A model generated the notes under the pieces. It was not told the DNA's origin, made no database searches, and saw only the letters and a program-made list of their open reading frames with translations. Shown in pieces: positions 1-64,000 of a stretch of 64,000 bases of DNA; position 1 is the stretch's first letter, and the number at the start of each line of letters is the position of its first letter. Made by a program: the position numbers and the translations under genes. The DNA comes from Deltaproteobacteria bacterium (GTDB taxonomy: Bacteria; Bdellovibrionota; JAJCYS01): positions 21,898 through 85,897 of the forward strand of contig JAJCYS010000008.1 in assembly GCA_029262815.1 (NCBI GenBank). Direction: 5' to 3'.

Positions 1-511
1 ATAAAGATACCAAGGATTGCTCTTCTGAAGATTGCTCTAGTTCCTTGAGGATACGTAATGCTTTGGGATAGGCCTTCTGGGAAGCAAACACAAGGGCCAA
101 CTGCAATTTCGCTTCTGTGTGACCTGGATCAAGCCCAACGGCTCGCTCAAGTATTGCTATTGCCTGCTCTTTTTCATTCAGCATGATGTGCGCCTTACCG
201 AGCATAAGCAAGATCTCAATATTCACCACTTCTCTGGCTAGCAGATCTTTCAAAGTCTTTTTGGCCTGGATAAATGCGCCACGCTCTAAATAAGATTGGG
301 CAAGGGCATACTGTAGGTACCAACTGCCTGGATCTTTTTTGATGGCTTCTAGAAGCTCTGCTTCGCTATCTAAGACTTTTCCTGGCTCAAAAAAGAGCAT
401 TTGGCTCTTCAAAAAGTGTTCAAACGCATCGGAATTGGCAAGTATAGGATTCGAAAAGATAAAAAAAGATAAGAATACTAGATGTTTAAAAGAATGTTGC
501 CCTATAACCAT
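1..511 (-). CDS. TPR-repeat protein with signal peptide, N-terminal part (gene runs off window start)
   Basis: My minus-strand translation from ATG 509-511 reads MVIGQHSFKHLVFLSFFIFSNPILANS... and stays open to base 1. It has TPR-like helical repeats (LGKAHIMLNEKEQAIAILERAVGLDPGHTEAKLQLALVF). It is missing from the ORF track because there is no stop in the window. It replaces + ORF 339..566. Confidence 0.55.
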   Translation of the reverse strand, partial: MVIGQHSFKHLVFLSFFIFSNPILANSDAFEHFLKSQMLFFEPGKVLDSEAELLEAIKKDPGSWYLQYALAQSYLERGAFIQAKKTLKDLLAREVVNIEILLMLGKAHIMLNEKEQAIAILERAVGLDPGHTEAKLQLALVFASQKAYPKALRILKELEQSSEEQSLVSL

Positions 512-586
512 ATGTTGGATTCCCTGTACCCTTAAGGATCGGAAACCCCAAGAAAAAATTGACTAACACTTTCTTGACATCCAGGT

Positions 587-656
587 AGTGGCCAAGAAGT
601 TCATTATGACCCTTTGGGCCAAGGCCCAAAGGGTCATAATGAACTTCTTGGCCACT
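587..656. repeat. 70-bp perfect inverted repeat (34-bp arms, AA spacer); copy 1 of the GGCCAAGAAGTTC...ATGACCCTTT unit family
   Basis: Read directly: AGTGGCCAAGAAGTTCATTATGACCCTTTGGGCC-AA-GGCCCAAAGGGTCATAATGAACTTCTTGGCCACT. It lies in the divergent intergenic region between the TPR gene and lipA. Confidence 0.9.
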
Positions 657-744
657 CAATAGGCCGGGGTTGTGAAAAACATAAAGATATTATTTTAAAT
701 CCGGACGGCAGTAGATTAAGATCAGGGTGCCAAAAGAGGAGCAC

Positions 745-1617
745 ATGCAAACAAGAAAACCTGAGTGGTTACGTAAAAATAGAACCTTAACCCACAACAC
801 CCACCGGATTTCTGAACTATTCACCAAACACAACTTACACTCCGTATGCCACGAAGCTAGATGCCCCAACCTCCAAGAATGCTATACCCGTAAAATCGCT
901 ACATTCTTGCTCATGGGCAATATATGCACCCGAGCCTGTCGATTTTGTCAAATTCATACCCGTCGAAAGCCTGGCCCCATTGACCCGCAAGAACCTAAAA
1001 ACGTCGCTAAAGTAGCCAAAGAACTAGGCCTGAGACACGTCGTGCTGACATCCGTTACGCGAGACGATCTCCCTGATGAGGGCATTGCTCATTTCATGGA
1101 AACTATTCAGGCTTGTCGAGAGCAGATGCCTGAAGCGCGTATTGAAATCCTAACCCCTGATTTCCATGCCAACTCCGAATTGTTTGCAAAATTGGCCGAG
1201 ACACCCCCAGACATTTTTAACCACAATCTAGAAACCATAGAACGACTCCAAAAGCATATCCGCCCCTTCGCCAGTTACGAAACCTCCCTCAAAGCACTCA
1301 CCCTTGCCAAAAAAATATTCCCCAATAACGCCCTGACCAAATCTGGCCTCATGGTTGGCTTGGGTGAAACAGACGAAGAAGTACTCCAAGCCTGCCAAGA
1401 CTTGGCAGATCATGGGGTATCCATATTAACCTTAGGTCAATACTTACGCCCCAGCCAGAAGCACGAACCCGTCCATCGCTTTGTCCACCCTGATCAATTT
1501 GCTTTATACAAGAAGGAAGCCCTACAGATGGGATATAAATACGTATTTTCTGGCCCTTACGTACGCAGCTCTTACATGGCTGATTTTCAAGTAAACGAAG
1601 CAGAAAAAGCATCGTAG
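745..1617 (+). CDS. lipA: Lipoyl synthase
   Basis: Radical-SAM CxxxCxxC (CTRACRFC) plus the N-terminal auxiliary-cluster motif CHEARCPNLQEC. ATG 745 follows AGAGGAG; GTG 727 is an alternative start. Confidence 0.93.
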   Translation: MQTRKPEWLRKNRTLTHNTHRISELFTKHNLHSVCHEARCPNLQECYTRKIATFLLMGNICTRACRFCQIHTRRKPGPIDPQEPKNVAKVAKELGLRHVVLTSVTRDDLPDEGIAHFMETIQACREQMPEARIEILTPDFHANSELFAKLAETPPDIFNHNLETIERLQKHIRPFASYETSLKALTLAKKIFPNNALTKSGLMVGLGETDEEVLQACQDLADHGVSILTLGQYLRPSQKHEPVHRFVHPDQFALYKKEALQMGYKYVFSGPYVRSSYMADFQVNEAEKAS

Positions 1618-1691
1618 CAAAAAAATATCATTTGAAATATTCGCAATCTAACCCTTTACATCTCTTCGCTAGTGTTGTTTCTTATCTATCA

Positions 1692-3311
1692 ATGAAAAAA
1701 CAATTAAAACTAGTTCTGTCTATTATTTGCTTTAGCAGCACCTTTCATCTGTCAATCGCACACGCCACATCAAGTTCTTGTCCTAACGATGATAGAAATA
1801 GCACGGTTGTTTTAAAACATTTTTTTGAAATTTCTAAAATCTACCGTGCCACATACCATGAACAACAAATAATCAATTATCTCACCGCGATCGCAATCAC
1901 AAATCACCTTTCGTATCGAATGGATGGTGGGAACCTTGCGGTGTATGTACCTGGCAAAGGTGAACACGCAAATCGTCCAACCGTCGCCTTGCAGTCCCAT
2001 GTGGATATGATTGTCAAACACACCGGAATTAAAACAAAAAACATAAACGAGCGTAACTTTCAAATTGATTTTGTTAAAACAGACGGGTTGATCCATTCTC
2101 GAGATTATAAAACCACCATTGGAGCTGATAACGGCTTGGGTGTCGCTACTATGATGCTTTTTATGGATCAAACAAACACGTCCATTAAACACCATCCTCC
2201 TTTAGAACTTATATTCACTGTTGCCGAAGAAACAGGTATGGAGGGTATAGCCAAACTCAAAAATATTAAATCAAAGACTCTGATCAATCTTGATAAAGAC
2301 CGGTATGGTGTTGTGTGTATGGGGTGTGTCGGTATTAAATCATTCAATATTAGTCACGCGGAACTCCCTACTACAAAAGTCCCTAACGAATTTGTCCAAG
2401 CGACAGTTTCACTAACAGGGCTCAAAGGCGGACATGGGGGATCTGATACACCTACAGGTCGTGCAAATGCTGTAAACCTACTTACTGGTTATCTAAATGG
2501 GGTTTTTGAATCCAGTCCTAATACACTGGTGATTCATGCTGAATCAGGGGAACTTGGGTCCACAAGCGCTATTCCAACTAGTTTTAAACTCAAATTAGCC
2601 ATTCCTCAAAAGGAGTATGGACAGCTCGAAATTCTGGCTCAGAAATTTTTAGTTAATCTAACACAAAAGTATGGCTCTTTGCTGAACGCAGAAACCAAAG
2701 AATTAGTAGAAGAAATCACGAAAATAAACCTCACATTCGAAAGCTCAAAACCAGAGCAGAAAGAAGAACTTGCTATTGCCAGACCCAAAATGCAGGAACT
2801 CCTTTCTCATCTCAATGAACTACCTCAAGGCATTCTAACTAAAGATGATGCGTACCCATTTCAGGCACATACATTTTCAAACACAAGTTTTGTAAAAATT
2901 GAGGCAACCCAATCAGGCGGTACGTTCTCCACCTCACTCATGGCACGATCATTCAAGGCAGATTCACTTGAAACAATTGAGGCAAAACTCAATTCTCAGC
3001 TTAATGCTTCAAACTACCATGTTAAAAACATTGTCACCCTGCCGCCCTGGACGCCCAATTTTGACTCTTGGCTGCTGAAGCTCTTTTTATCGAAGCACAA
3101 TACGTTTAAGCCTGAACTTTATTTAGCTGGTATCGAACCCGCTTATCTAGCTCAGTTATTTCCAGATCTCCATATGATTTCCATGGGCTTTGATATCTTC
3201 GATGAGCATGTGCCTACAGAAAGGTTTGACCCCAAAACAGTCCATAAGCTGGTTGTAGTTTTAGAGCAGTTTCTAAACGAACTGGGTAAGGCGCCAGAAC
3301 TGAATCAGTAA
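1692..3311 (+). CDS. Exported M20-family dipeptidase (PepD / aminoacyl-histidine dipeptidase-like)
   Basis: M20 motifs LQSHVDM, GADNGLG and FTVAEETGMEG. ATG 1692 gives a signal-peptide-like N-terminus, MKKQLKLVLSIICFSSTFHLSIAHA. The track start at 1632 is TTG. Confidence 0.75.
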   Translation: MKKQLKLVLSIICFSSTFHLSIAHATSSSCPNDDRNSTVVLKHFFEISKIYRATYHEQQIINYLTAIAITNHLSYRMDGGNLAVYVPGKGEHANRPTVALQSHVDMIVKHTGIKTKNINERNFQIDFVKTDGLIHSRDYKTTIGADNGLGVATMMLFMDQTNTSIKHHPPLELIFTVAEETGMEGIAKLKNIKSKTLINLDKDRYGVVCMGCVGIKSFNISHAELPTTKVPNEFVQATVSLTGLKGGHGGSDTPTGRANAVNLLTGYLNGVFESSPNTLVIHAESGELGSTSAIPTSFKLKLAIPQKEYGQLEILAQKFLVNLTQKYGSLLNAETKELVEEITKINLTFESSKPEQKEELAIARPKMQELLSHLNELPQGILTKDDAYPFQAHTFSNTSFVKIEATQSGGTFSTSLMARSFKADSLETIEAKLNSQLNASNYHVKNIVTLPPWTPNFDSWLLKLFLSKHNTFKPELYLAGIEPAYLAQLFPDLHMISMGFDIFDEHVPTERFDPKTVHKLVVVLEQFLNELGKAPELNQ

Positions 3312-3316
3312 GTAAA

Positions 3317-4234
3317 TCAGAAGGCGGAAAAACGCTCACTGATTTCTTTATATTCTTCCTCTTTGAATTTTTGGATTTGGCTAAATATCCACTGCGAAAG
3401 TTGTGCGTTCAAACTATGGCCACTTCGCACATACTCGATCGTGCCATGAAGCACCACACCGCAAAGCGCTAGATCGCCGATAGCATCACAAACTTTGTGA
3501 CGCACAAACTCATCTGTATACCTCAAAGGTTCTTTATTTAAAATGCCATCGTCCGTCAAAATAATAGCATTCTCTTCAGACGAACCCTGAGCTAGCCCTT
3601 GAGCATGCAACGCTTTGGCATCTTTTAAAAACCCGAAGGTCCGTGCACGCGCGATTTCTTGCTCGTAATGCTGAGGCGTAAACACAAAGTCATAGGTTTG
3701 CTCTTGAACCATAGGGTGTGAATAAGCAATGCGAAAAATGATCCGCAAATAAGGTTTTTCATTTGGAACATACCGTATGTACCCGCCTTTCTTCCGAAAT
3801 ACGGCCGGTTCAGAAAGCACTAGAAATACTTTGCTTTTAGCATACTGATGAATCCCTACACGTTTGATTTCATCAACATAAGGACCCGCACTTCCATCAA
3901 CAATAGGCACCTCATCTCCTTCAACCGTGATAAGGGCATTATCTACACCCATGCCATACAACGCTGAAAGCAAATGCTCTACGGTTTTTACTGATGAATT
4001 ACCGTTTTTGCCAATACAAGTGGCAAGCTCAAAAGGTACCGCTTGTGTAACAAGAGCTGGAAAGTATACGACTTGCCCCCCTTTTCGATGAGCAACCCAT
4101 ACTCCTGAGTCAACAGGTAAGGGCGAAACCCGAACCTTGCAGAAATGTCCCCCATGTACACCTATGCCTTCAACTGTAAATGAGGACTTCAGTGTGCACT
4201 GAAATCGCATATGTAAGGCGCTCAAATCATCCAT
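3317..4234 (-). CDS. lpxC: UDP-3-O-acyl-N-acetylglucosamine deacetylase
   Basis: Motifs VEHLLSALYGMGVDN and EFVRHKVCDAIGDLAL. ATG 4234 has AAGGAG upstream; the track start at 4243 is TTG. Confidence 0.92.
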   Translation of the reverse strand: MDDLSALHMRFQCTLKSSFTVEGIGVHGGHFCKVRVSPLPVDSGVWVAHRKGGQVVYFPALVTQAVPFELATCIGKNGNSSVKTVEHLLSALYGMGVDNALITVEGDEVPIVDGSAGPYVDEIKRVGIHQYAKSKVFLVLSEPAVFRKKGGYIRYVPNEKPYLRIIFRIAYSHPMVQEQTYDFVFTPQHYEQEIARARTFGFLKDAKALHAQGLAQGSSEENAIILTDDGILNKEPLRYTDEFVRHKVCDAIGDLALCGVVLHGTIEYVRSGHSLNAQLSQWIFSQIQKFKEEEYKEISERFSAF

Positions 4235-4387
4235 GACCCTCAAACTCCTTCAATTATTTAGTGGAAAAAACGTGGTTTTCTTTTCAGAATATTTATATTC
4301 AATAATACTATTTTAACGTGTTACATTAGTAACTTACAGCTTTAACATGCATAATTTGAGGAAGAACTCTAATTTCGGGCGTCAATC

Positions 4388-6772
4388 ATGGGCTACGAGC
4401 ATCTCAAAATTGAACAAAAATGGCAAAAGCACTGGGAAACACACCAAACCTTTAAAGTCGAAGACACCTCAGAAAAACCTAAATACTATGTCCTAGATAT
4501 GTTCCCCTACCCGTCTGCTAATGGGTTGCATGTGGGACATCTTGAGGGATATACCGCATCTGACATTGTTGCGCGATATAAACGGATGGCTGGATTTCAC
4601 GTTCTACACCCTATGGGTTGGGATAGCTTTGGATTGCCTACCGAAAACTATGCCATACAAGTCAAGCGACACCCAGCTGATATTACAAAAGAGAATATTG
4701 CCCAGTTCAAGAGGCAAATTAAGTCCGTGGGATTCAACTACGATTGGTCAAGAGAGATTACAACCTCAAACCCTGACTATTATAAGTGGACACAGTGGTT
4801 GTTTTTGAAGCTCTACGAAAAGGGCTTAGCCTACGAAGCGGAGATGACCGTCAACTACTGCCCTGAGCTCAAAATTGTCCTTGCAAACGAAGAAGTCATA
4901 GATGGCAAAAGTGAGCGCGGCAACCATCCTGTGACCCGTGTCCCAATGAAACAATGGGTGCTCAAAATCACAGCCTATGCGGACCGCCTGCTCGAAGATC
5001 TTGACGATTTGGATTGGCCCGACCACGTCAAAGAGATGCAACGGAATTGGATTGGCAAAAGTTATGGATCACGCATTACCTTTAATTTAAAATCACACCC
5101 TGGACTATCAACTGACGTGTATACAACCCGGCCCGACACGTTGATGGGGTCAACATTTTTAGTACTGGCTGCTGAGCATCCACTCGTGGATCAGGTCCTC
5201 GATAAAGCCACACCAGAAGCAAAAGCAATCATCCAAAAAATTCGCAATCAAAGTGAGCGCGAACGGGAAAGCGACACCAAGCAAAAACTTGGTACTCCGC
5301 TACCCATCGAAGCAGAGCATCCTATAACGGGGAACCCGCTCCCTGTTTGGGTTGCCAATTATGTGCTACTGAACTATGGCACGGGCGCTATTATGGCTGT
5401 CCCAGCCCATGATGAACGAGATCACGAATTTGCGAAAAGTTACGACCTGCCCATTATTCAAGTCATCAACGAAGATGGCATCTTGCACAATTCAGATCAA
5501 TTCGATGGATTAGAGTCTAAAAAAGCCAAACAAGCGATCACAGCTGAGCTCATTAAAAAAAATCTGGGCAAACAAGAAGTCCGGTATCGACTTCGGGATT
5601 GGATTTTCTCACGCCAACGCTACTGGGGCGAGCCCATCCCACTGTTACATTTTGAAGATGGTACGTGTCGGCCTTTAGAAGCAGATGAATTACCTCTCAC
5701 GCTCCCTGAAGTTGAAAGTTATGAACCAGCGGGAGATGGCAAATCCCCCCTCAGTACAATCCCAGAATGGGTGCACATCACTGACCCCAAAACAAAAAAA
5801 CAGGCTGAACGTGAAACACACACCATGCCCCAATGGGCAGGTAGCTGCTGGTATTATCTGAGGTACATTGATCCCAAAAATACAGAAGCCCCTTGGGATC
5901 CGAAAAAAGAAGCCTATTGGCTTCCCGTGGATTTATATATTGGTGGCGTAGAGCACGCAACGCTCCATCTCCTATATGCCCGTTTTTGGCACAAGGTGTT
6001 TCATGACTGTGGCCTCGTTTCTTCAACGGAGCCGTTCAAAAAACTAGTCAATCAAGGCATGATCTTGGGTGAAGACAACGAGAAGATGTCCAAAAGCCGA
6101 GGCAACGTAGTGAATCCCGATATCATTGTTGAAGAGTTTGGCGCCGACAGCGTGCGGCTCTATGAAATGTTTATGGGGCCACTCGAAATGGTTAAGCCCT
6201 GGAATACACGAGGTATATTAGGCGTCAATCGATTCCTTCACAGACTGTACACCATCATCGAAGGTACGCCTCATGTCCTACTCCATGATGACTCAGCCCC
6301 TACCGAGGCTGAAACAAAGGGGCTCCACAAATGTATTCAAAAAGTTACCGCTGATATTGAAAATTTCAAATTCAATACGGCTATTTCAGAAATGATGTCA
6401 TTTATAAATTTTCTGTATGAGCAAAAACAAGCACACAAGAACACATTGAGCACCTTCGTCACGTTACTTTCTCCATTTGCTCCCCATATCAGTGAAGAGA
6501 TTTGGGAACAACTGGGTCATCAGCCTTGCCTCTCTTTAGCGGACTGGCCTGTATATAATCCTGAATTCATTAAAGAGGATTTGGCTACCATTCCAGTTCA
6601 AGTGAATGGCAAATTAAAAGGCACTGTTTCAGCAGATCCGAATGCTTCCAAAGAGGATCTCTTGGAGTTAGTTGCTCAAGATGAACGACTCGCTAAGTGG
6701 CTGACCCACGAGGGACGTATCAAAACGATCATCGTCCCCAATAAAATTGTCAACATCGTCATCAAATCTTGA
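4388..6772 (+). CDS. leuS: Leucyl-tRNA synthetase
   Basis: 794 aa. Class I motifs HVGH and KMSKS, with LeuRS-type CP1 and anticodon-binding regions. Confidence 0.97.
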   Translation: MGYEHLKIEQKWQKHWETHQTFKVEDTSEKPKYYVLDMFPYPSANGLHVGHLEGYTASDIVARYKRMAGFHVLHPMGWDSFGLPTENYAIQVKRHPADITKENIAQFKRQIKSVGFNYDWSREITTSNPDYYKWTQWLFLKLYEKGLAYEAEMTVNYCPELKIVLANEEVIDGKSERGNHPVTRVPMKQWVLKITAYADRLLEDLDDLDWPDHVKEMQRNWIGKSYGSRITFNLKSHPGLSTDVYTTRPDTLMGSTFLVLAAEHPLVDQVLDKATPEAKAIIQKIRNQSERERESDTKQKLGTPLPIEAEHPITGNPLPVWVANYVLLNYGTGAIMAVPAHDERDHEFAKSYDLPIIQVINEDGILHNSDQFDGLESKKAKQAITAELIKKNLGKQEVRYRLRDWIFSRQRYWGEPIPLLHFEDGTCRPLEADELPLTLPEVESYEPAGDGKSPLSTIPEWVHITDPKTKKQAERETHTMPQWAGSCWYYLRYIDPKNTEAPWDPKKEAYWLPVDLYIGGVEHATLHLLYARFWHKVFHDCGLVSSTEPFKKLVNQGMILGEDNEKMSKSRGNVVNPDIIVEEFGADSVRLYEMFMGPLEMVKPWNTRGILGVNRFLHRLYTIIEGTPHVLLHDDSAPTEAETKGLHKCIQKVTADIENFKFNTAISEMMSFINFLYEQKQAHKNTLSTFVTLLSPFAPHISEEIWEQLGHQPCLSLADWPVYNPEFIKEDLATIPVQVNGKLKGTVSADPNASKEDLLELVAQDERLAKWLTHEGRIKTIIVPNKIVNIVIKS

Positions 6773-6825
6773 GATGGCTTCGTCGGACCGGGGCACAAGT
6801 GCCCACGGTTCTCCTCGGTAATGAC
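6771..6825. repeat. Small dispersed element (GAGATGGCTTCGTCGG ... TAATGAC) containing a GC hairpin; probable bidirectional terminator between convergent leuS and the HD-GYP gene
   Basis: The ends match the element at 38876-38911 (GAGATTGCTTCGTCGG...GCAATGAC). The internal hairpin CCGGGGCAC-AA-GTGCCCaCGG is at 6788-6808. Confidence 0.6.
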
Positions 6826-6835
6826 GGGATTCTAA

Positions 6836-7489
6836 TTAGGCGGCTTTTTTCTCTTCTACTTCATCAGCGTAGATAACACCTTTGCCATATCGGTGTTCTA
6901 ACCATACAACGAGTGCTTCAACGACTTGCCCATCAAACTGCTTATCCACATGAGCCTGAAACTCTCCAACGATTCCAGATAGAGACTTTTGTACAGCATA
7001 ACTCCTGCCACTCCATAAAACATCAAACACATCCGCAACAGAAACAATCCGGGTCATCAAATCAACATCGGCCCACTTTTTATATTGGTCCCCGATTGCA
7101 GTTATAGGATATCCTTGCCCATCAGGCCTAAGATGATGGTCTCGTACCATCCGTGCAAAGGGTTGCAAAATACCCCACTGATTTACAAATTGATAACCAA
7201 GCTCGGCGTGGGTTTGCATACAGCGAAATTCATCCGCTGTTAAAAAACCTTTTTTCTTTAAGATAGAATCCGGAATACTAATTTTACCGACATCATGGAG
7301 CAACCCACCTAAGTACAACGCTTCACACACATCGTGAGACAGCCCCATTTGCACGCCTAACTCTTTGGCATATTCACCGACACGTCTGGAGTGATCTGCT
7401 GTGTATGAATCTTTTGCCGACAAAAGCTGGATAACCATCTCAACGGTTTCGTACACACCAAGCACTTCCATACACAACCCCCTAAGCAT
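6836..7489 (-). CDS. Stand-alone HD-GYP domain phosphohydrolase (putative c-di-GMP phosphodiesterase)
   Basis: HD motif (GGLLHDVGK) and HHLRPDGQGYP (HHExxDGxGYP-like). There is no receiver or sensor domain. The start could also be ATG 7471. Confidence 0.8.
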   Translation of the reverse strand: MLRGLCMEVLGVYETVEMVIQLLSAKDSYTADHSRRVGEYAKELGVQMGLSHDVCEALYLGGLLHDVGKISIPDSILKKKGFLTADEFRCMQTHAELGYQFVNQWGILQPFARMVRDHHLRPDGQGYPITAIGDQYKKWADVDLMTRIVSVADVFDVLWSGRSYAVQKSLSGIVGEFQAHVDKQFDGQVVEALVVWLEHRYGKGVIYADEVEEKKAA

Positions 7490-7580
7490 ACGCTTATCGG
7501 CTAAAATGAAGATTTTCTTTACGGAAAAAAGATGTTTTTATTTTAAATAGTTAAGGCCTAAAAGTAGCTTCTATAGGACA

Positions 7581-9137
7581 TTAATGAACAGATGCCTGGT
7601 GTAATACTTTGAGCTCAATAGACTTCCCAAACACCGATTCGAACGCAGGCGCTACAAGATCAAAAACACGTTTTTCTTCACTGAGCTGAACGGGATTTTC
7701 CGAAGAAACAGCTAACTCGTAAACCAAGTCATCCTTTAATACGATATCTTGAAAAGTAACCAATCCCAGCCGTTGATGATCAAGCGCATCCGCAATTTTC
7801 AAAATAACCAAACTCACTGAGAACATGTAATACTCTGAAGGTGACACCCCGTCTTTTTGAGCTTCATCACAGCAGGGCAGTCTGGCGTTTTTTCGGTGAA
7901 ATTTAGCCAAAAGTGCAATCCACTCCGTTTCGCGATCGGAAAACACCGGAGATTGAGACTGTCGAATGACATAAGCACTATGGTTGTGATGATTCGTGTA
8001 ATTAATAAAATGGCCAATATCATGCAACACGGCTGCTGCTCTCAATACCAAAAGATAGTCTTCAGAACACTGGATCTCACCGAGTTCCACCCACTTGTGA
8101 AACAACTGGGCCACCAGCTGCTCAACACGTTTAGCATGAGGTATATCCCCAGCATATTTTTCAAGCAACCCAAACGCCCAATCCAACTTGGCTTCGTTAA
8201 ATCGCTCAACAGTTAGATTCTCGAACTTAGCCCCTTGTTGAATCATATTTTCTAGTGCCATCCCATCTCGCAACCCTACCTCTGCGCGAAATAGTTGTTG
8301 AAAACCTGACATCACCATCAATTGAGACAAAATAATACATCCCGGCATCAAAATTTCAGATCGATTGCGTTCAATCGCAAATTTTTCCTGAAGCTCTGGC
8401 GGCGTAAGATCCCTGTTTCCATCTATAAACGCTTCTAACTCTTGAAATGCAATGGGCTCATCTTGTCCTTTGGCCATCAAATCAAAAATAGCGTGCAACA
8501 ATCCAGATATACCAAATACCCGGTGTGGAATCATGGTTCCCTGCCGGCTTTGAAGCGCCTTCGCATTTACCGAAACAAAGTTTCGAATATTTTGAATGCC
8601 CTGAGATGAAAGCGGAAACTCACAAAAATGCTCTAATACACGAACCGTCCCAATAGGCATACTAATCCCATCGATAAATCCATGATTGTGATACCAAAAA
8701 ACCTCCGTACTCCCTCCGCCAATATCTATCCCAGCATAGATTAAATTACGAGGTGCTGGTCGATTCCATTGGAGTGCCAGAGAAAGTGTCCGTGCTTCTT
8801 GAGCGCCCGTTAGAGCTTTGAACCGAAGGCCGGATTTCTGTTCGACAGCATTTAAAAATTGTTGCCCGTTTGTAGCTTCGCGTACAGCACTCGTTGCAGC
8901 ACAACAAATTGTATCTACCTGAAACTCTTTTGCCTTTTTTTGATACTCTAAGAGGATTTGGGGCACTTTGCCAAGGACTTCATGTGACAAGGCCCCTTTT
9001 GAGAAAACACCAGCGCCTAGCCGAATAATGGCTCGATGTTTATAGAGAACTTGGTATTCTTCGAGTGAAAAAAATTCGTAGACAATGAACCGTATTGCAT
9101 TTGTTCCTAAATCAATACAGGCGATCCTTTTTCCCAT
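7581..9137 (-). CDS. Ppx/GppA-family phosphatase with C-terminal HD domain
   Basis: Actin-like ATPase fold signatures (IACIDLGTNAIR, DIGGGSTE) followed by an HD region (LHDIGHFINY). Confidence 0.85.
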   Translation of the reverse strand: MGKRIACIDLGTNAIRFIVYEFFSLEEYQVLYKHRAIIRLGAGVFSKGALSHEVLGKVPQILLEYQKKAKEFQVDTICCAATSAVREATNGQQFLNAVEQKSGLRFKALTGAQEARTLSLALQWNRPAPRNLIYAGIDIGGGSTEVFWYHNHGFIDGISMPIGTVRVLEHFCEFPLSSQGIQNIRNFVSVNAKALQSRQGTMIPHRVFGISGLLHAIFDLMAKGQDEPIAFQELEAFIDGNRDLTPPELQEKFAIERNRSEILMPGCIILSQLMVMSGFQQLFRAEVGLRDGMALENMIQQGAKFENLTVERFNEAKLDWAFGLLEKYAGDIPHAKRVEQLVAQLFHKWVELGEIQCSEDYLLVLRAAAVLHDIGHFINYTNHHNHSAYVIRQSQSPVFSDRETEWIALLAKFHRKNARLPCCDEAQKDGVSPSEYYMFSVSLVILKIADALDHQRLGLVTFQDIVLKDDLVYELAVSSENPVQLSEEKRVFDLVAPAFESVFGKSIELKVLHQASVH

Positions 9138-9143
9138 TATATT

Positions 9144-9395
9144 TTAATTCTGTATAGGCTTATCAAACATATTGCACCGACGGCTCTGATGGGTTGATAA
9201 ATTCTCCTCATTCACTAAATTTTCGTTCCGCAAATAACGCAAAGGATATGTATCCTGTCCCTCCCACAACAAAGCATGGCATTCAGGACAACGAAACTCT
9301 ACCTTTTCTTGTTTGGGCTGATCGGATTCAACACGGCAATGAAACCGCTTCCGGCATGTTAACGCGTCTATTTGGATATAATCCCTATCTGACAT
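9144..9395 (-). CDS. Small zinc-ribbon protein
   Basis: 83 aa with four Cys in two pairs (CRKRFHC ... CPEC). It lies 6 bp upstream of the ppx-family gene on the same strand. Confidence 0.5.
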   Translation of the reverse strand: MSDRDYIQIDALTCRKRFHCRVESDQPKQEKVEFRCPECHALLWEGQDTYPLRYLRNENLVNEENLSTHQSRRCNMFDKPIQN

Positions 9396-9530
9396 AACAC
9401 TCTCACTAGCTAACCAGGTGAAGCCATTCTACCAAACTGGCAGGTTCCTCACCACCTGAAGTTCCACATTATTGTTTTTTTACACCCCACATAGACCGAT
9501 ATTGAAGCTTTATACAAATCCTGACCCTGC

Positions 9531-9559
9531 TTGACCTAGAAAATATATTTATATATAGT
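9531..9559 (+). promoter_or_regulatory. Candidate sigma70 promoter for the pilM-like operon
   Basis: TTGACC (9531-9536), 17-nt spacer, TATAGT (9554-9559). It sits about 120 nt upstream of ATG 9681 in a 285-bp AT-rich intergenic region. Confidence 0.4.
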
Positions 9560-9680
9560 CAAGACCTGTTTTACCATACAGAGTAGGTGTGTATTTTTTA
9601 CGCTGCAGTTAAGTCAGCATCCTGTTTTGATTGTTATCCTTGTATAGATAGGGATCCATTCAAACTAAGTTGAAAATAGT

Positions 9681-10751
9681 ATGTTTTTATTATCTCGTAA
9701 CGAACATCATATATATTTGGATTTTGGGGGCTACTATACTAAAGTTGCCTATCTAACAAAACAGGGATCAAATCTTAAAGTTCAAAAATGTGTCCTAGAA
9801 CCGACGCCAGATGAATGCTTATCTGAAGAAGCTCCGACAGACCCACTGCGTATCAAAGAATTTCTATTTAAAACCCTCAAGCAATTTACACCAAGCGTAC
9901 GCAAAGAGGCTGAATACCATCTCATTTCTCCTGACCCCCATACCTTGATCAAGAAACTTCATCTACCGAAACCCCTACCAAAAGATCTAAATCAGCAAAT
10001 GGGCTTCGAAGCCGCCCAATATGCCCCCTATCCCATCGAAGATGCAGTTGTAGACTTCACCCGTGTGGATGACGATCCTTTTTTTAGAAATACGCTTGAT
10101 GAGAAAGAAGCGCAAATGCTTCTCACAATTACAAAAAACACGAGTATTCGACCGTGGATTACCTTATTTGAGGAAATGGACACCCCTTTAAGCTCGGTTG
10201 TGCCTGGAAGCGTTGGATTGTTAAACTTTGGCCTCCACTTACTCAGATCTCATCAGGCACACGATCAGTTGGCTTTAGTGCACATCGGAGATCGAAGCAC
10301 ACTCATGCTTTATATTTCTCAAGATTTGATTCGATTTTATTATGAACCCTGTGGGCTACTGGACTGCATTACACAAGCCACGAAACAATGCCATCTAACC
10401 TTACAAGAAGGTCGCTATTTTGCTACACATTTGTCCCAAAAAGATATCCCTGAGCTTTTTGTATCGTGCTTTTACAATGGGCTGTCCCGATTTACTGAGG
10501 ATATTACGGCCCGTTTACTCAAGTTATGTCCCCAACAAGAAGACAAAAAAACACGTGTACTCGTATCTGGCGGTGCTTGCTGTGTCTCCGAGCTCACCCA
10601 ACTCGTAGGCCGAGCACCTGAGTTGACGGTTGATTTACTGACGCCTGAATCCTACACCTCTCATCTCACGTTCGCTACACCAGGTATTCAAAACACTGTT
10701 TTCACCTTCTTTCCCAGCCTTTTAGGCCTTACAGGGAAAACAACCTCATGA
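9681..10751 (+). CDS. pilM: PilM-like actin-fold pilus assembly protein
   Basis: 356 aa. The N-terminal YLDFGGYYTKVA phosphate-1-like motif and a later SGGAC motif fit the size and order expected of PilM. First gene of the overlapped cluster. Confidence 0.7.
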   Translation: MFLLSRNEHHIYLDFGGYYTKVAYLTKQGSNLKVQKCVLEPTPDECLSEEAPTDPLRIKEFLFKTLKQFTPSVRKEAEYHLISPDPHTLIKKLHLPKPLPKDLNQQMGFEAAQYAPYPIEDAVVDFTRVDDDPFFRNTLDEKEAQMLLTITKNTSIRPWITLFEEMDTPLSSVVPGSVGLLNFGLHLLRSHQAHDQLALVHIGDRSTLMLYISQDLIRFYYEPCGLLDCITQATKQCHLTLQEGRYFATHLSQKDIPELFVSCFYNGLSRFTEDITARLLKLCPQQEDKKTRVLVSGGACCVSELTQLVGRAPELTVDLLTPESYTSHLTFATPGIQNTVFTFFPSLLGLTGKTTS

Positions 10752-11485
10752 GTGATATAAACCTACTGAATGACATCACGAATACTAATTCAAAAAAATC
10801 GAGAAAGTCGTTATTCGGAGGCCTTTTTTCTTCTTCTAATAAAGATCCCAAAAAACCGAAAAAATCGAGCCCCAAGCTCAGATCCCTCATTTACTTTTTC
10901 ATCCCACTTATCGCCTGTATCGCATTAGAAGGCATGTTTGAAGAATGGGCATTAGAAGCAACACAAAAATTAACCCGAACGCTATCCCAAAAGCAAAAAC
11001 AATTGACTAAAAACAACGACCGAACCCCTACCTCAGCTTCCCCTATGAAATCTGATTCACATGCAGTTCAGCAACTTACTAGAATTGCGCCTGAGAGTTG
11101 GATAAAACTTAAAGACGCATTATCTTCTGATCTACGTATGTTAGCGCCTTATAACAGTAAGGTTGACCCGCTAAGATCAAAAAACTATTTGCAACAGATG
11201 AGTCAAGCGTTGCCAAAAGAGGTATGGGTAAAACGATTTTCAATTCAGACCCAAAAACCGCTAATATCAGTAGAAGGATATGCCTTTACCTCCGAAAGCG
11301 TCCTGCTGTTCCTTTCTAATCTCAAAAAACAATCTCTCTTTCAAGGCATTGACCTATCTTTTTCCAAACCTACAAGAGATCATGGATTGCTAGAGCACCA
11401 CTTTCAGATGAAAACACCAGGAGATACCCCTACCCATCTCTCATGGATTCCGATTAGGAACTCATTAACTTGGGGGTTACTATGA
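10748..11485 (+). CDS. pilN: PilN-like bitopic membrane protein
   Basis: N-terminal MSDINLLND (the INLL motif typical of PilN), a K-rich linker and a single TM (LIYFFIPLIACIALEGMF). ATGA overlap with pilM. Confidence 0.65.
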   Translation: MSDINLLNDITNTNSKKSRKSLFGGLFSSSNKDPKKPKKSSPKLRSLIYFFIPLIACIALEGMFEEWALEATQKLTRTLSQKQKQLTKNNDRTPTSASPMKSDSHAVQQLTRIAPESWIKLKDALSSDLRMLAPYNSKVDPLRSKNYLQQMSQALPKEVWVKRFSIQTQKPLISVEGYAFTSESVLLFLSNLKKQSLFQGIDLSFSKPTRDHGLLEHHFQMKTPGDTPTHLSWIPIRNSLTWGLL

Positions 11486-11523
11486 GTAGAAGACAGTTGT
11501 TAAAATAGGGATAGAGCAGGTTC

Positions 11524-12156
11524 ATGAGACCATTAACTTTTTTTTGGATTGGATTATTAGTCGGAATCGGCTATTTAGGCAGCAGTTTTTATATTCATCT
11601 CAATTTAATCGAGAAAACAGGCAAAAAAGTAACCAAAAAATTGACTGAGTTAAAAAAAGAGAGTTCGAAAAGAAAACCCACTCAGGCTACAACGCCAGCA
11701 CAACAGCTTGTGACTACCCCACAAATGACTCAACCTCCACAGACATCCCATCCCATTAAAACGGAGATAACCGATTTACTGGAAAGGGTGAGATCCCTAG
11801 AAAGTACATTTTCGAATGCTCAACAAAACATCCAGAACATGGTGACTCGTCTTGTAAAGTTAGGTAAGCAACATCATTTAACCTTTCTTGATTACCAAAA
11901 ACATGGCTCGAAGACATTAAACCAGACCTCAAGTGTCACGACATTTTCAGCCACTTTATCGCTTGGTGGACAGTTTGAGCATATCCTGAATTATCTTGGG
12001 GCATTGCATGAACGGAGCCTGGCATTGCCGCTCATGCAAGTCGAAGTGCTCGCAACCTCCGAAGACAATACAATGTTGAGGCTCAAATTCAGTTACCCCA
12101 ATAATTTGCCTACCCTCATCGAAAAATACCAATCTAAATTAAGCGAGACTTTATGA
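11524..12156 (+). CDS. pilO: PilO-like bitopic membrane protein
   Basis: N-terminal TM (FFWIGLLVGIGYLGSSFYI), a P/T/Q-rich linker, a coiled coil and a C-terminal PilO-like region (ATLSLGGQFEHILNYLGALH). Confidence 0.6.
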   Translation: MRPLTFFWIGLLVGIGYLGSSFYIHLNLIEKTGKKVTKKLTELKKESSKRKPTQATTPAQQLVTTPQMTQPPQTSHPIKTEITDLLERVRSLESTFSNAQQNIQNMVTRLVKLGKQHHLTFLDYQKHGSKTLNQTSSVTTFSATLSLGGQFEHILNYLGALHERSLALPLMQVEVLATSEDNTMLRLKFSYPNNLPTLIEKYQSKLSETL

Positions 12157-12539
12157 TCAAACAATGGGGGATGTTTGCAGCATGTGTAACTTTTCTACTA
12201 ACGCCATCCTTTGGGTATACAAAAGCCCGTGAGCCCTTTCGTCCGCTCCTTACGCATGCGAAAAACGGACTGACCAGTAAACGATTTCCTTTCGAAAGTT
12301 ACAAAGCGATCGGGCTTATGAAAAGCCAGCGAATTGAATCTTTGATATTAGAAGCGCCAAATGGTGAGATCTTTGCGATCCTGAAACAGGAGACCTTAGG
12401 TCTAGAACAGTTTAAATGGAGTCATACCCGTTTTGCTTTTAAAGAAACTGTGATCACATTCACAAAATCAATAAAAAACATGAATGGCGCATCCATCACC
12501 CACAAAAAAGCAAAACGGATCCTTAGGGGGCAGCCTTAA
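12153..12539 (+). CDS. pilP: PilP-like small periplasmic/lipoprotein component
   Basis: 128 aa with a signal sequence, then REPFRPLL (resembling the PilP (R)DPF motif) and a beta-rich C-terminus. ATGA overlap upstream and TAATG overlap downstream. Confidence 0.55.
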   Translation: MIKQWGMFAACVTFLLTPSFGYTKAREPFRPLLTHAKNGLTSKRFPFESYKAIGLMKSQRIESLILEAPNGEIFAILKQETLGLEQFKWSHTRFAFKETVITFTKSIKNMNGASITHKKAKRILRGQP

Positions 12540-13987
12540 TGATCGCTCGAAAATACTGGTACTTTGTAGGAATAAACCTGCTGTTTCTAAGTCTGTCAAC
12601 GTTAGCTTTCGATAATCCTAAGGTGTTTTCTATCAATGATGATTTAGATTTATTTTCTCCTCACCAAAAAGGTGAAACTCGGAAACTGGCTTCAGAAACC
12701 CTGTCTTTAGTTAAGAAATCCAAACAAAGTGAAACGATATCCACCCTCGCAGAGGTGACATCTCCTGTAATTGTACCTCCCAGAGTCAATCGTATCATTC
12801 AAGCTGAAAAACCAAATGCGCCTCTTTTGCTCGAGCGTGTTGACGAGCTGGGCAAAAAAGTGCCTTTGCAAACCGTAGACGTAAGTCAACTGAATTGGAC
12901 CCGGCCTGAAATTAAACGATCCCTGCAAACAGCAACTGCACCCTCTCAGAGAAACATGCGGTCACGCTCTCTAGACAGGCCATCGGTGAGAACAAGTCCA
13001 CAGATCGATTATAGACCTACAGCCACAGCACAACCTTCACCGTCCTATATTGGACAACAACCTACAATATCTCTTCACCTTGCAAAAGTGCCCATTGCAG
13101 TGGCCTTAAAAGCCCTAGCTCATATGATTAAAAAGGATTTAGTTCTCCCACAACCCATCCCAGGCAGCATTACGATCTTTGTTCAAAATCAGCCCTGGTC
13201 AAAAGTATTAGATCTGATTCTAAAATCCAGCCCCTATACCTGGAATTTAGATAAAACAATTCTCGTCGTACACAAAGAAGGGCCTGCTGCACCCGAAAAG
13301 CGAAACCTTCAACACAGGGAATTTTTCTTAAACTATTTGACCGCCAAACAAGCCGCCAAATTGGTCCGCCCCTTTCTTTCAAAAAATGGCCAGGTCAGTC
13401 CTCACGCAAATCGCAACATATTGATCGTTGCGGATACATCCGAGGTGCTTGAGACTATAGCCCGAATTGTTGAGGCAGGCGACTTACCTAGACAAACAGT
13501 ACGAATCAAAACATTATGGGCAGAGCTCTCACCTGAAGCAGCAAATTCTTTAGGTATTCGACAATCTCATGGGCACTTTACACTCGGGCAGAGTTATAAC
13601 GCGCTTCGAACAAAACTCAGAGCCCTCGAATCAAGTGGGCAAGTGACCGTACTCTCAGATCCTCAAATCATTACCCTCAATCATCGGGAATCTAAACTTA
13701 CTCAGACCGATTTATATACCAAGTATCGCGCGACTCTAGTACACAGCATCTCCACAAGCTTTAAACCCCAGGTAATCAATAATCAATGGATTGAACTCAC
13801 GATCAACTTAACCCATAGCAATCCCAGCCACCGAAACGACACACCAGAGCATACCCAAACGACGCACACGACCCTTCTCGTCAAGCCTGAAGATACAATA
13901 GCCATCGGGGGACTCAGCCCTATGCATACGGGCAAAAGCCAAGGTGAACGCGTCCTGATTGCTTTTATTTCTGCTGACTTACTTTAG
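12539..13987 (+). CDS. pilQ: PilQ-like secretin, divergent (N0 + N1 + short secretin domain lacking the C-terminal VPxLGxxPxLGxLF motif)
   Basis: N0-like ISLHLAKVPIAVALKALAHMIKKDLVLPQPIPGSITIFVQNQPWSKVLDLIL. N1-like FFLNYLTAKQAAKLVRPFLS...ILIVADTSEVLETI...RQTVRIKTLWAEL. Secretin core: LESSGQVTVLSDPQIITLNHRES...IAIGGL...LIAFISADLL. Confidence 0.65.
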   Translation: MIARKYWYFVGINLLFLSLSTLAFDNPKVFSINDDLDLFSPHQKGETRKLASETLSLVKKSKQSETISTLAEVTSPVIVPPRVNRIIQAEKPNAPLLLERVDELGKKVPLQTVDVSQLNWTRPEIKRSLQTATAPSQRNMRSRSLDRPSVRTSPQIDYRPTATAQPSPSYIGQQPTISLHLAKVPIAVALKALAHMIKKDLVLPQPIPGSITIFVQNQPWSKVLDLILKSSPYTWNLDKTILVVHKEGPAAPEKRNLQHREFFLNYLTAKQAAKLVRPFLSKNGQVSPHANRNILIVADTSEVLETIARIVEAGDLPRQTVRIKTLWAELSPEAANSLGIRQSHGHFTLGQSYNALRTKLRALESSGQVTVLSDPQIITLNHRESKLTQTDLYTKYRATLVHSISTSFKPQVINNQWIELTINLTHSNPSHRNDTPEHTQTTHTTLLVKPEDTIAIGGLSPMHTGKSQGERVLIAFISADLL

Positions 13988-14031
13988 GGCGTGTCCTCAT
14001 AAGGGACTTGGCACAGGTTTTGCATTAATAC

Positions 14032-15405
14032 ATGCGCATGGGGATGCGTAGCGCTGCAGTGTTAATCACCTTGAGCTTTGCATCTATCTGTAGCGCTAGC
14101 GCTCCCCGGTATGCACCTATCGTGCTCAACCACCATTTGTATTATGGACAGAGTTATACGTACCCCATTTTTTTTGTGCCTAAGGAAGTTATTTTTCATC
14201 CGTCATCTGGTGTAAAAGTAGCTTGGCATGAACAAACCCATGCGCTCCGATTTACGACAACCAAAGAAGGTGTGTTTGGCGTCCAGGTTTTGCATCCAAA
14301 CGGCACTTGGTATCATCTACATGTCACGGTTTATCCGCCTCATTTGAAATCACTTGCGGAAGTTTTCCAAATTTTATGTTTGCGAGGGGGCGTAATCAGT
14401 TCGTCATTTCGTTCAGAAAATATGATCCATGTTTCGGGTATCGTATATGGTCTGAAAGACTGGATTTTTTATAGTAAATCGGTTCAGAAATTTTCAACTT
14501 CCTTGTATTCTTCCGTCACCTTGTATACGCCTGCTTTGTACCTGCTGGTCAATACCATGAATCAATGGGTGGATGACACATTTAAAAAATCCTTGAAACT
14601 TTCATACGCAGACCAGGCACTATCAGTCAAAGGGCATCTGACTTCTCCCACTGACAAAGAGAAGCTTTTAAAAGGGCTTAACACTTTCTTCCCTAAAATA
14701 AATAGTACGCACCTTTATACGGGGTTGACGCAACAAGATCAACTCCATCTCTCTCTTGAATTTTTAGAAGTTAAAAATGGACAATCACTGCAATTTGGCG
14801 TCAATCACGCTCAACCCATTTTGCTTCGACCTAGTGGGACACTATGGGCGGCTTTACATGCATTACTCAAATCAGGAAAAGCGAAGGTCCTCTCAAATCC
14901 CAAGGTGATCGCTCGGTATCACAAACCCGCGCACTTACACATCGGCGGTGAGTTGCCTTATGAAATTAAAACGAAGCACCGCCTTAATTTAGGGTGGAAG
15001 AAATATGGGATTGTGCTTGAAATTACACCCACCCCTGTTGAAAAGGCATCTGTCCATCTTCAATTTAAATTAACGGTGTCTTATCCTACGGCCTCACCCA
15101 CAACCAGTACCCATTTGCCAGCATTTAGCACCCGGTCGATTCAGTCGGAGGTCGTTGTCCCCTTGGGGCACACAGCAATATTGTCTGGCATGTTTCACCA
15201 GCTCAGCCATGACAACACAACGGGTACTCCTTTTTTAGGCCGAGTACCTTTATTAGGCTACCTATTTAAGACAAGCAGCATCGAACACAAACAGACGGAA
15301 TTAATTGTCTCTATTACGCCCAAACCTTATGGAAAAACAAGTCATGCCACACACGCCCGGCATAACTTACTGAATACACAGATACCCCATGTGCCAAAAC
15401 TCTAG
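14032..15405 (+). CDS. CpaC/RcpA-like secretin
   Basis: Signal peptide, then a beta-rich pilus-N-terminal-type domain (GQSYTYPIFF...VFGVQVLHPNGTWYHLHVTVYP). Canonical secretin C-terminus: KVLSNPKVIA..., GTPFLGRVPLLGYLFKTSSIEHKQTELIVSITPKP. Confidence 0.75.
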   Translation: MRMGMRSAAVLITLSFASICSASAPRYAPIVLNHHLYYGQSYTYPIFFVPKEVIFHPSSGVKVAWHEQTHALRFTTTKEGVFGVQVLHPNGTWYHLHVTVYPPHLKSLAEVFQILCLRGGVISSSFRSENMIHVSGIVYGLKDWIFYSKSVQKFSTSLYSSVTLYTPALYLLVNTMNQWVDDTFKKSLKLSYADQALSVKGHLTSPTDKEKLLKGLNTFFPKINSTHLYTGLTQQDQLHLSLEFLEVKNGQSLQFGVNHAQPILLRPSGTLWAALHALLKSGKAKVLSNPKVIARYHKPAHLHIGGELPYEIKTKHRLNLGWKKYGIVLEITPTPVEKASVHLQFKLTVSYPTASPTTSTHLPAFSTRSIQSEVVVPLGHTAILSGMFHQLSHDNTTGTPFLGRVPLLGYLFKTSSIEHKQTELIVSITPKPYGKTSHATHARHNLLNTQIPHVPKL

Positions 15406-16774
15406 CCCCACGCTTTTGACTGCTGTTCATTATTTTGATTTCCACAGAGATCAACGTTCTCTTTTTTACAATGTGGGCGAACAGGTATCGATTGGTCCCT
15501 ACACACAGTGTCAGGTTACCTTGCCAACACCCTCTTTGTTCAAAGGTGTGGTTACGTTGAATGACAGACATGAATTGACGCAATTCAAAAATTTTCACAT
15601 GTTTCAAACCGCTGATCAGGCTATGCCTTGCTTCTTGTTTCGAGGATTAAAAAATGAAACCTGGACGCAGGAACAAGATGGCATCATGCTCACTATTCGT
15701 CGATCATGGCAGCCGTTTGAACTCCTCATTGACACTTTGGTTGAAGAGATCAGTTTTGCACCCACAGATTCGCTTGAAAAACAAATTTCAACATTACTGC
15801 CAGAAGAAATTTTAGCCCTTTGGCCCTTGGATCAAATTACACATGCCATCACACAACATCAGTCGGGATTCGGCGATATCGACGCCTTGATGAAAAACAG
15901 CGAGGTTACGGAAATTCTAGTGAATGGATGCGAAAGTGTGTATTACGAAAAAAACGGTGAAATGATTCGCCACGAAGCCGTACTTTCATCTTTACGCCTG
16001 GAACGGTTGATAACCAAACTGGTACAAAATACTGGGCGTTCTGTAAACACGAAGCGGCCCATGGTGGATTTTCAACTTCCTTCGGGTGAACGCGTAAACA
16101 TCATTTTGCCCCCGCTATCAAAGCAAGGGGCATTGATCAGTATTCGAAAATTCAAACGCACCTTAAATTCGCTCGATGCGCTCAGTGAAAAAGGTACGTT
16201 TAATGAAGAAGCCAAAATAAAACTTAAAGAGTGTGTGCTGTCTAAGAAAAATATTTTGGTCTCTGGGGGAACGGGAACCGGAAAGACAACGTTATTGAAT
16301 GCGCTTCTTTCAGCAACGAGCAAGACTGAACGGCTTCTGATTGTCGAAGACTCGAGCGAACTTGCACCTGATCATCCGCATACATTGAGCCTTGAGGCTC
16401 GACCCCCTAATGAAGATCCCCAAAACGAAATTACCCTTGCAGCATTGATCAAAAACACCCTTCGCATGCGCCCTACACGGGTCATTTGCGGTGAGTGTCG
16501 TGGCCCTGAAGCCTTTCAGATGCTTTTAGCTATGAATTCAGGGCACCCAGGAAGTATGACGACGATTCATGCCAACAGTCCCCTTGAGGCTCTATATCGG
16601 CTGGAGATATTTCTGCTCATGGCAGGCTTCGATGTGCCGCACCGAGCACTTCGTCAATTTATTGCTTCTGCGATCGATGTTGTGGTCCAAATGACCCATA
16701 ATGGCCAGAGACAAATCTCAGAAATGTCCGTTATTAGCCTCGTAGATGGACAATATACCCTTGTTCCTTTATAA
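15389..16774 (+). CDS. CpaF/TadA (VirB11-superfamily) secretion ATPase with atypical N-terminal region
   Basis: Walker A VSGGTGTGKTTLLNAL, Walker B LLIVEDSSEL, and RVICGECRGPEAFQMLLAMNSGHPGSMTTIHANSP. ATG 15389 overlaps the secretin 3' end by 17 nt. Confidence 0.8.
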   Translation: MCQNSSPTLLTAVHYFDFHRDQRSLFYNVGEQVSIGPYTQCQVTLPTPSLFKGVVTLNDRHELTQFKNFHMFQTADQAMPCFLFRGLKNETWTQEQDGIMLTIRRSWQPFELLIDTLVEEISFAPTDSLEKQISTLLPEEILALWPLDQITHAITQHQSGFGDIDALMKNSEVTEILVNGCESVYYEKNGEMIRHEAVLSSLRLERLITKLVQNTGRSVNTKRPMVDFQLPSGERVNIILPPLSKQGALISIRKFKRTLNSLDALSEKGTFNEEAKIKLKECVLSKKNILVSGGTGTGKTTLLNALLSATSKTERLLIVEDSSELAPDHPHTLSLEARPPNEDPQNEITLAALIKNTLRMRPTRVICGECRGPEAFQMLLAMNSGHPGSMTTIHANSPLEALYRLEIFLLMAGFDVPHRALRQFIASAIDVVVQMTHNGQRQISEMSVISLVDGQYTLVPL

Positions 16775-16803
16775 ACTTATTCTTAAAAATCAAATAAAAA
16801 TTA

Positions 16804-16831
16804 TTTACTTATAAAGTATTATACGTATAAT
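16804..16831 (+). promoter_or_regulatory. Candidate promoter giving a near-leaderless transcript for the 16841 gene
   Basis: TTTACT (16804-16809), 16-nt spacer, perfect TATAAT (16826-16831). The ATG at 16841 is only 9 nt after the -10 box, and no Shine-Dalgarno is visible. Confidence 0.35.
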
Positions 16832-16840
16832 ACACAGGTC

Positions 16841-17785
16841 ATGAAAAAAGGTCTGTTTTTACGCGCCATACTTATCACGTTATTTGCACTGTGTAGCCAT
16901 ACAGCCATTTCATGTGAGGGTATCCATGAGAAACTTAGAAAACTGAGTTGGTTTCATAGTTACCTTGCCCAAACATTCGAAAGCAGTAAATCCCTGACAA
17001 AAGAAACTGGGGAACGTGCCTTATCCGTTTGGCTGAAAGTGCCTCACTTACTACCTGAAAACGGCGTAGTTCATGTAATAGGACCAGGCGATAATTATTT
17101 TGAATGGGCCATATTCTTGTTGGTCAGACCCGATATCAAGCAAATTATTATCAGTGAAATTGGCAGAAATAATATAGGCGACAATTATGACTTTGATGTC
17201 ATATGGCCCATGTTGAACAAAAAACTCCCTCTTCTACTGGCACGTTCAAAGATTGACACCGTACAGGCACTCAAAAAATTAATTGATGAAAAAATCTGGT
17301 ACAACACGAACATAAATAATAGCCATTTCCCGAAGCATCCTAGACCCTTCTCGGTGTATCCTGTCAGACCCGAATCCAAAGAGTTACCCATTCCTAAAGC
17401 AGATTTAATCCTTTCAGCAAATCCAAACGGTACCCTGATCGATAGACATGCTGACTCTTATTTTTCTCATCTCAAACCGTCAGGGATTATATGGATAATT
17501 ACAGAATTCTATGACAAAAATATTAGACTAGATGAATCCTATGGACAAAATTACATCCCCCTAAACAAAAGTTACCTTTCTTTATTAATGCCCTCTGACC
17601 CAATTCAACGGGCTTTAAAACGTGTTGAATTTCTAGGACAGGGCGTATTTAACGCTAGTAATGCTTTTCTTCTGATGCATCCCACATTGAAACAAGAATC
17701 AATTCGACCAGCTCGTCAATTTGAATCTTTGAAAAGCCCTGACAATGAACAAGATTCAGACCCAAGGCCCAGAACACATCGTTAG
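16841..17785 (+). CDS. Exported protein with class I SAM-methyltransferase-like motif order
   Basis: Signal peptide MKKGLFLRAILITLFALCSHTAIS. Rossmann-like VVHVIGPGDN (motif I-like), IIISEIG (acidic end of beta2), ADLILSANP and LKPSGIIWIITEF. Call made from motifs only. Confidence 0.4.
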   Translation: MKKGLFLRAILITLFALCSHTAISCEGIHEKLRKLSWFHSYLAQTFESSKSLTKETGERALSVWLKVPHLLPENGVVHVIGPGDNYFEWAIFLLVRPDIKQIIISEIGRNNIGDNYDFDVIWPMLNKKLPLLLARSKIDTVQALKKLIDEKIWYNTNINNSHFPKHPRPFSVYPVRPESKELPIPKADLILSANPNGTLIDRHADSYFSHLKPSGIIWIITEFYDKNIRLDESYGQNYIPLNKSYLSLLMPSDPIQRALKRVEFLGQGVFNASNAFLLMHPTLKQESIRPARQFESLKSPDNEQDSDPRPRTHR

Positions 17786-17794
17786 GACACAAAC

Positions 17795-18583
17795 CTATTG
17801 CGTATCCTTAGACATGCCATCCTCAGCTAGTTCTGTGCGACGTGTGTGTTCAATTTTTTCTTTTTCTTCAGAGAAATAAGGCAGATGGGCATTGGCGAGT
17901 TCTTGAAGATTCTGATCTGTTGAGCTAGACAAGTGCTTTGTATATGCATAACCAAGCTCAACCGCATCACTATATAATTTGTAGTTCAGACCAATAAATA
18001 TTTCATACATCGTGTATATATAGACATTAGCGACAAGAAACTTAGGACCCGAACGTTCGTCAGGGTGTACCGTAGAAGTCTCTTTGGGGTCGAATCGACT
18101 AAGACCATATTCAATAGTTTCCATGTCAACAGCACGTACGATATCCAGGCCTCTCAAGATTTCTTTTGCAATCATATGTTGAATTTGTACAACCAATTTT
18201 ACAAACTGAGCCCCTTTTACACAGGATTCGATTTCTTGATATTTTTGAATCTCTCTTTGAGTTCCTCTTTTCCACTGTGAAATTGGTTTTTGATACCGTT
18301 TGATCCGACCTCGAATTTGGCTCATCCATTTCCAAGCAGATGCACCCACATGAATGTTTTGATCTAATTTTAGCTCAATCTTGTGTGCACGCCTCGATAA
18401 GTCGTTAAGTGCCTGCTCAGTTTCACTTAAAGCTGCAAGTGTTTTCTCAAAAAACATGAGCGCTTTCGTTTGGTCCAATGCCGCTTTATTAACTTGATCT
18501 CCATCACAGAGCTCCAACGCATGAGTCGTCAGAGATCCACTCATACACATAAGACTTACAGCCCACATAACTCTAGTTTTCAT
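17795..18583 (-). CDS. Secreted helical protein, paralog 1 of a tandem triplet
   Basis: Signal peptide ...SGSLTTHA, then LELCDGDQVNK, a second conserved Cys (ESCVKG) and LPYFSEEKEKIE near the C-terminus. GAAGGAG SD. Confidence 0.7.
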   Translation of the reverse strand: MKTRVMWAVSLMCMSGSLTTHALELCDGDQVNKAALDQTKALMFFEKTLAALSETEQALNDLSRRAHKIELKLDQNIHVGASAWKWMSQIRGRIKRYQKPISQWKRGTQREIQKYQEIESCVKGAQFVKLVVQIQHMIAKEILRGLDIVRAVDMETIEYGLSRFDPKETSTVHPDERSGPKFLVANVYIYTMYEIFIGLNYKLYSDAVELGYAYTKHLSSSTDQNLQELANAHLPYFSEEKEKIEHTRRTELAEDGMSKDTQ

Positions 18584-18606
18584 ATAAATACTCCTTCAAC
18601 AAATAT

Positions 18607-28002: not shown

Positions 28003-29058
28003 ATGCACTCGAATCACCTCAATTTTTATGATTACGACTTGCCTCAAAGTGCTATCGCACAATACCCCGCTACGCCACGTGATACATCAAAACTCCTTGT
28101 CTGCAACACCCCTCAACCATTTACGCACAGCCAATTTAAGAACCTGAAAACCTTCCTACCCAAGGACGCTGTTTTAGTCCTTAACGATACACGGGTATTA
28201 CCGGCTCGATTTTTTTTGAATCACCCCAAAGGACGTTTTGAATGTTTAGTTCTTCAAGCCCTTCGAGACGGCAACCGAATCACACAGCTCCATTGCTTGA
28301 TTTTGAAACGAAAAAAAATTCGAGTGGGTGATGTGCTGTCTGGCTCTAACCTCTGCTTCACATATTCTGGGCCTCATGCAAAAGACACTAAACTGGCCTG
28401 CCTAACCCCTAATACTGCTTTACACATCTCCGACTGGCACCAATGGTTAAATACCCATGGCGAACTACCCATCCCCCCTTATTTAAATAGAACCTACGAT
28501 GCCGACCGTGAACCCACTACCTACCAAACTGTATACGCTCAACCCGAAGGAGAAGCCATTGCTGCACCGACAGCTGGACTTCACTTCACGCCTGAGTTGC
28601 TTGATTCGCTTCGTGAATCAGGAACACCCATCGTTAAGCTCACTCTAACCGTAGGATATGGCACCTTTGAACCCATTCAATCTGAAGATCTTTCGAACCA
28701 TGTCATGCATGCGGAGTCGTATCACATCTGCAAAGAAACGTGGACGCACATTCAAAATGCAAAACATGTCGTTGCCGTAGGTACAACAACTTTGCGGGCC
28801 CTTGAGGCGTTCTCTGTCCTCCGTCAAAAAACGTTTGACTGGCATCAAACCGATCTATTTATTCGTCCTGGCTATGATTTCAATTGTGTCACGCACCTCA
28901 TTACAAATTTCCACCTCCCCAAAAGCTCTCTCCTATGTTTGGTTTACGCCTTTGGTGGGATTGATGCCATGAAGCAGGCTTATCAAGCAGCCATCAATAG
29001 TAGCTATCGATTTTATTCCTATGGAGATGCCATGTTTATCCCGGGAGTCCACCGATGA
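28003..29058 (+). CDS. queA: S-adenosylmethionine:tRNA ribosyltransferase-isomerase
   Basis: FDYDLPQSAIAQYP, AAPTAGLHFT and VGTTTLRALE motifs. Confidence 0.93.
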   Translation: MHSNHLNFYDYDLPQSAIAQYPATPRDTSKLLVCNTPQPFTHSQFKNLKTFLPKDAVLVLNDTRVLPARFFLNHPKGRFECLVLQALRDGNRITQLHCLILKRKKIRVGDVLSGSNLCFTYSGPHAKDTKLACLTPNTALHISDWHQWLNTHGELPIPPYLNRTYDADREPTTYQTVYAQPEGEAIAAPTAGLHFTPELLDSLRESGTPIVKLTLTVGYGTFEPIQSEDLSNHVMHAESYHICKETWTHIQNAKHVVAVGTTTLRALEAFSVLRQKTFDWHQTDLFIRPGYDFNCVTHLITNFHLPKSSLLCLVYAFGGIDAMKQAYQAAINSSYRFYSYGDAMFIPGVHR

Positions 29059-30179
29059 GCGCCTTTCATTTCGACTTACCCCAAACAAACCCCCGTACTG
29101 GATTTGTCCAAACCCCTCATGGCAACTTTCATACACCAAATTTTATGCCTGTTGCAACTCGGGGCGCATTACGCGGCATACCAATTTATCTCATGAAGGA
29201 GTTGGGGTGCGAAATTTTACTCTCAAATGCATTTCATCTCTATCTAAAACCCGGTCACGAGCTCATCAAATCATGCGCCGGTTCTTTACGACAATTTATG
29301 GGATGGGATGGCCCTATTTTGACGGACAGTGGAGGATACCAGGTATTTAGCCTTGCCAAATTGCGCGCTATCACATCTTCCCACATCCAATTTCAAAGCC
29401 CATATGACGGCTCATCACATACATATTCTCCTGAACTGGTGGTTCAGATTCAATCCAGCTTAGGTAGCACCTTTATGATGCAGTTAGATGAACTTCATCC
29501 TTATGGAACCGACTCTGAGACCCTTAAATCAGCTATTTCAACGACGCTTGACTGGTATGCACTTTCTCAAAATTTATGTCGCACCATCGAGCACGAAGGC
29601 ATGTTAGTCCCCATCCTTCAGGGAGGGTGTAACCCTGAGCTCAGAGCTTTGCACATCGAAAAACTTGATCCAATGCCACCCATGGTTGCCATTGGCGGAC
29701 TCGCGGTCGGAGAGCCCACTGCAGTTTTTCAAGAAGTCTTGGCCCATACCATGGACAGAATGCCCAAGGATCGACTGGTATATCTCATGGGGATTGGAAA
29801 ACCCGAAGATTTGATATTTGCTATTCAACATGGGGTCGATCTATTTGACTGTGTATTGCCCACCCGAAATGGTCGAAATGGACAGGTATTCACTTTTCAT
29901 GGCAAATACAACATCCGGAATCTACAGTATAGAGAGGATATGGGCCCTCTAGAGCCAGATTGCACGTGTCCCACCTGTTCAACCTACTCTCGAGCTGCGA
30001 TCCACCATTTCTTCAAAGTTCACGAAATGAACGGTCCAAGTGCAATATCTATACATAATTTGTTTTTTTTCTTCACACTTTTCAGTAGAATCAGGTCATC
30101 GATAGCGTCAGGGACATATGACGTTTTTTCGCGGTCGTTTCTTGATGCTTATTGTCATGAAACTATTTCGAAAGGATAA
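29055..30179 (+). CDS. tgt: Queuine tRNA-ribosyltransferase
   Basis: GNFHTPNFMPV, ILTDSGGYQV, DCVLPTRNGRNG and the zinc site CTCPTC...H. ATGA overlap with queA. Confidence 0.95.
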   Translation: MSAFHFDLPQTNPRTGFVQTPHGNFHTPNFMPVATRGALRGIPIYLMKELGCEILLSNAFHLYLKPGHELIKSCAGSLRQFMGWDGPILTDSGGYQVFSLAKLRAITSSHIQFQSPYDGSSHTYSPELVVQIQSSLGSTFMMQLDELHPYGTDSETLKSAISTTLDWYALSQNLCRTIEHEGMLVPILQGGCNPELRALHIEKLDPMPPMVAIGGLAVGEPTAVFQEVLAHTMDRMPKDRLVYLMGIGKPEDLIFAIQHGVDLFDCVLPTRNGRNGQVFTFHGKYNIRNLQYREDMGPLEPDCTCPTCSTYSRAAIHHFFKVHEMNGPSAISIHNLFFFFTLFSRIRSSIASGTYDVFSRSFLDAYCHETISKG

Positions 30180-30265
30180 GGCTTTTCTGTATTGATGAGC
30201 CATTCCAGCATGGAAGCGTCTTTTAGTATTAGTATTTACTGCCCTTATTTATTAGGAGGTTAAAA

Positions 30266-30589
30266 ATGTTATTTTCAGCTACCGCATGGGCCCAAACTGC
30301 CCCTCAAGCCGCTCCCAGCCCGTTTATGCAATTTGTTCCGTTACTCATCGTTGGGATTATTATGTATTTCCTGATTTTAAGACCCACCCTCAAGAAGAAC
30401 AAGGAGCACCGTTTAATGATGGGCGAATTGAAGCATGGGGACGAGGTGTGGACCTCAGGCGGTATTTACGGTATTGTGGAGCAAGTGGACGCACAAACAG
30501 TAAAACTAAAAATTTCAGATTCAACTGCGATCAAGATTCTGAAATCTCAAATTTCCGCAAAAGTTGATAAAAATAAACAAACAACCTAA
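30266..30589 (+). CDS. yajC: Preprotein translocase subunit YajC
   Basis: Single TM, then the LKHGDEVWTSGGIYGIVEQV motif. AGGAGG SD. Located upstream of secDF. Confidence 0.9.
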   Translation: MLFSATAWAQTAPQAAPSPFMQFVPLLIVGIIMYFLILRPTLKKNKEHRLMMGELKHGDEVWTSGGIYGIVEQVDAQTVKLKISDSTAIKILKSQISAKVDKNKQTT

Positions 30590-30610
30590 TGCTACAAGGA
30601 TCATATTGGA

Positions 30611-32356
30611 ATGAAGCTCGGTCTTAAAATACGACTACTCACAGTAGCAGCTGTAACCCTTTGGGCAGCTCATGCTGCTCTTTCTCAGTTTGTGCCAAAA
30701 TCAACGGCAAGTCAGTGGCCAAAATGGGTACAGAATCTACTTTACACCGGCAACCTTAATCTAGGACTTGATCTTCGAGGTGGGGCACATTTTGTCTTAG
30801 GCCCTGATATGGATCGCGTTCTCATTGAAGCCTTAAAACGTGAAGGGCAGGCGGTAATTGCTACTTTAAATGAGGCTAAAATTCCCATAGAGTCCAACTC
30901 CTATATTAAAGAGGGCAAAGAGGATATTTTCCGACTTGAGTTTGAGTCTGAAGCGGTCAAGAAAAAAGCCGATAAAAACTTAGAAGAGAATTTCCCTATG
31001 TTGGTTGTCCACTTCGAAGAAGAGACCTCTCTGGATTTAAAGATTCTGGATGTTGAGCTCAACGATTTACGCACCAAGACAATCGACCAAAGTATTCAAG
31101 TTTTACAAGGTCGAATTAATGAATTTGGTGTCAAAGAGCCCCAGATCTATAAAGCAGGTAGTAACCGAATCATAGTTCAATTCCCGGGCCTTGAAGAAAC
31201 GCAGCAGGTCAAACGGATTATTGGCCGAACCGCGAAACTTGAGTTTCGTGCAGTGAGCACAAAACTCAACCCCAAAGCTGTTGCAGAGCTGTTCAAAGAT
31301 GTGCCAAAATTCAGTGAAAAATCAAATCAGTCTATCCCTGAATATACCCGCACTATCAATGAGCAGTATAAAGACAAGTTACCTGAAAATACCGCCATTC
31401 GTTTTGAAAAACGTGTCAACGAACGAACTCAAGAAGTGACCTACGCACCTATATTGGTTAAAGATGTCGTTGAGTTGACGGGACAACATGTTCAAAATGC
31501 CCGTGTTGCAGTCAATCCCGATACACAACTGCCTGAAGTTATTTTGACGTTCAATCCTCTTGGGACCCGATTATTCGGTGAGTTTACCAAGGCTCACGTA
31601 CAAAAACCCAGTGCCATTATCTTAGATGATTTGGTCTATAGTACACCTGTCATACGTCAAGCCATTTATGGTGGCCGAGCCAGCATAACTCTAGGAAGTC
31701 TGGGCGGATATACCGAGTTGCACAAAGAGGCATCTGATCTTGTTGTTGTACTAAGAGCGGGCGCTCTGCCTACAACGCTTGCTTTTCTCGAAGAGCGTAC
31801 CATTGGGCCTAGCCTAGGAAGTGACAGTATTCGAGCGGGCGCTCTTTCGGCGATTATCGGCGGCCTTTTAGTTCTCCTTTTTATGGTTTTATATTATCGT
31901 TCAGTAGGCTTGATTGCGGCTTCAGCACTGGCTTTGAACGCTTTATTGTTGTTGGCTATCATGACTGCCATGGGGGCAACCTTAACCTTACCTGGTATTG
32001 CCGGTATTGTGCTGACCTTTGGTATGAGTGTGGACGCCAATATTATTATCTTCGAACGCATTCGCGAAAATTTATATAAGGGGCGTGGCGTGGGTAGCTC
32101 GGTTATGAGTGGCTACGAACGCGCTTTGATTACGATTTTAGACGCCAATATCACCACCATATTTGCGGGTATCATTTTAATGCAATATGGTACAGGCGCT
32201 ATTAAAGGGTTTGCGGTTACCTTGATTTTAGGCATCTTAACATCCCTGTTTACGGCATATTTTGCTGCCAAAGCATGTTCTGAGTGGATATATAATCGGC
32301 AAGAAGCCAACTCCATTCGTATTGGAATCACTTACAAACAAAAACGGAAAGCATAA
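30611..32356 (+). CDS. secD: Protein translocase subunit SecD
   Basis: 581 aa. LGLDLRGG motif, a large periplasmic domain and a C-terminal 6-TM block (VDANIIIFERIRE). Confidence 0.95.
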   Translation: MKLGLKIRLLTVAAVTLWAAHAALSQFVPKSTASQWPKWVQNLLYTGNLNLGLDLRGGAHFVLGPDMDRVLIEALKREGQAVIATLNEAKIPIESNSYIKEGKEDIFRLEFESEAVKKKADKNLEENFPMLVVHFEEETSLDLKILDVELNDLRTKTIDQSIQVLQGRINEFGVKEPQIYKAGSNRIIVQFPGLEETQQVKRIIGRTAKLEFRAVSTKLNPKAVAELFKDVPKFSEKSNQSIPEYTRTINEQYKDKLPENTAIRFEKRVNERTQEVTYAPILVKDVVELTGQHVQNARVAVNPDTQLPEVILTFNPLGTRLFGEFTKAHVQKPSAIILDDLVYSTPVIRQAIYGGRASITLGSLGGYTELHKEASDLVVVLRAGALPTTLAFLEERTIGPSLGSDSIRAGALSAIIGGLLVLLFMVLYYRSVGLIAASALALNALLLLAIMTAMGATLTLPGIAGIVLTFGMSVDANIIIFERIRENLYKGRGVGSSVMSGYERALITILDANITTIFAGIILMQYGTGAIKGFAVTLILGILTSLFTAYFAAKACSEWIYNRQEANSIRIGITYKQKRKA

Positions 32357-32358
32357 CT

Positions 32359-33267
32359 ATGGAGTTTATTAAACCTAATACCCGATTTCAGTTTATGGCA
32401 CGTAAAGACCTATTCTTTAGGGGCTCCCTGATCCTTATTGCGATCAGCATCGTACTACTTGCTGTACGCGGTCTCAACTACAGTATTGATTTCAAAGGTG
32501 GTATGGAACTCCAATACCAATTCAGTTCTAACCTTTCAGTTGGTGATATTCGATCGGTTTTAAAAAAACATGGGGCAGGCACCGCTGTTGTACAAAAAAT
32601 TCAAGGCGAGAACGAGTTCATGCTCGCCTTTGAACAAGCTGAGGATCTCAAAAAAGAGACCATAACCAATTGGCTCAGCACTGCATTCCCAATGGACGGC
32701 GTTCGCCTAAGAAAAGTCGATAGCGTCGGTCCCAAAGTAGGGTCAGATCTTAAAAAAGCAGCTGTGCTGTCAATCATCTATGCACTGTTTTTAATTTTAG
32801 GCTATATTTGGTTCCGTTTTGATCTTGTATTTTCACCCGCTGCAGTTGCAGCGTTGGTCCATGACGTTGTTATTACGTTGGGTATCTTAAGTTTGTTTCA
32901 AGTCAGTTTTAGCTTGTCCGTAATTGCTGCAATTTTGACCATTGTTGGATACTCACTGAACGATACGATTGTTGTATTTGATAGAATTAGAGATAACTTG
33001 GCTGAGTTTGGCAAACTCACCCTTGAAAAGACCATCGACCGGTCTATTAACGAATGTTTAAGCCGAACTATTCTTACGAGTTTGACCACTTTCTTTGTTG
33101 TTCTAATGTTGATTTTCTTTGGGGGCCCTGCCCTTCACCCCTTTGCCCTCACCTTATCTATTGGTGTGGTTGTGGGTACTTACTCTTCAATCTTTATCGC
33201 AAGTCCTATGGCCATTTATGCTGAACGATGGCTAACTCGGAGAAAAGAAGTTAAGCGACGTCAATGA
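32359..33267 (+). CDS. secF: Protein translocase subunit SecF
   Basis: NYSIDFKGG and GYSLNDTIVVFDRIRDN motifs; 6 TM. Confidence 0.95.
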   Translation: MEFIKPNTRFQFMARKDLFFRGSLILIAISIVLLAVRGLNYSIDFKGGMELQYQFSSNLSVGDIRSVLKKHGAGTAVVQKIQGENEFMLAFEQAEDLKKETITNWLSTAFPMDGVRLRKVDSVGPKVGSDLKKAAVLSIIYALFLILGYIWFRFDLVFSPAAVAALVHDVVITLGILSLFQVSFSLSVIAAILTIVGYSLNDTIVVFDRIRDNLAEFGKLTLEKTIDRSINECLSRTILTSLTTFFVVLMLIFFGGPALHPFALTLSIGVVVGTYSSIFIASPMAIYAERWLTRRKEVKRRQ

Positions 33268-34976
33268 TTTATAGATGGCAGCTCAATCCACCCCAGTCTA
33301 AATTTAATGATGGGTGTGCTGTTCCTGATTCCCTTAAGTCAGCGATTTCCAAAAAAATCTATAAACAACGATTTTGCAATCCAGAAGCGGGTATGTCCGA
33401 GTCTTATTTTGGCGCCCCTTTAAGCCAACTTCGGGATCCTAGCGACTTGCCCGAACTAGAAGCCGGCGCTGAGTATCTTCACAAACATTTATCTCAAAAT
33501 GGCAGTATTTGTATTTTCGCAGACTACGATGTGGATGGCATTTGTGGTGGAATTTTAGTCTATCAATTTTTAAAGACAGCTTATCCGGATCACAATATTC
33601 AAATTTCTCATAGTGACCGGTTTTCTGAAGGATACGGTCTGCACTTACATCATGTCGATCGCCTTCTCGATTTCAATTGCATACTGACAGTGGACTGCGG
33701 CTCTAACAGTCTTAAAGCGACACAGCGGCTCACTGAATCAGGCTGTGATGTGATCATCACGGATCATCATGAATGTGCCCTGGATCAAGAGGGACGTGTG
33801 ATTCGGCCTAATGCAAAGGCGTTCATCAACCCAAAAAGACAAGATGCCCCTCATTATTATAGTTTTTTGTCCGGCACAGGTGTGGCGTTGATGTTGTGCT
33901 TGGTGATGCGCCGAATTTCTCCTGCATGTGCCTCTACGAAATTGTCTTCTTTTTTAGACTTGGTATGTACGAGTATCATTTCGGATTCGGTGCCTTTGGT
34001 TAATGAAAATAGACTTATTGTTCAATACGGTCTTAAAGTTTTTAATACCATGCCCAGACCTTTCTTCCGAACACTGATGGATGCACCTCATCCACGATTT
34101 GGACCTGTAGATGAAAACACATTGTCTTTTGCTTTGATTCCTAAATTAAACGCACCCGGTCGCTTAGGCAGTACAGAGCCCATTGTCGGCGGGTTGCTGA
34201 GCGAAGATCAAGAATCCATTGAAGCACATGCCAAAACGGCATTGGCGCAGAACAAACAACGTATGGAGATCCAACAAAACAGTTGGATGTTAGTCGAACC
34301 TCTGATTGATGAAAGTAAAAATGTGATCTGCGTCTATCACTCTAAAATTCATGAGGGGGTGATTGGTATTTTAGCAAGCCGAATCGCAGAGAAAACCCAC
34401 AAGCCTTCCATCGTGCTCTGCCCGTCTCAAAACCCCGATGAGATCAAAGGCTCAGGACGAAGCTATGACGGACGATCCGTGTTTGATATTGCAAGCCATT
34501 TCTCTGGACACTTTAAACAGTTTGGTGGACATCAAGCCGCCATTGGATTAACCTTACCCAGATCCAATCTTGATGCATTTCGTAATGGCATTAACGATTA
34601 TGTGCTTCCGGAAAAACCAGCTACCTTAGCAATTGATGACGAAATTCTCATGGATGACATTACGCTTCAGACGGCAATGGATATTCAGAAAATTGGTCCT
34701 TATGGGCAACAGTTTGAAGAGCCTATATTCTTACTTAAAGATGTAGCGATCCCAAAATTGTCCCTGCTTAAAGAAAATCATCTAAAAGGAATTTTGGAGA
34801 GTAGAAACAAGAAAAGGGTGGAATTTTTGGGTTGGAAGCTCGGATATCTTTCGCCCCACCTCTCCCTCGATCATCGATATGATGTTGTGCTAAGGTTGCG
34901 TGTGAATCATTACCAAAATATCAGACGAGTCCAATGCGAAATCCTTGATTTCGAACCCATTTTCAAACATTCCTGA
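33264..34976 (+). CDS. recJ: Single-stranded-DNA-specific exonuclease RecJ
   Basis: DHH-family motifs (IFADYDVDGICG, DCGSN, ITDHH) and DHHA1 (GGHQAAIG). ATGA overlap with secF. Confidence 0.92.
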   Translation: MIYRWQLNPPQSKFNDGCAVPDSLKSAISKKIYKQRFCNPEAGMSESYFGAPLSQLRDPSDLPELEAGAEYLHKHLSQNGSICIFADYDVDGICGGILVYQFLKTAYPDHNIQISHSDRFSEGYGLHLHHVDRLLDFNCILTVDCGSNSLKATQRLTESGCDVIITDHHECALDQEGRVIRPNAKAFINPKRQDAPHYYSFLSGTGVALMLCLVMRRISPACASTKLSSFLDLVCTSIISDSVPLVNENRLIVQYGLKVFNTMPRPFFRTLMDAPHPRFGPVDENTLSFALIPKLNAPGRLGSTEPIVGGLLSEDQESIEAHAKTALAQNKQRMEIQQNSWMLVEPLIDESKNVICVYHSKIHEGVIGILASRIAEKTHKPSIVLCPSQNPDEIKGSGRSYDGRSVFDIASHFSGHFKQFGGHQAAIGLTLPRSNLDAFRNGINDYVLPEKPATLAIDDEILMDDITLQTAMDIQKIGPYGQQFEEPIFLLKDVAIPKLSLLKENHLKGILESRNKKRVEFLGWKLGYLSPHLSLDHRYDVVLRLRVNHYQNIRRVQCEILDFEPIFKHS

Positions 34977-34999
34977 CCAACCAATACTCGAATTGGCAG

Positions 35000-36139
35000 T
35001 TAGAAAATCAAGGAATAGTTTGTTGAAGGTCCTTTCCCAAATTTTTGTAAAAAACTTTTATCCACAAGCTGTTTTAACGCATAATAAAGCGTTCTTTCTG
35101 GTAAATCTAACGTCTGTTTTAATATTTTTACTTGAAGTTTTTTTTCAGGATGTTCTTTAAAACAATCTAAAATCATCTTTGAGGAGTTTGACAGGTTTAT
35201 AAAGTCTCGACTTTTTTTGACATTAAACTCAATATCATTTTCTAAAGCTAGTTTTAACATTTTTAATGTGAAATTTAAAAAAAGGTGGATTTTATATTTT
35301 TGAGAATCTTGTTCATATATGCCGTCAGAGCACTGTCTTAATACGTAGTAGTACTCTTCTTTATGCTTCTCGATATGTCGCTCAATAGAAATAAAAGGAA
35401 GAATCGCTTTTAAATACTCATCTGAGGATTGCAGAATTGAGAGCAAAAACAGTCCTCTTCCCAATCGACCATTTCCGTCTTGAAATGGATGGATGGCCAA
35501 AAACCGAAAAGTAAATTCACAAGCAGTGGCTATGGCCCAAGGATATTCTGAATTTGTGGAGTTATACCATTTAATTAAATGGCTCATTGCAACCTCAGTG
35601 ATAGGTCCTGGGTCTGCTGTTTTGAAAATGTCTTTTCTGATATTAGTACCAACAACTGTTTCAACCACATTATTAGGAACTGTTTTATAGTCGCCAAGAT
35701 GAAAATCAGCGGGTGGATAGTATTGGAGAAGCTCCCTGTGTAATCCTTTTATAGTTGATTCAGTGAGTGGTTTCCAATCCCCTGATTGTTTCATAATTAT
35801 ATTTAACATCTGACGACACCCTACTACCTCTTCTATACTTCGTTCTCGCTCCTTTGAAAGTTTATCTTCAATGTACTGTTTTTCATTTTTAAAAGCTGAA
35901 GGCTTACCATCCTTCTTTAAAACGGTGTCCATCCAATCGATTTCTATATTTGTAAGAATAGCGTTTTCTATTCTTGTTGATGATCCAACGGTGCTGATAA
36001 ATGCATATCGTCTTAAAAATTCAAGTTCTTCTTCAGATAGTGATTGAATATACAGTGCTTTTTGAACACATAGATCCGCTGTCTCTTTAAGTTGTTTGGT
36101 GCATTCAGTTCCAATAGAAAAAGATAGCATCTTCTTCAT
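35000..36139 (-). CDS. Fic-domain protein (class II, N-terminal inhibitory helix) with C-terminal winged-helix-like region
   Basis: Fic motif HPFQDGNGRLGR at 35456-35491. Upstream inhibitory motif S-TRI-E-N, i.e. [ST]xxxE[GN]. ATG 36139 (MKKMLSF); the track start at 36166 is TTG. Confidence 0.85.
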   Translation of the reverse strand: MKKMLSFSIGTECTKQLKETADLCVQKALYIQSLSEEELEFLRRYAFISTVGSSTRIENAILTNIEIDWMDTVLKKDGKPSAFKNEKQYIEDKLSKERERSIEEVVGCRQMLNIIMKQSGDWKPLTESTIKGLHRELLQYYPPADFHLGDYKTVPNNVVETVVGTNIRKDIFKTADPGPITEVAMSHLIKWYNSTNSEYPWAIATACEFTFRFLAIHPFQDGNGRLGRGLFLLSILQSSDEYLKAILPFISIERHIEKHKEEYYYVLRQCSDGIYEQDSQKYKIHLFLNFTLKMLKLALENDIEFNVKKSRDFINLSNSSKMILDCFKEHPEKKLQVKILKQTLDLPERTLYYALKQLVDKSFLQKFGKGPSTNYSLIF

Positions 36140-36141
36140 TA

Positions 36142-36188
36142 TGCAATATACTGCAATATACTGCAACTAAAACTTTCATTATATTGCA
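36142..36188. promoter_or_regulatory. Direct/inverted TGCAATATA repeats immediately upstream of the Fic gene (possible operator)
   Basis: TGCAATATAC-TGCAATATAC-TGCAA at 36142-36166, with the inverted partner TATATTGCA at 36180-36188. TATATTGA follows at about 36200. Confidence 0.4.
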
Positions 36189-36310
36189 AATAGCTGATTA
36201 TATTGATATTTTTATTGACCTAGCAATACTAAATGTCTCACAACGAATTACCTAACCTTTACAATTGCGAGCGTAGCAAGTGAGCGGGGATCCATTACTT
36301 ATTCTGGAAA

Positions 36311-38776
36311 CTATTTTATAAGCCCAATAATTTCTTCTTGGCCCTTTGCCTTGAGTTGTTTATTTGTCTCAGCTTTGTCAATAATCCAAAGGATACGAAT
36401 AAAAGTGATCGCATCATGATAGTAGCTTTTTATGTCACCACCGTAGTATCCGCCCTCCGGTTTTTTATTTCCTTTCAACTTGCCTACGATTTTTGTGACA
36501 TACGCCTCAATAATACCGCTTTTACTTTTATGAAGAGTCGAACCCTTTACGTACAGGACATCCCCATATCCACTGTTAATCCACATTAATACTTGCTTCT
36601 GCTGTTTCCAAGTTGCTAATGACCCACTATCCAAGTGTGCTGCCAGGTATGGAAGCACGTTACCTTTAAATTCTGATGCAGTGAACGACTTGATAATCGC
36701 AAACCACTGATTCTTGGGTTTCTTCTTCAACCAAATATGTATGCTATCAGCAAACAAAGCATGGGTATATTTAGAGTAACGTTTGAATAATAATGAATCA
36801 CCGGACTCTCTTTTGTCACCATTCATTCGAGTCAACAATGCATGAGTCACTTCATGATAGGGTGTCAAATCAATATCTGAAAGTTTGTGATACAGATCAA
36901 CTAAAGATTCTCCTGCTTCTTTTGGAAGATTCTCATATGTTCCCGAAAAGGCCTCTTGAGCCAAAAAAGTGACCACCGGCAAAGCATACTCTTTTCGCTT
37001 TGCTATCGTTTCGAACGTGCTAGCTATTTTATAGTCGCCGTAGATTGCATGGCTGTCTTTTCGAGCCGTTAAATATGTTTTAAGGTAATTGAATATGGGT
37101 TTCACATCCACATCTAGATCTTTCGAAATGTAATTAAGTGAATCAAAATAACAGGAAAATTTGGTTGTATGCACGTCTTTACTTTCTAAATATTTTTTGA
37201 CTGCATTTAGATAATACTGTGATGAGATCAGTGCTGGCGCAAGTACCGCCTCTTTTCTATACTTTTCAGCAACGGCATCCCATCCACCATTTGGGCAAAC
37301 TGAAATAGCAAATAACGCATTTAATAACTTGGAATATTTTTCCTTAAACTTCTTATCTAAAAAATCAACTTTTGAAAAGCCTTGAGTGAAGAACTGACGT
37401 GCTAACTTAACATGTTCTTCTCGTTTGCTCAGTGCCAATATCTTTGACGCAATATCAGCCAATACAGTAAGCTCTCGGTCAGATGTCTCTTCTTTCTCTT
37501 TAAACCAAGGTTTTAGTAAAGCAGCTGCCCAATCTCGATGGGCATGTAATTTTTCATGTTTCCAATGTAATTCTTTCTTAAATTCACTAATTGAAACAAG
37601 TTTGGTGTCGAATATCTCAGATAGAGCCCCTAAAGCAAAGGGTGTATACTTTAAAACATGCTCAAACTTCAATTTCAATCGGGGCAATTCACTTTCTTTC
37701 ACTTCTGTAATATGTCGTCCCATTAGGATTAAGAAAGCGGCATAGATATCCTCGCTAACCATAAACGTTTTGAATGCGTCTACAGATTTTGCTTGCGCTG
37801 CGTAATCTGAGCCCGAAACATAATCCATTAACAGGTTAAAAGCACGTAGCACAGATTTGGACACGTGAAACAATCGAAGTATTGTGTACGAGACTTTATG
37901 ATCAGGTGTAGCATCTTCATAATCACTTAAACGTTTATGAACTCGACTTAACCGATATTCGTGTTCGACATACCCTACAGTTAGCATAGGGATTATCATC
38001 TTTGACAAAACGTCAATCATTGCTAGATCCAATGCTTCTTTATCTTTGCCTTCAAACTTTTTTGATTCATCCAATAACCAAATGAAACTACGCCCAATTC
38101 TCTGAGCGTTTTTAATGGAAAGTGTAGATAACTGAAAACGTGAGAGGAGTGCTCCATAAATATTTATGAATTGAGGTATGGGTAGAACATGTTGAATTTG
38201 TGTTTCCAAATGTTCAGAATGAAGTTTTGTGCATTCTGCAGCACTAAAAAGAGTATTCACGCGATCGTAAGTCAGAAAAACACTCTTGTTTTCCGGATTA
38301 ATATCGCGACCGCTTAAATACCTATCGAACTGATTTAAATATCGATAATACGTAACCAACTCTTCCGTTGTAAATAGTATTTTTGCATTTTTGCAAAATC
38401 CTTTTTCAGTATCAACAAAAAACTGCCATACTTTCTCAGGCTCAGATTGTGCATCCTTTAATAGTTTTTTTGAAATCATATTAGGAAGTTCATCATCATC
38501 TTCAATTGCCTGAAAATACACCCACGCAATAAATGCTTGTGGATTGTGTTCCTTCATTATTGCTAGACGCTCATCAATCGTTTTAGACCCGTCTTTAAAA
38601 ACAGCAATAACAGGTGCAAATTTCTCAGTACTGCCACGGCTCTTATCTACGGTTTTCTCCTGTTTGTCCTTGTCTTTTATTTTCTGCAGAGTATTGCCAG
38701 AACTTCCTTTGTTCGACGAACAGGCAGTAAAAAACACGACAAACATACTGAGTGCAAAAACTGTTTTCAAATTCAT
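36311..38776 (-). CDS. Large (821 aa) orphan lipoprotein, mostly helical, with a single HExxH motif
   Basis: Lipobox VFFTAC after MNLKTVFALSMFV. HEVTH is encoded at 36842-36856. I recognise no other family motif. The DNA is visibly AT-rich. Confidence 0.6.
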   Translation of the reverse strand: MNLKTVFALSMFVVFFTACSSNKGSSGNTLQKIKDKDKQEKTVDKSRGSTEKFAPVIAVFKDGSKTIDERLAIMKEHNPQAFIAWVYFQAIEDDDELPNMISKKLLKDAQSEPEKVWQFFVDTEKGFCKNAKILFTTEELVTYYRYLNQFDRYLSGRDINPENKSVFLTYDRVNTLFSAAECTKLHSEHLETQIQHVLPIPQFINIYGALLSRFQLSTLSIKNAQRIGRSFIWLLDESKKFEGKDKEALDLAMIDVLSKMIIPMLTVGYVEHEYRLSRVHKRLSDYEDATPDHKVSYTILRLFHVSKSVLRAFNLLMDYVSGSDYAAQAKSVDAFKTFMVSEDIYAAFLILMGRHITEVKESELPRLKLKFEHVLKYTPFALGALSEIFDTKLVSISEFKKELHWKHEKLHAHRDWAAALLKPWFKEKEETSDRELTVLADIASKILALSKREEHVKLARQFFTQGFSKVDFLDKKFKEKYSKLLNALFAISVCPNGGWDAVAEKYRKEAVLAPALISSQYYLNAVKKYLESKDVHTTKFSCYFDSLNYISKDLDVDVKPIFNYLKTYLTARKDSHAIYGDYKIASTFETIAKRKEYALPVVTFLAQEAFSGTYENLPKEAGESLVDLYHKLSDIDLTPYHEVTHALLTRMNGDKRESGDSLLFKRYSKYTHALFADSIHIWLKKKPKNQWFAIIKSFTASEFKGNVLPYLAAHLDSGSLATWKQQKQVLMWINSGYGDVLYVKGSTLHKSKSGIIEAYVTKIVGKLKGNKKPEGGYYGGDIKSYYHDAITFIRILWIIDKAETNKQLKAKGQEEIIGLIK

Positions 38777-38835
38777 ATAAAACCTCTTAAAGTTTAATAC
38801 TCACACATGAATCCTAGTTTACCGGCCGCTAATAG

Positions 38836-38911
38836 ATTCCTGCCTTCGCAGGAATGACAGAAGAAAGACAAGGATGAGATTGCTTCGTCGGCTACGCCTT
38901 CTCGCAATGAC
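38836..38911. repeat. Small dispersed element: hairpin ATTCCTGC-cttc-GCAGGAAT + GAGATTGCTTCGTCGG...CTCGCAATGAC
   Basis: Hairpin at 38836-38855; core at 38876-38911, matching the ends of 6771-6825. The reverse strand reads VIARRRSRRSNL, a low-complexity pseudo-ORF typical of small intergenic repeat elements. Confidence 0.6.
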
Positions 38912-38938
38912 TAAAAGATGTAATATCAGTCTTTTCGG

Positions 38939-40048
38939 CTATTTGGAAGATAAGCTTGATTCAGTTTTTTTCATAGAAAAGAAGAAATTCTGGGCACTTA
39001 GCTGCTTGGGATGAGCGCCAAACACTTTCTCCCACATCGCCTTGGATTCCATACATAGCGTCGGTTGAAAGGGTTTTTGCACCGTAGCCAAAACCGTTGC
39101 ATACAACTTTGCCCGTCTCGAAAATCCATATCGCATTTTCCCATCCGCTTGAGGCATCATCTCATCAAATAAATAAGCAATATCCTCGCTCGCCCATCGA
39201 TCTAACATGGTGTCTTTGAGCGACTGCGAAATGCGTACCGTCCCCATTGAAAACGGAATTTCTTGATCTACATCTGCGAACATGCGGTTTAACTCAGTAA
39301 TAAACGACCGAAGTCCCTCTAGCTCCGCTTCGGTATCGACTATGATGGGATCCAGATTAAAAGACACCCGAAACCCATGATCCAACACCCGACGTGCCGC
39401 AGTTAATCTTTCTTCAATCGTACTCGTGTCTTTTTCGTATTTCTGCTGCTGTCTAGGCGGTGCAATAGACCAAGAGAAAATAATATTGGAGGCAGGACCT
39501 AAATTGAGTAGATGATCTACATGATGACTTTTAGTTTTAATTTCAAGCGCATGCTCTGGTCGCTGTTTGAACAAACTCATCAGCCCACGATGTTGATCCA
39601 ACCAGGGATCCAAAGCCAGACTATCCATGTATTCACCGGTGCCAACTCTGTATGCCAACTTATCAGACGCATTCGAAAAGGTTTCGTCGAGTTCCTGAAC
39701 ACACGACGAAATATTGCCATACAATTTAATCCGAGGTTGATTCAAATACCCTTGGAGATAACAATAGCTACAATCAAAAGCGCACCCTTCACCCAGATTT
39801 AAAATAAAATAGGTACAGCAAACAAAATTTGTAGTCCCAGGACATTTCTTAATCCAATGTCCCTTCTTCTCAGTTAAAATCCAAGCACGTTTACCTTCTG
39901 ACATGGAAACAGTCGGCAATGCGTCATCAAGCACCTTCACTTCAGGCAACTGTCCGACACTAGACTCAATTCGGGCTAGAACCGAATCTGCCCACTCCCG
40001 TTGGCCCGGATCAACGTACACAACATGGGGCAATATATTGGGGTTCAT
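38939..40048 (-). CDS. Radical SAM protein of the spore-photoproduct-lyase (SplB) type
   Basis: CAFDCSYCYLQGYL (CxxxCxxC followed by YL, as in the SplB family). Size about 370 aa. Confidence 0.6.
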   Translation of the reverse strand: MNPNILPHVVYVDPGQREWADSVLARIESSVGQLPEVKVLDDALPTVSMSEGKRAWILTEKKGHWIKKCPGTTNFVCCTYFILNLGEGCAFDCSYCYLQGYLNQPRIKLYGNISSCVQELDETFSNASDKLAYRVGTGEYMDSLALDPWLDQHRGLMSLFKQRPEHALEIKTKSHHVDHLLNLGPASNIIFSWSIAPPRQQQKYEKDTSTIEERLTAARRVLDHGFRVSFNLDPIIVDTEAELEGLRSFITELNRMFADVDQEIPFSMGTVRISQSLKDTMLDRWASEDIAYLFDEMMPQADGKMRYGFSRRAKLYATVLATVQKPFQPTLCMESKAMWEKVFGAHPKQLSAQNFFFSMKKTESSLSSK

Positions 40049-40887
40049 TAGGATTGCTCAAGAAGCTGACACAATTCATTAAACTTTTCGTCTCGAACAA
40101 TATGCTGCATGTGATTCAGTTTTGCTAAAGCATCCTCCTTAGAACTCACCTGTGTCTCCATGTGATACCGACCTTCATCCCAAAATCGTGTTTTAGGACT
40201 CACCCGCCACCCTTGCCACTCAAACGCTTTAGATAGTGTGTCAAACCGCTCTTGTTTCTGTCCATGTTTTGGAAATCTCTTTTGCAACATACATAAAAAA
40301 GCTGTTTTTGGTGGTACTTCGTGGACCCAATTCGAAAAAGAGGCACCATCACGGTCCGTTATATCGCATACCCACTCTATGCACTGCATCGCCTCACTTC
40401 TTGAAAGTGACCATTCACCGATCGCCCGAATCCCAATTTCACATTCTGCTAGTGGATATCGCATTAATCTCAACCACAGACGATGCGGCAACTCTTTCTT
40501 TTTAATGATTGCTCGACTTTCTTTAGATACCTTTTGAAATATTTCATACCCATTTTTTTCATGTTGAAGCATTCGGGCCATTTTATCCGACAGCTGAGCA
40601 TATTCTCCAAAAACAGATAAAAAAGCAGCTCGCTCTATCCAATGCCTAAAAAACACCCCTTGATAGGTTTTCTGGTACGCCTCACTATCAAAATCATCAG
40701 GAAGGATAACGACTTGAGTTTCTTGTGAGTCTGATGAAAATATTCCAGCAGGCGCAAGATAGATATCTCTAAATTTAAATACAGGCGTTGGCACCCTCAA
40801 CGGCCGCGATACCTGGGCTGAACACCCACACAACCAATCTCCAAGTGTTTCAAAAATGTTTACAATGGGCACCGATTGTAGAATCAT
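40048..40887 (-). CDS. Hypothetical protein, translationally coupled between ald and the SplB-like gene
   Basis: 279 aa with no motif I recognise. The start overlaps the ald stop (ATGA, 40884-40887). Its stop overlaps the SplB-like start (TAATG at 40046-40050). Confidence 0.5.
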   Translation of the reverse strand: MILQSVPIVNIFETLGDWLCGCSAQVSRPLRVPTPVFKFRDIYLAPAGIFSSDSQETQVVILPDDFDSEAYQKTYQGVFFRHWIERAAFLSVFGEYAQLSDKMARMLQHEKNGYEIFQKVSKESRAIIKKKELPHRLWLRLMRYPLAECEIGIRAIGEWSLSRSEAMQCIEWVCDITDRDGASFSNWVHEVPPKTAFLCMLQKRFPKHGQKQERFDTLSKAFEWQGWRVSPKTRFWDEGRYHMETQVSSKEDALAKLNHMQHIVRDEKFNELCQLLEQS

Positions 40888-41996
40888 AAAAGTTTTTCTA
40901 AAGGCACATAAGGTACGTCAATTGCCAAAGAAACCGGCTCGCAACAGACATGCCCTTTCATCACATTAATTCCTTTTGCCAAGGCAGGATCCTTTTGAGC
41001 CGCGTCTTCCAATCCATACTTCGCAATAGCCCTTAAATAGGGCATCGTCACATTGGTTAACGCAAAGGTAGAGGTTCGTGCGACAGCACCAGGCATATTT
41101 GTAACTCCATAATGCACGACATCATGAACCCGGTACGTTGGCTCTTCGTGAGACGTAGGACGAATCGTTTCGATACACCCTCCCTGATCAACAGATACAT
41201 CTACAATCACTGAACCCTGCTCCATGCGCTGAACAAACTCTTCAGGTACCAAACAAGGCGCCTTTGCACCCGCGAGTAACACTGTTCCAATAAGCACATC
41301 ACATGACAATACGGCCTCTTCAATATTGATAGCGTTCGAATATAGGGTTGTGATTTTGGAACCAAATATTTGATCAAGATACTCAAGACGGTTGAGATTC
41401 ACATCCAAAACCGTAACATGGGCACCCATGCCACTTGCCACAATAGCTGCATTCATGCCGGCAGTTCCTCCACCTATGATCACGACACTCGCAGGACGAA
41501 CCCCTGCTACACCACTAAGCAATACACCTTTCCCGCCGACATCATTGTGCAAGTAGTAAGCACCCACTTGAACTGAAATACGGCCTGCTACTTCAGACAT
41601 AGGTCTGAGCAACGGCAATTGTCCATTGGGGAGCTGCACCGTTTCATACCCGACAGCCTTTACCTTCTTTTCCATCAACGCTTTGGTAAGCTCAGGAACT
41701 GCAGCCAGATGTAAATAGGTATACAACGTTTGCCCCTCACGCATCCGGTCAAATTCTTCAGCAATTGGCTCCTTAACTTTTACAATAAGATCAGATCGTT
41801 CCCATACCGCGTCAGCAGAATCTACGATGGTTGCACCCACTTGTTCATACTGATCGTTTGAAATTCCAGCTCCAGAACCTGCATTCGACTGAACGAGTAC
41901 ATCGTGACCGTCTTGTACTAAATCCTTAGCCCCACTAGGCACAAGCGCAATTCGAGATTCTTTAATTTTTACTTCTTTAGGACATCCAATAATCAT
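40884..41996 (-). CDS. ald: Alanine dehydrogenase
   Basis: MIIGCPKEVKIKESRIALVP, NAD site VVIIGGGTAGMNAA, 370 aa. Confidence 0.92.
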   Translation of the reverse strand: MIIGCPKEVKIKESRIALVPSGAKDLVQDGHDVLVQSNAGSGAGISNDQYEQVGATIVDSADAVWERSDLIVKVKEPIAEEFDRMREGQTLYTYLHLAAVPELTKALMEKKVKAVGYETVQLPNGQLPLLRPMSEVAGRISVQVGAYYLHNDVGGKGVLLSGVAGVRPASVVIIGGGTAGMNAAIVASGMGAHVTVLDVNLNRLEYLDQIFGSKITTLYSNAINIEEAVLSCDVLIGTVLLAGAKAPCLVPEEFVQRMEQGSVIVDVSVDQGGCIETIRPTSHEEPTYRVHDVVHYGVTNMPGAVARTSTFALTNVTMPYLRAIAKYGLEDAAQKDPALAKGINVMKGHVCCEPVSLAIDVPYVPLEKLL

Positions 41997-42005
41997 ATCG
42001 CTTCC

Positions 42006-42611
42006 TCACAATTTATTTTTCTTTTGGGAACGCAACCCCGCAAACCGCCGAATTCTGTTTATTTGCTTCTGCATGTAATCATCCGTCCACATTTGGGGAC
42101 CCAACAACCGCTCAAACACAAGTCCATCCTTGTTAATAAAATAAGTGGATGGCAACGTAATAGTACCAAATTGCTGCATGAGTTGCTCACTAGAATCAAC
42201 CAAATAAGTGACATGGGCAGGTTTGACCCTTAACCAAGAAGACAAAAATCGCGTTGCATCTTCAGGCGCACTGTCCAAACTCACAATCCAAATTTGAAGA
42301 TTGGGATGAGCTTCAGCAAATCGTAAAAAAGCGGGAAATTCCTCCACACAAGAATCACACCACGAAGCCCATAAATGCAAAATGGCTATTTCATGTTTAG
42401 GAATTTGCTCTAGATTTTTTTTTTGAAAAAAAAGACTTTGCAACTTAGATGTGAGATCAAATAATTTGGTCGGTGCTATTGAAAATGATGTGAACGTTTT
42501 ATCAACACCAACAGTATTGTTTTGACCCATCTGCTTTTTGAAAACAAAGAAATAGATACTTAACGCGAGGACAAGGCATGTCAACAAGCCCGCCTGCTTC
42601 AAGACCCTCAC
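42006..42611 (-). CDS. TlpA/ResA-like membrane-anchored thiol:disulfide oxidoreductase
   Basis: N-terminal TM and a thioredoxin fold with WCDSC. It begins 17 bp after rplQ. Confidence 0.8.
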   Translation of the reverse strand: MRVLKQAGLLTCLVLALSIYFFVFKKQMGQNNTVGVDKTFTSFSIAPTKLFDLTSKLQSLFFQKKNLEQIPKHEIAILHLWASWCDSCVEEFPAFLRFAEAHPNLQIWIVSLDSAPEDATRFLSSWLRVKPAHVTYLVDSSEQLMQQFGTITLPSTYFINKDGLVFERLLGPQMWTDDYMQKQINRIRRFAGLRSQKKNKL

Positions 42612-42628
42612 AAGCGTTCCTTAATCCT

Positions 42629-43096
42629 TTACGAGATTTGAACTTCTGCTTCTTCAGATTCCGCTTTTTTGCGATCTGGCGTCTTTTGCTTAGATGCCTT
42701 GTCGTCTGATTCCGGCTCTTTAACTTTAGGCTTATACGTAAGGAGTTCCATCAAAACCAGTTGGGCATTATCGCCTTTTCGCATTTTCCAACGAATGATT
42801 CGGCTATAACCACCTTGATGCTTTGGCAACTCATTAAAATCCGTGCCCACTTCAGCAAATAATCGCTTGAACGCCACTTTGTTTAAAATCATTCTACGTG
42901 CTGAGCGTTTCGCATGTAAGGTTGCAGTTTTAGCGTATGTCACAACCTTATCCACGTCAGGTCGAATGGCTTTGGCGCGTGCTAACGTTGTCACAATACG
43001 ACCATGCTCGATCAACTGTGTTACGAGTTGCTTATGCAGCATACGTCTATGACTCGGACCGCATCCTAATGTTTTATTATTTACCTTATGTCTCAT
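42629..43096 (-). CDS. rplQ: 50S ribosomal protein L17 (acidic/basic C-terminal extension)
   Basis: MRHKVNNKTLG..., conserved operon position after rpoA. Confidence 0.93.
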   Translation of the reverse strand: MRHKVNNKTLGCGPSHRRMLHKQLVTQLIEHGRIVTTLARAKAIRPDVDKVVTYAKTATLHAKRSARRMILNKVAFKRLFAEVGTDFNELPKHQGGYSRIIRWKMRKGDNAQLVLMELLTYKPKVKEPESDDKASKQKTPDRKKAESEEAEVQIS

Positions 43097-43131
43097 AGCA
43101 CTGACCTACTCGATGAACGTGTTCACAAACC

Positions 43132-44220
43132 TTATGAAATAGGAGTCCCGTCAAACCCTGGATCCTCAGATACAGTTTCATGACTTCTTTTATCCGGGTG
43201 AATCCACCCTTCAATTTTCATCCCTAAATGTAATCCCATCGTAGATAAAATATCTTTAATTTCGTTTAAAGATTTCCGACCAAAGTTTTTGGTCTTAAGC
43301 ATATCCATTTCTGTTCTTTGGATAAGCTCTCCGATATAACGAATACCTGCGTTTTGAAGACAGTTTGCACTCCGAACACTGAGCTCGAGTTCGTCAACAG
43401 TCCGATCCAACTTCTCCATGAATCGCTGTTCTCTACGATCTTCTTTTTCAATTTCTTCCTGCGCATCATCACGCTCTTCAAAATTGATAAATACAGTCAT
43501 TTGATCACGTATGATTTTGGCCGCATATGCCAAAGAATCCTGTGGCTCTACAGATCCATCAGACCAAATTTCCAATACAAGACGATCATAATCTGTACGA
43601 CGACCTACACGTGCATTTGTAATTTCGTAATTTACTTTTCGAATGGGACTGAATACTGCATCCACCGGGATAGTTCCCAAAGGAAGCTCCAATTCATTTT
43701 TTGTTTGCTCAGCCGGACAAAATCCATTTCCACGCTTAACAATCAACTCCCCAACAAAATGTCCTTTTGTATCCAACGTGGCAATCACAGCGTCCTTGTT
43801 GATTACCTCAACCCCTGCAGGACACACAATATCACTGCCTTTAACCACTCCTGGGCCTTTAACATCTATGGAAACTGAAGTCACTTTGTCATCTGATACC
43901 TTAAATCTAAGCTCTTTAATATTGAGAATCACATCCATGACATCTTCAACGATGCCGGGAATGTGCGTAAATTCATGAACCACACCATCAACTCGAATGG
44001 CAACAACTGCAGCACCTTGCAGAGAAGAAAGTAAAACTCTCCTTAAAGCATTCCCTAAGGTTACGCCATACCCACGCTCTAAAGGCTTGACCTCAAACTT
44101 TGCATAGGATTCAGGCGAAGTATCCTGATCCATGAGATGAACAAACTTAGGTCGAAAAAGCGATTTCCAGTTTGCACTGATATACTTATATTCATTTAAA
44201 TTTTCTGACTGTTGCTCCAT
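43132..44220 (-). CDS. rpoA: DNA-directed RNA polymerase subunit alpha
   Basis: NTD motif [41 protein letters not shown]. Confidence 0.97.
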
Positions 44221-44264
44221 GACTTACACCTTCCTCAGTTAAGGTTTCCTTTTACTTACCCCAA

Positions 44265-44894
44265 TCACTTAGAGTACAACTCAACAATATACCGTTCGGT
44301 GATAGGCTGCGTAATGTCTTCACGCTCGGGTAAACGTACCAAACGTCCTTTAAATGCTTTCTCGTCAAACTCCATCCAATCCGGACGTGTTTTTCGTTTT
44401 GCATTTTCTATAGCAGCTTGAATAACGGATATTTTGTCACTATCACCCCGAATACTAATTTCGTCCCCTATTCGACATGTATAAGATGGGAAAGTTAACT
44501 TCTTCCCATTAACTAGAAAATGACCATGCGTAACGAGCTGTCGAGCTTGATTCATCGTATCAGCAAACCCAAGCCTGAGACACACACTGTCCAGACGAAG
44601 CTCTAGTAACCTAAGTAAATTCAAGCCTTTCACACCACGTTTTCGAATTGCAGCATCGTACAAACTTCGAAACTGCTTTTCTTGCAACATGTAGATACGC
44701 TTTGTTTTTTGTTTTTCTCTTAGTTGAGTTCCGTACTCTGATAGACGAACCCGACCTGCTCCAAATTGTCCAGGAGGATAAGGACGACGCTCAAAACTAC
44801 ACTTGTCTGTAAAGCAACGCTCGCCTTTTAAAAATAATTTAGCACCCTCACGTCTACATAACTTACAAACTGCTGAATTAGTATTAGACCCCAT
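44265..44894 (-). CDS. rpsD: 30S ribosomal protein S4
   Basis: CKLCRREG...C..KC zinc-type N-terminus and an S4 RNA-binding domain. Confidence 0.95.
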   Translation of the reverse strand: MGSNTNSAVCKLCRREGAKLFLKGERCFTDKCSFERRPYPPGQFGAGRVRLSEYGTQLREKQKTKRIYMLQEKQFRSLYDAAIRKRGVKGLNLLRLLELRLDSVCLRLGFADTMNQARQLVTHGHFLVNGKKLTFPSYTCRIGDEISIRGDSDKISVIQAAIENAKRKTRPDWMEFDEKAFKGRLVRLPEREDITQPITERYIVELYSK

Positions 44895-44924
44895 TACGAT
44901 TCACCTCAATCTCAAAAATTTGCG

Positions 44925-45326
44925 CTATACCCGTCGACGCTTTGGAGGACGACACCCATTGTGGGGGATAGGCGTTACGTCTTTAATATGTAAAACTTTC
45001 ACACCACACTTAGCGATGGCTCGCAACGCCGTCTCTCGACCAGCCCCTGGGCCAGAAACAAGAACAGCAACATTTTTAACACCCATTTCCATGGCACGCC
45101 CGACCACATCTTCAGCGATCACCTGTGCTACGAATGGCGTGCTTTTTCGAGAGCCCTTGAATCCCTGCTTGCCCCCTGAACTCCAGGTCAACACGTCACC
45201 TTTTTCATCCGTAACTGAGATAAGTGTATTGTTAAACGAAGCTTTGATATGAATGATGCCATTAACAACATTTCTACGAGTGGGCTTCTTCTTCTTTCGT
45301 ACATCACCCTTTTTTTGCTGAGCCAT
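44925..45326 (-). CDS. rpsK: 30S ribosomal protein S11
   Basis: [18 protein letters not shown] and the C-terminal [12 protein letters not shown]. Confidence 0.96.
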
Positions 45327-45347
45327 TTTGTAAATTCTCCCTTAATC

Positions 45348-45731
45348 CTACTTAAGCTGCTTAACTGATTTCTTACCCGCGACTGTCTTACGGGGTCCTT
45401 TACGAGTACGTGCATTCGCATGTGTTTTTTGCCCGTGAACTGGCAATCCCTTGCGATGACGGATCCCTCGATAAACACCTAGATCCATGAGACGTTTAAT
45501 ATTGGTCCCAACCTCGCGGCGTAAATCCCCTTCAACTTTATATTCACCTTCAATAATTTGTCGGATTTCAGCAACTTCTGATTCAGTCAAATCATCCGTG
45601 CGCTTAGCACTTTCGATTTGACATTTCGCAGTAATTTGCTGGGCCAATGTCATCCCCACGCCATAAATACTTCTTAGTGCAATTACAACACGCTTATTTC
45701 TAGGAAGCGTTACGCCAGCTATTCGAGCCAC
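45348..45731 (-). CDS. rpsM: 30S ribosomal protein S13
   Basis: [10 protein letters not shown]... (GTG start) and [25 protein letters not shown]. Confidence 0.96.
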
Positions 45732-45762
45732 AATTGTTACCCTCTCGTTAAAACGGTGTTAA

Positions 45763-45879
45763 TTAGCCTTGAACCTGTTTATGTTTTGGGTTCGCTTGGC
45801 ATACCACCAAAATTCGGCCTCTACGCTTAATGACCTTACAACGACTACAAATTTTCTTTACAGAAGCCCGTACCTTCAT
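45763..45879 (-). CDS. rpmJ: 50S ribosomal protein L36
   Basis: My translation is [38 protein letters not shown] (38 aa). It falls below the ORF-track size cutoff. Confidence 0.93.
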
Positions 45880-45955
45880 TGATCAAACCCTCAAAAAACA
45901 GAATAGTTCCTGATCCTATGAACCTATTCGAATTTTATCATAAATGCAAGCTTTT

Positions 45956-46174
45956 TCAGCCTTTAGACCTATATACGATTCTTCCTTTACTAAGGTCATA
46001 ACTACTTATTTTTACTACTACTTTGTCACCAGGTAAAATCCGAATATAATGCATCCGCATTTTCCCACTCACATGAGCCATGAGAATCTTGTTGTTTTCA
46101 AGCCTTACTCTGAATGTTGCATTGGGCAAGGTTTCTAAAACCACACCTTGAAGCTCAAAAACCTGTTCTTTCAT
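45956..46174 (-). CDS. infA: Translation initiation factor IF-1
   Basis: [28 protein letters not shown]..., 72 aa. ATGA overlap with the map stop. Confidence 0.95.
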
Positions 46175-46935
46175 ATACTCGACTCCTGAGGCCAATAGGT
46201 TAAGATCTCTGGCCCCTTATCAGTTACTAAAACGGTATGTTCATAATGAGCACTGGTAGACTCATCCCGGGTACACACAGCCCAACCATCTTGAGCCACG
46301 TACACGTCTTCAGTACCCAAGTTCACCATCGGCTCAATTGCAATGGTCATCCCAGCCTCAAGTCGTGGTCCTTGTTTACCTGTATCATAGTTAGGAATTT
46401 GGGGATCCTCATGAAGCTCATACCCAACCCCATGGCCCACATACTGACGAACAATTCCATATCCATTTGGCTTTATTTGAGCTTCAATAGCTTTCGAAAC
46501 TTCCTGCACATAAGCACCTGGGCTACACGCATCAATTCCAGCCAAACAAGCAGCCCGCGTCGTCTTCAACAACTTTGAGATATCAGAACTGACTTCGCCC
46601 ACTTTAAATGTGTAAGCAGTATCCAGGTATAACCCTTCGATAATAATTCCCATATCAATAGAGATTACATCTCCCAAACACAACGGTGTTAGGTTAGGAA
46701 TACCATGCACAACCACTTGATTAGGACTCGCACAAATACAGTGCGCAAACCCCATATATCCCTTAAAAGCAGGTTTTACTTTGTGTTTCAAAGCCAAAGA
46801 CTCTACCCGTTGGTCCAAATCGGCCGTCGTAGCACCTTCAACAACGTTCTCAAATAAGTCGTCTACAATAAATTGGACGATCTCGCGGCCCTTTCGTAAT
46901 ACAGCAATTTCTTGTTTATTCTTTAAAGTAATCAT
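46171..46935 (-). CDS. map: Methionine aminopeptidase type I
   Basis: Metal-ligand motifs (DIGIII-like [24 protein letters not shown]). Confidence 0.94.
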
Positions 46936-46950
46936 AAGAAAGCGCAGGCC

Positions 46951-48264
46951 TTAAACAGAAGACCTGCGTCCACGAATTCGAACATTTTTGACAATGCCAT
47001 CATAGTTCTTAGACAACAGAATACTTTCAATTTGAGCAATAGTGTCCATTCCCACACCGATAAGGATCAAGAGAGAAGTTCCACCAAAGTAAAAAGGCAG
47101 CGCAGATTTTGCCTGAAATAATGCAGGCAACACCACACAAATAGTTGTTAGATACATGGCACCCGTTAGCGTTAGTCTTGAAAGTACGAAATCTAAAAAA
47201 TCTGCAGTGCTTGATCCAGGACGAATACCGGGAACAAACCCACCTTGCTTTCTAAGATTTTCAGCAACATCCATAGGATTGAACGTTACAGCCGTATAAA
47301 AGAAGGCAAAAAAGATAATTAATCCCGCATAAACTGAGTTAAAAAAGACACCTGACCCATTTAATGAACCGACCATCTGTTGCAAAATGGGAATAGAAAC
47401 AAAATTTGCGATTGTAGCAGGAAAAAATATCACAGAACTTGCAAAAATAGGTGGCAACACGCCTGACATGTTAACTTTCATCGGCAGGTGCGCACTTTGG
47501 CCCCCTTGCATGCGCCGGCCAACGACACGCCTCGCATATTGAACAGATATCCGTCTATGGCCTCGCTCAACAAAAACAATTCCCGCAACAACACCAACAA
47601 CAAAAATAACAAGCACTAACCCTTCTAAAGGCTGCATTTGTCCATTTTTGAGTTGCTCAAAAACACTGAAAACCCCACCTGGGATACCTGATGCGATACC
47701 TGAAAAAATAATTAACGAAATACCATTGCCGATGCCGCGCTCTGTAATTTGCTCACCTAGCCACATCAAGAAGGAGGTTCCAGCACAAAGCGTGACCATA
47801 GTTACAAGACGAAATCCCAGACCAGGTTCAAGAACGGCTGAAATTCCGCCCTGCTGAATCCGCTCTAAACCAACTGCAATCATGAACCCTTGAAACAAAG
47901 CGAGTCCAACCGTTGCATACCTTGTATATTGATTGATTTTTCGACGCCCGTAATCACCTTCTTTTTGAAGTTGTTCGAGGGCTGGCATTGTAGCGACAAG
48001 TAATTGGAAGACAATAGAAGCCGTAATATACGGCATAATGCCAAGGGCTAATATAGAAAATCGCTCTAAAGCTCCGCCAGAAAAAAGATTGAAAACACCA
48101 AATAAGGTTCCTCTGTTCTGACTAAAAAAATCATGTAATACAGCGCTGTCTATCCCTGGCGTTGGCACATGAACGCCAAGTCGGTATACCAAAATTAAAG
48201 CTATCGTAAATCCAATTCGCTTCCAAAGCTCAGGCATGTTATTCACGGATGGTACTGGCCTCAT
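46951..48264 (-). CDS. secY: Preprotein translocase subunit SecY
   Basis: 437 aa, 10 TM. Motifs LGIMPYITASI and GGFVPGIRPG. Confidence 0.96.
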   Translation of the reverse strand: MRPVPSVNNMPELWKRIGFTIALILVYRLGVHVPTPGIDSAVLHDFFSQNRGTLFGVFNLFSGGALERFSILALGIMPYITASIVFQLLVATMPALEQLQKEGDYGRRKINQYTRYATVGLALFQGFMIAVGLERIQQGGISAVLEPGLGFRLVTMVTLCAGTSFLMWLGEQITERGIGNGISLIIFSGIASGIPGGVFSVFEQLKNGQMQPLEGLVLVIFVVGVVAGIVFVERGHRRISVQYARRVVGRRMQGGQSAHLPMKVNMSGVLPPIFASSVIFFPATIANFVSIPILQQMVGSLNGSGVFFNSVYAGLIIFFAFFYTAVTFNPMDVAENLRKQGGFVPGIRPGSSTADFLDFVLSRLTLTGAMYLTTICVVLPALFQAKSALPFYFGGTSLLILIGVGMDTIAQIESILLSKNYDGIVKNVRIRGRRSSV

Positions 48265-48333
48265 TGTTTCCTCAATGGGTTGACATGGTGATTGGGGGAA
48301 TTTTCACACTTAAATAAGTAAAATTTAAGTGGT

Positions 48334-48786
48334 CTATTGTGCAAGATTTATCCCCTGTACTTGCCCGCCAGATGCTTCAATCTTAGTGCGGGCACTCTTT
48401 GAGCAGCCATGCACCTGAACCGTCATTGCACGACTTAACTCTCCTTGCCCAAGTATTTTAACATGCTTCTTTGGGCACGAAATAAGCCCATGAGTCCAAA
48501 GCTCTTTCGGCGTTACAGAAGAGACGTCTTCAGGCAACAATGCCAGTTGACTGATGTTGACAATCAAAACGTCTTTCTTAAAAATATTATTGAAGCCCCT
48601 TTTAGGCAATCGACGGTAAATCGGCGTCTGGCCACCCTCAAATCCCACACGTGGCTTAGCGCCTGCGCGCGCGCGTTGACCCTTATGTCCTTTGCCAGCT
48701 GTCTTGCCATTTCCGGAGCCCGAGCCACGACCTTTTCGTTTACATGCTTTTTTACGAGAACCTTCGGGAATTTTCCACTCACTCAT
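48334..48786 (-). CDS. rplO: 50S ribosomal protein L15
   Basis: From ATG 48786: MSEWKIPEGSRKKACKRKGRGSGSGNGKTAGKGHKGQ. Confidence 0.94.
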   Translation of the reverse strand: MSEWKIPEGSRKKACKRKGRGSGSGNGKTAGKGHKGQRARAGAKPRVGFEGGQTPIYRRLPKRGFNNIFKKDVLIVNISQLALLPEDVSSVTPKELWTHGLISCPKKHVKILGQGELSRAMTVQVHGCSKSARTKIEASGGQVQGINLAQ

Positions 48787-48798
48787 GATTACCAATCC

Positions 48799-48990
48799 TT
48801 ATTTTTGTACAACGTTCACTTCAAGTAAGTGAATTGCTTTTCTCACGAGCCCTTGAAAAACAGGTGTGTTTGGATGCGACACTTCGTGACCAATTTTTCT
48901 TAAACCGAGCACCCGAATACATTCTTTAATTTTGCGTCTTTGGTGATGCTGACTTCTAACCAATTTAATTTTAAGTTCAGAGTTTTCCAT
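48799..48990 (-). CDS. rpmD: 50S ribosomal protein L30
   Basis: 63 aa, LKIKLVRS...LGLRKIG. Correct operon position. Confidence 0.92.
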   Translation of the reverse strand: MENSELKIKLVRSQHHQRRKIKECIRVLGLRKIGHEVSHPNTPVFQGLVRKAIHLLEVNVVQK

Positions 48991-49001
48991 AAAAATATTC
49001 C

Positions 49002-49529
49002 TTAAGCCTCACGCTCAGTCGTCTCTTCAGTTTCAGTAGTTTCTGTAGACTTTCCACGCCTCATCAACACCTCTTCAGGTGTTCTCAATGCTTCAATGCA
49101 ACGAAAGGCTGCTTTAATGACGTTGTGAGGATTTGTACTACCATGACACTTCGTAACTACATTGCTAATACCAGAAAGTTCCATTACCGGCCTCAAGGCC
49201 CCTCCAGCAATAATACCTACCCCGTCTTTGGCAGGAAGCATCATGACTCGAGAAGATGAATACCGATAATTAACTTCGTAAGGAATCGTATGTGCTTCTA
49301 AACGAACGACCTTAAGAGATTTACGAGCAGCAGCAGATGCTTTTCGGATAGCCTCAGGCACTTCGTTTGCTTTACCAAGACCCCAACCCACTTTACCAGC
49401 ACCATCACCAGCAACTACTAGAGCATTAAAGGAAAAACGACGTCCGCCTTTAACAACTTTTACGACACGTCCAATGTGAACTACACGATCTTGAACTTCT
49501 GCCTTTGTTTCTTCCATTACGTCACCCAT
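49002..49529 (-). CDS. rpsE: 30S ribosomal protein S5
   Basis: VVKVVKGGRRFSFNALVVAGDG, with S5 N- and C-domains. Confidence 0.95.
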   Translation of the reverse strand: MGDVMEETKAEVQDRVVHIGRVVKVVKGGRRFSFNALVVAGDGAGKVGWGLGKANEVPEAIRKASAAARKSLKVVRLEAHTIPYEVNYRYSSSRVMMLPAKDGVGIIAGGALRPVMELSGISNVVTKCHGSTNPHNVIKAAFRCIEALRTPEEVLMRRGKSTETTETEETTEREA

Positions 49530-49531
49530 AA

Positions 49532-49906
49532 CTATAGTTGAACACCCGCTTTACGAATACCATCAGCAAGCTGTTTGATTCTGCCATGATACAAATAACC
49601 ACTGCGGTCAAATACACAAGATGCTACGCCAGCATCCTTCAGCTTAGCTCCAAATAGCTCACCCAACTGAAACGCGATATCGCAGTTATTCTTGATTTTA
49701 AGCTCTTCAACTTGGCGGGAATTTAGCCCAATAATCGTATGGCGCTTAACATCATCAATACACTGAACATACAGATGTTTCAAAGAACGATGTACACAAA
49801 TTCTAGGTCGCTCTGTAGATCCGTTTATTTTTTTACGGATGCGAGCCTTTACCTTTGCCCGTCTTTTTACGCGAGCGTGACTTTTCTGACCTGTTTTAGT
49901 TCTCAT
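49532..49906 (-). CDS. rplR: 50S ribosomal protein L18
   Basis: RPRICVHRSLKHLYVQ and DRSGYLYHGRIKQLADGIR. Confidence 0.95.
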   Translation of the reverse strand: MRTKTGQKSHARVKRRAKVKARIRKKINGSTERPRICVHRSLKHLYVQCIDDVKRHTIIGLNSRQVEELKIKNNCDIAFQLGELFGAKLKDAGVASCVFDRSGYLYHGRIKQLADGIRKAGVQL

Positions 49907-49908
49907 AT

Positions 49909-50454
49909 CTACCCTTTACTACCACTCTTACCCGCTTTCTTCCTAAGTCGCTCGCCTTGATATCGAATACCTTTATTCTGGTATACATCTGGTGGTCGCA
50001 GCGCCTTAAGACTAGCAGCAGCTTGCCCAACAAGCTCTTTATCATTTCCACTTAAGGTGATTATCGTACTTCGCTCAACTTTACAGTCCACACCTTTCGG
50101 AATATCGTACATAACCGGATGACTGAAGCCCAAAGACATCTGAAGTGCTTCGCCACTTTTAGCAGCACGAAAACCAATACCATGGAGCTCTAACACACGG
50201 GTAAACCCGGTGTTCACGCCTTCAAGCAAAGCAGCAAGTCTGGCTCTCATGGTTCCCCATATGGCCCGATTTTCGCCTTTGCCTTCTTTTTTGAGCCGCA
50301 CCTGCAATGTATTTTCTTCTTCTACAACTTCAACATCAGGATGCAATACAAGGTTTTTTTCGCCTTTTGGCCCACTAGCATGGACCTCATTAGCGCTTAC
50401 CGAGACTTTCACCCCATCTGGTATTCCTACCGCTTTTTTACCAATTCGAGACAT
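49909..50454 (-). CDS. rplF: 50S ribosomal protein L6
   Basis: MSRIGKKAVGIPDGVKV and the C-terminal PPDVYQNKGIRY. Confidence 0.95.
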   Translation of the reverse strand: MSRIGKKAVGIPDGVKVSVSANEVHASGPKGEKNLVLHPDVEVVEEENTLQVRLKKEGKGENRAIWGTMRARLAALLEGVNTGFTRVLELHGIGFRAAKSGEALQMSLGFSHPVMYDIPKGVDCKVERSTIITLSGNDKELVGQAAASLKALRPPDVYQNKGIRYQGERLRKKAGKSGSKG

Positions 50455-50469
50455 AATTACCTACCTGAT

Positions 50470-50865
50470 CTAAAAGATAGAGCAGAGAACCTCTCCCCCA
50501 ATTTGAGCTTTTTGAGCTTTTTCAGCAGTCATAATCCCTTTGGAGGTTGAAATAATCGCAACACCTAATCCATTTTTTATTTTTGGTAACGCTTTATGTC
50601 CAACATAGACACGGCGCTTACCCTTTGAAACACGTTTACACTCTTGAATCGCATATCCCAAAGCTGGGTCTTTTCGTAAAAAAACCCTGATCTCTTTTTG
50701 GGGTCCGTCATTCGCGGTAAGCACGTGGTACTTGCGAACAAACCCTTCTTCTTGCATAATTTCGACAATCCGCTCCACCACTCTTGAGTGTGTCAAGTGA
50801 ACCCTGACTTGGTGTGAGCAAATTGTGTTCCGGATTCGTGTTAATGAATCAGCTATTAAATCCAT
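50470..50865 (-). CDS. rpsH: 30S ribosomal protein S8
   Basis: DLIADSLTRIRN...GGEVLCSIF. Confidence 0.95.
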   Translation of the reverse strand: MDLIADSLTRIRNTICSHQVRVHLTHSRVVERIVEIMQEEGFVRKYHVLTANDGPQKEIRVFLRKDPALGYAIQECKRVSKGKRRVYVGHKALPKIKNGLGVAIISTSKGIMTAEKAQKAQIGGEVLCSIF

Positions 50866-50880
50866 ACGGTACTCCTTCTC

Positions 50881-51066
50881 CTACCAACTCGACTTTGTTA
50901 CACCAGGCAAAAAGCCTAATAAGGCGTACTTACGAAAACAAATTCTACATAATTGAAACTTTCTCAAAAAAGCCCTAGGCCTTCCACAGCTGGGACACCG
51001 ACTATACCCCCTAGCTGAAAACTTTGGGGGCTTCTTCGCTTTCACTCTTAATGACAGTTTGGCCAC
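50881..51066 (-). CDS. rpsN: 30S ribosomal protein S14, zinc-binding short (type Z) form
   Basis: 61 aa, [20 protein letters not shown] and a terminal W. Confidence 0.94.
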
Positions 51067-51083
51067 AAAAAACTCCTTGCCGA

Positions 51084-51626
51084 CTAATTCCTAAAGGGCA
51101 TGCCCATATGTTTTAACAAATAATAAGCTTGTTCGTCATTCTTAGCCGTTGTTTTAACGGTAATTGACAAGCCCCTAATTCGATCAATCTTATCGTAATC
51201 AATTTCAGAAAAAATAATTTGCTCTTTAATACCTACTGAATAATTGCCACGTCCATCAAATGATTTGCTTTTTAATCCCCTAAAATCTCTCACACGGGGC
51301 AAAGCAACATTAATAAAACGGGATAAAAAATGGTACATCTGAGCACCGCGTAATGTGACTCGCGCACCAATAGGCATACCTTCACGAAGCTTAAAGGTTG
51401 AAATGCTTTTTCGTGCATGCGTGATCACTGCTTTTTGAGTTGCAATTTTACTTAAATCACCCGCAAGTGCATCTAAAGCTTTGAGATTTGTAATTGCTTC
51501 TTTAGTTGTTCCACTTAACACAACTGAATCAATCCTTGGGACTGCATGCGTATTACTAATCGCAAACTGCTCCTTCAACTTCCCTTGTACAACTTCTTTA
51601 TAATGCGTATGTAATGGTGTACTCAT
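51084..51626 (-). CDS. rplE: 50S ribosomal protein L5
   Basis: [14 protein letters not shown] and [20 protein letters not shown]. Confidence 0.95.
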
Positions 51627-51628
51627 GA

Positions 51629-51940
51629 CTACTTACCTAATACTTCGCCAGATTTAATGGCAATTCGAACCTTTTTATCATTTATAATTTTATGACGTAT
51701 ACGAGTAGGTTCTTTGGTCTTTGGATCAACAAGCATCACATTAGAAACCTGAATAGGGGCCTCTTTTTCTTCGATACCCCCAGGTGCTTCTTTTGTAGCT
51801 TTACGATGGCGCTTGACCATGTTTACACGCTCAATAATGACTTGGCCACGATCTTCTATCAATTGCTTGACTCTGCCCGTTTTGCCTTTACTTTTTCCAG
51901 TAATAACCATTACTAAATCTTCTTTCTTTAACCGCTTCAT
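51629..51940 (-). CDS. rplX: 50S ribosomal protein L24
   Basis: [20 protein letters not shown] (KOW motif). Confidence 0.94.
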
Positions 51941-51950
51941 ACTATTCCTC

Positions 51951-52316
51951 TTACAAAACCTCTGGTGCTAAAGAAACAATTTTCAAAAAAGCTGCGCGTA
52001 ATTCGCGAGCAACCGGTCCAAAAATACGAGTCCCAATAGGCTCTTTTTGATTATTGATCAATACAACTGCGTTTTCATCAAACCGAATTGCCGATCCATC
52101 AGGTCGATGAATTTCCTTCTTGGTTCGAACCACAACTGCCTTAACCACATCCCCTTTTTTCACCTTACCGACAGGCAAAGCTTGTTTCACTGTACATACA
52201 ACAACATCTCCTATAGATGCATATCGACGACGACTCCCACCAAGGACTTTGAAACAAAGGACTTCTTTGGCTCCCGAGTTATCTGCAACTTTCAAACGTG
52301 TTTCTTGCTGGACCAT
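51951..52316 (-). CDS. rplN: 50S ribosomal protein L14
   Basis: [28 protein letters not shown]. Confidence 0.96.
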
Positions 52317-52328
52317 CTTATATAACCC

Positions 52329-52601
52329 CTATTGTGCAGAACCTAAAACTTCTTTGACAACCCAAGATTTATGCTTACTCAAGGGCCGACACTCACGGAT
52401 GACCACTTGATCCCCAACCTTGGTTACATTCTTTTCATCGTGAGCCATGACGTTTTTGCTGCTGGTCAAATGCTTATGATATCTAGCATGCTTCACAAGT
52501 CGAGAAATTTTTACAATGACTGATTTATTCATTTTATTTTTAACGACTTCCCCAGAAAGCTCTCTCTGACGCATTTGGGGGTCGGACGATTCAGTATTCA
52601 T
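52329..52601 (-). CDS. rpsQ: 30S ribosomal protein S17
   Basis: GEVVKNKMNKSVIVKISRLVKHARYHK and RECRPLSKHKSW. Confidence 0.94.
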   Translation of the reverse strand: MNTESSDPQMRQRELSGEVVKNKMNKSVIVKISRLVKHARYHKHLTSSKNVMAHDEKNVTKVGDQVVIRECRPLSKHKSWVVKEVLGSAQ

Positions 52602-52807
52602 GACGACCTCTTCACTTCATTGCGTCTCTCTTGCTTCACTGTAAGCAGGCGCGCAATGGTTTTTCTAACATTCTTCAACTCTGATGCTTTCACAGCAGCA
52701 GGTCTAGTATAAAACTGCATTTTCATCTCAAGTGATTGCTTCCGCAGTTGAACGGTTTTCGCATCCAACTCTTCAGAAGTTAAGCTAAGAATCTCTTCCA
52801 TATTCAT
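52598..52807 (-). CDS. rpmC: 50S ribosomal protein L29
   Basis: 69 aa, LRKQSLEMKMQ...VRKTIARLLTV. ATGA overlap with rpsQ. Confidence 0.92.
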   Translation of the reverse strand: MNMEEILSLTSEELDAKTVQLRKQSLEMKMQFYTRPAAVKASELKNVRKTIARLLTVKQERRNEVKRSS

Positions 52808-52825
52808 AAGTCGGCCACTCCTAAC

Positions 52826-53233
52826 CTAGTCTCTTGAAACAAACCGGGTTTTAATGGGTAATTTATACCCAGCAAGTTTCATGGCATCTTTTGCCACATC
52901 TGGTTGAACACCTTCAATCTCATACAACATTCTGCCAGGTTTAATCACGCATACCCACTGCTCTGGACTCCCTTTCCCTTTTCCCATTCGAACCTCTGCA
53001 GGTTTTTTACTTAATGGCTTATCTGGAAAAATACGAATCCAAAGTTTTCCACCACGCTTCACCCGACGTGAAATACAAATTCGTGCGGCTTCAATTTGAC
53101 GAGCAGAGACAAAACCGCATTCAACAGCTTGCAAACCAAACTCACCAAAACTCAAAGAGCTCCCAACTTGGGCTTTGCCTTTCATTCGGCCTTTTTGAAC
53201 TTTTCGATATTTTACTTTCTTAGGCTCTAACAT
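52826..53233 (-). CDS. rplP: 50S ribosomal protein L16
   Basis: [19 protein letters not shown] and [13 protein letters not shown]. Confidence 0.96.
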
Positions 53234-53248
53234 AAAATCCTCTTGGCC

Positions 53249-53881
53249 CTAAACCCGTGAACCCACATTACCTTTATAGATCCAAACCTTAATTCCAATT
53301 TTCCCCTGTGTCGTATTTGCTTCAGTGAATCCATAATCAATGTCAGCGCGAATTGTATGTAAAGGAACGCTACCTTTGGCATACCATTCTTTACGAGCCA
53401 TTTCGGCCCCTGACAACCGGCCAGCAACTTTAACCTTCACACCCAAAGCACCAAACTTAGTGGCTTGACTCATTGCTCGCTTCATCGCACGTCGATAAGC
53501 AACTCGCCGCTCTAATTGGAGAGCAATATTTTCGGCAACTAATTGCGCATCAGCCTCAGCTTTGCGAACTTCAAAAATATTTAACGTAAGAACTGTAGTC
53601 ACCATCTTTTGAACTTCAGCTTTCAACTTGTCGATGCCAGCACCTTTTTTACCAATTACAACACCAGGCCTAGCGGCATGAATATTGATAGCAACTTTGT
53701 CGCTGGTCCGCTCGATAACAATTTTGGATACACCAGCCTGATATAACTTTTGCTTTAAGTAAGCACGAACCTTTAAATCTTCATGAAGCTTTGCGGCATA
53801 ATCTTTTGACGCATACCAGATTGAACCCCAATCCTTGTTAATACCAATTCTAAATCCAATAGGATGAACTTTTTGACCCAT
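53249..53881 (-). CDS. rpsC: 30S ribosomal protein S3
   Basis: [18 protein letters not shown] and the KH domain [14 protein letters not shown]. Confidence 0.96.
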
Positions 53882-53898
53882 TTCTCTGCCCTCTCGAC

Positions 53899-54240
53899 CT
53901 AAAACACTTTTTCTCTTAATGTCAAATATACGTGAGATGTTCGTTTATAGAGAGGCGTTGCACGCCCCTGAGCCCTAGGTATCCATCTCTTCATAATGGG
54001 ACCTTGATTCACAAAAATCTCGTGCACGATCACATTTGCAGGAATAGCATTGGGGTCATACCCACCATTACTCAGCGCGCTAACTAAAAGTTTTTTCAAT
54101 GGCTCAGCCGGTGCCCTTGGAGAAAAACTTAGTTTTTGCAGAGCCTCGATCGCTTTTCGGCCTCTAATCAAGCCTGCTACCTCTTGAACTTTACGAGGAG
54201 ATTTACGTAGAAACATGAGTTTTGCATTGCATTCTTTCAT
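53899..54240 (-). CDS. rplV: 50S ribosomal protein L22
   Basis: [17 protein letters not shown] and [16 protein letters not shown]. Confidence 0.94.
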
Positions 54241-54248
54241 AATTCAAC

Positions 54249-54524
54249 TCACTTTCTGTCCTTTTTACCCGCAGTATGTCCTCTGAAGGTACGTGTTCCT
54301 ACAAACTCTCCTAGCTTGTGACCTACCATATTTTCAGTCACAAAAACTGGGATAAACTTTTTACCATCATGTACCGCTAGCGTCACTCCAACAAATTCAG
54401 GAATCACTGTTGATCTGCGAGACCAGGTCTTAATAATACTTCTAGCCCCGCCATCTTTTGCTAGCTGAACCTTTTTCAACAAATACTCATCAAAAAAAGG
54501 TCCCTTTTTAATTGAACGAGCCAA
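54249..54524 (-). CDS. rpsS: 30S ribosomal protein S19
   Basis: [17 protein letters not shown] and [27 protein letters not shown] start at 54522-54524 with GGAGGA 7 nt upstream. Confidence 0.95.
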
Positions 54525-54783
54525 AACCTATCCTCCAAAAAATATGGCCAACCCTACAACGGATCCCATATCCGAACAGCAAGACAAACAATATTCAGCC
54601 TGATAAACGGTGTCCTCAAGGACAGTGCCAATCAACCAGACAATCGCTTAAAAACGCCTATTTCCCCCTCCCAACAACGGTTTGTTCGGAAAAAAATCTC
54701 TGGTTTCACTTCAAAGAAGCCAGAATGTCCCGAAGCACCCTTTGGGACGGGATATAGGCAATCCAATAAGGGGTTATTTAACC

Positions 54784-55614
54784 TTATTTTTTGCGTCTTT
54801 TCAAAATATATTTTGAAGTACGCTTATTTCTTCTTGTTCTATAACCCTTTGCAGGGGTACACCATGGGCTTACAGGGTTTCTCCCCCCAGATGTTTTACC
54901 TTCACCACCCCCATGGGGGTGGTCAACTGGGTTCATTACAACCCCTCTTACATGAGGTCTGCGACCAAACCATCTCATACGACCAGCTTTAGCAAAATTC
55001 CCCGTATTAAACTCGGTATTGCCGACCTGACCCACTGTCGCCATACAAGCTAAATGCACTTTACGCACTTCCCCTGAAGGCAACTTGAGAGACGCGTAGG
55101 TTCCCTCTTTTGCTACAATTTGTGCAAAAGTGCCAGCAGATCGAGCCATTTGGCCACCCGCACCTGGTTTTAGCTCAATATTATGCACCATAGTACCTGT
55201 GGGAATATGGTCTAGCAAAAGGGCGTTTCCAACACTGATGTCAGCGTTTGCCCCACTAGATACCGAATCCCCAACATTTAAACCATCAGGCGCTAAAATA
55301 TAATGACGAGCTCCGTCAATATATAAAATTCTTGCCAAATAAGCAGTCCTATTTGGATCGTACTCGATAGCCTCGACACGTCCAGTAACTCCAGCTTTTA
55401 AACTTCGACAAAAATCAACAATTCGATATTGCCGTTTGTGACCGCCACCTCTAAAACGAATGGTAGTCCGCCCTTGGTTGTTTCGACCACCAGAGGATTT
55501 GAGCTTTCGAACTGCAGATTTCAGAGGCTTATTCGTCGTTTCTGCTCGATTATCATAAACCCTAACCAAGCCGCGTGTGCCACTTGTCATTGGCCTAAAT
55601 GATTTAATAGTCAT
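54784..55614 (-). CDS. rplB: 50S ribosomal protein L2
   Basis: From ATG 55614: [15 protein letters not shown]. Motifs GGGHKRQYR and [13 protein letters not shown]. Confidence 0.96.
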
Positions 55615-55618
55615 GGCC

Positions 55619-55918
55619 TTACCCTTGTTGCTCAAACAGTGAGATTTTTTCACCAGCTAGTAATTGCACGTATGCCTTTTTGTAATCTGAACGCTTACCT
55701 AGCTGACTCTTGAATTTTTTTGCTTTGCCCAAAAAATTTGCAACACGTACACTTCTCACCTTTACATCAAATAGGGATTCAATACACTTTTTTATGTCAG
55801 GTTTAGTCGCTCGCTTATCTACAATAAACTGGACAACATTCTGCTTTTCAAGCAGCATCATACTTTTTTCAGATACCAAAGGGCGTTTTATAACCCATGG
55901 CCAAGCAATTGCACTCAT
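55619..55918 (-). CDS. rplW: 50S ribosomal protein L23
   Basis: [11 protein letters not shown] and [20 protein letters not shown]. Confidence 0.94.
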
Positions 55919-56574
55919 TCTTTAACTCCACGCGAAACTGTTTTTTGAAGTCGTTCCATAAATCGTAAAAAAGATGTTTTGCTAAATACCATATGTTCGC
56001 TATGGGCCAAATGTAGCACATTAGCAAAATCGACATCACAATAGTTTGCTTTTGGTAAATTTCTAACAGAATAGGCTAAGTTCAAATCTCCAAATCCAAC
56101 AAAAGTCACTTTCTTATTAAGCTCAGGAAAAAGACCCAATGCTTGCTTAGTACTTCTTTGCTCCATACCAAGTGCATCAAAAACAAGAATCTTCTGATCA
56201 GCAATTTTATTTGACAAAAGTAACTGCATAGCTTTTCGCCACACTTTTTTATTCACTTTCAACTGAGATTTAAGCCCTTTCGGGCCATGAGCTCGCCCAC
56301 CACCTACAAACTGAGGTGCTTTACTCGTACTATGCCGTGCTCGACCCGTACCTTTTTGGCGATACATTTTTTTGTTGCTACCCGTAATTTGACCCCGAGA
56401 TTTCGTATAACCTGGTTTTGATTTTGATTGAGACTCTAAAGCCCGAACTGCCAAGTAAACTTCGCCATGATCCACAAGAGTGTCAAACAAATAAGCATCA
56501 AGTGCTACCTCTTCAACTTTTTTTCGATCCTGCAGACTCAGGACTGGTACAGATATGTTTGCTTTGGTTGCCAC
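55915..56574 (-). CDS. rplD: 50S ribosomal protein L4
   Basis: RQKGTGRARHSTSKAPQFVGGGRAHGPK, 219 aa. It lies directly (11 bp) downstream of rpsJ, with no rplC between them. Confidence 0.94.
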   Translation of the reverse strand: MATKANISVPVLSLQDRKKVEEVALDAYLFDTLVDHGEVYLAVRALESQSKSKPGYTKSRGQITGSNKKMYRQKGTGRARHSTSKAPQFVGGGRAHGPKGLKSQLKVNKKVWRKAMQLLLSNKIADQKILVFDALGMEQRSTKQALGLFPELNKKVTFVGFGDLNLAYSVRNLPKANYCDVDFANVLHLAHSEHMVFSKTSFLRFMERLQKTVSRGVKE

Positions 56575-56585
56575 TTCAAATCCCC

Positions 56586-64000: not shown

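Follow-up and report, generated by a model that had tools for sequence, protein, structure and literature searches.

A seven-gene block in the window (the whole 64-kb stretch of DNA that was analysed) combines PilMNOP(Q) genes like those of type IVa pili with genes for a further, dissimilar secretin and a CpaF/TadA-class ATPase. The source is a rarely sampled, uncultivated Gram-negative bacterium. This combination of a type IV pilus scaffold and channel with a Tad-type channel and motor appears to be undescribed, and a literature search for the architecture PilMNOP(Q) plus second secretin plus CpaF-class ATPase found no described counterpart, in agreement with what the first-pass annotation of this DNA had supposed. 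We tentatively prefer the reading that these genes supply the envelope-spanning components, other than the filament itself, of a single co-regulated hybrid type IV filament machine whose remaining parts are encoded elsewhere. The genes of the block and the features of its surroundings are as follows, in window coordinates.

9531..9559, + strand: candidate sigma-70-type promoter, TTGACC, 17 nt, TATAGT (consensus match only)
9681..10751, + strand: ORF1, PilM-like cytoplasmic actin-fold protein, 356 aa (PF11104, TIGR01175)
10748..11485, + strand: ORF2, PilN-like bitopic inner-membrane protein, 245 aa (PF05137, INLL motif)
11524..12156, + strand: ORF3, PilO-like bitopic protein, 210 aa (predicted fold only)
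12153..12539, + strand: ORF4, PilP-like small periplasmic protein with signal peptide, 128 aa (R-x-P-F-x-P; PF04351 in orthologues)
12539..13987, + strand: ORF5, sec1, PilQ-family secretin, 482 aa, N0 and N1 plus a reduced secretin domain (Pfam, profile match)
14032..15405, + strand: ORF6, sec2, complete short secretin, 457 aa, no N0; beta-sandwich, two alpha/beta ring-type domains and secretin domain (HMM, AF2)
15389..16774, + strand: ORF7, CpaF/TadA-class ATPase, 461 aa, with a clade-specific N-terminal region of ~135 aa (profile scores, motifs)
16841..20309: window-specific insertion outside the conserved core, a 314-aa signal-peptide protein (+ strand) and three tandem paralogous signal-peptide proteins (- strand)
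20471..20683, + strand: small acidic soluble protein, ~70 aa (longest ORF from 20405; orthologue position)

The seven genes (9681-16774) run in the same direction, have intact frames and either overlap or are separated by gaps of at most 44 nt. There are 4-nt ATGA overlaps between ORF1 and ORF2 (at 10748) and between ORF3 and ORF4 (ORF4 start 12153), a TAATG junction with a 1-nt overlap between ORF4 and ORF5 (at 12539), and a 17-nt overlap between ORF6 and ORF7 (ORF7 start 15389); the co-directional frames and coupling overlaps reported in the first-pass annotation are thus correct in their coordinates. On the + strand, the block contains a single terminator-like site, a weak 5-pair stem within sec1 (12566-12581), and sites of this kind occur at least as often in shuffled sequence. 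The tight packing with at most this one weak stem is consistent with the genes serving one machine. The gene identities proposed earlier hold for PilM, PilN, the PilQ-family sec1 and the CpaF ATPase, whereas PilO is recognised by fold only, PilP weakly, and the Cpa-type character of sec2 to a moderate degree.

The gene order, whose conservation in relatives the first-pass annotation had left to a synteny comparison, recurs in six other metagenome contigs, all from one deep delta-proteobacteria-like lineage, and nowhere else in the sequences searched, which covered 185,579 GTDB species genomes. All clade loci that span it keep the order PilM-PilN-PilO-PilP-sec1-(insert)-sec2-ATPase-small protein at 18–60% protein identity, and the frames of the block genes are intact in all related loci, indicating that the arrangement reflects more than chance and favouring a single machine. 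The EF-G of the window lineage is closest to delta-proteobacterial groups. No locus shows an interruption within PilM-N-O-P-sec1 or between sec2 and the ATPase gene. The sec1|sec2 junction, in contrast, holds a protease gene and an opposite-strand gene in locus L005 and a protease gene in L008, the protease being subtilisin-like (S8) in both; because of the opposite-strand gene, sec2 and the ATPase gene need their own promoter in L005. This interruption argues against one machine and for two tightly coupled sub-modules, as would be expected if two ordinary split systems lie side by side, namely the pilMNOPQ genes of a type IVa pilus and a detached Tad/Kil-type piece. The pilin, PilB/C/D and PilT would then be encoded elsewhere, and Flp, TadB/C, TadV, RcpC and TadZ in one or more other clusters, with adjacency arising from slow genome rearrangement or shared regulation, not from a shared machine. 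We regard this as nearly as likely as the hybrid machine. It is also favoured by the position of EF-G near delta-proteobacterial groups and by the flanking housekeeping genes, since the neighbourhood LeuRS-HD-Ppx ... MutS-CinA-FtsJ-UDG-NfeD-Band7-QueA-Tgt is itself syntenic between the window and L003, which makes conserved adjacency weak evidence for physical interaction and weighs against the hybrid machine.

ORF1 matches PF11104 PilM_2 with 47.3 bits (cutoff 27), and its residues 13-312 align with TIGR01175 pilM at 50 bits, under the cutoff of 133 for that model; PilM orthologues are 34–40% identical. ORF2 matches PF05137 PilN with 40 bits (cutoff 22.8), has a single transmembrane segment (residues 42-60) and begins with MSDINLLND, a pattern kept as M-x-x-[IV]-N-L-L-[NH]-D in four PilN orthologues. 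For ORF3, which has only six relatives among 1.84 billion representative proteins, sequence searches gave no PilO match. The AF2 model of ORF3 (pLDDT 71) comprises a transmembrane segment, a long helix and two alpha-beta-beta repeats, and its best Foldseek match in the PDB is Pseudomonas aeruginosa PilO (2rjz, E = 2.4e-4, TM 0.61), with PilO entries 3jc8_Oa and 5uvr as other top matches, so that ORF3 is PilO-like in its predicted fold. The PilP-like assignment of ORF4 is weak: the HMM search gave no PF04351 PilP match for the window protein, two of five orthologues match this family (E = 8.7e-4), and an R-x-P-F-x-P motif is conserved across the orthologue alignment, in which no conserved lipobox cysteine was seen by eye.

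Gene order and coupling are shared with the type IVa PilMNOPQ genes of P. aeruginosa and Myxococcus xanthus, as are PilM and PilN by HMM, the INLL motif, the PilO fold, the PilP-like motif and the N0 and N1 domains of sec1. Like the window block, type IVa PilMNOPQ operons contain no pilin, platform or peptidase gene. The block departs from these operons in several ways: its PilO escapes sequence searches, a conserved lipobox is missing from the PilP-like protein, no AMIN domain was detected in sec1, which stays far under the PilQ cutoff and in the window is short of conserved C-terminal pore elements, and the operon runs on into a second secretin and an ATPase of the CpaF, not the PilB/PilT, class.

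In sec1, Pfam finds a weak STN match, a Secretin_N match and part of the Secretin domain (36.8 bits, profile positions 1-125 of 169). The PilQ family scores best by profile, with M. xanthus PilQ on top at 155 bits; the score against the TIGR02515 PilQ model is 89.8 bits (cutoff 284), and the search for an AMIN domain was negative. The conserved C-terminal motif P-x-L-x-D-I-P-x-L-G-x-L-F, which the L005 and L008 orthologues and sec2 keep, is missing from the window sec1. In the window, L003 and L001 this motif and other barrel segments are gone from sec1 while N0/N1 are kept, and the L003 protein has no Pfam secretin match whatsoever. Judged by these motifs, the pore domain of sec1 is degenerate in the window. 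The two secretins are only 17% identical, indicating that they are not recent duplicates, and they do not fall into one subfamily; a shared subfamily was one of the outcomes that the first-pass annotation had named as refuting its proposal.

Sec2 has a full Secretin domain (115.6 bits), and HMMs detect neither N0 nor N1. A YscD BON-like domain is found in four of six sec2 orthologues, and PF13629 was undetected by HMM in all six. With GspD, RcpA and PilQ the secretin domain reaches similar scores, which do not discriminate its subtype. In the AF2 model a seven-strand beta-sandwich is followed by two alpha/beta ring-building domains and the secretin domain, again with no N0, and the best full-length fold match in Foldseek is the short 502-aa secretin 9wfd/8jvb. 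The Foldseek list also includes RcpA (8odn) and weak VirB9-type matches, and VirB9-type likeness has been published for the RcpA N-domain. The predicted layout is thus moderately Tad/RcpA-like, so that the 'Cpa-type' label first given to this secretin finds moderate support in predicted domain layout and none in HMMs (PF13629 absent, scores undiscriminating). Close homologues of sec2 number only two among 5.8 billion proteins.

ORF7 matches T2SSE with 150 bits. Its profile scores are 315 bits against Caulobacter CpaF structures, 153 against VirB11, 145 against archaeal secretion ATPase and 42–43 against PilT/GspE by structure profiles (32–43 across GspE models and structures), and the TIGR03819 score is 285 bits, under the cutoff of 373. 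The nearest database proteins outside the clade carry the name CpaF. The ATPase is therefore of the CpaF/TadA type, as had been proposed, and not of the PilB/PilT class (43 bits versus 315 for CpaF). The motifs cited in support of that proposal (Walker A, Walker B, His box) are present and invariant across six orthologues (45–60% identity), which also share the clade-specific motifs ICGECRGP and MNSGHPGSMTT. There is no match to PF27713, and the N-terminal region of ~135 aa has no Pfam match.

Besides the class of the ATPase, likeness to the Tad/Flp systems (type IVc; Caulobacter Cpa, P. aeruginosa Rcp/Tad) extends to the secretin gene, which lies upstream of the ATPase gene in tad loci as in the window, and to RcpA homologues, whose described layout (short, no N0, a beta-sandwich, then N3-like domains and a secretin domain) is like the one predicted for sec2. 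Unlike in Tad/Flp systems, no clade locus encodes a Flp pilin, TadV, RcpC/CpaB, RcpB/CpaD, TadZ/CpaE, TadB/C or TadD by Pfam domains, PF13629 is not detected in sec2, and the ATPase has its clade-specific N-terminal region and motifs with no PF27713. Immediately downstream of each of the nearest outside CpaF genes (P0032, P0040 and P0041) lie two platform (TadB/TadC-type) genes, whereas TadB/TadC are absent next to the ATPase gene in the window, L002, L003, L004, L005 and L008. The CpaF-TadB-TadC linkage is thus kept in three outside loci and broken in 5/5 clade loci that show the downstream side. The broken linkage favours the hybrid machine, and it speaks against two split systems, as CpaF without adjacent TadB/C is seen in 0/3 outside loci. 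The absence of RcpC/CpaB and TadZ from every locus leaves the PilMNOP/sec1 set as the only alignment partner for sec2. PilMNOP homologues are lacking or very rare beside Tad genes (PMC6668835), which also makes two split systems less easy to accept.

The Kil system of M. xanthus is a Tad-like apparatus for contact-dependent prey killing in delta-proteobacterial predators, the groups to which the window lineage is closest by EF-G. Its secretin KilC is unusually short and N0-less, like sec2 (compared by description only), its ATPase KilF has an extra N-terminal FHA domain, where the extended window ATPase gives an inconclusive FHA resemblance, and its predicted Tad components are encoded in two clusters. 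All three properties fit the reading as two split systems. Kil differs in possessing a CpaB homologue, a peptidase, pilins and platform proteins, none of which is seen in the window block, and its description includes no PilM.

In the hybrid machine, cytoplasmic PilM would clamp PilN by its INLL N-terminus, an inner-membrane and periplasmic stator would be built from PilN and the PilO-like protein, and the PilP-like protein would connect this stator to the N0/N1 domains of sec1, with the CpaF-class ATPase as motor. Because the sec1 pore domain lacks conserved parts in the window lineage, the intact Tad-type sec2 probably provides or shares the outer-membrane channel, and sec1 may act as an adaptor, not a pore. 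Such a machine would still depend on genes elsewhere in the genome for its pilin, prepilin peptidase and polytopic platform protein; we infer that the parts belong together in one apparatus and that it builds a filament. The four Pil proteins PilM, PilN, PilO and PilP are intact with conserved motifs, suggesting that a working outer-membrane partner is still present. The reduced pore of sec1 in the window, L003 and L001, next to a full sec2 and a conserved PilMNOP, argues for one machine and is hard to square with an independently working type IVa pilus. However, the loss of the sec1 pore is deduced solely from missing motifs, and the simplest meaning of two secretins would be a separate conduit and a separate machine for each. 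It is rather unlikely, though conceivable, that the machine is a composite of a T4aP-type PilMNOP stator, a CpaF-class (Tad, archaeal-derived) motor, a PilQ-type N0/N1 adaptor ring and a Tad-type secretin channel; if true, it would be a natural recombination between superfamily branches usually treated as separate.

A functional parallel to the PilM-N-O-P-Q set with its ATPase is the type II secretion core GspL-M-C-D with GspE, and this analogy would favour the hybrid machine. GspL corresponds to PilM plus PilN, GspM to PilO and GspC to PilP; GspC binds the secretin N0 domain, and the GspE ATPase docks on the PilM-like (actin-like) domain of GspL. Secreted-enzyme genes beside or inside some clade loci add to the likeness. 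Unlike type II secretion, the window has an ATPase outside the GspE class, two secretins, no GspF and no pseudopilins.

Searches across the 64-kb window found no class III signal peptide motif, T2SSF domain or polytopic unknown membrane protein, no Flp or pilin signal-peptide motif, and no pilA, pilB, pilC, pilD or pilT. Platform, pilin and peptidase genes are likewise absent near every clade locus (flanks up to 10 kb; several contigs shorter), so that the first-pass annotation was right that none lies in or beside the cluster. Its further step, to a filament-less or cargo-secreting derivative in which the scaffold, two channels and ATPase export proteins with no pilin, platform or peptidase, is not justified, as well-studied bacteria likewise have their pilMNOPQ operons away from pilA, pilBCD and pilT, a separation that also fits two split systems. 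The absence of these genes from all loci would suit such a derivative, which we consider highly improbable, but it covers 64 kb of a window contig of at least 229 kb and flanks of no more than 10 kb at each related locus. Standard pil and tad sets may therefore lie elsewhere in the genome, which also weighs against the hybrid machine. The derivative might take as its cargo the variable, probably exported proteins encoded in or beside the cluster (the S8 protease in L005/L008, a lipase-like protein among the variable neighbours in L003, four signal-peptide proteins in the window). These genes differ between loci, however, and so look like insertions, not dedicated substrates. To our knowledge, no characterised superfamily member turns ATPase action into work without pilin-like subunits and a platform protein, which counts further against export by the block alone. 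[quoted passage not shown] The insertion in the window (16841..20309) is absent at the equivalent position in L002, L003, L004, L005 and L008; its three tandem paralogues share 23–42% mutual identity, and its proteins have no significant Pfam match.

Upstream of the block, the 285-nt gap before ORF1 has its best sigma-70-like match (10/12 positions) at the proposed promoter candidate, 9531-9559, but such matches are no commoner there than in shuffled sequence. Relatives carry a small HTH_3 regulator gene at this position and the window does not. The missing regulator, the sec1 secretin segments lost in three lineages, the insertions inside the block and the absence of expected partners nearby would fit a decaying remnant that no longer makes a functional machine, in a lineage on its way to losing one or both pilus systems. 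This is highly improbable, as all seven frames are intact in every locus despite deep divergence (ATPase 45–60%, PilM 34–40%), catalytic and interaction motifs are invariant, and translational-coupling overlaps are retained. Downstream, the small acidic protein has no family match and no PDB match. Its orthologues (34–47% identity) lie ~20–120 nt after the ATPase gene in L002, L003, L004, L005 and L008, and this position suggests that the protein belongs to the system.

The seven co-directional open reading frames of the block and their junctions, as described in the first-pass annotation, were reproduced exactly by our ORF calls and junction check.

9681-16774 (+), block of seven genes: PilM, PilN, a PilO-like protein, a PilP-like protein, the secretins sec1 and sec2, and a CpaF-class ATPase (ORF1 to ORF7)
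10748 and 12153, 4-nt ATGA overlaps
12539, 1-nt TAATG overlap
12539-13987 (+), sec1 (ORF5), PilQ-family secretin
14032-15405 (+), sec2 (ORF6), second secretin
15389, 17-nt overlap
Other gaps inside the block, 38 and 44 nt

Upstream of the block lie genes for LipA, an M20 peptidase, LpxC, LeuRS, an HD protein, and Ppx/GppA, and downstream those for MutS, CinA, FtsJ, UDG, NfeD, Band 7, QueA, Tgt, YajC, SecDF, and RecJ, with a ribosomal protein operon further on. Given these housekeeping surroundings and a G+C content that is uniform throughout, the block shows no obvious sign of being an inserted island, phage, or plasmid. An origin from phage or plasmid was set aside, because the genes on either side, LeuRS/Ppx and MutS, belong to a stretch of chromosome with conserved synteny and even composition.

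The first two proteins are PilM (PF11104, 47 bits) and PilN (PF05137, 40 bits), as had been proposed, the latter with one TM segment and a conserved M-x-x-I-N-L-L N terminus. The naming of ORF3 as PilO holds by predicted fold but not by sequence. No PilO match was obtained in Pfam, NCBIfam, or PDB profiles, a profile comparison with PilN gave a match of 14 columns only, and the protein has no sequence-level relative beyond its own tiny family, of which six members turned up in a set of 1.84 billion representative proteins. Its AF2 model (pLDDT 71), built like our other models on a shallow alignment, combines a TM helix and a long helix with two alpha-beta-beta repeats, and its top PDB folds are the PilO proteins of P. 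aeruginosa (2rjz, E = 2.4e-4, TM 0.61), the best match, and M. xanthus. The ORF4 product is small and exported, and its R-x-P-F-x-P motif is conserved. Its designation as PilP is plausible from sequence but weak, because the PilP model is touched by only two of five orthologues (E = 8.7e-4), with marginal matches in the Pfam, NCBIfam, and PDB profile searches.

The fifth protein, sec1, is a PilQ-family secretin with N0 (STN) and N1 (Secretin_N) domains, in agreement with the earlier reading, and M. xanthus PilQ gives the highest profile score (155 bits). The pore domain is reduced, covering only positions 1-125 of the 169 in the Pfam secretin model (36.8 bits), and the C-terminal P-x-L-x-D-I-P-x-L-G-x-L-F segment is deleted from sec1 of the window and of the related metagenome contigs L003 and L001, whereas it is kept in the L005 and L008 orthologues. 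The second secretin, sec2, is complete (115.6 bits) and keeps this segment. Profile comparison of the two gives 17% identity, which bears out the claim that they are of different kinds; by sequence they are separate secretin lineages and not recent duplicates. The assignment of sec2 as Cpa-type received no support from HMMs, since PF13629 was absent in six of six orthologues and subtyping by the secretin domain failed, with GspD, RcpA, 8jvb, and PilQ all within ~10 bits, but is favored by the predicted domain layout and the fold matches. The sec2 model (pLDDT 70, shallow alignment) has no N0 domain and shows a seven-strand beta-sandwich (residues 30-101) followed by two alpha/beta ring-type domains and the secretin domain; four orthologues match a YscD BON-like model in the middle region. 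Over its full length, the model fits the short 502-aa secretin 9wfd/8jvb best (E = 1.4e-11), RcpA (8odn) is among the top matches, and VirB9/outer-membrane-core matches are weak. The predicted layout agrees with the published description of RcpA, which lacks a classical N0 and has a seven-strand VirB9-like N-domain and, in most homologues, an N3 domain (PMC10499894). A Tad-type identity of sec2 is moderately supported by these models. Only two close homologues of sec2 were found among 5.8 billion clustered proteins.

Against Caulobacter CpaF structures the ORF7 protein reaches 315 bits, compared with 153 against VirB11 and ~40 against PilT/GspE, so that it belongs, as proposed, to the CpaF class and is not an ordinary PilB/PilT. 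The catalytic motifs are invariant across six orthologues. There are about five close relatives with 45-60% identity, and the remaining matches are ordinary CpaF proteins with ~45% identity over the C-terminal two-thirds. The N-terminal region has no Pfam match, FHA included, and comparison with P0047, an FHA-bearing CpaF, gave an hhalign probability of 2%. High scores against the window ATPase were also seen for P0031, P0032, P0034, P0035, and P0037 (L006 10001-12355; L009 2272-4680), CpaF-like proteins of ~800 aa with two tandem T2SSE domains. The double-length P0031 and P0032 were rejected as relatives, being tandem-domain ATPases whose surroundings are either classical Tad or unrelated; the classical Tad locus of P0032 also contains RcpC, a TadZ-like gene, two T2SSF genes, and TadE. 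The tandem-T2SSE proteins are unrelated to the hybrid cluster.

The metagenome contigs of the same clade (L001-L005 and L008) have a common gene order, in which an HTH_3 regulator gene may precede PilM, PilN, PilO-like, PilP-like, sec1, sec2, and the ATPase, followed by a small acidic protein.

HTH_3 (Xre-type) regulator directly upstream of pilM: L003 3919-4182; L008 34-258; L005 153-308
Subtilisin-like S8 protease with I9 propeptide, exactly between sec1 and sec2: L005 5108-6478; L008 5045-6430
Small acidic soluble protein (62-92 aa): window 20405/20471-20683 (+); L002 3274-3504; L003 11464-11670; L005 10876-11088; L008 9288-9476
314-aa signal-peptide protein, part of a window-only insertion: 16841-17785
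Three tandem paralogues, signal-peptide proteins of 262, 270, and 290 aa: 17795-20309 (-)

The window has no HTH_3 gene; in the corresponding place is a 285-nt gap containing a promoter-like site. The first 1450 nt of L001 (1-1450, the 5' end of a JGI contig) look like a fold-back misassembly, with the same peptide stretch on both strands and the C-terminal part of a PilM-like protein on the minus strand overlapping a plus-strand PilN-like ORF. No break occurs at any junction within PilM-N-O-P-sec1 or at that of sec2 with the ATPase, so the block comprises two tightly coupled sub-modules that meet where insertions are tolerated. That the sec1/sec2 junction tolerates insertions, and in L005 also holds an LPG-synthase/methyltransferase gene on the opposite strand, argues for two split standard systems lying side by side, as does the simple implication of two conduits by two secretins. 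Also in its favor is the Kil system, whose predicted Tad components occupy two clusters, whose secretin lacks N0, and whose ATPase carries an N-terminal extension (PMC8460266). With synteny extending over the entire neighborhood, the conserved adjacency says little for physical interaction. We regard this explanation as possible though somewhat doubtful, and it lies close to the reading that we tentatively favor, with less than even confidence, namely one hybrid machine whose pilins, peptidase, and platform are encoded elsewhere. The S8 protease and a lipase-like (GHSLG) gene located after the small protein gene in L003 could be cargo or just insertions.

The main argument for a hybrid machine is that conserved pore elements are gone from sec1 in three lineages, with PilMNOP and N0/N1 retained. 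Because these parts are conserved despite the losses from the sec1 pore, the scaffold seemingly still has a working outer-membrane partner. A further point is that no alignment partner of the Tad type accompanies sec2. In such a hybrid, PilM, PilN, PilO, and PilP would make up the scaffold in the inner membrane and periplasm, PilP would join the N0 domain of sec1, and the intact sec2 would supply or share the pore. The CpaF-type ATPase would be the motor, perhaps docking on PilM via its clade-specific N-terminal region by analogy with GspE on GspL, and pilins, peptidase, and platform would come from genes elsewhere.

No T2SSF, prepilin peptidase, or PilB/PilT gene was found in the window or in the relatives' flanks (up to 10 kb), as had been noted for the surroundings of the cluster, and the same holds for TadZ and RcpC. 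Neither a class III signal-peptide pattern nor a small ORF resembling a pilin occurs in the 64 kb, consistent with the reported lack of a pilin beside the cluster. In the outside CpaF genes examined (n = 3), two T2SSF genes directly follow each; the usual CpaF-TadB-TadC linkage is broken in this clade. The further step to a filament-less machine does not follow from the missing neighbors, whose absence covers the window and flanks: the pilMNOPQ operons of model organisms also lie apart from pilA, pilBCD, and pilT, and only 64 kb are in view, so absent neighbors are no proof of a missing filament. We consider a filament-less exporter very improbable, and a decaying remnant hardly less so. The observation made in the first-pass annotation is confirmed as a whole and its interpretation is supported in part: the gene identities stand, by fold for PilO, weakly for PilP and moderately for the type of sec2, whereas the filament-less reading is not supported.

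Type IV filament machines fall into a few classes, among them T4aP, T4bP, Tad, MSH, Com, and T2SS, and chimeras are known within the superfamily. On the tested features the block does not qualify as a Tad system, as an adjacent platform, Flp, TadV, TadZ, and RcpC are all missing, and compared with the T4aP module the block is only an incomplete, divergent member. Every part of the block is from known families, and it is the combination that appears to differ from described systems. In a large survey, PilMNOP homologues were lacking or very rare beside Tad genes, and a chimeric origin was suggested for the chlamydial T2SS (PMC6668835). A literature search found no description of PilMNOPQ with CpaF or of a two-secretin operon, in line with the claim that no such architecture has been described. 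A conserved operon that joins PilMNOPQ to a Tad-type secretin and motor and no longer has the CpaF-TadBC linkage would serve as a natural experiment in machine modularity, on the ability of a CpaF motor to function with a PilM/N/O stator and of two secretins to act together. If the halves prove to be separate split systems, it would be an ordinary gene-order curiosity.

The small acidic protein, whose gene comes directly after the ATPase gene in all relatives, has conserved LSGL[DN]K and DLTL..[MI]R motifs and no family or structure match; it may be an unrecognized accessory factor of the system. In the window, the two genes are separated by a 3.6-kb insertion with four signal-peptide protein genes. 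Common to the three paralogues among these is the N-terminal motif ALELCDGDQVNK, two also have in common the acidic C-terminal tail GITEEEDKKINPRE[ST]EF, and none has a significant Pfam match.

Two scans of 185,579 GTDB species genomes, one with the window ATPase alone and one with a six-sequence ATPase alignment and the clade motifs ICGECRGP and FQ[ML]LLAMN, gave no confirmed member, and a metagenome scan gave no further member and one weak, unrelated locus. The nearest matches to the window EF-G are from metagenome contigs (73%, on the L003 contig, and 70%), followed by a plateau at ~68% identity comprising Geobacter, Desulfuromonadales, Myxococcota, and Zetaproteobacteria. LpxC is present in the window. 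Judging from sequence, the host belongs to a deep, delta-proteobacteria-like lineage of Gram-negative bacteria that is almost unsampled and whose envelope proteins have few or no detectable relatives. The LeuRS encoded on a 4550-bp Logan contig from SRR15505518 (L010), with LpxC beside it, is 100% identical to that of the window, so that sample contains the window's organism or one almost identical to it. At 61237-63921 (-) in the window, upstream of S12-S7-EF-G-EF-Tu and in the expected place of rpoC, is an 894-aa ORF with a GTG start that is shorter than full RpoC and could be a split rpoC or have a mis-set start. The region 34000-38800 has a G+C content of 0.37-0.38 compared with ~0.43 elsewhere and may be acquired DNA; it encodes a Fic-domain protein (35000-36166, -) and an 821-aa ORF (36311-38776, -) with no Pfam match.
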